A program made the translations under genes and the position numbers. This document shows, one piece after another, positions 1 through 64,000 of a stretch of 64,000 bases of DNA. The notes beneath the pieces are model-generated. The model saw nothing but the letters and a program-made list of their open reading frames with translations. It did not search any database and had not been told where the DNA came from. The stretch's first letter is position 1, and each line of letters begins with the position of its first letter. Origin of the DNA: Xylographa opegraphella (taxonomy: Eukaryota); the NCBI GenBank assembly GCA_022813865.1, contig JALDZX010000001.1, forward strand, positions 496,001-560,000, in the 5' to 3' direction.

Positions 1-1006
1 CGTTGCTGCATTGGAGGCTCTCCGAGCGCTCGTTCGAGACCCCGTCACCAAGACTTACGCCCTCCGACTTGACTACTCGTACTTCAAGCAATGTATTCAA
101 AGCTGGGAGGCCAAGAGCTACGTAAAGCTAAATCCAGACGCTCTTATTTGGACACCGTACATCATGGGCCGCGGTAATCTGGCACACTATGATCGTGCAC
201 CTGCTCTCCCGACTATCGCTCCCAGGGAAAGCGACGAGGAAGCCAAGGAGCTTGTCCCAGAAGAAGGTGTCCAGCAACAAATCAACCAAGCCAGCGAATC
301 GGATTTGCCATCAGCCTCTCAAATGAATGACGATATCTCCACGCTTGTCTCTTCCGCTGCTGAGAATAACTTCATACTCCTTGATCGCGAGCCCAGTCAT
401 TCAACGCAGCCCGATGCCCTGTTTACCCACATTCCCGCTCAAACACGTCATATAATCGGCAACTCCTCCGTCAACGGCGCCTACGCTTCATCTCCGCCAC
501 CAACCATCCCTCCAACACGCTACGAAGTCTTTCCTCCGGTCCCAGGGACCGTCTCCCGCCGGCGCGGCGGCTGGCGAGGCGGGCCACGCAAATCTGCTCT
601 CGGCACACCAGCCACGGCGACGCCCATGCGCAAAGGCGGCAAGAACTTGGGTGTTGGCAAGCCGGTAGGCAAACTAGGTGGAAAGGACGGCAAAAGTCCC
701 AACGGCAGCGATGGGAAAACACCACGTACAACCGGCCTCGGATTGGGCAAGGGTAAAGGAGCAAAGAGCCCGCGCGGAAAAAGCGACGCGGGCACTCCAA
801 CTGGCAGGCGGACGAGAAGTGCGGTAGAGAACGAAGAGAACGCGACTGAGAAGAAGGAGGATAGCGAGGAGGATGAGGTCGCGGTGGAGAATGATGTCGA
901 GGAAGAGAGCCGGCAAGATTTAGGAGATGTTATAGGAGATGTTAATGGACAGAAGATGGAGGTGGAAGATGCGATTGCGGAGGGTGAGGTCACGATGGAG
1001 GAGTGA
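1..1006 (+). CDS. SAS3: MYST-family histone acetyltransferase, Sas3/Mst2-like (3' part only, 5' end outside window)
   Basis: Frame is open from the window edge. 'LEALRALVRDPVTKTYALRLDY...YVKLNPDALIWTPY' resembles the end of the MYST domain of Pezizomycotina Sas3, followed by a disordered basic/acidic tail. Stop at 1004-1006. Confidence 0.75.
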   Translation, partial: VAALEALRALVRDPVTKTYALRLDYSYFKQCIQSWEAKSYVKLNPDALIWTPYIMGRGNLAHYDRAPALPTIAPRESDEEAKELVPEEGVQQQINQASESDLPSASQMNDDISTLVSSAAENNFILLDREPSHSTQPDALFTHIPAQTRHIIGNSSVNGAYASSPPPTIPPTRYEVFPPVPGTVSRRRGGWRGGPRKSALGTPATATPMRKGGKNLGVGKPVGKLGGKDGKSPNGSDGKTPRTTGLGLGKGKGAKSPRGKSDAGTPTGRRTRSAVENEENATEKKEDSEEDEVAVENDVEEESRQDLGDVIGDVNGQKMEVEDAIAEGEVTMEE

Positions 1007-1497
1007 GCACTTGTAGGCTGATGTACGAGTATCCGTCTCTGTTTGTCGGCAGGAGGAGTTATGGTAGATACCATGGGTGCGCCTTTGGGAAGATACTTGG
1101 GGCAGTTACTAGGGTGTGCGATTAAAAGGGTCGGAGAATACCCGGAAAGGACTGCGACGGGCATGTACATGGTTGCGATGAAGAAGTGAGATATTTATTG
1201 CCTCTCTACAAAGCTCCTTGGTTACAAGGAAGTAGAAGAAGTGTAGATTGTCAGTTAATTCCCCGGGTGACGGCAACCCTCGAGCAAAGATTACTTCATA
1301 CGCCCGGCACGATCCCGCTCCGGTCGTCATCACATAGATCCCGAAACTACCGTGGTATCATGTACATACTCCGTTCCAGATCATCCTGAGATCAATCCTA
1401 TGCGCGAAGATGATTCACCCAGAAATGACTTACTCCTGGCGGGTGGGTCCAACCCCCCCACTACCGGCCGGTGCGACACTATGCCCGTCCGCACCTC

Positions 1498-3671
1498 TCA
1501 AGCCTTGAGTTTCTTTTTACAATCGTCACAATACCATTTTTCTGTACTTGAGTCAATTTTGCGTTGGATAGAGGAAATTTTGGAATGGTGGACTTACGCT
1601 TCCCGGTTGGAGCTCTACTCAGTCCCACACAGTCCAGGTGAAACCACTCACGCTCGCAGCCGTTCATATCGCAGGCGACCATCTCGCCGTAACTGATTCC
1701 GTTACAGTAACAATATCGCAGCTCGTCTTCTTTACCATCGTCTTCTTCCTCTTCGCCTTGGATGCTGGAGGATACTTCGTCCTCCACTTGTGCTTGCTGT
1801 GCCGCAAGTAGTTGTTGCTGTGCGAGGATGCCCGCTCCTTTCTTGTGAGAACGTTTGACCGCGGGTTCGAGATTACGACCGGACCGGGGACGTGTAGGCT
1901 CAGGAAAGGACGAAGATATGGGTGTGGCTGTCTTGGACGCTTTACCACCAGTGCGGGTGGTGGATATCGAAGGAGGACGTTCTGCACGTGAGCGGGGAGG
2001 CGGCAGTATGTCTGGCTCTTCGCGCTTGAGATGAGTGCGATCGTTAGAGCGACTACTTGTGCGGACGTCTGCCTCTGGCTGAGGAGGATCTTCGGTTTTT
2101 GAAGGGGCGGCTTCTTTGGTAGGCTTGAAATCGCGACTTCCATCTGTCTGAGCATTGAAAACTCCATTGCCGTTTGTTTGTTTGTTCGCCGCATATGCTG
2201 ATAGCTGTGGTATGTTTTGTGTTGAGTTCTGTCGACCCCGTGTTGATTGCGACCGTTGCATGGCGCCGAGCGCTGGGCTATTTCCTCCTTTCGCTGCAGC
2301 GACAGCGAATGTGCCAACGATAGGTGACGAAGCCATAGCAGGCGAGTTGATGGCCGAGGCTGCCGTACCAGTTCTGAAAAAGGTGTTCCAATCAGCATTA
2401 CGATGCATATTCGAGGAGATTTTTACTTGCCTCCGTCGTCCAGTACCATTCGTGACTGTTCCAGCGCGTCCTCGTTTTTTGGCTATCTCTACCGCAGGAG
2501 TCTCCCTCGGGCTGCCTGCCGCACCTCGGACGTAACCTGCTGCCGGGCCAAACACTGCACTCAGTGATCTCTCCATGCCCAACCCACCCAGTGGACCGGC
2601 TGAGGCCGGTTTCTCAACCTTCCGCCTTTTATTAGGGGGGTTAGTCCCTGCAGCTGTTTGAACAGTACTGATGCCAAGTCCTGTTCCGTTAGAGACTGCA
2701 TGAATGTCTCCACCTTTTCTTCCTTTACCGTGGCCGGCGGGCTTTTTAGCTGCCCTTGAGTCGTCAAAATCGGAGTCGACGTGCTGAATTCGCTGCTTTC
2801 GAGCTGCAACAGCTTCCCTTCTTGCCTCACTTCTGAGCGCCGCAAGCTCTCCTTCATGTGTGGTTGCCGCAGCTGCCACTGCGCCACTGGCGATAGCAGC
2901 CTCTCGTCTCGTCCGTTCACCTGCAGTTGTGCCCTTTTTCTCTGCTGTTCTGTCCATGTATGCCCAATGATGAATATTGCCATAACGCGCCTCCTCGCTA
3001 ATTTCCTTGTCAATGTGGATATAAGAGCTGTTGCATAGCCTCAATTGCTTCTCAAGCGCGTCGGTGGCGGTGGACATGACGTGGTTCTTCTCGTCTAGGA
3101 TGAGTAGCTGCTCGCCCATCACATGGCGCAGCTGGTGGAATAGTTGACGTCGAGAATACTCAGCAATGTCGACGGGTGTAAGAGCTTCTTGGCGCACGAT
3201 TGAACCTTCTTGTGAATGCTCGGGAAGCGTAGTCATGCCCCCGACGGAACCCGCTGCGCTGGGGTTGGTTTTGGTGTTTGTGTGTGAGTTTAACGCGATG
3301 CTTCTGTGCGATATTAAATCCTTGCGAGTTGGAAGAGGCGTCCTTAATGCTGCATTGACGAGATGCTTGACCACTTCTTCAGGACCACAAATCTTAGCGT
3401 CCACTTCTTTCAACATAGTGAAATGTCTGATCATCTCTTTTGGTAGAGCACTTATCGAGTCCGTAAAATGTGTAATGGCCGGGAAGAAGCCAGGAGCTGC
3501 GCCCGTAGCACCATTGTCGTCTTGTGGTCCAACAAGAGAGCCCCGGCCGGGAAGTGGGCGGACGGCGGTATTAGCATTTCTAGGAGGATTGGTGCGTGCT
3601 TGACGTGCAGGCTGACGTCTGCCCATAGTAGCTGATGGCTCAACAACCGCTGTGGCAGTGGAGGACTTCAT
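1498..3671 (-). CDS. PHO23: ING-family PHD finger protein, Pho23-like (Rpd3L subunit)
   Basis: N-terminal ING domain 'FFPAITHFTDSISALPKEMIRHFTMLKEVDAK' is Pho23-like. C-terminal PHD 'YCYCNGISYGEMVACDMNGCEREWFHLDCVGL' is completed as 'KWYCDDCKKKLKA*' after removing GT-AG intron 1542-1597. Probable GC-AG intron at 2374-2430. Confidence 0.85.
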
Positions 3672-4610
3672 AGTCGTGGCGCGCAAGCTGTGTCGATTGC
3701 TTGGTTAGATTTGGATGCTTCTCCGTGCGAAGACCTTCTCAGACCCAGAGAAAGCGGGTTGAGGTGGTTTCAAAGTGGGCCAAAGAATCCCGAGACACAA
3801 CGAACGTGATGGAGAACATGACAAGTCAAGCGGAGTTGTGAAAGGCTTGTGAAGGTCCCAGACTTGACCAGAGGGGAGATTTGGGCGCGGACCCTTCTCA
3901 CAGCGATTAACCATCGGAGGAAACTCAAACTTTTGACCGAGGATACGTCAGACCACGCGCTAACACTTAACCCTACGAGCCTACTCACGGGCTCGACGGG
4001 CTAATACAAAAGCCGCACCCCCGTACCCTTGAGGTTCCGCGTTTCGTAGTAAGTACTTCTACTGCATAGAAGCTATTGGAGAACTTTCGGATCAAGGAAT
4101 TCTGTGGTCGTTCGAATTTATTGTTGATGTGAAGCGACGTGTCTGGTTGGGCAATACAGTTTCGGTGATCTGTAATGGGCGCCATTCAGAAATTGCCAAC
4201 TCGTTCTGATAAGCACTTTAACCTCTAAAGCTCGAATGTCGTTCAATTGATGTGCTGTGGACTCCAAAAATGAGGAATACTGCAATGAATAGCTTTGACC
4301 TTGGTGTCATCAATAAGCCGACTACCTTGACAACACGAACTTTGCATTGTTGTTACGGGGCCTCCACTCTAGTATCTTGGTTTTAGTGATATTGACTGAC
4401 ACAAAATGGCACTTCTCAATTCACTTCTCACTTTTCTCGGGTCCATTTCTATGCAACTATACGATACAATTTTCGATCGATAGTATACGATCGGGAGACA
4501 GATAATTATGCTCAAGCCCTATTTCGTATGCGCTCTATTACGCTATATCATGCATCCAACGATCGCGTTACAATGTACTGCCGGATATTATTGGATCATC
4601 AGGCGCCCGC

Positions 4611-5945
4611 TCAAAGACCCACATAACCTGCTCTTGGGTTTCTTACGCCCCCAACTTCCTCCATGTTTGGGACAACCCTGGGATGCAAGTTATAATCATC
4701 TGATTTCTCCATGCCACAGCAAACATAGCAGAACAACAGACCAAATTTCTCCCATTTACTGGTGGTCTCCTCACCAGTTGGCAATTGTGACTCCGTGCTC
4801 TCGACTGCAACATTGGGCTCGTGTGAGGACGGGTGGGAAGATCGGACAACCGGACTCCGAGCAGCACTAATGAGGGACGTTGGTATCGGAGCTTGAAAGT
4901 TCTCAGGGCGATGAGCTGATTCCAGATTTGCGCCTAGCAAGCCTCCCAAGTCCTGCAAGACGGGCTGCTCCAATCCTCTACCTGCAGTAGGCGCCGCGCT
5001 GCTGGTATGAGCAAGATCATCCATCCTCGATGCCGTAGCAACAGGAACGTTTGCAAACGGAGCAATATGTAGTGGATGAGCAACTGGACCTCTAGCCCCA
5101 AGTGGTCTGGCATTACCGGTATGTCCACTCTGGCTCGGCCTCCACCTCCCACGTACGAGAACCCCATCCTCACCTCTCATAAGTGCGCCTTGTGGCAAGC
5201 GGGCTGTCTGCGCAAGCCATTGTCGTTCTTCTGGGGTTTTGTTTCGCCGAAATAGACCACGAAAGTTGGTGCTTGGATATGGTAACCGATAGGCGACTGC
5301 GGCTGGGGTGTTGAATTTTGGGATTCCAGGGGGTGTGGGCATGCGAGGTGGAGGAGAATTCGAGGGTGCCACTGGGTATACTGGTTGTGGAAGGTGAGGT
5401 ACAGCGGCTGCGGATGAAGAGGAAGAAGAGTTCTTGAAAAGCCGTGACGAGCGCCGGAAGAGGTCGAGGTCGTCGAGACTGAAGGAGAGCTTGTGACTTG
5501 CAGAGAAGGACTTTTGAGCTCGGAGAGTGGCGATGCTTTTCTGCTCCGTGATGGTCTCGAGTGGGGTTGGAAGATGCAGGGACCGTGCAGCAGAATTGGC
5601 AAGAGTGCTGGCGGGCTCCGTCTTGATGGCTTTGGCCGAGACAGACGGTTGTGACCTGCTACCTCCCGTGACGAATGTGCCAAGCCAGGCAGCTTTGCCA
5701 TCTGAGTTCTCGTTGCTCGCATCACAGAAGAGTGCTTCGAAAATGGAGCTATGGGAGCTTGGTAGCGATTCCGAAGAGTCGGCTTCAGCGTGCAATGCTC
5801 TGGTCGAGGTTTTGCGTCGTAAGATGTTGGGCCAGGCCGTCTTGATAGTGTGGGCCGATGCAACTGCGACATAGGTGTTGAGATCATTCGTGCTTTCACT
5901 AAGAGGCGGACGGTAACATGAAGGTGGTATTGCTTCTATAGACAT
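4611..5945 (-). CDS. Hypothetical S/P-rich protein with C-terminal Cys cluster (LLFCYVCCG)
   Basis: Uninterrupted ORF of ~444 aa from ATG 5945 (MSIEAIPP). No recognised domain. Confidence 0.6.
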   Translation of the reverse strand: MSIEAIPPSCYRPPLSESTNDLNTYVAVASAHTIKTAWPNILRRKTSTRALHAEADSSESLPSSHSSIFEALFCDASNENSDGKAAWLGTFVTGGSRSQPSVSAKAIKTEPASTLANSAARSLHLPTPLETITEQKSIATLRAQKSFSASHKLSFSLDDLDLFRRSSRLFKNSSSSSSAAAVPHLPQPVYPVAPSNSPPPRMPTPPGIPKFNTPAAVAYRLPYPSTNFRGLFRRNKTPEERQWLAQTARLPQGALMRGEDGVLVRGRWRPSQSGHTGNARPLGARGPVAHPLHIAPFANVPVATASRMDDLAHTSSAAPTAGRGLEQPVLQDLGGLLGANLESAHRPENFQAPIPTSLISAARSPVVRSSHPSSHEPNVAVESTESQLPTGEETTSKWEKFGLLFCYVCCGMEKSDDYNLHPRVVPNMEEVGGVRNPRAGYVGL

Positions 5946-6373
5946 GCTGAATAGTGATTTATGCTTCTCGAATAACTTTCTATCGCTGAAAACTGCGAGA
6001 AGAACTATCGGTGTCCAAACTTCTGATACAAGTACAAGAGAAATTTGAACGCATAGAGTCATTTTGTACAAGACACTGGAAGAGAAACCATAATCCGAAC
6101 AACGCACTTGCCAGTCTCAGCGATTTTACCTCTGCAATGACGACCCAGACTTCCAAGAACCTAAAATCAGAATCACAGAACTGTTCCAGCCCGGCTTTGA
6201 GACATTGCAACCATTTGTACAAGTGTAAACTTCTATGGCTAAATACTTCCATCACTTAAAAAAATGGTTTCGGTAAGATATTCAAAACTGGTGTCTTTTC
6301 ATCAAACAAGGTCACATTCAGGTCCATGGTCATAAGTCATGTTTGTAGAATTCGTCCTCGCCATTACCGAACT

Positions 6374-9141
6374 TCAGGACCTCGTCGAAGGCAATCTGGA
6401 AGGTACTGGCTCTTTCTTTAGGGCCCGTAGTTGAATTTCTAGCCTTCGCCGCTCATCTTGTTCCGCCTAGGTGAATCATTAGCTTAAGTGTATACAGCAT
6501 CTTCGTTTGTAGAACGAACCCTCAGGGCCTTGGCATGTTCCGCTCTTGTTTCTCGAATCATTTTCTTGAACTCGTTTTTCAGTACCATCGTGCTAGTGTT
6601 TGCAACGGTTCCACCTTCTTTGGATCCCCCTGGATTCCTTATGCCAAGCATTTGCACTTTTTCCTCACTTAATTGGGTATCTAGTGCTTCGACACGATCG
6701 CGTAATGTGTCAACGACGGCCTCAAGCCGTTCCCGTTCTCTTTCGTGATCAATGCTGGCCTTAGTCATCGCTTCATAGTCACCAATTGTGTCACTAAGCT
6801 CATCCTGAAGGGCATTGATCCGTGATTGCAGCTCTGCATTTTGGTATTCATGGGAAGCATTACTGGCTTTCAACAAGCCCATCTCAGCTGATAAAGACGA
6901 ATTTTGCGACTTCAGAGCTTCAAGTTCTCGATGTATAGCGGGATCCGCAGCAACCTCGGCCGCTCGCTGTGCTCGTGTTCCGTAAGCACCATCAAGTTCA
7001 GCTTTCGCAAACGTGAGTTCAGTCTGTAAACGCACAATTTCCCCTTCAAGGGCTTTTGTTGACGTTTCCCAGTTTGTAGCAGCACGAGACTTCTCTTCAA
7101 AGTCTGACCTCAGCGTCAAAGCGTTTAGCTCTATCGCTGCAGTAGTCTCCTTGCTCTCATCAAGCTGTGCTATAAGTCGCTGCATCTTCTGTTCTGTAGC
7201 ATTTTCGGCCTGGATTCTTGCTTCTTTCTCAGCCTTTAACGCTTCGCTCGCTTCCAGACTCCTCCGCTGATCTTGTAGGATCACTGCCTGTTTCGCAGAT
7301 TCTAGCTCCAACTTAAGAGCTGCCAATTCGTCCCTATGGATTTTTGCTTCCGCAATCTTCCTTTCAAGCTGCTGATTAGCATCTTCGATTTCTTTTCGCA
7401 TAGCGTTCATGCGAGTGTCCTTTGCTGTATCTGCAGTATCATTGAGTTCACGTTGTTGTTGGACTTGCCGCGTAAGTACAGCTTTGTGGTCTGACAATTC
7501 GATAGACCGTGCGTGGAGTTCCTGAACTTTGGCGGAAAAGGCTTGTAAAGAGAAATCATCACTGGAAAGATCATCGAACCCTTCGTGGCCCAGGTCTTGT
7601 TGATGCAATGGGGAATCTGACGCAGTCAATGTGTCCCAAAGACTACCAATCACTGAAACGTATTGCTCGGCTCTTTCTTGGTAATTCGAGAGCTTTAACG
7701 ACGAGGCATTAACTTCTTCAACAAGAAACCTTATTCGCCGTCCAACAGCACGCAGTCCACCCTGAAGATAGTCAATTTGATCTTGCAATCCTTCTCCAGA
7801 AGCTTCAGGAGGCGGGAAATAGTTTTTGTTCTCATCCTGGTTATTTTGATTCATTATGTCGTATAGTTGGCTATTCAGTGTCTCCAGCTTCTCCTCTACT
7901 GCAAGGTCAGACATCTGAAAGACTGTTGTTGGGTTGGCTCGTTGCTCCTGTCCTTGTAGCTCGTGCATCGCGTCGAGACACTGATCGAGAAATTCTATCT
8001 GTTCCCACAAGATATCAGTTGGATTGGCGGGGTCATCAGCGAGATCCCGCGGCGGCTGAGGGAGATCCTCTTTACGAGGCTTTAACTCTAGGATCATGTC
8101 TCGAAGTCGAGCATTAAGATCCTCTACCCTAGTCTCAATTTCGATAATCATGAGGTTATGTTGCGCAAACTCAGTACTCGTAGTGATGTTGAGCTGACCA
8201 TTGGAATCTCCAGTGTCCATACCGACCTGCGAGTAAGGTCTATAGTAGCTCTGATCCCCGAATTCTGCATTTTCAAGATCTGTATGGACACTAGTTGACG
8301 TACTGTGCCCATTCTGCTGTGGTAGATCCATAATTTCTTTCTTAAGATACCCCTTGTGCGTCATCTGCAATACACCAGCGGTATGTTCCAATAATCTCCT
8401 ATTCAAATCCTGCTCCTGTTGCTCAAGCTCCCATATTTCCATTGCCAGCTCTTCAAATTTCCTTGTATTCTCCTGTAGCTCATCTTCAGTTCTTTCCAGG
8501 ATACCACTGCCATCCCCTTTACTACCTAGCCGACGGTGGCCTTGTGGTGCACTTGATGATCCACCAATGCCAATGACTCGGCTTTTTGACGAGTTGAGTT
8601 TATTGATTGATTGGGCGGCATCACGGAGCTTGGTCTCCAAGGCGAGCTTCCGTTTAGCGGCATGAATGCGTCGTGTGATGTCAGAAAGCTCCTTCTTCAC
8701 TAGATCTATGTCCTCAGGAGATAGCACTTGGTAATGCTGGCTATCACCCATTGCAGTCTCCATAAGGAGATGCATGGAAATTGGGTCGTCGACATTCCAT
8801 TGCCCAGGTCGTGGTTTCAGCTGGATAATTTATCAGCCCGGTTCTAAAATGTACTGCTCTGTGGATAGCGACTGACCGAGTCACGATAAGATGATGCTTC
8901 TTTCACACCGTCCAACAAGGTCTTGTATCCATCAATCAGTACATTTGCTGGAGGCCTAGTGTGAGAGACTGAACTAGACCTGGACTCGTGGCTGGAGCTG
9001 TAGGAGTACTTGCGAAGTACACTATCACCCATGATCGTGGCTAGACCTAGAGAAGCAACGCAGATTGAAAAGAGATTAATGTTGAGTTCTCCCACCAGGG
9101 GCTTTTCTCCAGGAAAATTATTGCGAACCGTAAGTAGACAT
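6374..9141 (-). CDS. Uds1 (up-regulated during septation) domain coiled-coil protein
   Basis: 'HLLMETAMGDSQHYQVLSPEDIDLVKKEL...RKLALETKLRDAAQS...LLEHTAGVLQMTH' is Uds1-like, followed by a long coiled coil. Introns 6467-6519 and 8821-8876 restore the frame. The 5' exon and start (9141) are tentative. Confidence 0.75.
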
Positions 9142-9640
9142 CACGGCTCTGGAAAAGGTATCTTCAGTTCATTGCGCCCACATGTTGATCCGAGAATTTG
9201 GGAGTTGTTATAACTTTCAGAAGTGTGAGAAACGTGTTGGACATTTCATGCTGCACTAATAATAATACGTAGTTACCATACTGTAAATCTGCAACTTCAA
9301 CCTCCTTTAAATCTGCGCTAGTAGCCAAGCTTCGAACCTATGAATACTTTCGAGCTTCATCAAAAATTTCAGCACCCTTCCTGAGTGATTATCAATTCCA
9401 CAAGTTGTGGAGTCGTCAGGCTAGTGATGTCAAAAGAAATTGAAAGTGCTAAACCAATTTCGAGGTATTGGTGTCCACCAGCGGTCGGCATCTCCCAAAA
9501 ATCTCATCCACATATGCACATTTAGCACTTCCAGTTCATCCTATTAGATACCATGTTGTGAACTGGAGATGTTATAACCGGCAATCTTGGAAGCCTCTAA
9601 GAGCAGGTATATTATGCGAAGGTTGTTAAATCAGTTGTCT

Positions 9641-10587
9641 CTAAAAGGCCCCACGAAACTGATCTACTATCGCTCGTCCCATGCCTCTTCTCTGGGTCAA
9701 TCGCTCATCTGTCCCGTCTCTGCCTTCGACTCCACTGGCTCTTCCTTCACCTTCTAGCCGTCTCCTTAGTCCTTCGAACCCCTCTCCTTCCTTTCTTCCT
9801 CCTACAATCCAGTAGGGCAGCCTCCAGCCTATGATCTTTTCTGGTAATATTTCGTTCCTCCATGCTACACCGATACCCCATCCTACAGCAGCTTCTAAGA
9901 GGCTCCCTGGAAGTTGTGAGAGTGCTAATTGCGATGCTAGAAGATACGTAATTGATTTATCGCTGAACAAAATACCTTCCGGAGTTTGGCTTGAGGAAGT
10001 CAACGTGGAGGTCGCGATTCGGTATCTGTACACATGTGGAATGGATGCGTGATACTGAGCCAGAAGCGCGAAGATAAGGGGTGTGGGTCCAGCAGGAAGA
10101 TTGTTGATAAAATTGAGAGATAGGGGCCGAACCACCAGAGCCAACAGAAAGGGTGGAATCAGGGTCGTTGCTGGGTAGAGAGTGACTAGGAAAGACTGCT
10201 CATATTATCAGAATCATTGTAAGCTCGTGAACTGTGTCGGGTCATTGTAAGAAGATTACACACTGCGAATTTCTGGGAGCCCCAAAGTCGTTCAATTATC
10301 CTCATATGGTATATTGTTAGCGTTGCAAAGAGAACCTCAGTAGAATTTGTGTAGCATGTCTAAAGACTATTCAGCTTGACCGCATCATATAGGATTCTTA
10401 CATTGGGGGTATCACAAACCTGCCACACCAACAGTCTCCACGCCTGTCTGTAGCGCCAGAGATGGGGTACAACATTGATGTAGAACAAATACTTCGAATC
10501 GGTGATACTGACAACAATTGAAGACGCTATAATACCAAAAAGGAAAGCTCTTGAAATGTCTGCACCTGCGAATCCGGAGGAAAGCAT
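9641..10587 (-). CDS. DSC2: DSC E3 ubiquitin ligase complex subunit 2 (rhomboid-like pseudoprotease, Dsc2/Ucp14)
   Basis: Exons 10587-10420, 10359-10264 and 10195-9641 give 'MLSSGF...PHLWRYRQAWRLLVWQ-TCYTNSTEVLF...YHMRIIERLWGSQKFA-SFL...LPAGPTPLIFALLAQY', typical of Dsc2. Confidence 0.8.
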
Positions 10588-11036
10588 TATATTGCAGTCA
10601 AGGCAAGATTTGGAAGTGGCGACACGATTGCTACGGTTCAATGTTCGCAGACAAGAATTAAGATGTTATTCTCTTCTCTGATAAGAGTTATCAAGATTGT
10701 GACGGCTCGGTTACTAGAACTTCGTCCATTGAAAGAATATTCCCAGAAGAAATTCAGTGTAAAGAGAGGCCTGTTTTCGTTATGGTTACACTAAAAAGGT
10801 ACACAGTCTCGACAGTATACAGTACCGTGGATCAAACGCCAAGACCAGGGCCGTTCGGCGAGTTCTCCCGAAGCCGAACTGTTTCTATTGGACGGTCTTG
10901 TCACGGATTGTTTACTTTCGCAAAGTCCTGATCTGTGAATTCGGATCAATTAATGCTATTCCAGCATGCGTCGTCAAGTCACAACTATATGTGATATGTA
11001 TCTGCATCTCGACTATTTCCAATGCTTGTCCAAAAA

Positions 11037-13056
11037 ATGAATTCTGATGCTGAGCAGATTAGCTCGCCCTCACCATTGTACCTGTAAGTATGGGACCCAT
11101 AATACGAACCTTGCTGATGTAGCATGTCAGGCAATGCGATGATATTACGTTCACCTTCGGTTCTCAGACACTATCTCGGGTGCCACGCGCATGGGACCGA
11201 GAACCGAAAGCACCATTTGCACCTACCACTAAACGACGTATAGTATGGAAGAGATACGGATTACGGTCAACAGCGTTGGGGGACGCCAAAAGCACACCAT
11301 TGGAGCTTGAGGCATCAGAGGCTGCGATGCGTCCCCGAGATGTGAAGCGCCTGTGCGTCAATCGAAACTGCGCTCTTCAGACGCTAGTGCAACCGCATAA
11401 GCAGACTCAGTACCTTGCGACTTTACAGGACAAGGTACTCGGAACTCCTCGACGTAAGTCACCCATCAGCAGAGACAGACGGGCAGCCTTAGTGACGTAA
11501 CCTCCGTGGAAATAGGAAAAGCAGCGCAGCAGAAAAACCTAAGACACAAATCTCCAAACAAGAGTATTCCGGCTAATGTCAGCTTTGACATTTCTTTTGT
11601 GGTTGATGAGGAGGAAGTGGCAGAGACCCAAGAACAACACGAAGGTCTGAAAGAAGGTGTAGCAGAAATAAGCTCTAACGATGAAACACAAACATCGCGT
11701 CTATTGCACCATTCCAGACATGATAACGAGAGCCCGGGGCTCGCAAGCTCGGTTGAGACGAAGCGCTCAGTAGATGTGAGGCTTTTGGAGAATTCAACAG
11801 CGACACACAACCACGAGGAGCAATCAGTGGGCACGGAGACAATCATAGATATCACTAAATTAGGGGGAAACCAATCATCTGAAGTACTGGTTCAAGAATT
11901 ACAATCTATAAGTATGGGACCCGCAGTTGGCGAAAATATCCTTAACGGCGTTCACACGACCTTGGACGCTGTTCAAAGTCGAGGCCGCTCAAACATGGTT
12001 GATCTACAATCAGAAATTTCGAGAGACGCCGGAGATGTCTCTGAGTGCCTCGAGGGGCCTTTGCCACCAACTGCCGCACCATTAAGCCTTACAAGCCTTG
12101 TTGAAATATTGACGGAAGCCAGAGTGCACGGCGAAGATGAGACTTTTGACCTTATAGCTACACAGCTCAAAGCACAGGAATGCGAAAGTCCCATCATACA
12201 AGCCCGCATACCTGAGGCACTTGGGACTGAGGAAACGATGTCGCCTGACTTACACTCTTCCCTTCCAATGAGACGGACCAGATCTGGAGCTAGATTTAGT
12301 GACGAGACGAATATGCTTAAGGACTTCCTAATTCGGGCTCATGCCAAAAAAGCGACCAAATCAAAGGAGCTTGACCCTATCTCATTTGTTGGTGGCGAGT
12401 CTCCACGAAGATCTCCTCGCAAGGTTCTTGGGCATCTGGACAAAAATTCTCCCTCTCACACCCAATCACAGGATTTAAGCTGTAGCTTGAATACTCCACT
12501 TGATAATGATTCCTTGGATCTCATGAATAGCAATGACGGCAATGAGAAGCTGCATGAAGAGTCAAAGTTGCGTCGACGAAGTGCACGCAGCTGCATGATC
12601 ATGCCAGAGAAGACCGCATTAGGCCCCTTGTGTTTCATTCCGGTACGACGGCTGGAAGGATCGGGACCTGTTGTATTACAGAAGTGGGCCGCACAAGAAC
12701 TAGCGATTACCACTCGCGCCAACACGAGACACAACAAAGGTTTGTCGAAGCTTCCGAAATTTATGCTGGAGACTTTGACTACAGCTGTCATCGAAGATAC
12801 TCCAGTGAAAACGCGTGAGATACGGGCAGCCAAATCGGTAGACTGGGACAAGAATCTGGTGTACTTCGAACAACCTCGGGATAGGAAAGTGGGGAAGAAG
12901 AAGAAAGAGGGGAAAGTGGAGGTAGGGCGAGGAGCGAAGAGTTTTAAGGAACTAGGGGATATCAGTGGTATACCAGCCCCAAAGAGCGTCGTGGGCAAAG
13001 CAAATCCTCCGAATGGAACGCCGGCGCCTAAACGACGGGGAAAGAGAGAATCATGA
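11037..13056 (+). CDS. Hypothetical, largely disordered fungal protein
   Basis: GTAAGT introns at 11084-11130 and 11454-11515 join three ORF pieces in frame. Motifs 'VPRAWDREPKAPF', 'RRTRSGARFSDETNMLKDFL', 'ELAITTRANTRHNKG'. Basic C-terminus. Confidence 0.65.
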
Positions 13057-14104
13057 GTAGGGCAAGTGTCTGGAGTTTATGTGTTTGATTTGCATTTCAC
13101 TGCTTGCTATATACCCTTCCGATAACGATGTTGGAGAAATCTGGGGTAAATGTAGGTTAAGGTCAATAGAGCATGTAGCTGTCATTGAAGGAGCAACCGC
13201 CCCTATGATCAAGTCATAAGGGTTAGTGCTGTGTAAGTGCTCACTTAGCCAGCAACGGATCGAATGGAATGCTGCCAACCGTTATCTGTCTGCGGTAGCA
13301 AGAGCGAACGAATTCCTCCCTGCCATCCGCGCCCTGAATTGAGTTTGTTCCCCTTCACGCAGGGCGCAGATCCGCTATTCTGTATGGTTCTCCTCCGCAT
13401 TCGACGTTAGCCCGTCGACGACCTTTAATGATTGGCTTGCACAAACGCTCGCTTAGAATTTTATGCCGTGGGAACTACTCCGTAAAGCAGCGACGGCAGC
13501 AAAAGCTCCATCTCAACAATGCGTCATCGTGGTGATATTTCCGCAACGCGCAACGCGCAACGCCCGAACGCCCGACGCCCAGGTAGAGCTGTCGGACATC
13601 ATTGTAACGCCAGCAAGACTTCAGCGCAAGTCTGATGTTGGTCACAGACTCATCAGGCATCGTCTCTGGATGCTAGAGCTCGTGATGGCAAATTGTGGAG
13701 AAATTGTGTGTCATAGTCCACGGGTATTACGAAATCCAACTGTTCGTTCACGACGGGCTCAGGTATTATTGGATATTACGAAGCTTATATGTAAATTCAC
13801 TGTTATCACGAGACGAAGCTTTAATTGTTGAAAGCAACACCTTTAGTGAGGCTGTTGACTATTTATTGACACTCCCGCCATCACGGTCTCATAATAAGCT
13901 GCCGTTGCACCCGTAACACAAGCTCTCCTTCCAGACAACGAGCACCATCCTCTTTCATATCATCTTGCAACTGTTTGCACTTAATCTTTGTTTGCCGACG
14001 AACTCTCCTACTTATTTCGTTCTCCTGTATCGAGGTTCAAAGCGAGGGTAAAGCTTCGCAAAACAACTGTCGTGAAGCGTGTTCAAAGTTAGACTGCTTA
14101 CACA

Positions 14105-16190
14105 ATGACAGACGCCACCACGCCCGAGTACAGATACACTATTGCCGACTCTCAGTCATTCACTAATGATCCATCACTGGTGCGATCCCCAGACTACTAT
14201 TGCTCTGCGGCTGCATGCACTATTGCCCGGGACCTAGATACATGCGACAAGCGAGAATCGAAACGTAGAGTCTCACAGGTCCGATCACCTTGTATTATAA
14301 GTGGGCGGGCCTCGCGGACCTTTGTTACGGAGATATTTGATGGTAAGCTTCTTGAAGCCATCTGCTAATACAATCGAAGACAGCGTCTGCATACTAACTT
14401 CACAATCATGAGATTAGGCCTCGCCCAATCATTCTTGGAGTTGCCTCTTCACTATACTTCTTCCAAACAACAGCCGAATCAAAGTATCCATGACTTGACG
14501 TCGACCACGAGAGGTTGTGAATGCTGTTGCCGCTGCGGCAGATCTGGGGATAAGAGATCAGATGGTGCCAAGGTTGTGAGGAAGAGCAGAAGCTATAGTC
14601 CTTTACGCACGAGCATATCAGAGCTTTCAGGATGGACTTCACAGCCAATTTCGACTGCTGGTACAGCAAAGGCCGGACAAATTAAGTCGAGTGGTCCCGG
14701 GGAAGCACCTCTGGAAAGACTACCGGTTGAGATTCTAGGTAGGCTCTTGTTCGAAGTGCATTATTACAGCGATCTAACTGTCGTTATCAGAGAAAATCAT
14801 TGCACAACTTTCTTTGGAAATCCCAGCTCAGGAGTATGCACCCCGGAATGCCGATCTTATAGCTTGTCTTCGTACATCTCGGACTCTATACGGTAGTACT
14901 GTCTCAGTGCTTTATAGCCATGTTACGATTCCCCACTCGCTGATATTCTCTAAATTTTTGGAGCAGCTGGTGGAGTACCCGACTCTGGGCTCCATCGTCA
15001 AACGACTGGATTTGTCCCACTTCACCTCCATAGGCATGGGTCGTACTCGTCAATCAAATCACGAGCTACAAAATATGACCTCGTCTACACTGCTCAAGTG
15101 CCTCAGCCTCACCCCCAATATCCAGGAAGTCCTTCTTCAGGAGCATCTTCATGACGACATTGATGAAGCTGTTCTTCGCAAGCTATTCTTTGGTCTCACG
15201 AATCTTCAAGCCCTCGATTTCTGTGGATCGTCCTCGGGGTCGTTTGTCGATGCATTCTTCGTGTCCCTTGTACCACCCACGATACAGGACAGCACCATGC
15301 TTAGTCTCCGACGGCTCAGTCTGCATGAATGCTTCACTCTACCTAGCTCAGTATACGAGCATCTATTGCCGCGACTTCCTCGCTTGACTCACTTGGATCT
15401 GTTCCATACAAGGGTCAACAACAGGGCATTGATGTCAATACCGGCGACAGCAGGCCTAACGCATTTGAACCTGGGACGCTGTAACCACATCACCGGAACG
15501 GGTGTTGTGGATTTTCTCACTTCGCATTCCGCAACATTAGGTCTTGTCTACCTAAATCTCGCTTGCGATACATCAAGGTATCGACTTCTCTGGGAAGCCG
15601 ACGTGGAAACTATTCTTCGAAATCTGCCATCGACTCTGAAATCACTCAACATGAGTGGGGCTAAGATACTGCCTTCTCATGCCCCGCTTCTGCTACCTTT
15701 GACGAAGCATTTGGAAGAACTTGGTATCGGCTTCACTGAACTGACTATGAAAGAAATAAACTCTCTCTTCATCCCCGAACCGCTTTCTTATGATGAGAAG
15801 GAAGTTCTGGATGTCGAAACCAACTGGATGCCGTCCACGCTACGGTACATTGACCTGAGTGGAATTCCAGCGGTAACGCAATGCTCCCTTTTCAGCAACT
15901 CCTGCGTCTTGCTGTACTCGGTGACTTCCCCGCTGGAGGTCATTGAGCTCGGCGAAAGGGACATTGCAGCTTTGAGCAAGTGTAGTAGCACAAATAAAAA
16001 GCTGGGATGGGTAGCCAAAGGTTTGGGCAGAAGAGGATGGTACGTACGGGAGCCAACCGGAGATAATCAGGTTGGAAGCCGCGGGCGACGAGATTGGAAG
16101 ATGGGAGCGATGTGGTGGGGAATGAGAAAAGTACCGATGGCGTTTGCTGAGGTCGGGGGACTGTACGGGCACTACATGTTCAAAAAGTGA
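14105..16190 (+). CDS. F-box / leucine-rich repeat protein
   Basis: F-box-like 'LERLPVEIL(E)KII' spans intron 14739-14790. LRRs 'LRRLSLHEC', 'LTHLDLFHT', 'LTHLNLGRC'. C-terminus 'WKMGAMWWGMRKVP...GGLYGHYMFKK'. First intron 14279-14383 and start are tentative. Confidence 0.8.
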
Positions 16191-16693
16191 CACCTTTCGG
16201 TTGGAGAGTTGAAAAGCGTGATTCCTTGTGCATTTCAGGTGTTTCACAAAAGCGGGATTCCTTGTCATGGAGCTTACGAGGGCGTGAGTCTCTTCTGTGG
16301 ACGTTTTGTACATAACGAAAGAAATTGATTGCACGCTGATTGCACACTGTTGCGGGCTCTATTTGACTATCCATCGTTTTGCGTCTCAAGTCCGGAGCGA
16401 GGCTACCTCGGCTCGGTACATCGGAGTCCAGCGGCAAATCCCGGAGCCAAGGCGGGCTCGTGGACACGTCAGCCCTAAAACTATTGTGTGAATGTTGCGG
16501 CCTGGGAAGGAAACGGTTTGCTACGTACAGGGACGAAAGAGGACTCCCGACTCGCGCTATTCATTCATCATTCAAAAGCCATACTTACTGTCCTTTTCTT
16601 TCACACCCGCTCGTTTGGAACTGTTCTCTAACTGGACGTCCTGTCTTTTTTATAGGCGACTGCATCTCTTTTATTTGTACTCCGATGCCTTCT

Positions 16694-17874
16694 ATGCACC
16701 TGTCCCAAATCCGAAAATGGTTTATCCAATCCCCACCTGTCGAGTGGGCTATTTACCAGCTCCGCGAGCTGCTAATTGGTGCCTTGCGCCAGGGCCCAGT
16801 TCCCGAGCATGTGGCTTTCGTCATGGATGGCAACAGGCGGTTTGCCAGAAGCCATATGATCGAGACAATCGAAGGTCACAACCTCGGATTTGAAGCTTTG
16901 GCCAGGGTGCGTTTTCAGCCTCTCTACATTGGAATCGGGGGTGAACTCGGAACATGCTGATCAGAGGCGTGACTCAGATCCTTGAAGTATGCTATAAATC
17001 TGGAGTTCGGGTTGTGACCATTTACGCCTTCAGTATTGAGAACTTCAAGCGCTCCCGCTTCGAGGTGGACGCTTTGATGAATCTTGCAAAGCTCAAGCTC
17101 GAGCAACTGTCCCAACACGGCGAGCTTCTCCAGCGGTACGGAGCTTCGATACGAATCCTAGGACAGCGCGAGCTGGTCAAGCCTGATGTGCTGAAGGCGA
17201 TAGACAAAGCGATGGAGCTTACAAAGGACAATGGGGATGCGATACTGAACGTCTGTTTTCCGTACACATCCCGGGACGAGATAACCACGGCGGTGAGAGG
17301 CTGTGTGGAGGACTGGTCGAAACCGTTGGTGGTGGATGTGGCGGCGCTACAGGAGAAGCAGCGAGCGTTTTCGGAAACGCACATCACACATAATATACGG
17401 TCGCGGCATCTGTCCACTAAAGCGGCGAAGATAAGGGCGCATTCGCCATCCTCGACCGAGAACTCCGACGCAGAAGGCTCGCTGACCACAAGCTCGAGCG
17501 CTACTACATTACAACCTTCGACGCCATCGGAACGGCTTTTCCAGAGCACGGAGGGTGGAAAATTAAAAAAAGATCACGAATACCCCGATCCAGAGAGGAT
17601 CACGCAGGCCACCCTCGATGAACATATGTTCACCGCTGGGATGCCCCCCTTGGAGCTGCTGGTTCGGACTTCAGGTGTGGAGAGGCTGAGCGATTTCATG
17701 CTGTGGCAGAGCCATCAGAATACCGAGGTCGTCTTCCTGGACTGTCTGTGGCCGGAATTCGACCTCTGGACCTTCCTGCCAGTTCTGGTGGAGTGGCAGT
17801 GGAGGAGACGGAAGGAGGGAGAGGGAAAGGGTGACAGATTACTGGCGTCAAGCTCGAGTAGGAAGTCTAGGTAG
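16694..17874 (+). CDS. RER2: cis-prenyltransferase / dehydrodolichyl diphosphate synthase
   Basis: 'PEHVAFVMDGNRRFAR', 'VTIYAFSIENFKRS', 'LLVRTSGVERLSDFMLWQ'. Intron 16907-16977. Confidence 0.93.
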
Positions 17875-19148
17875 TCAAGAATGAGGCTATCGAAACAAAT
17901 CTTATTGTCGTTTCGCTGTGAAGCAGGGACGCCCACGCTAATTGTGAACCGTCGGTACGTTTAGCCTACGGTCAAGAGACACGCCCGTTCTGATAGATTC
18001 CCGTCCGGCGCCAGCTTCACCGCATCCCACGTACCATGACATGGCTTCTTCCGGATCGGTTCCTCGGTCGCGCGCAGAAGCATCACTTATGGTTCCGTAG
18101 TCATCCTACGAGTCCCCTTCCATGAATACCTTGCTCCTGGCCAGCCAGTCTCCTTCACCATCTCCCTCGCAGACGTCCCATGACAGTCAAATTCTCACCC
18201 GTAGACGCTCTCGCCAATCTCCAGCATCGACAAATCCTCTAGACCCCACATCCGGCAACAGCAGCTCCCCCCCCCTCAGCTGTTCTATCCCGAGCCCCCA
18301 GCACCAGCAAACCCAGGAGTCAGGACGCTTGCTGCGAGCGACTCTAACAAAGAGTTTCAACGGCCAGCGAGCCCCTCTCCTCCGCGCGTCTGACCGCCGC
18401 CGCTTGAGCCTATACCTATCCCACAGTCCCGGTTATGGTTCCGGCTGCCAGGGAAGCCCTTGCCGCGGCTGTAGGTCACCGGGAGGTAGCAAGGAAGAGC
18501 AGAGGAAAGTCTCTGTTTACTGTCTACATGAAAAACAGGGCGCTGCTAGGTGGGGGTCATCGGACGAGATATCTTATACGCTTTCGAAATGCGTTCACAT
18601 GATCAGATAGATGGCGCCCTCCCCTCCATCCATCCTAGGACGGACGGAGTATCAAGCTCGATGACTAGGCGGGCGCAGAACACGCGTGTGGAGAGACTTG
18701 ACCGGATCTTGGCATGAGAGGCGCAAATATAGCAAAACCGGAACCTCTGCTAAAGCCCCCCAAACATCGCAGCCCCAGCCAGCCTCCATCACGAAATCTG
18801 CATGCCCGGCGCTGCCTACTCGTCCCTTTCCTCGATATAGGTTTGCTCGCCTCGAAAAGGCGGCGCTGATCACCGGTATGAGTTATCCGCCCAAGAACTC
18901 GCCGCTTCGACGACAGCCACGCTCTCACTCTCCCATCGTGATCCCGAGCCGGGAAGACGGGCTGGTGGGTCGGCGGTACGCCCCGGGTAGAGGAGGGGGA
19001 GGGGGAAGGGTTGGAGTTCTACGTGCTGTGGAAGTTGTGTCGTGTTGCTCCCGGACAGAAGGTGGTGGGGGGTAGAGGCAGTGTGGAACGGTGTGCGGGT
19101 GGGATGGCGGTGGGGATTTGGCGCGGTGGCTTGGGTATTCTAGTCTTT

Positions 19149-19168
19149 GATGGATGGATGGATGGATG
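19149..19168 (+). repeat. (GATG)5 microsatellite
   Basis: gatggatggatggatggatg read directly. Confidence 0.9.
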
Positions 19169-20109
19169 ATCTTGGGCCGGGACGTAGGGCGTGTTGGTTG
19201 TGGACGGAGTGGGCTGGGCGAAAGGGGAAATGGGGAGACCTGATGAAGAGGATTTGGAAGGCGAAATATTCGATGCAGCTGCACTGGTTTAAGGCGCCCT
19301 CTTTGAAAGAGATATATTCCTGGGGACCCGGACTAAGTCACTTCATATATAGCGGGATTTGAGGGAAAAGATGGATTCATGTATGGGGTATCTAAAGTCT
19401 ATCACCGTTGTCTTCAAAAAGGCCCTCGTCGTCCATCAGTTTGCGATGTTCCAAAAAAAAATGCACTTATCCAGCCGCTCGTCTCAAAAACTAAATGCCA
19501 CCGGACTGCCAGTCTACGGTGTGCATGCTCTCAAACAAGACCTTTAGACCATTTTCCAAGGTCCCACAAACTCCCAGGCAAACATGACTGCTGGTTCCAA
19601 CATCTTTCCGTCGAACCAATTCCTCGGAACGCAGCAGCTGATGCGCACCTACAGTGCGGAGTAGAAATAACGAGGATCGGTCGTGCGGATAACGGCCGTT
19701 AGCTTTCCGGAGTGACAAAGAGACTCACCACACGTCTCGAATGCGTCATTGGACCACTCGCTGCGAACAGATAATTTCGAGGCATCCAGCTGTTAGGTCG
19801 ATGTGTGGATAACATTGCAGACGGATAGCTCATGGTCTTGACCTCAGTAGATACGCTTGTCCAGCTCTGGAGTCAAGCTTAGCGAGGTCCCAAAATATGA
19901 TGGCCGGAATGGAATTTAGGCCGAGGGGTCTTACCATATATCACTAAAACCACAAGTCCGAGAGGTTTGAGGGTGTTGGACGGCAGGCTGTTGCCTGTCT
20001 AGGGGTGCAAAAGCCATGGATTAGATCTTCATTGCCCCGTTCACCGTATCTTCATTCTGGGTCGGCCACCAAGCCCTCACTCTGTCTTTTTTGCCTTCTG
20101 CCCTTCTGG

Positions 20110-21429
20110 CTAGGGGTCCGGCCCTACTCGCCATGCATCGGTAGCCTTCAATCCCTTCCCTATCAACCCACATCCACCGACATCCCACTTCTTCTCGTAG
20201 ACTCTCCTTCCATTCTGGTTGGTCATCTCGATCGCCTGAGAGAAGCCTTCAACATCATAATAGAATGGCTCCCCCTGACCTCCTTGCTGCATCCCCTGCC
20301 ACGTATTCCGACCCGCCGGGTTAATCTTGTTGTCGTTCTTCCATCGATCCATGTCATCCAACGTTTTCTTGAGAGCATGGAAGCCGTCATCACCGAGATC
20401 GCCGGGGAGCGATATTTTGGCTGTCGAGGAGGAGAAGAGTCCGCGCATAGAAAGTTCCTCGTCATTCAGGTTTTCGGGTTCCTTACTCCGTCGATACAGA
20501 AGGAGGAGATCGTCAAGCGAAGTGCTGAGATCGTAAATGATCCCTACACGCGCATCGTCCATGCGAAAATTCGCCATCGCCAGCCGCTCGTGCATGTCGC
20601 AATCCGATATATAGTAAGAAATGAAGGGATCCCAACCGCCAACGGAAAGGTAAGCTTCTCTGTTTACCAGGGCAAGGTGATCGTAGGCAAAGAAGCGGAT
20701 GGCCCACTGCTTTTCGGCGCTGAACGCCGGAGCTAGGGTCTCTGTGAGCGTGTCAAGGACGCGAGCGTATAAAGATTTGTAGGCACCGGTCTCTGGATCA
20801 ATATAGGTCTCATCCGAAAGAGCCACGGCGTCTTGGTGTCCCCAGAAGTAGTAAGGCCAGTCGTGGTTGATGGCGAGGTGGAGAAAGTAGTTCTGCAACT
20901 GCGCGAAGGTAAGAAGGGTTGGGGTTTCCCATACTGTGACATTATAGACTGCCGTGAGACGGTGATGATTGAGGTAGAAAGGATTTTGAAGCGTGAGAAG
21001 GTTGCGCTTATTCGAATTCTGCGTTCCACTGTTGTCGATGACATAGATCTGAGAGGCCGGCCAGCCGGCAGTCAGGTAGGAAACGACGGTTTGCTGTAAT
21101 AGGTGCCAGTTGCGAGTGAAGGCGATGAGCAGTGGCGTTTGAGGAAGTGGGGCATCTGGTGGTAAAGCATTCCAGGACGGAATCGGAGGCGGTAAGGCGT
21201 GGTCAGCAAGGGGGAAGTTATCCTTTATAGGTGGATGTGCAGAAGGGGAAGGCTTGTAGTGCGGAGTAGGGATTGTCTCTGGCGCTGGTTCTGTAGTGGA
21301 TTGAGAAGCAAGACGAGTGGGAAATACATTTGAGAACTTGATGGACGAGGATAGTAGTGTTATAGCGAGAAGCACGAGAAATGCTACTGCGGAGATAGCG
21401 CAAATCCTCACTTTTGCCTTCGACGGCAT
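20110..21429 (-). CDS. Putative GT-A fold glycosyltransferase, type II membrane protein
   Basis: N-terminal TM anchor and Pro-rich stem. 'PLLIAFTRNWHLLQQTVVSY...IYVIDNSG', 'WGHQD', 'ALVNREAYLSVGGWDPFISYYISDCDMHERL' are GT2-like motifs. Intronless. Confidence 0.7.
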   Translation of the reverse strand: MPSKAKVRICAISAVAFLVLLAITLLSSSIKFSNVFPTRLASQSTTEPAPETIPTPHYKPSPSAHPPIKDNFPLADHALPPPIPSWNALPPDAPLPQTPLLIAFTRNWHLLQQTVVSYLTAGWPASQIYVIDNSGTQNSNKRNLLTLQNPFYLNHHRLTAVYNVTVWETPTLLTFAQLQNYFLHLAINHDWPYYFWGHQDAVALSDETYIDPETGAYKSLYARVLDTLTETLAPAFSAEKQWAIRFFAYDHLALVNREAYLSVGGWDPFISYYISDCDMHERLAMANFRMDDARVGIIYDLSTSLDDLLLLYRRSKEPENLNDEELSMRGLFSSSTAKISLPGDLGDDGFHALKKTLDDMDRWKNDNKINPAGRNTWQGMQQGGQGEPFYYDVEGFSQAIEMTNQNGRRVYEKKWDVGGCGLIGKGLKATDAWRVGPDP

Positions 21430-23428
21430 AACGATATACGCAAAGAGTATCCAACAGGACAATGGTAAAGCTATCAACGTAAATCAATGCGGGAATGGTA
21501 GCGAGATCTGGCAACCAGGTCCAGTCATGTCATCGCCTTTGAAGGCGGAAGGCGCGAGGGTGCAGCCTGTATTATGTGAAGAGAGCGGCAAAAGCAAATG
21601 CAAGGGAAAGCTCAGTCATCAACAAGGAGGAAGGTTCGCACACAGAGGATTTGTGTATCCAGCCTAGACAGGCCGAGTTCTCTGAATGGAAGCACACTCA
21701 TTGGCGACAAGTGTTGGGGCAGGTCAACCACAATCTCACCTGCTGCGCACATCGGAGGATTCAACGTCAGCGTCTCGGACTTGGCATGGTGGTGAGAAAT
21801 CAAGGATGGTGGGAAGCGTGAAGAGCGCATTCGTCCACATCCAAGGATATCCAAGTTTGGTTCGACGCAGTATGTCGGGGGCTGCGACAGGGAGCTGAGC
21901 TGTCATCAAGCGTAGGGATCACCGGTTGGCATGTGGATTGCGGCAAAAGAATGGAAGGTTGGACACTCTCTCATCATGATTGGCAAGGCTGGGACGAGGC
22001 TGCGGTGGAATGTGTCGCAGATGTCAGAAAATGCTCAGGCTTCCTTTTGCCGGGCGCTGTGCATGAAAGGAACGGGCCCTTGCCATGAACTCCCCATTTG
22101 GAGCAAGCGAGCATGGGGTGTCACACATGCTCTCTTATTGGTGGTGAGGCAAGTTGAGTGGTCGGAACGTGGTGGACTTGCAAGCTTCAACAGGACTCAG
22201 TGAAGAACCGATACCGCATCGGACGTAGTGCTGAAGATCACAGCGGACAGCTGGAACACGTCGTCGATGTGAGCACGATGGAGACGCCAGCCACTGCAAA
22301 TATTTAATACTGGATCATATTCATTTATCTGCATTCGTTGATCAGTCTCTCATACGTATATCGTCCAAGGCTTGCCGCGGTCTTGCCCTACTTACTTGTT
22401 TGTTCTGTTCCTATAAATACTTCATTTGTACTGGCTCCGATTTCCTTTCAAGAAGCACAGTGAAATCCGCAGTCTTGAAGTCCATAGATGGCCATCGCTC
22501 TTCCTATTCTCCCCCGCGAAGCATTGGCCTCTCAAAATCATCGTGTCTTCCTTGAAACATGGGTCAAAGCCACTACAGCCGGTCATCCCATGACTTTCCG
22601 CTCGGAATATGCTACGAGTGAAGATGCACTTTGACCGCGATCCAGAGTTCATGCCGGTGATTCCCGCATCATGGCTGCAGTCTGGCATTGGTCCGGAGAC
22701 TGGTCAACTCAATCCGGGCGGCGGAGATGTTCGTCGACTCACACTCCCCAGACAGAGACTTTACGACATAAGCTTGGTCAGTGGGGGACAAGGCCATTTG
22801 GGGACCAATCATCACTGTTGTCAAAGCGACTGGAAAGCAGTGGAGCGGGAATATAGGCCTATTTGCCTTGTCGCTGAACATGATGCTGGCTTAGTGGGCT
22901 TCCCAAAGTACAAGCTTGACCTACCGCCGCCGTATCGTGGGCTCTTGGGTACTGACAGAACACATTTTGGTCCTACGCTGAGGGATGGTTGTGAGAAGAA
23001 GGCAGAGCAATTTGTTGGGGATGATAATACTGGGGAGTCTCCCAGCTATATACGTCACCAACCCGAATCATGATTTCAATTGCTCAAGAAGCATATTATA
23101 CAGCAAATAGAGTTTATCACTCGATGTGCAAGGCATGAATAATCACACCATATTTTAGTGTATCGCAAGCCGAACTTATAAGATATATAATTATAATTGA
23201 GTAAACTGTAGATGGACCACAATACTTGTCCTAAATCAGACAGCCATATAACCAACTTGCTGGAGACGCGCGACGGCGCTTACAAACCGAGAACAAAACC
23301 CAAGTATTCAGTTCTGAACGATCCAACAAGTTATATCCTACCTCGCATCGGGCTGCTAGAGCCAAGTCATGGATACAGTTGCGCTTAAGATTGTCCATCA
23401 AGTTCGGGAAAGACAGTCAGCATTGCTT

Positions 23429-25516
23429 CTACGTAACTGTTGCTTGACCGGGGGTCTTGCCACTCTCCTTCACTAATTCAAGCATCCAGCCACCATTCCT
23501 CTGCATCAATTGAACATTCAACTTCCGGGCTTTTTGGTCCATTAGGGAGAGTTGTGACACGCGCTCAAGCTCACTCAGATACTGCGGTGAGAGGCCATGA
23601 AACAATAGCGGCAATGGAGACGCTTTCCACGTCTCCATGCCGCCCTTCTTTGTCTGCCGAATGGTCGTGGACAAGAAGACAAGGGTGATCATGAGGAGGA
23701 GGCCAGGAAAGATGAGCCAGTACCATACCACCTGGATGTAGGTGCCTGGGCGCAATGCGTTACCGATGGTGGTGTTCATGTACTCGGTTTGACGCAGTGC
23801 GGCACTGATGCTCTGTGTGATGTTTGCCATGATTTCTGGTAGGTTGCTCAAGTCGACGTTATCGGGTGCGTTCGGATCCTTGAAAGTACCATAGCCTGCC
23901 AGCGCCTCCAGGACTGGCGAATAGATCGGTGCGTCCTGGATGATCTCGTTGGAGAATGTCGACGAAAGGAAATGTTGCAGGACAGAATAGGTATATGTTC
24001 CGATGGAGAATACTGGATTGTCAACTGTATTGGAATCGTCTTCGTCATGTGGTATGACAAGCGAATACATGGGCTGGTCTTGGTAGATGAACCCAGGCGT
24101 GGAATTTAAGGAGCTACTGTCCCAGGTTTGAGCGACGGTCTCTGTAATAATGCCATCGGTGACGGAGAGTTGATATTGGTTGACACACATGAAGATGGAA
24201 CATTCGTATGCTTGGTTGACAGACAAGGCCGTGAAGTTAATCATATTATGGGGCGGTCCGAAGGGCACGCTTGGCCAGTAGTTGGTGGAGGCCACGAATT
24301 CATCAACGCCGGAGCCATTGAAGTTTTGCGAAGGATCCTCAAAGTCTCGGTTATTGTACAGCTCCAAGCCATTTGGAAGGCGACACTTTACTCCCTTGTC
24401 ATTCGGTCCCGGAGTATTGACCAGTTGTATTTGGTGGCTGATGTTCTGGCATTGGCTGCACAGAGCAAGTGAAGTATACGGCAGGTTCCATGTGCAATTA
24501 CCTGTTGAACATGAGACGCTCGATTGGAGTGGAGATCCGAATGCTCCAGCGTACAGAGCCCAGACGATTTGGATGTCAAGCAGCGGAGCTATATAGGACA
24601 TGGCCATTGGTCGACCCGAAGTTATTGTCGCATTGTAAGTCTGCAATCGAGTCGTGGTAGCGTCTCCAACCCGTAATGCCAGCACTTCAAGGTTGACCGC
24701 GTTTTGCACAAAAAAGTCTATTCCGAGAGTGAAGATTGTGACAAGAGCCTCCAGCGAAGCTACACTCCTTTAAGACCATACACGTTAGAATTCAATATCA
24801 AACGTGGGCAAGTCCTCCCACATAGCTTTGTGACTCCAAAGGAAGGACACGGCTTCCTTCGGGTCCTGACTAGCAGAGTCGAACTTCCCTAAACCGTCCA
24901 GGGTTCTCTTCTCTCGGAACCATAACCACTTACACTGGCCCATGGCCCCTGCAATAGGATAGATCATGCCGGCTTTCGAAATTGTATTGAGTCCAGAGAT
25001 CCAAGAATTGATGTGCAATCCGTAGAACTTGGTAGACGATGGATAACCATTGTAGATATGGAGAAGCACAAACATACCAATCGTAGCCGCGAGACTGATC
25101 CATAATGCTATCCACTCGATGATCCAAAGATCTTCCTTGCATTCCAAAATGCACGTGTACACTAACTTGTACATGAACTTACAGACGGCAGCTGATGGAA
25201 GGGATCACGGCGAAAAATCATCATCAGTGGTCGAGGTGTAGTCCGGTTTGCAGTTACGATACGGCGATTCAGGAGTGACTGTGGTGTCGGATTGGTCCTT
25301 TTGAGCATCAACATCTCTGTCAGCCGAAGACAGGAAATCATTCCCGTGATCAGTTGGCGGAAAGAGGGCACCATGAACGGAATAGCGAAATACCGGGGGA
25401 CTATCCGTGCTATTGGCGTTAGGGGTGGCTCTCGTTAGGTATGCTGGATCGTTCGATGACAGAAGATCCTCTGCACTGCTTTCTCTGTTGGTAAGATGTT
25501 CATAACGGGTCGCCAT
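23429..25516 (-). CDS. DUF3176-type multi-TM membrane protein (possibly interrupted by an in-frame TGA)
   Basis: 'INSWISGLNTISKAGMIYPIAGAMGQCKWLWF...LGKFDSASQ', intron 24768-24821, 'CSTGNCTW...YTSLALCSQC', 'YIQVVWYWLIFP', 'WKASPLPLLFHGL'. In-frame TGA at 25205-25207. Confidence 0.75.
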
Positions 25517-26208
25517 TTGGGTATGTTCGATTATCGTTATCTCTAGATTCAGTGTAATCTAAACGAACATACTCTTCCACCAATGATAAGAGAGTCGCAA
25601 ATGCTCTTTGAAGCACCGGGTTTGAGGGTTAAACGTTCTCTCGAAGTGGTCCTGCAGTCAGTTCTTGTTAGGTATATATGTCGAAGAGTATAAATTAATT
25701 CAGTCAAAAAAATGGTGAGTGCATCTGGACTGGGTACTTTATCATCTCAGACGTGAGCTAAAAAATATATCCCGCATGAAATATGCAGTTTAGGAGCAGA
25801 TTGTATCAGAATGTAACACAATACGGAACAGAGATGGAAAGTAGTGCACAACGCCTCGATCACAGAACCTACATGCACCTTCCCACGTTGTCACACGATA
25901 GTCAACACCACTTTGCGATGTACTTCCTCATATATAGCCGAATGAACAAGCAAAAAGAGCCTCATAATATGATACAAGAACATGTTTCTGGGCCACGTAG
26001 TCATCAGGATGCCAAGCAGTATAATCCAAAAAACACATATATCCCGTTGATCAACGGTCAGAATTATCAAGCTTTCGAGTAGAGCACAAATAATGGGAAG
26101 ACGCGGATAAGCTGTTGGTAACAATGTAGGATTTCGAGTACAGCACGGTTAATATGTACAGGGAGTTCAACGCCAATCAGGCTTGAAGCCTTGCTTTCTT
26201 AGCTTCGT

Positions 26209-29200
26209 TCATTCGCCCTTGTACTTCTCCTGATAAACACTGAAGGCGTGCTCGAGCAGATCGTTCTCCTCTTTCATGTGGCTAGCCTTGAGGCCAGTGG
26301 CCACGCTTGCACTGGGATTCCGTCCCGCATACAAGACGTGCTTCCGGTTGTGATGCTCGGTCTCGTTCAGTAACGTTTCTATTCTGGGTTGAGTAAAGCT
26401 CCAAGCGCCAGCGTTGAGAGGTTCTTCTTGGCACCATACAATGTTCTTCGCATTCGGGTACATATCAAGATTTTCCTTCAGCTGTGCCCATGGGAACGGG
26501 TTAAGTTGCTCAATACGGGTAATCGCGGCATTCTTGAATTCTTTGCTAGCACGATGCTTATGCAGTGCAGCGTAGACTTGCCCTGTACAAAGAATCACGC
26601 GCTCGATTTCTTCCGGTGGTGCTATCGAGTGCCCGTGCTCAGGATCGGGAATGATCCATTGGAAGTGCGATTCACCGGTAAACTCTTCAATGGAAGAGCG
26701 AGCCAATGGATGCCGGAGTAGAGATTTTGAGAAGAAGAGGACCAAAGCTGAATTGGTTGTCAGGTAAAGCTTGTCAACAAAGTTGATGGATGCACTTACG
26801 TTTCCTGAATTGCCTATTCATTTGTCTTCTCAGAATGTGGAACAAATTTGCTGGACTAGTCATATAAGCAATTTGCATGTTGCAGTCTTGATGCTGTCGA
26901 TCAAGCTTATCCGGGGAGGGAAATATTCTCGGATCCTCGTTACAGAGCTGCAAGTATCGTTCCATCCGGCCGGAAGAGTGCTCAGGACCCTGGCCATCAT
27001 AGCCATGCGGTAAAGAAAGCACTATGCCGGAACGTTGCATCCACTTCACCTCTCCCGAGGCAACGAACTGATCGATAATACATTGGCAATTGTTGGCGAA
27101 ATCGCCAAATTGAGCTTCCCAAATGACAAGCGCATTTGGTGAGGAAAGAGAGTAGCCGTACTCAAAGCCAAGCCTGCATCTTCGGATTAGTTGAGCATTT
27201 TACTGGATTAATTCTGAACTCACACTCCAAACTCGCTCAAGGAGGAATTGGATATGACGAAGCTGCCCTGCTTCTCACTGATGTGTTGGAGTGGTGTGTA
27301 TGTTGATTCGCTTTCCTGGTCATGAAGCACAGCATGACGCTGGGAGAAAGTACCGCGTTCCACGTCTTGGCCAGAGACCCGAACATGATGGCCTTCATCA
27401 CAGATAGTTCCGAAGGCGAGAGCTTCTGCCGTTGACCAATCAATTCCTTTTCCATCGTCTACAGTCTTTTTCCTGCCGGCAAGAATACGCTTCAGATTCC
27501 GATGTACCGTGAATCCCTCAGGAGCACCACTGATAATGCTGGCAATATGCGTAAGGCTTTCAGCAGGTACGCCAGTCGGCAAGTGCGGTAAAATTTCTGT
27601 TGCCAGTTCCTTAGGGGATTTGAAACCATTCCACGCGGATGTCAGCCATTCCTTAGAGGTGGGTTGGTAGTCCCTGCTTCTATCAAAGCTCTCGGAAAGC
27701 ATACCCCAAACCCATTTCTTGTGCTCTTCGATGTCTTCCTTCGTAAATGTGCTTTCCTTCAGTAACTTGTTTTCGTATTTCTTCAGAACCGGTTCCTGAG
27801 CCGCAATACGCTTGTACATTAGAGGTTGTGTGAAGGAAGGCTGATCTGTCTCGTTGTGACCTTGTTTGCGGTAGCACACAATATCAACGACAACGTCACG
27901 CTTGAATTCAGCGCGCCAGTCAGCTGCCATTTGACAGACAAAGTTGACAGCCTCTACATCATCTCCATTAACGTGAAAGATTGGGGCATCAATTGACTTC
28001 GCAATGTCAGAGCAATATGGAGTAGAGCGAGCGAATCTAGGATCCGTGGTAAACCCGATTTGATTATTGACTATAATGTGTATGGTTCCGCCAGTCGAGT
28101 ACGCCGGTAATGCCATGAAGCCGAGGGTCTCGTAAACAACGCCCTGGGCAGCGAACGCAGCATCGCCATGAAGGAGTACTCCCATTGCAGTACTGAATTC
28201 CTTTTCGTCGTTGTTATAGTGCTGGATTGCTCTGGTTTTGCCAAGCACGACTGGGTCTTCGGCCTCGAGATGTGATGGGTTGGCAACAAGAGATAGCTGG
28301 ACGCGTTTACCGGATGGCGTGGGGCGCTCAAAATTCATACCCAAATGGTACTTGACATCTCCAGATCCTTCGTCAGACGGCTCAGCGGACCCCCCGAATT
28401 CACTGAAAATAGACTCGTTCGGCTTGCGGACCACGTTACTGAGTACGTTGAGCCTACCTCGATGAGGCATACCAATCACAATATCCTTGATACCGTAGTC
28501 CACACTTCGATCAATAAGAGCCTTCATTCCAGGCACCAATGTTTCCGCGCCCTCCAAGCCGAATCTTTTGTCATTGGGATATTTCGTAGCTAGAAACGCT
28601 TCGAAACTCGTACTCCAAATCAAACGATCAAGGATTCTGCGCTTCTCATCGACCGAGTACTTGAAGGGATTAGGAATCTCAACACGACCCCGAATCCAGT
28701 CGCACATCTGCCTATCAGGGATGTGGATGTACTCAACGCCGTAGGCCCCACAGTACAACCGTTCGCATGCTGCAATGATCTCTCGTAGTGTCATCTTCTT
28801 TCGGGTCTCTGTCTCAAATCTAGGCAATATTCCAGGACCCAAGGTATATTCGGTATCAAGGTCTTTCTCAGTGAACTGGTAATGCTCGAGTTCAAGCTCT
28901 TTGGGCTTGTGGTAACCAAAAGCTTCTGCTTCACCCCGGATACCAAGTGGATCTGTACGTGCCTTATGATGACCTCTGGCTTGGTATGCACGTACGAGGA
29001 GTTGTACCTTCAAGTGGTTTGTCACGTCCAGGCCTTCGCTGGATCCAATGCCTACGCCTGGCATAGCTTGCGGGACACCTCCGGTGGGAGTAGGAACAAT
29101 GGTTGGCGGAGGTTGAAAAGCTTGAGATATTGGCATGTTTCCATCCTCCATGTTTCTAAAGTAGACTTGCCACGAGATGTGGACACTTGAAGGTTCTCGT

Positions 29201-29546
29201 TTCCATTGCATATACATTTCGTCCACATAGTTGGCCGTGTTGCCTTGTAGAAATGAATCATTCGAAGCCTGTGTATGATAATTAGGTACAGCAATCAAAC
29301 CATGAACTAAGCTCAAGCACTTACCACTCCCTTGTTCGTCTCTGCAGCCGGCACAGCATAATGCCTCTTCTGTACATTTGCACCTAAGGAAGCTATACCT
29401 TGATGCTTTTGCCATGGCTTTGCAAGAGCAAAGCGAGAAGGTTTGGTGCACGTTTCTGGAAAGAATGAGTTATGGATTGCTCGATTGCAATAGCGGCGGC
29501 CTGCAATGAGGCGCCCGTTAGAGCTGCGAAGAGATGAGCGAAGCAT
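26209..29546 (-). CDS. KGD1: 2-oxoglutarate dehydrogenase E1 component, mitochondrial
   Basis: Arg/Ser-rich presequence, 'KRFGLEGAE', '[11 protein letters not shown]', TPP motif '[12 protein letters not shown]', '[14 protein letters not shown]'. Introns 29269-29324, 27174-27223, 26748-26799. Confidence 0.97.
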
Positions 29547-29806
29547 TTTGAAATATTTCTCAAAAGCTCAACTATCGATGCATTATTAAGAAAGGAAGGG
29601 GAATGATAGCAGCTTGAATACTGCTAATGTCCCAGGTTAGAAAGTGAATAGGGAAGTGAATAGAAGTTGGAAACCAGATCATGCTCCAAAATATGGGGTA
29701 AAAATTAGCCTGAGGCAGTTCCGCCACAAGGCTGATGTCGCGTTAGAACTTCTGTCAACGCGCTCACCACTTCCAGCTTGCAGTATCTCATGCGGATGGC
29801 GGTATC

Positions 29807-31772
29807 ATGGCTCCTCCAAGAGGCTTCGCAGCCTACAAGAAGAAAGACGGAATCCTCGCTTTATCGCGAGACTCGCAGTCAGTGTCATGGACACCGGCCG
29901 CACCGCCCGGGTCACAGCCCACGGTGACATTATCCGTGAAGAGTATCACAAGTAAGACAGCACTTCGCTATAGGTTCATGAGATAGATTTGTACCTAACT
30001 TGCTTGTAGATCTACAGCAGACCCCTGCAAGTAGCCCAAAGGTCATGCTGAAGGTCTTTGCCCAAACGCCAGGCGTACCAGCACCAGAGGCGCACGTCTT
30101 CTCTTTCACGTCAACTTCACAGGCGCGTGCGGAAGCGGACGCTATCAAAGATGCTCTCAGCAGAGCGATACAAACGGATAGTTTGGCACCTGCAGCGCAT
30201 GGTGGAGTGTCTTCCTCAGCTGCAATGGCAATCGCAAGTGCAGTATCATCTACGCTTGGGGCAGGAAGAGACACCAGCACTTTGTATGATGATGACCAGC
30301 TGAAGTCGAATGTAGAGTTACAGCAGTCTTTACTAAAGGCAAATCCATCTTTATCCAAGACTTTCATGGAGTCTCTTCGTACGAAACCAGATTCGATATC
30401 AAATTTTCAATTTACTTCACAGTTCTGGTCATCTAGAGCGCATCTCCTCCGTGCCCATGCAATAGAGCGAAGCCAAACTCGAGGGGCTTATAACGTCCTC
30501 TCCACAATCAAGCCTAGGACAGAGGAAAATACTATCAAATTAAGCATTAGTAAAGACCAAATTCAATTGATCTTTAGCCAACATGAGTTGGTCAAACGTG
30601 CCTATGATGAGAATGTTCCAAAACTAAGTGAAGAAGTCTTCTGGTCTCGGTTTTTCCAAAGCAGACTGTTCAAAAAACTGAAGGGCGAGAAAATCCTCGA
30701 AGCAGACTCCTCCGATGCAGTTCTCGACAAGTATCTTGCCCTGGATGAAGACTTGGAACGAAGCCGCCGGATCCTGGCTGCCCACATCCCGCACATTATC
30801 GATGTTGAAGGTAACGAGCAGAACCATAGCCAGCGGAAAGGCAACCAGCCCGACTTCTCCATGCGGCCAACTTCTGTAGACCGAGTCCCCATTATTCGGA
30901 CGCTCAACTCACTCAGCGAGAAAATCATGTCGCACGTGGCTCCTAACGATATCGATCCCTCGGAGCCCATAGGCATGGACGAAGAAACCTTCAATTCCCT
31001 CGCCCTCCGCGATCTCCAAGCCGACGCGGAAGAGAACCGGATCATCCTCAACATTAAGGGCCAAGGACGCTTTTTCTCGAACGACAAGGCCGACGACACC
31101 TCCGCAGACACGCTCCTCTACAGCCAACAAGACCCTCACGAAGTTCTCAAGTCCATCAGGATGGATCTTGCAAGCAAGGGTCCCGAGGTCGACCTGGCGT
31201 CCGCCATAGGAGTCGACGACTACAGCTCGGACTCCGATTCTGGCGAACCACACCCGAGTCACGTCGGCAGCAAAGCCAGTCTCCGCGGAGCGACCACCCG
31301 GCTCTACGACGCCATCGCGCAGCAGCGTGCCCAGAACGAGGATCTCTCGCCGAACGGCCTCTCGTCCGCGGCCTCCACGTGCGATCTCTCCTCCACCATC
31401 TTCGACCGACTGTCCCTCACCCACGCCACAACAACGGAGTTCTTGCACCATTTCTGGGTCGCCTTCCTCTCCGGAGATCCGCTTCGGGCGGAGGAGATTG
31501 CGCGGCTGGTGGAGACGCTGGACCGGGCCATGGATCGGATCCGCGCCGTGGCCGATGATGCGGAGGCGGAGCGGCTGAAGGAGGTGGAGAAGTTGAAGAA
31601 GCAGGTCAGAGATCATTATGAGCGGACGCATAAAAAGCTGTCGTTCCATCCAGATTCGGTGAAGGGAGGGGCGGAGGTGGTGAATCAGTTGATGGGGCCG
31701 ACTGTTACTGCTATCGGCGTGGCGCTCCGCAAGTATAAAGAAGCCTTGGTTCAGGAGGATGATATTCAATGA
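29807..31772 (+). CDS. TFB1: TFIIH subunit Tfb1/p62 (PH + BSD domains)
   Basis: 'AAYKKKDGILAL...ITNLQQTPASSPKVMLKVF' PH domain across intron 29952-30009. BSD motifs 'FWSSRAHLLRAHA' and 'LSEEVFWSRFFQSRLF'. Confidence 0.92.
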
Positions 31773-31983
31773 CGATTCCGAGATTCATGATAAAAATGAA
31801 GATTGCCTGGTTGACTACGATTTCCAAGTGCCCTTTTGACAGGCTTCCACATACACGATAAGTATATTAGTATCCCCATCGTCTGCAAAACCGAAAGTCC
31901 ATCTCGATGTATTCGAACACTAGATATGCAAGACATTTGAACCCTCCATTGAATCCTCCGAAGTCCAATGTCCTCAGTCACCT

Positions 31984-33081
31984 TCACGAATCATCCAGGC
32001 CCTCATACAACGGTACTCCCCAGTTCTTACTTGGATTATTGAACCGGTGCAGATACTTCTTCCCTACTTCCTCGATCTTCTTGAACCCCTCATAACCCAT
32101 CACACATTCCCTGGCTCCGAAGTTCTCGCTGATCCGCTCCTTGTGCTGGCTCTTCGGGATCACGCTCGTCCCTCTGCTCATGCCCCACGCCAGCGCCACC
32201 GTGGCCGGCGTGCAGCCGTTCTCCTTTGCGATATCGTTGATGACCGTGTTCTCAAGCAGCGCCGGCGTGGAACCCTTCTTCGGGCCCCCGTAAGTGGGAT
32301 TGGAGTTCGCGAGTGGCGAATACGCCGTGACATGGATACCGTGGTTGTAATGCCACTGCACCCAGGCGGTTTGCTGCAGGTACGGGTGCAGCTCCATCTG
32401 ATGAGCGAAGGGGGTGATCTTGGATTTTGCAATCAGATTCTCTAGCTGGGCGGGTGAGAAATTGGAGACGCCGATATGGCGGACTTTGCCGGTATGCAGC
32501 AGCCGCTCCATGGCGTGCCATGTCTAGAATCTGATCAGTACTTTAGGCAGAGGCAGGGAGTAAAGCTGGACTTACATCGATGTAGCCTAGCTTGTTGTTG
32601 CCGCTCGAGGGCGTTTGGGCGACGGGCCAGTGCATCAGATAGAGATCCAGGTAGTCAAGGCCAAGATCAGAAATGGTCTTCTCGAGGCCTTCGAAGACAA
32701 GGTCCGGGCGATGGCTAATGGTTATCAGCATGATTCCAGTAATGTACTACCTCGAAATCTGATGCGCACTTACTGGTCGTTCCACAACTTCGAAGTCACC
32801 CATATCTCAGAGCGCTTCAATCCAGCTTTCTTCAAGCCATCCGCAATGCCCCTACCCACTTCCTTCTCATTACCGTAGGCAGCTGCGCAGTCGATGTGAC
32901 GATAGCCAGTCTCAATGGCATACGATACTGCTTCCGACGCGTTCGACTTGTCAAGGTTCCATGTGCCGTATCCTAGAAGTGGTATCGACAGAGATGAGTG
33001 GGAGTTGAGGGAAATTTGTTGCTTTTGACTATTAGCCACTGGCAATGCCAGAGCAAGAGAGGCAACGCTCAGAAACTTCAT
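31984..33081 (-). CDS. Aldo-keto reductase (Gcy1/AKR1-like) with N-terminal signal-peptide-like extension
   Basis: 'GYGTW', '[14 protein letters not shown]', 'WVTSKLWN', '[12 protein letters not shown]', 'IGVSNF', 'VIPKS'. Introns 32715-32773 and 32524-32575. Confidence 0.92.
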
Positions 33082-33404
33082 TGTTAACTAATGGATAATT
33101 TAGTGAGCGATTGAAGAATACAAATCCTACTCTTATAAGGTCTCTCATTTCTCCGCATCTTTGGAGGTGATGTCATGCCTGATGGAAGCCCTCGTCCAAA
33201 GATATGCGGACGGAAGACCCCGCGACAGCTTCAGATAGCAGCACTTTAGCCGACAGTCGGCTCGTGCGAAGTACAATTACTTCAGCGACGGTGTATCAAT
33301 ATGTAAGATCATTGATACCAGATCATTTCAGAGGTCGAACTTCTCCAAATCTGTTGTATAGAAACAAATATAAACAGGGGTATATACATATTAACTTGAA
33401 AATC

Positions 33405-34271
33405 TCAACTCGAAGTAGTGGACGGCTCTTCATCATTGCCAAAACGTCGTCTTTCCATGGTTTCTAATAGCATATCTTTGTGGCCCGCCCAGTATTCTGT
33501 CAGATCCTCGAATGTCATGTTCCCAAATTCATTCCGTAGCCAGCAGTTCTCACATCTATTATTCTTTTCCAATTCCTGATTCTTTGCCTTGAGAGATTCA
33601 ACTTCTGCTCTCAGCATTCGATTACTGTCCTCCATCTGCTTCATGTAAGCGGTCGCGCTTGCAAGGATTTCCGCTTTTCGAGGCTTTTGAATCTTTGCCA
33701 GTTCCTCAAGATCGGGTCCATTGCAAAGTACTTTTCCGCTGGAGGCGGTCTTCGTTGAAGGGACGGCCTTCCGCAACATCTCGAATTTAGAGTTGAGGTT
33801 CTCGCGATATTTGCGCTCGACTTTGTTGTGGGAGGCTTTAGCTTGGCGATCGGAAAACGTGTCATGGTCGGAAGTATCTGAGGACCGCTTGAGTGAGCTA
33901 GGGATGAGGATCGGTTTCGCGTCGTAAGTACGTGCGCTGGGAAATGTCGTAAATTCTGGGTGCTTTTGGATCAGGTCAGGATACGTCTGAGAGTTGTAAC
34001 TCCATCGTGCATCTCCTTGAGGTTGCGCGCTGTTGTTTGCTTGGCATCGTGCCTGATAGCCATACATGTCATGGGGCGGTTCAGGGCCTCCTTGAAAACT
34101 GTGCACTGGGTCGTAGCAGCCAGGGCTCCAACAGGTGGTACCTGCTTTCGGTCGCGTCGGGCTCGAAACGTATGAGTCCTCTGTACCCACAGTGGAGGTG
34201 ATGGACGCGGTCAGAGAATTTGTACGAGGTGCTTCAGCCCAAGAACTGCTCAAAGAGTCCGAACTGGCCAT
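33405..34271 (-). CDS. bHLH-zip transcription factor, SREBP-type basic region, no TM domain
   Basis: 'KASHNKVERKYRENLNSKFEMLRKAVP...PRKAEILASATAYMKQME' plus zipper. Tyr in ERKYR is the SREBP hallmark. Confidence 0.88.
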   Translation of the reverse strand: MASSDSLSSSWAEAPRTNSLTASITSTVGTEDSYVSSPTRPKAGTTCWSPGCYDPVHSFQGGPEPPHDMYGYQARCQANNSAQPQGDARWSYNSQTYPDLIQKHPEFTTFPSARTYDAKPILIPSSLKRSSDTSDHDTFSDRQAKASHNKVERKYRENLNSKFEMLRKAVPSTKTASSGKVLCNGPDLEELAKIQKPRKAEILASATAYMKQMEDSNRMLRAEVESLKAKNQELEKNNRCENCWLRNEFGNMTFEDLTEYWAGHKDMLLETMERRRFGNDEEPSTTSS

Positions 34272-35300
34272 AGTCTCGAGGATAGGAGCTGAGTATGGTC
34301 CGAGGCTTTCTGCAGAATGAAACGCGAAATTCTAACATCGAATAATCAACTTTTGCCACAGTGTAGAGGTGATGTAAAGAGGGGTCGCATACCGATGGTG
34401 GGAACATATGTTGGCCATCGCTGGACAGGGTGAAGTCCTCGTCGGACTTCGAGGTCTGAAGCGACTACCCAGCACGACCATTGTTAGCCACCGCTCAGAA
34501 GTCACAAATATCTCTGCCCCATGGTCACATACATCCTTGATGAATTGTGTATTTAGAACAGCTCTCCGCCACGGCATGATGATTGTTGTGGGCCTGAGGC
34601 TCTGTCGTCGGCCACGTGGAGAACGTGGCCTGACGAGGGAAATCAGTGTGTACTCATCGAACGGAAACGTAACGCTATCGTGGTGCAGCCGGTTCCCCAG
34701 AGTTTTTCAGGGCGACGCTCACCCCCACCTCGCCAGCAAAGGTGGGAAAGATAAGTGAGACGCCACCAGAGGCCCGAAAATAGGTTGGGAATCTGGGAGG
34801 TCGGCCATCATCGCTTGTTGCAGCAAAACACAAGTCACGGGAAGTTTCTGCCGAAGCTTCAGAACGACGTTGCTTCGCCTGCTCGTCGCGTGGGAATCAG
34901 GGGTCTGCTGAGCACGCGCTCCGGCCTAGCGCTGGGGCTAGCTGGTCACGCCACTTTTCCACCCAATTATCAGAAGGCAGTGCGGCAGTTAGCAAGCCGA
35001 CTCTGTCTTAGCGGCCGAGGGCGGAACGGCGAGCAAGAAGTCTTAAATTGCCGGGAACTGCTAGTGTGCAGAATGCAGAATGCGGCATGCAGAAATAATT
35101 ATGCCTCAGCTTCAACGATTAGGTAAGTAATAATAATGATAATGATAATTGTTCGAACTGGACACCGGATATTAAGAGTCCCTTTAGTTATGTTTATGAA
35201 AAGTGTAGTGCTGCTCTAGGCGCCTTTCGAACTGAGAATCCCCAGAGATTGTGTGCCTATCACTGAAATCAAAGCTCGCCGGATACGCCCCCTTCCCAAA

Positions 35301-36300
35301 CTAAAGGCGAGCTTTGTCCAGCCGTATACCCGTCTCCTCAAACTTGATTTTCATACCTTCATTCAGAGCTTCTTGCAGAGCACACCCGATGCTGACAGCC
35401 TATACGGCGAATGTCAATCTGGGAGGCACTGTGGTGTCATCCAAGCATGCTACCGTAATTGCGTTGATCCCCGTCACAAACGCCTGTTCGAATCGACTCT
35501 AAAATGATGCGGGATTTTTCTTCCGATTCCATTTGTCTCGTATATGTGCCCCGGCATTCCTCGGGGTCTAGCATTGACCATCGATCTTCCTTCAGTTACA
35601 ATGATCTCGCTCATGTCGTGCTGACGAGCCGCCGTCATCAGCGACGAGTAAAAGTATGCAATCCTTCCGCCCCCAGAACTTCACAACCCCGACTCTGCTG
35701 TCAGCGTACTTTATACTTGCGCAAACCTTGCTGTACAGCTATGATGTCAAAGGTATCACCGGTATGACGACGCTGTCCTAGCAAGAGAATCACAAAGCTG
35801 GGAGAATGTCGTGAATGTTGCTTTTCACGAAGACCCCACCGGAGTACTTGATATACTTCATGAAGGATCGCGTTGGTTATAGCTTGTCGTACGTTTGACA
35901 GCGGAGCACAGAGGCATGCATAGGAAAGCCAGAGTCCCTTCGCTGAAAGGCAGCACGGTAGCACGCATCGAACCTTCTCAAAACCTCCCCCATGACCATG
36001 AGGCGCTGATGACTCTTCTCTGTATCGTCTACACATGAAGACTTTGTAAGTCAATTTCATCAGAATTGAGCCTGGGCGAGTGATCATACTACTTATTTGC
36101 GGCTTTTCGCAAAGAACGTGCTTGTTCGCCTCCATTGCTTGATAGCTTGTTCTGCATGTATGGTTGTGACGGTGCTGATCACCGTAGCCTAGCAGTCCGG
36201 GGTTCTCCAACATCTTATCGTAGCTTGCGTATATGGTCACTCCGTTTGGTTCCAAGAGCTGTCTGGCTCACCAAGATCTCCGCTTCGTCGGGCATGAAAG
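35301..36300 (-). pseudogene. Pseudogene of Gfo/Idh/MocA myo-inositol 2-dehydrogenase-like oxidoreductase
   Basis: Collinear motifs across several frames: 'LEPNGVTIYASYDKML', 'HAEQAIK', 'KHVLCEKP', 'RRFDACYR', 'SVLRCQTYDKL*', 'SGGVFV..NIHDI', 'RIAYFYSS', 'RFEQAFVT', 'IGCALQE...ETG..DKARL*'. At least 4 in-frame stops and several frameshifts. Rossmann N-terminus not found. Confidence 0.85.
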
Positions 36301-36410
36301 CTACACAATCTCGTCACCCAAATTCTGGCTAAATCATGATCATTGATAACGAGTTACGACGACGCTGCGCGTAACTTATAAGGTGTAGTCATTACACAAC
36401 CAAAGACTTT

Positions 36411-37614
36411 TCAGTCCTTGCCATCCATCTCAATGACCACCTTCAGTACCAAATTACCTTCTTCATCTACAGTCCTGGCGGCCATTTCAAATGCCTTCTG
36501 CGCGTGCTGCAAACCATGGAACCGATGCGTAATCAGTGTTCTTGGATCCGGCGTATCTGATCTCCTTTTCGACAACAACTCTATACCAGAAGCATAAGTA
36601 TTGACATATCGGAACACTCCACATAAATCTACTTCACGCAGCGCGGCAGCAGAAATCGGTAGCGTCTGTATAGGAGTGCCCATCCCCACAAGCATGATGC
36701 GTCCACCAGGTTTCGTGATATAGATGGCCGCTTGCACACATGACTCTACGCCAGTGCACTCAAATACCACGTCTACCTCTGCAATCGTATTTCCTGTAGC
36801 GGTTGCTGTTTGTGAAATATTCAACGCCGTCTCCTTTGCAATAGCAAGCTTCTCCTTGATACTTTGGCCACGCTTCGATGAAACAACATAACTATGATCA
36901 GCGAAACCATTCTTTGTTGCGAAGTCCACGCGTCCTTCATCGATGTCGGCTATGATGACTACGCTGGCACCCGCCTCTTTTGCCATGTAGGCACATAACA
37001 GACCAACCGCGCCGGCTCCAAAAACCAGCACCGAAGCCTTCATGGGTATCTGAGCTCTTCTCGATGCATGTGTAGCGACTCCTAAAGGTTCTAATATGGC
37101 TCCCTCATCGTATGACATAGCGCTAGGGAGTTTGTAACACCACTTGGCTGGATGATTGATTTTTTCCTGTAGAGTTCCTTGAAAATGCGGAAAGATCTTG
37201 GCAGAGCTCCGGAATCGCATAGTCTTGCAGAGGTTGTATCGTCCATTGCTACAGGACTCACATTCTTCACAAGGCAATCCGACTTCGAGAGCTACTTTGT
37301 CTCCGACCTGAAAGTTCCCTCCCTCTCTGCCCACTGCCACTACCTCGCCGGCTGATTCATGTCCTAGTGCCAGAGGCTCTTTCACAATGATATCTCCATT
37401 TCGCCCATGGTTGTAGTAGTGCAGATCAGATCCACAGAGGCCAGTCGATCTTATGGCTAGTTGTAGCTCCGTCGCCGCTGGAGGTGGTAGACTTCGTATT
37501 TCCTTGTCAGCACTGTCAACTTAGTAGGAATACCGATACAGTGGGTGACACTGTACTTACGATCCTCAAGTCCTTAGGTCCATGGAGGACCAGCGCCGGA
37601 ACTGAAGTATCCAT
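36411..37614 (-). CDS. Zn-dependent MDR polyol dehydrogenase (sorbitol/xylitol/L-idonate 5-dehydrogenase-like)
   Basis: Exon 1 'MDTSVPALVLHGPKDLRI', intron 37503-37560, 'GLCGSDLHYY', 'LGHESAG', structural Zn 'CEECESC...YNLC', 'VFGAGAVG...IADID' (NAD-type). Intact. Confidence 0.92.
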
Positions 37615-37897
37615 CTGGATGCTTTAACAATGTGAAGCTAGCAAGTAATTACGAATTGAGGTTACAATTGAAACAATGCAAAGGACTCCGCTACAGCAAC
37701 TCTAATTGATGGAGAAATTGGACCGAGGACGTTTAGATAGCACTAAGCCATGAAACCCTTATCGATAAGAATGTACCGAGCCTCAACGTCTTTAATCCCA
37801 TCCTCCAAATGGGACAGCCGAAATCATGAAATAAATCCATTCATACGTCTCGTATCGAACCATTGAGACATTGACAATCGAGCTTATCGCGGCGATT

Positions 37898-38738
37898 ATG
37901 GCATCCATTCAGCAGTTGTTCTCTCTGGAAGGCCAGACCGCTCTGGTCACTGGAGGCACGCGAGGCATTGGCCAAGCAATGGCGATTGCGCTTGCTGAGG
38001 CCGGAGCAGACATTGTTCTCGTTCAGGTACAAGTGAAGGTGCCTCAGTCACAAAGCAAGACTGATTCCCCGTTAGTAGAGAGATACCACAAATCAGACCA
38101 CCAAAACCTCCATTGAAAACTTAGGTCGCAAAGCGACCATATTTGTTGCAGATCTGGCATCTCACTCGGCGGTGTCGAGCTTAGTATCTGAAATACTGCG
38201 ACAGATACCGCGCATCGATATTCTGCTGAATTGCGGAGGTATTCAGCGTCGTCATCCATCGCACCAGTTTCCTGATGCAGATTGGAATGAAGTTCTGCAA
38301 GTGAACCTGACGACTGTTTTCACGCTGTGTCGGGACGTGGGCGCGCACATGCTTCTGAATGAGCCACATGCGGTGACTGGGAAACGTGGATCTATAATCA
38401 ACGTTGCGTCCCTGCTCTCGTTTCAGGGAGGTCTCACCGTGCCAGCTTATGCAGCATCGAAAGGGGGAGTTGCTCAGCTGACGAAGGCGTTGAGTAATGA
38501 GTGGGCTGGGAAAGCCGTCAATGTTAATGCTATCGCGCCAGGATATATTGCCACTGAGATGAATACAGCACTGATGAACGATGAGAAGCGGGCGGAGAGC
38601 ATATTGGTTAGGATCCCAGCTGGAAGATGGGGGAATCCTGAGGACTTCAAGGGTGCTGTAGTCTTTCTGGCCAGTAAGGCGAGCACTTATGTGAGTGGTG
38701 AGATCCTGACTGTCGATGGAGGGTGGATGGGAAGGTAG
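37898..38738 (+). CDS. Classical SDR, KduD / 5-keto-gluconate reductase (IdnO)-like
   Basis: '[19 protein letters not shown]', intron 38027-38078, 'NCGGIQRR', '[19 protein letters not shown]' (YxxxK), '[10 protein letters not shown]', 'VDGGWMGR'. Intact. Confidence 0.92.
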
Positions 38739-38851
38739 TAAGCCAGAGATGTACAGGGCTTTGTGTTGTTGCCAGTCCTAAACTCCAATCTTATTTCAAA
38801 GCTATGACACGTTAACTAGATATCCTTAATAAGAGCTTCACATCTCATCTA

Positions 38852-38930
38852 CCAGAGTTAGCTCAATGGTTAAGCGTGGCTGCTATAGAGCACCATGACA
38901 CAAGGTCCTGGTTTCGAATCTCGGTGAGCG
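38852..38930 (+). ncRNA. Degenerate tRNA-like element (tRNA pseudogene or SINE head), isotype uncertain
   Basis: A-box-like TAGCTCAATGGTTAAGCG (38859-38876) and B-box-like GGTTTCGAATC (38910-38920) at tRNA-like spacing. Acceptor and T stems do not pair properly. Confidence 0.55.
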
Positions 38931-39091
38931 TGGCTGAAAACCCATGTGCTTGCATAGGCAGCACAAAAGACCGTTACGTTCTGTTGACTTTGTAGTAAAA
39001 TCACTCATAGTACAGCGATTTTCATAAGATACCTCCGGGTATCTGAACTTTTTGATCTTTTAAAGGCTTATTGACTAACAATATGTAACAC

Positions 39092-40280
39092 ATACTAGCA
39101 ACTCATGAGCTCAGCAGCATAAAAACAAGTATGAAATTTATTGATTTTATCCTGCAATCATCGTCTGAAGCGGTACTACCTCTCATTCCCGATCCATACT
39201 GTTGGCAAGCAAATACATTCGCTAGCACTCACTGTCCAATGATCAGACCATGCGCGAGCGCCTAGACCAACCTGGCTACTATTTGATCATATCGTGTATT
39301 TAAACCTCATCGACCAGCGCCAAGTAATTTGGTTGCTGTATGTGTTAGTTTTATGTTTCTCAATAGAGGACATACACGCATTTCAAGCTCCTCCAAACCT
39401 GCGACACCGTCACTTTCGCTGCAAAAAAGCATAAGGCTTGAAAGCCTCAAAAGTCTTCAACATCTTCATGTCCTATTCATCTGCGAAATGGTAGTATGCT
39501 CCTGCCGAATGCCAAGGGGTAAAAGCAGTGATACAGCAGGGCTTCATTAAGAAGAGTTGAGCTATGCGGTCTCATAGTAATCAGCCAACTCGGTGGGTTT
39601 AACTCTCTGATGTACTATTCCTCAACACTCTTCATACCGTCGAGTTCTCGAGTACAGTATCTATTGGCACAGTGTTTTGCTGCGATGAATATCAACTGGG
39701 AGTAGAGTCTTGTGGGTCCTGCCTTTAGACTCCACCTAATTTCTTCCAGTAACCTTATGCTCTTTGAGAGAATTGGCAGAAGCAGAATATTTTTATGCAC
39801 AATAAGGGCAATGGCATGGTTCGCCGCGCTGGCAGCAATAACCTCCCACTGAATTTCCGTCCATCATGACTCAGATCTTGTGAAAGCAACCGTTGGCTGA
39901 TTTGCAGATGTCGCTTTGGTTGACATGAGTTTTGGGTAGTCCTCTACTCAAGCGGCGCGGGTATCACAAGAAGCACAAGCTGCTACTTGCGCAGGCCGAA
40001 ATGACATGCTGGGGATCCAAGGTTATTGTTCCGAGTACACTCCTGACACAGATGGGGAATACTATAACCTTGGGTGCATTATGGTATTAATGCAGCCATC
40101 TGTTTCTTCGGATTGCGTTGCTGTGTACTTCTGTTATCCCGAAGTCAAGGGAATTGTCCTAGCTCAGAGGACATCCACGAAGTCTTCCAACATGGCTTTA
40201 ACATTCAATGGCCAAAAGTACAAGCGGAAATGAAGCTGAAGAAGAAATATAACTGCAACTCTAAGGTAGTTAGGATTTGA
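39092..40280 (+). pseudogene. Pseudogene of MFS sugar porter, ITR-type myo-inositol transporter
   Basis: Collinear fragments 'CGLIVISQLGGFNSLMYYSSTLF', 'ERIGRSRIFLCT', 'LYSSG', 'MTCWGS.VIV.STLLTQM', 'AAICFFG', 'VYFCYPEVKG', 'EDIHEVFQHGF', with frameshifts and stops. The N-terminal half is largely unrecognisable, so the start is approximate. Confidence 0.85.
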
Positions 40281-40778
40281 AGGTCTAGGAATGGCTTCTA
40301 TCCACACAATGTACTATTCATGTAACGTACAAGGCCAGAAGAATATCCTCGTTATGGAATAATTTATATTGGGACACGTAGGAATGAATCAGTACAGATG
40401 TACATATCCCTAAGTATGGCATCGAAAGTCAATTAATTGATATACCTACAAATCTTACTAGATTTCAAGCACCAGAACCTGTAGGAAAGCATCACCACAC
40501 ACGCTGATGACCACATCCGACAGCACTTGCGAGATTAAGAGGATGCTGTGGCTTAGTTGAAATATTGAGGGGGGGAACTATCCTAATCAGAGCAAGAAAG
40601 TTGAAAGTTATTCCAGATTCTGCTCTACTAGAATCGGATAAAGGTTATTGCGGATAGCGGGCGCTAAAAACAAAAGCGCTCATGGCGGAGTTTAGATGAC
40701 ATTCGCAGATATGAGGCACGCTATGCAGTTGTTGCTCCGTTAATACCCATTGTGATTTCAAAAAGTTGACGGCCGACG

Positions 40779-41249
40779 ATGTTATTTTTCAGGTAATTAT
40801 GACTGATTGAATCTTCTCAGTAAAAAACAGTATTGATGTAGCACAGTTTCTTTAAGACACTTGTGGACCACGAAGTCACGGTTGAGCTTAAAAATGATAT
40901 CGCTATTCGCGGGACGCTGAAATCTGTCGATCAATTTCTCAATATCAAACTAGATGACATACAAGTTGTCGAAGAATTGAAATATCCACATCTGGTCAGT
41001 TGCAAGAATCTTATATAAAAACTGTGGCTTTTGAGCATTGCTGACCAGCCCCATTATTAGTCTTCGGTCAAGAACGTCTTCATACGCGGAAGTGTGGTTC
41101 GCTATGTTCATCTACCCGGGGCAGCGGTAGATACAGCATTACTGGAGGATGCCACACGGCGGGGTAAGTAAGTCTGCTGGCTGCAGTCAAACGATACTGA
41201 TAAGTCTTGACTTGTAGAAGCGGCCCAGCAAGCTTCAAGGGCTCGATGA
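40779..41249 (+). CDS. LSM2: U6 snRNA-associated Sm-like protein LSm2
   Basis: Exons 40779-40792, 40847-40994, 41061-41163 and 41218-41249 give MLFFSFFKTLVDHEVTVELKND...GTLKSVDQFLNIKL...FIRGSVVRY...LLEDATRREA. Not in the ORF track. Confidence 0.96.
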
Positions 41250-41774
41250 TTTCCCGACTTTACGACTCAGGTTCAAAGGGAACAGGTGAAGACTATCAAG
41301 GTGTCCAGATTTGTTCCTGAAACTGAGCTTGAACTCCAAATTCAACCAAACACCTTCAGGTGGCAAGAGTCTTTTGACCAGCCTCAGGCTCATATGTAGA
41401 TTGTGAGAACGCTATGCTGTCGAAAAGCATCTCCTGAGCCCCTTTGTCCTAGGAAGGCGGCACGCGTGTTTTGACGCATAGCATTAGAACAAGGAGAAAT
41501 AGAATTCTCACTGTAGAGGACAAAAAAACAATAGCAGTATACAACCCTCTTTCCATCAGCTCCATATAGTCTCTACATAGAGACTTGTGTACTAAGAGGG
41601 AAAGTTAAGGTACCCGAATTTCATCCCATGCCAAGCCTGGAAACTAGGGAAACCCGTGATCGCGCGTAGCCGGCAACGCCTCCAGATCTGCTCAATGCTC
41701 ATGAATTTCAACAGCCCAAATCTAAGTCGCCGCTCAGACAACTGCGGAACTTTCTTGATGTTGACACATCTGAC

Positions 41775-44652
41775 ATGTTTCGAAAGCCCCGCGAACAGTC
41801 GACAACCACTTCAGGTTCCCCGCTAAGACCATCCACAGGACGACCGCCCACGCCTCCCTCGGCAGGTCTCAAGTCAACCGCATCCTCGGCAATCAAGAAT
41901 GTCACAGTCATGTCCAATCGAGCACTACCAGTACTAGGTAGTTCGCAAACGACTGTAAGGAGCTCTGGGTTGAATCGAAATAATGTAGCGGGGAAGCCAA
42001 AAGGGAAACCAAATGGGAGCATTTTGAGTTTCTTCAAAAAAGTGGAATCTACACAGAGATCTAGTGACATTGTGACAGAAGAAGAGAGTAGTCTCTTCTT
42101 TGAGGATGTCAAGGCCCCAAGGGAAAGACATACCCCCACACAGACACCCACCCCGCCACGGGATGCTGGGGATATATTTTTAGACGAGTCTACGACACGA
42201 TACAACGAAGATACCTTCCCATCGAAGCGTCGGCGGACAAACGAAGTTGCTCGGACGGTATCAGAGGATATTGAGCACCACCAGATAGTATTTCCTAGCC
42301 AAAATAATCCCGATCGCATGAGAAGATGCGTTACCGAGGTCGTGTCGCCAGAACTGACAAGACGGGTTTCTTCTTTGGATCCCGCTACAGAAGATACCCC
42401 AGGCGAAAACACTGAAGACCAAAGCATGCGCTTAGAAGGTTTGCGTCATGAAGCTGAAGTTGGGCCTCGCTCGTCAACCGGTCCATTCGTCGAAGATTCA
42501 GAAAGCGAGGATGAGATGATCAAGCATCTCACCAAAACAGCATTCAGTGGTACAACGACACCCAGTGAGCTGATGGTAGGCGGGCAGTTGCCAATGGAGG
42601 TGGTCGAACATGCATCCGAAGAGTACAGTATTCCAGTTCTTCCTACGCTCAACCCAGATGCAACCAGCATTGTGGGTGGAGATGGATTTGATGGGATGGA
42701 TGACTTTATTGACGACGAATTTCCTGCTGATGGGGAAGAATATATGGAACGGGTATGGATGGATGAACAAGAAGGTCTGGAGTTTGGCTTGGAAGAGAAC
42801 AAGACGGACCAGGATTTGTTGGATATGAAGGACAAACTCATTAACGACACAGCAATTGCCTCTGCAGAATCTCTTGACACAGAGGCCTGCCCAATCTGCA
42901 GCCTAAGTTTGGCAGGTGTTCCATCCGAGGTAGGTTTTCCCTCGGTTGTGCTGCAAAGTCGTGTAATACTTATAGTAAGTATAGGCCGCATCTGTACATG
43001 TCAATAATTGCTTGGATGGTCGCCCAACCCCGCTTCCTCTTTCTAATATCTCAATAAAGAAGGAAGAAAACAATATCAATGGCCTCGCTCCGTCATCGCA
43101 CAAGCGCTTCCTGCGTGCGGCGATTGCCAGGCCTGGCCAAAGCAACCCTTTCACCTTCACTTCCCCGGAAGTAAGTCACTCATCGGCGTTTTCGAAATTG
43201 ATGTCCTCTCATGCCGAAGATGCGGCGTGGGCCACAGCTGCGGCAGCCGAAACAGCTTCAAGGGGCAAGCCGGCTTTCCAGCGTATCTGCCCCTTTTACA
43301 AGATTTTACCTGGATTTTTTACTTGCGTGGATGCTTTTCGCTACGGAGCAGTTGAGGGTTGCAATGCGTACTTCCTGAGCCACTTCCATAGCGATCATTA
43401 TATCGGTCTTACTTCTTCTTGGTGCTACGGTCCAATATATTGCAGTCATGTTACAGCAAATCTTGTGAGACGACAACTTCGCGTGGATCCAAAATGGGTG
43501 GTAGACTTGGAATTTGACTCCAAATTTGAAATACCGGGCACTCAAGGAGTTGAAGTAACAATGATACCCGCAAACCATTGCCCGGGAAGCTCTCTCTACC
43601 TCTTTGAGAAGTCTATCGGGAAAGGAAAAAGCCCGAAGGTTCAGCGCGTGCTTCATTGCGGTGACTTTCGGGCTTGTCCAGCTCATGTGCAACATCCTCT
43701 TCTACGTCCTGAAGTAGTCGACGTTGTTACCAGCAAGAACGTTGGCCAACAAAAGCTTGATGTTTGCTATCTCGACACCACATACCTAACACCGAAGTAC
43801 GCCTTTCCAAGTCAGGAAGAAGTGATAAAGGCATGCGCAGACATGTGTGTAAGTCTAAGCAAAGACAAGGTAGACGAAACAGACGACTGGGAGCAGACCA
43901 AGAAAGAGCGAGCCGGTAGCGGTATGGTAAAGTTTGTTCGCAAAGAATCCGAGACTGTTAAGGAAGAGCTATGTGAAGACGACGTTGACGCGATGAAGGT
44001 CAATATGAAAGCTGGATCAAAAGTTCGAGGACGTCTCCTGGTGATCGTCGGAACTTACAGTATCGGGAAAGAGAGGATATGTCTCGGCGTAGCTAAAGCA
44101 CTGGATAGCAAGATCTACGCTCCACCCAACAAACAAAAGATCTGCGCCGCGCTCGAGGACCCTGAGCTTATGGCTCGCCTTACGAACGACCCCTTAGAAG
44201 CCCAAGTACATATGCAGATGCTCATGGAAATCCGAGCAGAAACATTAGCAGATTATCTTACCGGATACAAACCGCATTTCTCGCGGATTGTGGGCTTTAG
44301 GCCATCTGGATGGAACTATCGGCCCCCTAACAGCCGCTTCGTGGAGTCGCCAGCGGTGCAAACCGTGCTATATTCGGATAATTGGAAATCGAGATACTCC
44401 ATGGCAGAGTTGGTCCCGCAACGAGGCAGCACACGGGAAGCTAGTTGCTTTGGAGTTCCGTACAGTGAGCACAGCAGTTTCCGAGAGTTGACGATGTTCT
44501 GTTGTGCATTACGGATCGACAAAATCATCCCTACCGTCAATGTCGGGTCGGCTAAGTCGAGGGAGAAGATGAAGTCGTGGTGTGAGAAGTGGGCGATGGA
44601 GAAGAAGAAGAACGGGTTATTTAAGGTGGCTGATGGACAGACCGCCTGGTAG
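41775..44652 (+). CDS. PSO2: DNA cross-link repair nuclease Pso2/Snm1 (UBZ + MBL/beta-CASP)
   Basis: 'CPIC...HVNNCLDG' across intron 42930-42984, 'FLSHFHSDHYIGL', 'ANHCPGS', 'HCGDFR', 'YLDTTY', 'VPYSEHSS', 'IIPTVN'. Confidence 0.95.
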
Positions 44653-46250
44653 AAATATGTATGATTGTACGTGGCCCAAACGAGTATACTACTTAATGCA
44701 TTGGTTCAAAAGACAGCATTTTGTGATAATCACTGTCGAATGGAAAGCAAAATTACGCTTCGGGTGCAGTCCACATTCGATCGAGACTGCCTTCGTACGT
44801 GCGTCTTCTCAATACCCTACAGCCTAGAGTCTCGCCCGGAACTCGAAGCTCGTGGAAAGCATTTTTCTGCTATTCCCCTTAGAAGCCGCGCATGTATCAG
44901 CCACTTGAGAAAAGCCGCGAAGCAATGGAGACTATGATATGTTTCCTTGGTGTAGTGTGCTATAAACGAGGAGCTGAATCTGAATCTCATGCAGTCTGCT
45001 TCGCGCTGCCATGCAAACCTTGAACACGGAACCTTTCTCTTTTCATGCCAGGGTTTATAGAATTGTTCTCTTACCCTTGCCCCTTCGTAAATCCAATCAG
45101 GTCTACCTTCATCGTGGATATCCCCCTTACATCTCCGGTCTCATACCGCCGGCTTTAGGTTTAAAAGCTATCAGTGACAAGCATGCCAAGATCTGAGTCC
45201 TGCCTAACCCGTTCTCGTGATGTGTCTGCGCGATCTGGTTTCGAACAATTCGAACGCTGATTTTATTTCGAAAGCGCCCGATGCTGAGCAGTCAGAGAAC
45301 GGCATGACATTTGCCGGAGATAGTGAAGTTGCTGGCACAGACCTTGTGAAAACTGCTTGATCGAAGGCCGCTATGTATAGTTACGGGACACTCTCGTTAA
45401 GAGGACCCAAGATATGAATGGGGTTAAAAGAGAAATTGGAGAAGATGTGACGAGTGAAAGTGTATATCATTTATGGCGGCTATGAGTACAGGTCTAGCTG
45501 GAGACGAGTGTTCTGCAACAGTTCTTAGATTGTTAAAAGTCAGCTCTTCAAAGATATTGTTACAATGCCTCAGCCAACGATCGTTTCTATACATCAATGC
45601 CACGGCAGTGTCATCGCACGGCCGCCATTCACGCTTCCATCCTCGCAGATACCCTTAGCTCTAGCGCTCCCCATTCTCTCCGACCCCTATGTAGGATACG
45701 ATCTGATCATTGTTTCTCCGAATCCCGCCTGGTGAAGGTCATGGTATATTGCAGAAGACCTAGACACAGAGTTTCAGCACCAGGTCGAGGGCCAACGCGT
45801 CGAGAATGGAGGGAGAAAAATGCCGAAGGCGGGTTGAATTCTCCAACATCTGAGTGACTTCTCTTTAGCGGACGTCAACCCACAACCCAGACCCCTTCCG
45901 CCTCCCATGCTTTTATCCATAGTCCCAGCCGGGCCGAGCCGTACAACGAGAGAATAGCCCCGTCTACGTCTTAGGGCTCGTCATGGCCGACCCAGGATCC
46001 GCGCCTCTCCAGCACAAGTTTCTGCTGTAGTTCTGGTGCCTTTGTTGTACTACTTACTACTATGGGTAATCATAAGTGCTGTCCCTCGGCTTGAATGTCA
46101 ATCCATGCCGTCCGGCCCGAAGATTACTAGTTGCGAAACTGCGGCCCTCGGGCGGCTTGTCCTAGACTGAAGCCATTAATTATAAGTCGCAGGCTACGTC
46201 GACGGGTACGCTCGCTTCGCTTAACAGCGCAATGGTCGAAAGCAGCACTG

Positions 46251-46369
46251 TTAGTAATCCACTTCGTCTCACGGGATTGTTATTACAGTGGCCAGTGGGA
46301 TTGTCTCCAAGTATCTCATCAATTGATGCAGAATGTTCGTTAGTAAGTTGGAAGACCAGACATGACTAA
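46251..46369. promoter_or_regulatory. Three Yap/AP-1-response-element-like sites upstream of the bZIP gene
   Basis: TTAGTAA at 46251-46257 and 46340-46346, TGACTAA at 46363-46369. Confidence 0.4.
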
Positions 46370-46806
46370 GAATACTGAACCGCGCTTATCTAACCGGCCT
46401 CGCCGTCGGCCAAGCTCGCTACCCGATTAGCTTCTCCATTCCCGGCTTGATCGACGCCGCTTCTCGAGGAGGATTGCGCTGCTCACTGCCATGTTGCGTC
46501 AATTCACTGCTCATCTTCCGCAGTCCGCGCTGGTGATGGCACTGGGCCACCATCTCGCTGCCGTCGTGTGAATCGCAGCTCGCCTTATGAATGGCACGGG
46601 TCCTCCCCGACGAACATAGAACTGCACCTCACCCTCGCACGACTCCGAGAGCCTACGCAACACAGGAGGCACTGCACCGTTAGTGCTCGTCTGTTGACCG
46701 CCATTGCCGAATAATCACAGCTCCGATGAGTTTGGTGTCCATTGTGGAACTGTAAATAGCTTGGGTTCTCCTGCCAGCCTTCGGGTTCATCCAACCATCA
46801 GATATT

Positions 46807-48141
46807 ATGTCGACTCTGTCACCGGTAGACACCAGCCAAGAGATATCTCAGCAGCCACCGAGTGGTAGCGGATATGCCAGCGGAGAATCCTCGAGTGCAA
46901 AGAGTCCCTTAGCGATGAGCTTGGGGTTCCTCAAAGGTCTAACAGATAGAAAGAATACTCGTGGTACGACATCTTTCTGCGTCGTCTTGAAATGACGTGG
47001 CTGACACCGCAATAGATGGACAACCACCAAAACGAAGGGGCCCGAAGCCGGATAGCAAGCCGGCGCTGACGCGGAGACAAGAGCTCAATAGGCAAGCTCA
47101 AAGGTAAAAAACGGCGCCTCTAACTCAAAAGTCTTCACTGACGAGACTTGCTTCCCAGAACGCATCGTGAGCGCAAAGAAATATACATCAAAGCTCTGGA
47201 AGAGCAGGTGATGCAGCTCAAAGAGACCTACACCGGCGCAGTGCAAGAAAAGCTAGCCGTCGTCGACGAGAACCGCAAGCTCAAAGAGCTCCTTCGCATA
47301 CACAGTATCGCTTATAACAGCGCCGAGAACGGCACTTCCACCGTCCCGGCCACTTCCTACCTTAGTGGTAGTTCTTCTGGCAGCCGCTCTGCCAGCTACC
47401 CCTTCAATCAGACCTTCAGTCCCCCTCGCCTCCCAACGCCCGGCTCCGCCTCGCCGTCCAGCTCCGGTGTCGCGCAAGCCGGCTCTGAACTCATCGGTGG
47501 ACCGCAGAGCACTTTCGACCCTCAACATCAAGGAGGAGGCATGGATCACGACCAGCTAGGGGTTGACTTCGTGTTAGCGTCAGTTCCCCGCCCGGCGCGC
47601 TACGCGTTATCCCACCCAGCACCGGGCTGACCGCCCGCAGGCTCGAGCGCCCCTGCATGGCGCATCTGCAGTACATGTGCGTCCGCTCCAACGAGGAAGC
47701 CGAACCCTCGCCAAACGGCCATGCCCTCATGGCGAGCTGTCCGCCATTCTCGCATATCGACCAGCATCCCGAGGAGCCGTACCCACACAAGATGCCCGAC
47801 TTACCCAAGGCGGATCTTTTCAAGCTGCTGAATCTGAGCGCGAGCCTGCCGCTGGATGGAGAGCTGACACCTGTGATGGCGCTGAATATGATCCGGAACC
47901 ATGAGCGCTACGCCGAGCTGACGGAGCATGATTTCAATGCGTTGAGAATCGATCTCCAGACCAAGACTCGGTGTTACGGGTAAGTGTCCCCCTTGACCTT
48001 AGGTTTTCGGCTGAGGATCACGAGGCGCTGACACTGGACGATAGCTTCGGCGCTGTCTTGGAGGAGTTCGAAGTCCGCGATGCGCTGAGTAGCTTGCTTG
48101 CAACGAAGCCGAAAAGCTATGCCCGTTTCACGTACGCGTAA
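46807..48141 (+). CDS. meaB: bZIP transcription factor, MeaB-like
   Basis: 'PKRRGPKPDSKPALTRRQELNRQAQRTHRERKE.YIKALE'. Introns 46964-47015, 47104-47158, 47579-47640, 47980-48044. C-terminus 'RCYGFGAVLEEFEVRDAL'. Symbol from recollection of the family. Confidence 0.8.
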
Positions 48142-48621
48142 CCGTTTTCGCTAGTGGATAAAAAGGTCCTTGGGTGCAGCCAACGACGAGATGAGAATGC
48201 ATACATCTGATATGTAGCCGTTCATCAGCAAGAAAAAACAATCATGATTCGGAGACTTCCCATGGTGCACAATATCAAAACGCGTATAGTTTTTTGTTGT
48301 GGGATCTAGACGACAGTTTTCAGGTAACAGCACTGAAAAATGCATGGGCAACAGTACAAAGGATCGATGCATACTCACCCAGGTCTAGCATTATTATTTG
48401 CTCGACTTTCACCGTCGTCACAATGGAACAACAAGGCACGGTTCCATGTATTTAGTTTACAACTAGTGTCTGTGATCAATCTTATGATCATATACTCTTA
48501 TCAGTAGTGTATTATTTATGTCTATGTACAGGGTATTCCAGCCCTTTGGCTTTCCATATTATAGATATGTGTTCGTCCGTAGACTAGTTCGATCATCGTA
48601 CTGCGTTCCCCCTTTCGATCA

Positions 48622-51600
48622 TCATACCGGCTCCCAGTTCCGCCACTGACAGCTGCACCCTCCCGTCCCGCCATCGATCCCACCCGGCCCCCCTTGCGCA
48701 AATGTCACGTTGACATTGCCGAATACCCCCTGCGCCGGATTCACGAGCGTCCCGCCAAAGCCTCGATCCTCTAACACAAACTTCTTCTCCTCCGTCAGGA
48801 TGTGTTCACTGTTGTCCATCCCGTAGCAGTAGAGCATCTTGCTGTTGATGTCCCCACCATGACGATCCAGCGTGATCGACACCGCATACGGAAAGGAGCC
48901 CGGGCACGAAAAGTCGTTCGCCGAGGAGGAGGTGGCGTTTCCGCTTGGTGATGGCGCGGCGCTGGAAGTGCTGCTCGTGGTTGGCGAAGAGGCATTGCTA
49001 CTAGGAAGTAGGATACTGGTGCTTTGTTGATTGGTCCAGATCTGCACGAGAAATCGGGTCTGGGCCCAGGTACAGCGGACGGTGGCAGCGTCTTCTTCGG
49101 AACCGCCATTACCATCGTCTGGTATGGGACCAGATTCTGGAGTGCTGGAATTGACGAGGTCGGTGGATTTGAGAAAGATGGCGCGGTTGAAGTAAGTGTA
49201 GAAGCCGTAGTGCTCTGTAGGCAGACCGCGGTTGTAGAGGCGTAATGGCTGGGAAACAGGAAAAGGCAGGAGATTGGCGGCTGCAGCCGTACCGTCCGGA
49301 TTAAGCTCTGGAGGCGGAATTGCCTGCGTGATATTCGGGAATGGATTTGGGGTGTTGCTGCTGTTGGACTGGCGTTTGCGCAGTTTGTTTGGAACGGGGG
49401 TTATTGGAAGAAAACTCATGAAGAAGGGAGTGAATTCTCCGTCGAATGGCGTGGTGATATTATCTGTGTTGTTGCCAAGAAAGATTTGATCTTCTTCACT
49501 CGGAGACGATGGGTTGGGTACGAAAAGGCCGTCAGTGAAGGTATCTCGAATCCGTATCAAATGACGGCGGAACGAAAAGCCGGCTACAACAGTGTTTCCT
49601 GAACGTTTCTCGGACCATCTGACCTTCTTAGTAGACACAGTGCTATTCGCGGAGCTGCTGCTGTTATCGAACCTGATCTCTACACGGAAATTAGGCTGAT
49701 CTGGAGCGTTTGGGGCGATAGATGCTTGTTGTTCCTTTGGAAGTGCGCAGCTCCACATTGTCGAGGGCTGCACACATCCATTGGTTTTCACAACTGTGTC
49801 TGGCTGAGCTATAGTAGAAATGCCCGTAGGGATTGGTGGGTAACCTGTAAGGTTGAGCCATGAAGATTGAACCGGCATGTCAGAGTGCTGCCGTGTCAGG
49901 CCAATTGCAAGGCCAAGCGCAAGTATGATCATCGCAAGGAGACCAAGAAAGATGAGAAGGAACAAGCATCTCCGCTTCCTCTTTTCCTTCTTACTTTCGT
50001 TTGTTCCGTTTCCCTTATCGTAAATCTCAGGCATCTGGGGTCGCGCATCTAGGTGTTTGGATCTGTTAGTCTGTACCACTACTGATCCTGTCCGCTCTTC
50101 TTTTGTTGCCTTCACCCATCGCCTCTCCTCAGCTCTACTCCATGGCTTCTTAGGTGGTGGTGGATAAAAATTTGAATTTCCATCCACTTGTCGTGTAGCT
50201 TCCTGTCGTGGAGCTCCATAGTATTGATTGATGTTGTATGTGCTTGCAAGTGGCATATATGGCTCATTAGGGACATCTCTCGAGATTCGCTTTAGTCGTA
50301 CTGCTTCACTAGTTGCCATTGCACGTTCAAGACCAGGCGTTACAGCTTCAGGAGAATTCAGTTCTTCAACCTCAGCCGCCGCTAGCATCGGCTTCGATGG
50401 AGCTTTTGAGGTGCCAACGGCCTGCGTAGAGTACTCATTGATTACTTGTCGACTACCTAAAGTTGTCTCTTCCGGCAACTGTTTCGAGATGACTGAATTG
50501 TGTTCCAAGGGCTCGGAAAAAGGATTTCCGCTAGGAGGACCTTCCGGAGCTGGCCGATTCGCTTGCACCGGCCGCTGTGCTCTCACAACAGGCGCGGCAT
50601 GGGCTTCTTGAACTTCTGGAGTGGTATCTAAGTCTTCCTCGATTACTGTTGTCTCGCTGATAGGACGATTTTGTGATTCTTGTACCTCGCCAAAAGCTGC
50701 CGAGAATCTGTTTGCAGCATTCTGACTGAATGGCAGTCTATCCTCACCTACCTGTCTGTCACTACTAGAAGAGTCGATAGCTTTCTGTGGAATGTGTCCT
50801 GGCCCTTGATAAGCAGTTTCTTCTTCAACTAGACGAGACTCCTGTGAAACCTGAAAGGAACAGTCGTGGTTTTGACATTTGAAGAATCGGGTTGGACTGT
50901 TTTGGTCGTGCCAGCATGCTTCGTAGTACTCGGAGGCAGAACCAAAACCAGCAACGTTTTCGAATTCTGGACTTATCACTAGTTTTCGCGACTGAGGATT
51001 GTACGCATCTCCATTAGAAGCAAGAGCACGAGGATTGCTGGTGATCCCTATTTTCGGCCATCCACACTCGTAGCGAGTCATGTCGGTCCATGTCGAACTC
51101 GCCACACTCCGCGGACTGTCCTCTTCAAGCTCAGTAGCATCTGGTGAATGAGAACCATGGTAATTTGTGGGAGACTTTGGCATTTTCGCCTTCTCGCCAT
51201 CTGTGGGGCTGCTCTTTGTTGCGACGGTGTTCGATCGTTCAAGGAAAGGGGAGAGGATCTGGTTCCACCATCCTTTGGATCGATGGCGAGTCGCTATGCT
51301 TTCCGCACTTGAACGTTTAAGCATGATCAATTGACTTTCACCGGAACAAGGACGGTGAATCATTGGACTTTCAGGGCTGCAGTCCTCGTCAATTACTGTA
51401 CACCAGGATTGTATACGTGATTGGAGGTCAGCTGTTCTTTGCTTTTTGCTAGTACGGTGGGCAATCTTCATCGATGACTGCGACATCAGCTGCGACATCG
51501 GTGATAAAGCTGGTATACTTGAAGCTTTCGGATTCTGATATGTTGACTGGACAGCTTGAGAATAGACGCTTGATGCTGCCTTTGGCCGTGTCCTGGATTC

Positions 51601-52275
51601 AATGTGGTCTACCGAGTTAATCCACTGCTCGTTAAGCTTGGCCGCGGTTATCACTATCTCAGGCGTTAATGGCTGGCCCTTTTCGGATCGAACCTGATGA
51701 ACGGCCAGACTTTGTGGTACAGTAGGCAATGCCGCCGGTCCCTTTTCGGAGTCCATAAGATTTGACGAAGGTATAGAAATACCAATAAGCAGAGTTGCAT
51801 CTGACGGTGATAATTCCGAAACTCTACTATCTGCACGACGAAGACTACCGATGGGTCCCTTCATCCCATCACGATTCTTAACCTTTTTGCTCATATTTCT
51901 ACGAACTTGCAACGATTCCTGATCGCAATGATTTATGCCATTAGTTCGGGCAGTCATATGATGGACCGGAGAAGAGGATGCGAAGTTAGTGATTAGATTC
52001 AACTCTGGGACTTTCGATCGACTCGCTTGGTCAAATTTGCTAGCAGCCTCTTCTGTGTCGGCCTTTGTCTCTAGGGTTGTGTTGATCTGCCATCTTCGAC
52101 CCCGACCTGAATCAGATTCTATCGGTTGATCTGATCTTCCGCGAGGCGATGCCTTATATAATCTTTCCGAAGTCCCAAAGGTGGGTGTAACAGGGGACAC
52201 TATCGAGTCGATGGAAGGGGAACTGAATGGCATACGTGGAAGTTTTCGTAAAGGTGGACGGGTTTCTGCAGGCAT
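48622..52275 (-). CDS. Single-pass (type II) membrane protein with long disordered N-terminus and Cys-containing C-terminal ectodomain
   Basis: Intronless ORF of ~1217 aa. Basic patch 'KKEKRKRR' precedes a TM helix. 'WLNLTGYPPIPTG', 'CVQPSTMWSCALPKEQQ', 'GGIDGGTGGCSCQWRNW'. Confidence 0.8.
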   Translation of the reverse strand: MPAETRPPLRKLPRMPFSSPSIDSIVSPVTPTFGTSERLYKASPRGRSDQPIESDSGRGRRWQINTTLETKADTEEAASKFDQASRSKVPELNLITNFASSSPVHHMTARTNGINHCDQESLQVRRNMSKKVKNRDGMKGPIGSLRRADSRVSELSPSDATLLIGISIPSSNLMDSEKGPAALPTVPQSLAVHQVRSEKGQPLTPEIVITAAKLNEQWINSVDHIESRTRPKAASSVYSQAVQSTYQNPKASSIPALSPMSQLMSQSSMKIAHRTSKKQRTADLQSRIQSWCTVIDEDCSPESPMIHRPCSGESQLIMLKRSSAESIATRHRSKGWWNQILSPFLERSNTVATKSSPTDGEKAKMPKSPTNYHGSHSPDATELEEDSPRSVASSTWTDMTRYECGWPKIGITSNPRALASNGDAYNPQSRKLVISPEFENVAGFGSASEYYEACWHDQNSPTRFFKCQNHDCSFQVSQESRLVEEETAYQGPGHIPQKAIDSSSSDRQVGEDRLPFSQNAANRFSAAFGEVQESQNRPISETTVIEEDLDTTPEVQEAHAAPVVRAQRPVQANRPAPEGPPSGNPFSEPLEHNSVISKQLPEETTLGSRQVINEYSTQAVGTSKAPSKPMLAAAEVEELNSPEAVTPGLERAMATSEAVRLKRISRDVPNEPYMPLASTYNINQYYGAPRQEATRQVDGNSNFYPPPPKKPWSRAEERRWVKATKEERTGSVVVQTNRSKHLDARPQMPEIYDKGNGTNESKKEKRKRRCLFLLIFLGLLAMIILALGLAIGLTRQHSDMPVQSSWLNLTGYPPIPTGISTIAQPDTVVKTNGCVQPSTMWSCALPKEQQASIAPNAPDQPNFRVEIRFDNSSSSANSTVSTKKVRWSEKRSGNTVVAGFSFRRHLIRIRDTFTDGLFVPNPSSPSEEDQIFLGNNTDNITTPFDGEFTPFFMSFLPITPVPNKLRKRQSNSSNTPNPFPNITQAIPPPELNPDGTAAAANLLPFPVSQPLRLYNRGLPTEHYGFYTYFNRAIFLKSTDLVNSSTPESGPIPDDGNGGSEEDAATVRCTWAQTRFLVQIWTNQQSTSILLPSSNASSPTTSSTSSAAPSPSGNATSSSANDFSCPGSFPYAVSITLDRHGGDINSKMLYCYGMDNSEHILTEEKKFVLEDRGFGGTLVNPAQGVFGNVNVTFAQGGPGGIDGGTGGCSCQWRNWEPV

Positions 52276-53102
52276 TTTGAGTAGAATAGTATTCAACAGT
52301 TGTGGACAGGGCTACTTGTATGATCTAGTTAGCATAAATACAGTTGAATAGGAATGATATGGGATGTTGCCTTCGAAAATGATAGACACGGCGATTCAGA
52401 CTCGTTTTGCATATGTGGGTACTTGGTAGAAAGAGTATGGTCTAGAAAATGTTATGGTGATGGTTGGGGAAGGTTCCATGCATTGGACGCGTGATGAGGA
52501 ACAATAGTGCAAACCAGCACTATATATCAGTACTGACAATAACGAGAGCATTGAGAAAAAAGTTTCTGATAAACTAAGTATTGCATTATTGGTGGAGTTT
52601 GCAAGCTCAGAGGTCCAACTGAGCAGAAAAATAGGAAAACCGAGATAGAGGAAACTCATTGAACATGTCACTATTCGAAGAAGAAACATGTCTCAAAAAT
52701 AGAGTCAGGGCCGTTGTGGGCACGAGATGAGGCTCGTAAAATTCCTGTTTAACCATGACGCCGGCGGTCATGGAGGTCGGCGCCTAAAGCTATCAAAAGT
52801 GTCTCCAAGCGCCGTCATTGGATCCAGCAATTCCTAATGACAGGCAAAGGTAATTTAATTTGCAGCAGCTTTTCTAGCGAGCCTGGAGAGGAAGACCCAC
52901 AAGCGCCTGAAGAAGTATTCATTGGTTGTTGTTTTAGACAGAGGTTGAGGTCGGCCAAGTCGGTAAATCGCGTTCTCGACCAATGGAGGAGCGTTGTCAT
53001 GTGATCTTGAAACACGCTTGTGAGCTTTCAGAGATATCTTGTTACTAAATATATCTCCACTGTTTGGTACGCATCAATACCGTAAGTTGTCCCAAGACAA
53101 TA

Positions 53103-53878
53103 ATGATCTGCCAGCGTTGCCTTTACCGTCTGCAGGTCTCACGTATCTCTGCTACGCGATTTGCCTCTACGACTGCGACCATAGCCAAGCCCTCGACATC
53201 CTCAGCACCTGGAGCATCTCCGCGCAGAAGCCATGAAGGAGCACCCTCCACCTCCGCCGCAGAACCATTCTCTGCACCGCTAAGCTCTGCAAGATCTACA
53301 CTTTCGTCATCAGCGCCATCTGAGCTTGAGACAATCGTTAGTTCTGTCCCCGCCGGTGCGCCATTGAAAGGATTGGGCTACTTGAAGGGTAAAGATCCGC
53401 CACTTGCAAAAGAGGTACATGAATATCCCAGTTGGCTATGGGGGCTTTTGAACGAAGGCAAGGAAGGGAAAAATGAGGCTGGGGATGATCTTGGAGATTC
53501 CTACTGTAAGTCGTTACCTAGGTCGAACCGCTCGATGCAGTGCGAAACACCCAGTTTCAACAATGCCCTATGTCTCAGCCCGAATTCTCATGAGTATGCA
53601 ACCAGAGAAAAATTTTGCTGACAATGCTATTTGAAGCTAAATCCAAGAAGGAGCGGCGGAAAGCCGCAAGGGCTGCCCTGAAAGCAGCAAGCGCTAATCC
53701 CGAGTCTCTTGTTCGTAAAGTTCCAATAGAACACCAAAGTATTGATCTCCCCGCTGGGGATGGTACAATCGCTGGAGCATTAGAGGCTGTCCAGGCTAGG
53801 GAGGAGCTACGAGACGCAATGCGAATAGGTCGAAGGAAGAAGATCAAAGAAGGGAATTTCCTGAAGGCGATGCGTTAA
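53103..53878 (+). CDS. MRPL37: Mitochondrial ribosomal protein mL54 (MRPL37)
   Basis: 'MICQRC' presequence, 'SSVPAGAPLKGLGYLKGKDPPLAKEVHEYPSWLWGLL', intron 53506-53636, 'RRKKIKEGNFLKAM'. Confidence 0.88.
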
Positions 53879-54192
53879 AAAAGCCTCTGATCTGGATTTT
53901 GTACTGTGACGGACATTGGCTCTTCACTTTAGTACATATGCGATGTCAAAGTCATCCAGGAGAACATCGGTATACCTCCAAAACTAATTGCAATTCCTTG
54001 TATGCTTTCGGACCTAAGATATCGTACCTTTGTACACGTTCAGTCATAGAGAGGAGATCTATTCATGTCCATAAGACCATCGTACCAACGCCAATGTAGA
54101 ATGCTCCCTGACCATAACCTCCGATACCTTTCAATGCCGCAGAAATGCTTTTCTCGTAAATGATGTGGAGTACTTTGTAAAAGTCATATTCC

Positions 54193-54601
54193 TCAATTTA
54201 TGTCGAATCCAAAGCCTTTCATACAACTTCTGTATTTCTGAACCATACCCTGACACTCCTCTTGGGGATTGCTTCCATTAGAGAAGAGCATGCATTCGTC
54301 TCGAGCGGCTTTCTCGTCTTTGCAGACGCAGCATGGCTGTTGGGGCGGATTATTAGCAGGGGTTCAAATCAAAAGATGAACAGTTTGCAGAGTGGCGTTT
54401 CTTAGCAACACAGTAATGAATCCTCCGGATGAATAAGATTGCACACCTTGACTTTAGCGGACGCCGAACCTGTAGGCTTGAGGTCGGAGGCAAGGTTGGC
54501 AATAGTTGGTGATGCTATGAAAGATTAATGAGAATGGACCTCGGTACTGGAGGAACATATTGCTGACCTGTAGGAATGGTATTGAGTGCTTGAGTTGACA
54601 T
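54193..54601 (-). CDS. COX17: Cytochrome c oxidase copper chaperone Cox17
   Basis: Exons 54601-54568, 54514-54447 and 54336-54193 give 81 aa '...KVKPCCVCKDEKAARDECMLFS...CQGMVQKYRSCMKGFGF' (CC plus twin CX9C). Not in the ORF track. Confidence 0.95.
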
Positions 54602-57206
54602 AATGCAGTCAACTTTCAGGGATGTAAGTAAGGCAATTATTTGTGTGTAGAGAAAATCGATGTCCAAGATGAAGCTCAACGCCGCTGCTGAAGTAATTCA
54701 CGTCAGTCCTTCGGAGTATGGGAGAATACTGTTCTAGGACCTATTGGTCAGCCTACCATTTCGGCAGGTTCCGCGTTGCCTCACTCTCGTCGAGGTGATG
54801 CACTAAGCCTCTACAGGTTAGGTAGTATTCCTACTCCGTACGGCCCTCCGTACCATACCGCTTACTACTCTAATACTAGTAAGTTATGTGCTTGCTTGAG
54901 GAACTTGAGGTAATAATTCACCACAGCCACTTTCTACCGTCCCTATGTTGCCAGTAAGTGCAAGCTTTCCTGTCAGATTGATGATCCGTAATTCTCAGTA
55001 TCTAGTGTTTACCTCGTACTAAGTCTATCCTTTCAATGTCATATTAGTTGCTGGTTCAGGCCCACTATTTTGTCTTTCGAGAGAGACAACTTTCAAGCGA
55101 GTTTGGGGATCTTGCTTGGTTCTTATAGAGGATACAATTCTCTTTTGTAATCCTAAGGGTGTTGTGATGAAATCAGGTGATTTTCTTCCAGGCCGATAAA
55201 TAAGGCTTGTATTCAGCCTTGATCAGGTCAATCACAGAATCTAGGTGGATGTCCATGTGGACACCAGCTCACAAACTCACGGCTGGGCTTGATAAATATC
55301 GTCCGGGCTTACACCTGTGTTGACGCAACCTCCTCTGCGGTTAAGCTGATGTACCATCTTTATTGCATTCATACTGCCTGAACGAGTTGTATTACAGGCA
55401 CAATACGATGTTCAGCAGAGTACCAAGTATGATATATGCTGGATATCGTCTGTAGTAGCACGAGTCTTCAAAGACTGGAATCGGGAACTAGAAAACACGA
55501 CTTTGGGATCAGCCGAGAAGACTTCACGTTTAGAGATTTTGGAACTTTACCTCGGCTACAAGAACTGATGTTTAGTTACCGAAGCAAACAGAATCCATCG
55601 GGCCTCTAAAGAGTGGCTCAGCGCTAGGAAACCATTGAGCACATTATGTTACTTTATGTTTAACTCTTTGGTTTTCTGCTGTATCATTTTCGAATATCGA
55701 TGAGGAAAAGCTTCGTGCACTGTTCCACTAAGAGGTATAGGTTTAGTCTTGACAGATACTGCTCGGAGTAAAGCGATCTCGCCACATATGAACAGGAGTC
55801 ATGTCCTTAGTATGTGTATGCATTGGTCATTCGCCACAAGGAAATACTCAAAACAATACTGCGCAGAACTATCACCAAGATATGAGAACTATAATTAAAG
55901 CCCGAAACATATTACCCGTTCATATGGCTGTAAGCATGTACCCATATCTGCAATACTATGTCTTTCTTAGTGTCACTCAATTGCGCTGTCCAACCATCTG
56001 TCACACGACTTCCAAGACAGGTAGATCTCATAATCATAGGGCTCGCGATATCTCTCGCTTCCAGAATGTCATCGAGATGGGGAAATTTGCAGTGCCACTC
56101 AGGGCAGCGCACGGGAAGGACAGGTAGCTCTGATCTACCAGAAGAGGGGGGATTTGTTAGTGGGAAATCTGGATCATCCGACGGGAAACTATCATCAGCC
56201 AGTTCCAGTTTACGATGGCCAACGCTAGCTGTTGCCGCTTCAACTAGGTAGATTTGGACACAAAACGGCCTTCACAGAGGCTGGGGGTGCAAGAGTGTCT
56301 AGGGGGTAGCACATATTAAACCATTGATTATCAAACAGCCTAGCTATAATGGCTACCATCGAGTCCGATCAATAGCATGTGTCTTGTATGTTAGACGTAA
56401 GCGTAAGCAACGCTCAGGCACTTGGCCATGATCGTGACATGGACTCAGCGGTTGAAGAAGGGGTATACCTCCCGCGTCTCCTATCTAGGACGCTGGACAC
56501 AGTGGAAGACGAATTGTACACCTTCGGCTGCTGTCAAATCCCTTTCGCCCCATACATCAGATTAATTCGCTCAAAATCTCCGTGCCGAGGTACAGGCAAT
56601 TCATCTAAGCACCAGAAATCAACCAAAGACTTCCAGCGCGTACAGTAATGAGTGTGACGAACATTAGTGCAGCTCAGGTCGAATGCTCCGGTCCTCAATG
56701 TAAGCCTGCGATGCTTTTGGCAGACATATGAACCACTGTAGACATCATAAGGCTGTGAGGAAGCTGGATCTCAGTCGTGGCGATACCTTGTAACTGGCAG
56801 GAAAGAAGAAGCAGATCTTTTAACCCGTCATAGCATAGGTGCACAGAAGGCAAAAATTGGGATAGTTGTGCAATCGAATGCTTTGATGAACGTCTATGAT
56901 TCCATTAAGCAACCTGACTTGGCGAAGCTTTGGGATAACATGAATAGCTGGCTACAGAGATATTGATCGGTGGAAGTGGGCAATGCATGCTGGTTCGAGG
57001 ACTTGGGTAACGTAGGTACTTTATCGACCTCATTGGAACCGTGGTTTGGATGCACTGACCTTGCGTGGTTCGGAAGTATAGAAGTACATATGCAAGCGCA
57101 TGAGGTAATCAATAAGCGCAAAGTAAATTATAAGATAGTCTTTGAAGCCCAAGGCTTTCTAAAACATTCACGACTTTATCAGGTCCTCATGTCTCTCGGC
57201 CAGATT

Positions 57207-58802
57207 TCAGTCATCCCGACCTTCTCCAATAGCAGCCAACTTCAGCTCGAGATCACCTTTAAGACTCTGGATCTTGCCAAGTATCTTTTTCTTGAGTATG
57301 ATGTTCGGTTGTCTCTCATACTCAGCAGTCTGACTCTTGATGGCTGCTTCCAAATCCGCGATTTCTTCCCTCTGGCGCTGTAGGTCTGCTTGCTGCTCAA
57401 GAACATCTTCATCAATCTCTTCCTCGGCGTCAGCATCCTCGTCAGATTCATCGTCACCGCTATCGTCTTTGGATGGAGTGTTCGCCGCTGGCGTTCCCGC
57501 TTCTGAATCGGTTTGCTGCACGGTATCCAATCCGATCGCGTTACCGCTTCCTGCCGGAGTGGCAGCCGAAGTTGTATCATCTGCATCACTTGCCATCATG
57601 GCTAACTCCAAGTCTGCCGCTAAGCCATCATCGTCCATCTCCTCTTGATCCGCCTCTTGATCAAAGTATCCTCCAGCGTCATCAACTTCGCCTATAGCAT
57701 CCTGCTCATTATACACGCCCCCGGCACCCATATCATCTGCACTTTCTTCCCTTCCACTACGAGTTTTGCTGAGACGATCCAAGTCAATGTTCTCGTACTT
57801 GCTCTCACCAATACACTCCTCATCTAGCCTCAGTAGGCGCTCCACTTCGTCTTCCACTGCCTCAATAGTTCGATTGCTCACGCGCTTACGAAATCTCCTT
57901 CTCCGGACCCATCGCATTGGCGGTGTCAACCCATGCGCATACTGCCATGTTGTCTTGTCTAATTCACGCCCCGGTAAGGTATAATTCAACGCCTCACTTT
58001 CCGTCTTAACAGTACCCAAGACAAGTAACATTTGACATATGTCTGCTGTTTTCCACCAACCTCTCTTGTCCCAGCTCTTCATCCCCTCAATCACGCAAGG
58101 TAAATCGACTAATGCTGCAGCGTAAATTTGACCACGGATTGTGATTACCGCCCTCCGGCCATTATGTTGAAGAAATTTCAACCTCACGTCTGCCCCGCCT
58201 TGTGATTTTGGTCCCCACCTCTTATCTTCTATTGCTTTCCGTAGGTATTCGCAGTCATCTCCGGGCAGCATTCTCAGAATGAATTCTTCCTCGATAGCGG
58301 GATCCTCCTCCAGATCTGAGGCTTCACTATCGTAGCCAACACCCAGAGGCCGTTTTGGTGGCTTGCCCTTTGGCTTCAAACGAATGAATGGGGTTGTAGG
58401 TGTTTTCGTGGCTGGAGTCTTCGTAATGAGCTTGATCCTCTTACTGCTCGAACCTGTAAGTGGCGCAGGACTGCTGAATGGCAGCGCGTCAGTCGCTTCT
58501 TCTTCTTCAAGGTTTGCGCTTGCATGACCACGCTTTTTGCCGGTTGAAAGACGCGGTGGCTTTTCCTTCTTCACCTTTTTGAGTGAGGATTTCAGCTCTT
58601 TCTTGTCGAGGACGGGTGAGCTGGCCGCGGCTATAGATGCTGTAGGATCTGTAGAGGTGATCGCCGAAGAGCCGAATCTAATTTTGAGCTTGGGCATACC
58701 GGAAGCACTTGAAGGTGTTGCGAGTGGATGTGGACTGGAGGACGATCCCGAGGCATTTCCCGAGGTCGTGAGCTTGAGCTTGAGTGGTGGTCGTTGAGTC
58801 AT
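57207..58802 (-). CDS. TAF7: TFIID subunit Taf7
   Basis: TAFII55_N domain: 'IEEEFILRM', 'YAAALVDLPCVIEGMKSWD...KTADICQMLLV', 'HGLTPPMRWVRRRRFRKR'. Acidic region and C-terminal coiled coil. Confidence 0.93.
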   Translation of the reverse strand: MTQRPPLKLKLTTSGNASGSSSSPHPLATPSSASGMPKLKIRFGSSAITSTDPTASIAAASSPVLDKKELKSSLKKVKKEKPPRLSTGKKRGHASANLEEEEATDALPFSSPAPLTGSSSKRIKLITKTPATKTPTTPFIRLKPKGKPPKRPLGVGYDSEASDLEEDPAIEEEFILRMLPGDDCEYLRKAIEDKRWGPKSQGGADVRLKFLQHNGRRAVITIRGQIYAAALVDLPCVIEGMKSWDKRGWWKTADICQMLLVLGTVKTESEALNYTLPGRELDKTTWQYAHGLTPPMRWVRRRRFRKRVSNRTIEAVEDEVERLLRLDEECIGESKYENIDLDRLSKTRSGREESADDMGAGGVYNEQDAIGEVDDAGGYFDQEADQEEMDDDGLAADLELAMMASDADDTTSAATPAGSGNAIGLDTVQQTDSEAGTPAANTPSKDDSGDDESDEDADAEEEIDEDVLEQQADLQRQREEIADLEAAIKSQTAEYERQPNIILKKKILGKIQSLKGDLELKLAAIGEGRDD

Positions 58803-59044
58803 ATTCGCTATTTTGTAGGTCGTCCCTGCCTATTGCCGTATCACAAGTGCAGGTGATCATGTCTCTTATTTCGAGAGCTTGCTATTTGAGTCGTAGTTGA
58901 AGACCAAAACCATAAAGGTCAAGAGTGCAGGCTCGATATGGTAAGGTGGGCTTATGTGCTACGAAGCTAGTCTATTTTAGGACTAGTCCTACCTTACTCA
59001 CCGGAGCTGCTAGAACATGCACCGAGGCAAGAGGCATCTTTCAA

Positions 59045-59084
59045 CCTACCTTAGGTACCTTAAGGTAGGGTACCTTAGGGTTAG
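59045..59084. repeat. Near-perfect palindrome / TACCTTAGG repeats ending in telomere-type TTAGGGTTAG
   Basis: cctacctta (59045-59053) is the reverse complement of taaggtagg (59061-59069), around ggtacc. TTAGGGTTAG at 59075-59084. Confidence 0.7.
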
Positions 59085-61018
59085 TGAAACACTAATATTC
59101 CTAGGCGATATGGCTTGGTGCTCGTTCGTGTGCCGGCTCATACGACTAGTATGGTAAGCGAGTTACTGAATGCGACTGCAGAGATGAGCGAGCTGCTATG
59201 CCGGATAGTCACCAAGCCCAAGTCAATAACCGGTTCAGCTTGGTTTTAGTTGTTGGGTCTACTGAAAGCCATTTCGTTGCCTCGACTCTCACACCTATAG
59301 AGGGAGCACTCCTTGAGACGAATCAGCTGCCGATCTGCTCCAGCACCGTGGGCGAAAGGCAGTCAGAGCTTGGTCTGAACAGGCCTGTCGACTAAATACG
59401 GCAATCCGAGAGTATGTTTGATTGTCAAGTTTCAGTCGCTCAAGCCCGCGCTATCGGAGGAATCACCACAGCATACAAATGCCAAGTATCTGATTCCTCT
59501 GGTAAATTCGGCCTGAGTTTGAGCACTTATGTAAAGCTTATCCCACTACGGATCCTATGTTATCTGACCAGCTAACTACTTCTGCCGGTTCCTCGTCTAT
59601 TACTTTCTTGTAATCCCTACCAAGTACCGTTCTCGCCTCGATCTCACTGGTTTTGTATCTCTATAGCTGCTTCAAATGAATTTCTTTCAAATATTCCTAT
59701 GTTTCTTCTCGTGAATGCTTGTTTCCGCTGCTTTCCCATCTTCCAGGATTCATGTGCTATCCAGTGAGTGGACTGCGGCAAGAATATCCCTCTTTATTTC
59801 AGTCTCGTTAGCGTTACTGTTGCTTCCACAAATAATACGTTTATGCTTTCAGTATGGCGAGATCATGGTTCCAATGGAGTATTCCAAGCCGATCTTCACC
59901 AACAACAATATTACTCTTGGTCCAGCATTATACCGGCCTGCAAACCCGAAAGGAACCATAGTCTAATATGTTGGATTAGGACGCGCTGGATTTTAATTTG
60001 TTATTAACTGATTCCTGCTGCAGTAATGGTGCTGGAGGCGATCGCTATGCAGGTTGTTGCATGAGAGGTGACGCGAGGCACAATAGATACTTTTGACGGG
60101 CTCTTGGACTACACGCTTTGATGAGTACGATTCATGTTCTATCTGTGGCGCTGCTCTATTTAATCTATTTAAGTGATGGACACACGCGGTACTTGAGATT
60201 CAAATCTCCTTAACTGTTCTGACATGGGTATTACCACTATTTTGAAGATCTTATAGCCGTTCCTATAGTTGTTGTTAGTGTTCCGAGATGTCCATATTCT
60301 ATAAATACTGGTAATCCCTTCGCCACCAGTCCCCGACATCAGAGTGCGCTTGAACCCAAAGCTAGTTCTGCTGCGTTCCTCGAAGACATTGAACAATGAA
60401 CTCAGTCTCCAGGAATCGTTCAATATATCAGTACTAGAGAAGTTGCTCACGATTACGAACAAATACACATAGCTCTGGGTTATGAGAAGGTCAAACACCA
60501 TGAATCTCCATAGTAAATGCTCATTTCGATCACTGCTGGGATACACCCTAACTGCTGTTTCTCTAAGCGGGCACTTATAGAGCAACTCAATATGAAGGAC
60601 TTTATCCTCAGCGGGTAAGGAACTTAATGCTTGATGACGTAGTTCTCCATGGACTCCATTCCGTCTTTTGTGATGCCTCCTGTGGTGCCTAGTGCATGCA
60701 TAGTCACAGCCAGTTTGCACACCGAATATTTTATCCTGCGGAGGTTGTTGTGGTCAGCTCGACCGTACCTCAGATATCAGTAGAGTCTTCGGATGCAAGA
60801 AGTACTTGCATCAGTTCGGATTCGCCCGAAGCCCGATCCTATACGGAGTATCGAAGAATTCGCCTGATCGGGTTAGGTCGGTTTTGGTTGTGAATTTACT
60901 ACCTGCCTTACGTATCTATCCTACACTTCTCCATGAGGCACCCCGCCATTTGCGGCTGCAACAGCAAAAATGGCTGACGGTAAATTGTTCATGGAGTCGA
61001 CTTATTGATGACTTGCCA

Positions 61019-61729
61019 ATGATGTCTCCCAACGCTCTACAGGACGCCCTCCTACGTCCTTCGATCCTGCATATTTTACGCGCAGCTGGGTTCAATGCCA
61101 CTCGGCCAGCAGCCCTCGATACGCTTGTTGACCTGGCTTCTCGTTATATCATTTTTCTGGCTAACCAGACTGCTAACCACGCCTTCGCCAATCACAATAA
61201 TGTTGTTCCTACAGTAATGGACGTCCGAATGGCGCTGCAGGACGTAAGCGCGTTGAGACCTGAGATTGGAATCATGGAAGAGCAGGCAAGGGATCAAGAG
61301 GACACTAGAGGTATGGATGCCTTCTTAAAATGGATGACAGGCGACGAGAGCCGGGAAATTAGGAGAATTGCAGGAATGGTGGGGTCAGAGGGCGATGTGG
61401 ATGTTGAGGTTGGCAATGAGAGGGAAGACTTCTTGACAGGTAATTCATCTGAATTACATTACAAATATAGGACTTGTACTGATGCTATTTTATATAAAGC
61501 ACTCAAGAAGAAACATAGCAAGACTGGTGAAGAATCAAGATTTCGAGGGACAGTCCTTGGCAAAGAGGCCGATGTCAAGCCGATTCGCCTAGAGGGAGGT
61601 CATACGGAGAGTATACAAGGATGGGAGGCACAATTAAAGGACCGGAAGCGGATTGTGAAATCCCAATCGAGCCGCAAATCAAGCTCTGCTCTCTTGAGTT
61701 CTGTTGGAAGCCCTTGGACGGATGCGTAG
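61019..61729 (+). CDS. TAF3: Bromodomain-associated (BTP) histone-fold protein, Taf3-like
   Basis: 'LLRPSILHILRAAGFNATRPAALDTLVDLASRYI...PTVMDVRMAL', 'EDFLT(A)LKKKH'. In-frame intron 61440-61499. Confidence 0.72.
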   Translation: MMSPNALQDALLRPSILHILRAAGFNATRPAALDTLVDLASRYIIFLANQTANHAFANHNNVVPTVMDVRMALQDVSALRPEIGIMEEQARDQEDTRGMDAFLKWMTGDESREIRRIAGMVGSEGDVDVEVGNEREDFLTGNSSELHYKYRTCTDAILYKALKKKHSKTGEESRFRGTVLGKEADVKPIRLEGGHTESIQGWEAQLKDRKRIVKSQSSRKSSSALLSSVGSPWTDA

Positions 61730-62107
61730 TCTTGTGCTAAACTTATTGTATGGGCCCGAAGTAAGTGTTAAGACAAACACTTATTATTTGGGAAGGGTCC
61801 GAAGAGCTAGCGTTGCTAGTGAAATGGGACCCTCTACCAGACGATACTAAACATAGTTCATGCATTACTTGCAAGACACATCCAGACCAAACACAATACT
61901 AAGCGATGCTTTATCATTGCAATCCTATTATATGACTTGTACATTCATCACTTACAGAGTATCGATCGGTCATAAGTTATGGAGGTTCACCACGGTCCTG
62001 ACGCCATGGGACCTGAGCAAAGTATATACCCAGCATTGCATACTCACCATTCTGTCTCGATCTGACTGTTGGAGCTAGGATACAATGGAGCTCTTGACTT
62101 GTCTGAC

Positions 62108-63237
62108 ATGGACGCGCCAACTGCGCGTCTCCTTCTGGAGTTTTACCTTGAAGATCTAGAGTTAATTGAAGCTCGTCAAAAGAGAAAGCAGAAGTTAGGC
62201 GAGAAAACGGATTCTGAGCTCGCAGTTGACCTTCTGAAGCAAGACATTGCAAAATTGCAATCTACGCTTTTAGATCGGCGTATTGCTCAGAGCTTCGCCG
62301 TAGCTGTCCATCGAGACGCTGAAGCAATCGGCCTGTTGGTTCAAGATGAGGAAACAGCGGCACGAGACCATATACTAGCTTGTGAGCTTGATCAAGAGCA
62401 GCAGAATAGGCAGCCTGGAATCAACACTGCCAAGTTCTACAACCCTCAGACAACCATTGCCAGAAAAGCGGCCGAACTTGAGCTCATGATGGAGAATCTG
62501 CGTGCATATAACAAGCCGGAAGTCTGTAGGCCTGAACCTTCTTCATCTTCAAACGGCGCTGTCGAACTTGCAAACTTTACTATACAGCAAGAGATATGTA
62601 TAATATGCGAGGAAGTGAAGCACTTGTTCGATATTCTACAAGCCCCATGCGGCCACCACTATTGCCGAGAGTGTATAAAAGAGGTCGTACAGGTCTCCAC
62701 GGAAGACGAATCATTGTACCCTCCAAAGTGTTGCCAGATAGAAATCCCTATATCTAGAGCTATGGATTTCATCGCAATCGAATTGGTCGAGCGCTTTCGT
62801 CATAAGGGCGAGGAGTTTTCTACACTCGATCGAACTTATTGTAGAAACCGCGAATGTTCTACCTTCATTCCTCATAGGAATATCAAGCATGGGGTAGCTT
62901 CATGTCCGTTATGCCAAAGAGAAACTTGTGCCATATGCAAAGACGGTGCTCATAAGAATGCCGATTGTCCTTTTGATCCAGATCAGCAGAGCATGGACGC
63001 ACTTGCTACGGAGAAGAGTTGGAAGAAGTGTCCTGTTTGCCAACGGCGTATTGAACTCTTCATGGGTTGTAACCACATTACGTTAGTAGTGAGAACCTCA
63101 TACTTTGTATGTCCGGCTAATATCAATGCAGCTGCCGTTGCCGTGCCGAGTTCTGCTACATCTGCTGTGCCAAATGGCGAACATGCCAGTGCCCCCATTG
63201 GAGCGAGAAGCTTTTGTTGGAAAGCCGTGGTCGATAG
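62108..63237 (+). CDS. RBR (RING1-IBR-RING2) E3 ubiquitin ligase
   Basis: RING1 'CIIC...PCGHHYCRECI...YPPKCC', IBR 'YCRNRECSTFI...CPLC..ETCAICK', RING2 'KKCPVC...GCNHIT|CRCRAEFCYIC' across intron 63082-63131. Confidence 0.92.
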
Positions 63238-63732
63238 CACCGTATAGGCATGGCAGCTCCTGGCCCGGCATCAACACACGAAAGGCAATGCTTGGGATGA
63301 AGTGTGAGGTGGGCTCTTCTAATGAGATGGCTTCAGAGTTCATTCCAGGTGTAGTTGAGGCAGCAGGAAGTTTCCGCAGTCTGTATCCACATTCCCCTAA
63401 AGGTCTGAAAGGTCCGAAGAAGGCTTGGTACAGACGAATATGTAGTTGTTTGGTTTGAGTCTGAAAGAGACAAGACTTCTAGGGAAACCGAGATACACGG
63501 TAGATCAATGACACAACTCTCCCGTGCTTTGGTATCGGATAACAAGCGCAACGAGTTCACTGTGTTGATGAGATGCAGCTGGGATCTATAAAGCCGGAAA
63601 GAGGAATAATGAAGCCATGATACATGTTGAACAAAGTCTCAAAGGCCTTGATACTTGAAAGAGAAAAGGTTCCCCCAACCTGCCAATCCTGAATCATTTA
63701 TGCAATCATCACTTTTCAGTCTTGAAATATTC

Positions 63733-64000
63733 ATGTGCTATCACCGCTTCTATATCTATACTACCTGCGGCCACACATCATGGGGCCCCCTGCAGCATCC
63801 TTGTGCTTTCCTCTCTCCCAGCTCCCATATCTTCCAACCCCAATCCCCAAATCACCTGTCCCAAACGTACAAACCATCCTTTCCACACTATCCGTCTGCA
63901 TAGCCTCTGTCTCCTCTGCATCTGCGAAGAAAAGCACATGCTCCAAGCACGCGAAGAGCGTCGAGAAGCACTAGACCTGAACCCGAGGCGCGACACTAGC
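63733..64000 (+). CDS. Small Cys/His-rich hypothetical protein (MCY..CGH..C..HPxHT..LCxxC), frameshifted, running off window
   Basis: 'MCYHRFYIYTTCGH...PC' in one frame and 'TCPKRTNHPFHTIRLHSLCLLC' in the +1 frame. Confidence 0.45.

Follow-up and report, generated by a model that had tools for sequence, protein, structure and literature searches.

The locus described here lies within a 64,000-nucleotide stretch of the genome of the lichen-forming fungus Xylographa opegraphella (the window), in which two intact dehydrogenase genes stand between the remains of others. In window coordinates, the features are as follows:

35301..36392, minus strand: Gfo/Idh/MocA (inositol-dehydrogenase-like) pseudogene, alignable from about 36312 (residue 32) to the stop
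36411..37614, minus strand: intact Zn-MDR, probably of the IddA/GluE (L-idonate 5-dehydrogenase) clade, 381 aa, 2 exons
37615..37897, no strand: divergent intergenic region of 283 bp, presumed to act as a shared promoter
37898..38738, plus strand: intact SDR, probably of the KgrA/GluF (5-keto-D-gluconate reductase) clade, 262 aa, 2 exons
38854..39060, plus strand: tRNA-derived SINE-like dispersed repeat with A box, B box and T-run
39276..39563, minus strand: myo-inositol oxygenase (MIOX) pseudogene, 3' remnant only, from a PF05153 match and alignment
39553..39565, no strand: back-to-back junction of the MIOX and transporter remnants, set by the ends of both remnant alignments
39553..40280, plus strand: sugar-porter (ITR-like) transporter pseudogene, C-terminal half only, alignable to about 40250

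All four genes named in a preliminary description of this DNA (Gfo, MDR, SDR and transporter) are present at the positions it gave; a fifth gene, the MIOX remnant, and the SINE-like repeat had been missed. The intact, head-to-head arrangement that it reported for the MDR and SDR, 283 bp apart, is borne out by the ATG-to-ATG gap, the full open reading frames and the Pfam domains (ADH_N/ADH_zinc_N in the MDR, adh_short in the SDR). A contig from run X1 covers positions 33000-45000 with 0 differences; X1 may be the source of the same DNA, and thus the agreement is not independent. Runs X2 and X3 yielded no coverage of the cluster that could be used.

The MDR and SDR models are 100% identical to the database proteins P0001 and P0121. 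The MDR intron (37503-37560) uses an uncommon AAG acceptor, the nearer CAG giving a frameshift, and three congeners share both the 381-aa length and the junction. The zinc ligands (C41/H66/E67 and C96/C99/C102/C110) and the acidic NAD-selecting residue D204 are invariant among 26 aligned sequences. In the MDR tree, 24 family members group together (97/97), apart from two paralogs of the same genome that sit on long branches. These are the genome's other MDRs of the sorbitol dehydrogenase family; they fall far outside the window clade, and we take them to be LadA-like and Xdh-like. Sorbitol dehydrogenases are closer to the MDR (E 1e-76) than is a solved L-idonate 5-dehydrogenase (7e-35), and the MDR scores 195 bits against PRK09880, below the NCBIfam cut-off of 469. 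The C-terminus IESGDD encoded by the gluE primer fits the KVVxE end of the MDR family.

The SDR gene, with an intron at 38027-38078, encodes a classical, KduD-like enzyme that carries YxxxK and is near in size to the ~265-aa KgrA/GluF type. Its score against the KduD model TIGR01832 (320 bits, cut-off 339) exceeds those against gluconate 5-dehydrogenase models (up to 231 bits) and PRK08085 (219 bits, cut-off 408), each of the two cut-offs lying above the score obtained. The protein carries LFSL close to its N-terminus and ends with GGWMGR, as encoded by the gluF primers (P6 for the end), and the same ending is found in 116 of 120 homologs. Many homologs are annotated as 2-deoxy-D-gluconate 3-dehydrogenase, the name under which GluF itself was once mis-annotated. 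An Arg is found in the glycine motif and another after β2, where no acidic residue occurs; under established SDR rules, Arg at such positions without an acidic residue denotes NADP(H), which suggests NADP(H) as the cofactor.

Synteny, the protein termini and an ortholog table from the literature, rather than direct alignment, suggest that the MDR belongs to the IddA/GluE clade and the SDR to the KgrA/GluF clade. The predicted chemistry is NAD+-dependent conversion of L-idonate into 5-keto-D-gluconate by the MDR and NADPH-dependent reduction of 5-keto-D-gluconate to D-gluconate by the SDR. The table lists iddA as NCU01905/TrC1351C (one of two N. crassa iddA orthologs given), kgrA as NCU01904/TrC1352W and garB as NCU01906/TrC1350W; the listed GluE/GluF orthologs are adjacent in Neurospora crassa and Trichoderma reesei. 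Since the core appears to fall into the clades of characterised Aspergillus niger enzymes, its earlier reading as a candidate for an undescribed metabolic module is not supported.

The Gfo copy, reported earlier as a pseudogene, is confirmed as one: its frameshift-aware alignment score is 808 against a maximum of 39 in 20 shuffles, and its reading frame is interrupted by 4 stops and broken 8 times, once at a retained intron. It shares 200 of 320 aligned residues with the intact congener protein P0242, of whose gene it is a decayed ortholog; the Gfo and sugar-porter paralogs of the genome itself proved too distant to serve as alignment references. The catalytic Asp182 is changed. The alignable part starts ~100 bp away from the MDR stop codon, whereas the MDR end and the Gfo start are about 740-950 bp apart in 8 related loci with the same order; the promoter region has apparently been deleted. 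In 24 Gfo orthologs, the Lys-Asp-His triad (K101, D182, H186) and motif III (GFSRRFD) are conserved; motif V, positioned by alignment to the Lactobacillus casei enzyme, reads AGQ, with an invariant Gln where Tyr (YGY) or His/Arg/Lys would be expected. The intact ortholog scores 264 bits against the IolG model TIGR04380 (cut-off 355), and among proteins of solved structure an L. casei scyllo-inositol dehydrogenase comes nearest to it (E 1.5e-59 to 3e-59). Most likely, the enzyme feeds other inositol isomers into myo-inositol. It is not GluC, which is a D-2-hydroxyacid dehydrogenase.

The MIOX remnant spans the protein from about residue 240 of 335 and includes the last intron and last exon. It is the genome's only PF05153 match (E 0.0036, below the curated cut-off) and aligns with 36/67 identity and a score of 132 against a shuffle maximum of 41; the last exon taken alone matches weakly, and the syntenic position agrees with intact clusters. 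As a full-length PF05153 domain is absent, the remnant is not a functional member of the family. The transporter remnant (39553 to ~40250) scores 245 against a maximum of 34 in 8 shuffles and has 2 stops and at least 5 frame breaks. Its decay and its PF00083 sugar-porter affinity stand, but no named ITR is among its hits, and the ITR label given earlier, which derives from a motif, is tentative. The MIOX alignment begins at 39560 on the minus strand and that of the transporter at 39553-39565 on the plus strand. In three flanking intervals, neither N-terminal remnants of MIOX or the transporter nor AKR or TF remnants rose above shuffle level. The arrangement is consistent with one deletion that would have taken both 5' halves together with their promoter and the stretch separating them. 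Between the SDR and the transporter, the ~205-bp SINE-like repeat matches the genome 12 more times, at about 10 other sites and with 70-85% identity; neither ARAGORN nor Rfam calls it a tRNA or other known RNA.

Decay has spared the pair. Conserved columns are changed at 10 of 206 positions in the MDR (8-11 in congeners) and 4 of 160 in the SDR (2-5 in congeners) versus 64 of 178 in the Gfo pseudogene. Moreover, the MDR and SDR reading frames carry 0 lesions where ~21 would be expected at the Gfo lesion density (P about 5e-10). Both genes remain under purifying selection, and the conserved-column comparison reveals no window-specific acceleration relative to congeners.

Co-location in relatives, proposed earlier as one check on this locus, is extensive: the SDR lies head-to-head with the MDR in 42 of 51 fungal loci with enough flank to be informative, or 31 of 38 after near-identical loci are grouped. 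Among 24 groups with a locus of at least 8 kb, the neighbours are an aldo-keto reductase (AKR, 13 groups), MIOX (10), Gfo (10) and TF (5). Gfo and MIOX occur together in 9 groups, Gfo alone in 1, MIOX alone in 1 and neither in 13, counts that come from partial contigs and phylogenetically non-independent groups. In a lichen-metagenome locus (L074), the order AKR-MIOX-SDR-MDR-Gfo matches the window in order and orientation. The AKR converges on the MDR in 9 of 80 loci, 4 of which also have the divergent SDR; this is the layout implied by the T. reesei gene identifiers TrC1350W/TrC1351C. The pair is thus often accompanied by MIOX, a Gar1-type AKR and Gfo/Idh/MocA genes in what, from predicted functions, would be an inositol-to-gluconate cluster. 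No description of a MIOX-AKR-Gfo-SDR-MDR cluster was found in a search of chiefly openly accessible papers. Such co-location in many fungi upholds the earlier idea that a cluster for inositol and sugar acids existed ancestrally and that its entry steps disappeared while its redox core survived, and the MIOX remnant strengthens the inositol link. The uptake gene included in that idea is represented by the remnant in the window but does not belong to the conserved members, since 0 of 80 related loci hold a transporter; a 2-hydroxyacid dehydrogenase gene is likewise found in 0 of 80.

Elsewhere in the assembly, which may be incomplete, there is no intact MIOX or Gfo ortholog. Five AKRs of the genome fall outside the 17 cluster AKRs; the AKR at 31984-33087, considered as the cluster AKR, lies outside that clade. 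A GH115 glucuronidase is present, GH67 has no match in the genome, and a gene on contig C113 is, by its motif, presumably GaaA-like. An MDR beside a 2-hydroxyacid dehydrogenase on C215 is LadA-like and in tandem, and is not a gluD-gluE pair.

Taken together, the locus probably represents, in decayed form, a myo-inositol-to-D-gluconate cluster that is widespread in Pezizomycotina, with the inositol arm lost and the lower glucuronate pathway retained in its known role. In the complete pathway, MIOX would convert myo-inositol into D-glucuronate, a Gar1/GarB-type AKR would reduce this to L-gulonate, and unlinked steps, putative in this genome, would lead to L-idonate, the substrate of the IddA-type MDR (NAD+), followed by the KgrA-type SDR (NADPH). 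The 5' halves of MIOX and the neighbouring transporter, and possibly the AKR, may have gone in a deletion, and Gfo would have decayed after losing its promoter. The MDR and SDR most likely still act on D-glucuronate from other sources, e.g., xylan, with the unlinked GaaA-like reductase supplying the route.

It is possible, though unlikely, that Gfo is itself the missing enzyme from L-gulonate to 2-keto-L-gulonate (or a C2 epimerising step), and that its loss cut the pathway while the pair was kept for other reasons. The cluster otherwise spans the pathway, and Gfo alone among its oxidoreductases lacks an assignment; the L-gulonate oxidation step has no assigned enzyme in the 2026 table, nor is there a 2-hydroxyacid dehydrogenase in the 80 loci. 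Moreover, both motif-V markers published for inositol specificity are missing from Gfo, its ortholog stays under the IolG cut-off, and D-glucuronate does not support growth of N. crassa even though that fungus has the MDR/SDR pair. However, Gfo disappeared here together with MIOX and the transporter, the lower pathway being kept, and across loci it follows MIOX rather than the AKR. It also keeps the catalytic triad and motif III of inositol dehydrogenases, its nearest solved relatives, and the Leptographium iolG, likened to it by type, is pinitol-induced (see below). The same small chance attaches to the combined reading in which MIOX-AKR-Gfo-SDR-MDR is a near-complete fungal inositol-to-gluconate pathway and Gfo, instead of being an inositol dehydrogenase, converts L-gulonate into 2-keto-L-gulonate or carries it further to L-idonate.

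Slightly less probable still is retention of the pair for a general polyol or pentose role (L-arabitol, sorbitol, lichen polyols) instead of sugar acids, the 'repurposing' suggested earlier. The MDR belongs to the sorbitol/xylitol/L-arabitol dehydrogenase family, seven of its conserved positions differ in every one of the four Xylographa sequences, and IddA has been described as having a more diverse role. In particular, the N. crassa NCU01905 mutant grows moderately less well on L-arabinose; thus, the pair can be retained for other reasons. Nevertheless, dedicated genes of the LadA-like and Xdh-like kinds are present in the genome, the substrate screen of GluF showed it to be specific for 5-keto-D-gluconate/D-gluconate, retention of the SDR would be left unexplained, and neither gene shows window-specific acceleration. 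The genome also keeps GH115 and the GaaA-like gene, and repurposing is not needed. That the pair is already functionless and simply not yet hit is very improbable: the AAG acceptor and the longer MDR end branch (0.11 versus 0.066 for the sister) would fit, but the lesion count, the congener-like number of conserved-site changes and the length and junction shared with three congeners argue against it.

If the locus is indeed such a decayed cluster, the genome is a natural knock-out of the inositol arm (transporter, MIOX, Gfo and probably AKR) with the lower arm (IddA, KgrA) retained, which hints at a division of the cluster's jobs and for which the congener's intact Gfo (X. bjoerkii MMC18_003940) serves as a comparison. 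That MIOX belongs to the cluster points to a role for the fungal 'glucuronate pathway' as the lower half of inositol breakdown in many Pezizomycotina. Either role of the Gfo family would be informative: it would supply the one step still missing from the pathway or explain fungal use of scyllo-/chiro-inositol and pinitol.

Among known systems, Leptographium procerum offers a parallel to the lost arm: its iolT1, MIOX and iolG are, compared by type, the same three kinds of gene as the three pseudogenes of the window, they are co-induced by pinitol, and the use of myo- and D-chiro-inositol requires MIOX (PMC9788770). The parts of that account drawn on here show downstream iol genes to be missing in this fungus, as an example for fungi, and deal with neither clustering nor steps after glucuronate (PMC9788770). 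L. casei IDH2 (PDB 4N54/4MKX) and the IolG family share the Lys/Asp/His triad and motif III with the intact Gfo ortholog; they differ in motif V and in the TIGR04380 score, and the window copy is a pseudogene. Escherichia coli IdnD/IdnO, the parallel drawn in the preliminary description, perform the same two predicted reactions, MDR then SDR. The likeness holds for the chemistry but not for descent: the window SDR is nearer to KduD than to IdnO and the MDR nearer to sorbitol dehydrogenases, and the systems are thus analogous, not orthologous. The A. niger D-glucuronate pathway has the same predicted chemistry, from L-idonate through 5-keto-D-gluconate to D-gluconate, and its GluE/IddA (NRRL3_00319) and GluF/KgrA (NRRL3_02652) are also a Zn-MDR and a ~262-265-aa SDR ending in GGWMGR (PMC5306355, PMC5814732, PMC13158570). 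The cited papers on that pathway draw no link to a MIOX cluster, whereas the Xylographa pair adjoins MIOX, Gfo and transporter remnants (PMC5306355, PMC5814732, PMC13158570). In A. niger, gluD is the partner of gluE, and gluF lies elsewhere; in Xylographa, the MDR and SDR share a presumed promoter.

The window is fungal DNA, and the intact MDR and SDR genes that the preliminary description had placed 283 bp apart are borne out by gene models, whose start codons have exactly this spacing, and by two database proteins 100% identical to these genes, MMC26_000176 and MMC26_000177 (Xylographa opegraphella in the naming of the source).

37614..36411, minus strand: MDR, 381 aa, one 58-bp intron
37898..38738, plus strand: SDR, 262 aa, one 52-bp intron
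38854-39060, plus strand: SINE-like tRNA-derived element of ~205 bp with an A box, a B box and a terminal T run

The MDR intron (37503-37560, minus strand) needs an AAG acceptor, and use of a CAG 10 bases earlier would give a frameshift; MDR length and splice junction are unchanged in the database model and in three congeners. In sequencing run X1, possibly the source of the window DNA, one contig covers the region with 0 differences. Conserved columns are changed at 10 of 206 positions in MDR, compared with 8-11 in congeners, and at 4 of 160 in SDR, compared with 2-5 in relatives. Moreover, the two ORFs carry 0 lesions, whereas about 21 would be expected at the lesion density of the neighboring Gfo pseudogene. 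The SINE-like repeat, situated between SDR and a MIOX remnant, matches about 10 other places in the genome assembly at 70-85% identity and received neither an ARAGORN nor an Rfam call.

The flanking Gfo-like and transporter pseudogenes are confirmed by alignment scores far above those of shuffled sequences. To the left of MDR, 200 of 320 aligned Gfo residues are identical to the intact ortholog P0242 (score 808; maximum 39 in 20 shuffles), with 4 stops, 8 frame breaks, of which one coincides with a retained intron, and 64 of 178 conserved columns changed, including catalytic Asp182. The sugar-porter remnant on the right comprises the C-terminal half (score 245; maximum 34 in 8 shuffles). All four genes of the cluster as first described are present, but a MIOX remnant had been missed. 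It is the one match to PF05153 in a whole-genome search (E 0.0036, under the curated cut-off), aligns from 39560 downward with MIOX of the lichen-metagenome locus L074 (36/67 residues; score 132, shuffle maximum 41) and continues into a recognizable last intron and exon, an extension weak by itself.

The MIOX remnant begins at approx. residue 240 of 335, exactly at the opposite-strand start of the transporter remnant, which begins about halfway along its protein. Since both start at the same point and no N-terminal remnant of either exceeded shuffles in three flanking intervals, a single deletion that took both 5' halves and the intervening DNA is the simplest reading. The cluster AKR, a Gar1/GarB-type aldo-keto reductase, may have been lost in the same event, as it lies on the corresponding side of MIOX in L074 and the 17 cluster AKRs form a clade (support 94, FastTree) that includes none of the 5 own-genome AKRs tested. 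This placement rules out, as the cluster AKR, the aldo-keto reductase at 31984-33087 (minus strand), whose hydrophobic, signal-peptide-like N-terminus is uncommon in the family. Neither remnants of AKR nor those of the cluster's transcription factor (TF) exceeded shuffles in the three intervals. The first aligned Gfo residue is ~100 bp from the MDR stop, compared with about 740-950 bp in 8 related loci with the same order; thus, the Gfo promoter likewise seems to have been deleted. The assembly, which may be incomplete, contains no intact MIOX or Gfo ortholog. The proposal that entry steps were lost and the redox core kept is supported: Gfo, MIOX and transporter are decayed, whereas the pair is constrained and lesion-free.

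In other fungi, MDR and SDR are also co-located, often with AKR, MIOX and Gfo. Consecutive MDR-SDR locus tags occur in at least 9 other genomes among the best 120 matches listed (two Xylographa, Cryomyces, Coniosporium, Pycnora, Sarea, Alternaria, Plenodomus and Zalaria). Gfo extends the run in X. bjoerkii (003938/39/40, intact), Pycnora and Coniosporium and is one or two tags off in Candelaria, Cryomyces minteri and Umbilicaria. In a metagenome scan from which the best 80 of 489 loci were kept, SDR is head-to-head with MDR in 42 of 51 loci having at least 1200 bp upstream (31/38 after grouping at 90% nucleotide identity). AKR is found in 25 of the 80, MIOX in 20, Gfo in 16 and TF in 9, sugar porters and 2-hydroxyacid dehydrogenases in 0/80. 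The TF, which is fungal-specific (PF11951; L039, L046, L054, L056-L059 and L062) and recurs within the cluster, is a candidate inositol/glucuronate regulator. Neither SDR nor any of the other cluster genes lies near the MDR family members of L051-L053, L069, L096, L099 and L105; hence, the pairing is not universal.

Among 24 groups, each with a locus of at least 8 kb, 9 have both Gfo and MIOX, 1 has Gfo alone, 1 has MIOX alone and 13 have neither; relatedness and the ends of contigs inflate the Fisher p of 7e-5. AKR is present with neither of the two in 4. The nearest solved relatives of the Gfo protein are L. casei inositol dehydrogenases 4MKX/4N54 (E about 2e-59), 4N54 being described as a scyllo-inositol dehydrogenase (PMC5969746). 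In this protein, the catalytic triad and motif III are conserved, both motif-V markers given in PMC9603128 are absent and the score is under the IolG cut-off. In L. procerum, pinitol is reported to co-induce a transporter, MIOX and an iolG (PMC9788770).

In A. niger, D-glucuronate is converted via L-gulonate, 2-keto-L-gulonate, then L-idonate and lastly 5-keto-D-gluconate to D-gluconate; GluC/GluD yield L-idonate, GluE (NAD+) 5-keto-D-gluconate and GluF (NADPH) D-gluconate, and L-gulonate oxidation is the step to which no enzyme is assigned (PMC5814732, PMC5306355, PMC4870679, PMC6353982). That Gfo supplies this step is unlikely, as its co-loss with MIOX points instead to, and favors, a role in funneling inositol isomers.

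Intact clusters would lead from inositol to gluconate. With the inositol arm gone in X. opegraphella, the most likely remaining task of the pair is to process glucuronate from other sources. The genome contains a GH115 alpha-glucuronidase gene (G000:C202:87293-88462, minus strand; L153, L154) with its Pfam domain in four pieces and no stops, and no match to GH67. A gene on contig C113, tentatively GaaA-like by a motif, is assigned PF01408 alone by Pfam. The genus is described as wood-dwelling, with a tested cellulase (PMC9098629). These two genes and this habit argue for the glucuronate role; however, N. crassa has the pair without growing on glucuronate, and its MDR mutant shows a moderate growth defect on L-arabinose. 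A further ITR-like sugar porter (G000:C195:332-1737, minus strand; L135; 36-42% to the protein P0305) persists, so inositol uptake for lipid synthesis is not necessarily lost.

The locus is real and largely accounted for by known enzymes; of the undescribed module first proposed, what stands is a cluster layout that is apparently unpublished. No paper describing a MIOX-IddA-KgrA cluster was found in the literature searched, whose coverage was incomplete, and one source notes only that the glucuronate route of fungi differs (PMC12337341). The cluster of X. opegraphella is decayed and offers one lead that can be tested.

A published supplementary table of orthologs equates iddA/gluE with NCU01905 (and NCU07022)/TrC1351C, kgrA/gluF with NCU01904/TrC1352W and garB with NCU01906/TrC1350W, and leaves the second pathway step blank (PMC13158570). 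As these identifiers imply, AKR is convergent on MDR in 9 loci (best 80 of 489), and the termini that the published primers for gluF and gluE encode agree with the SDR and MDR families. Membership of MDR and SDR in the GluE and GluF families is well supported, though indirectly. The parallel drawn earlier with E. coli IdnD/IdnO extends to the two predicted steps; by sequence, however, SDR is nearer to KduD than to IdnO, MDR is nearer to sorbitol dehydrogenases than to IdnD, and both miss all bacterial family cut-offs.
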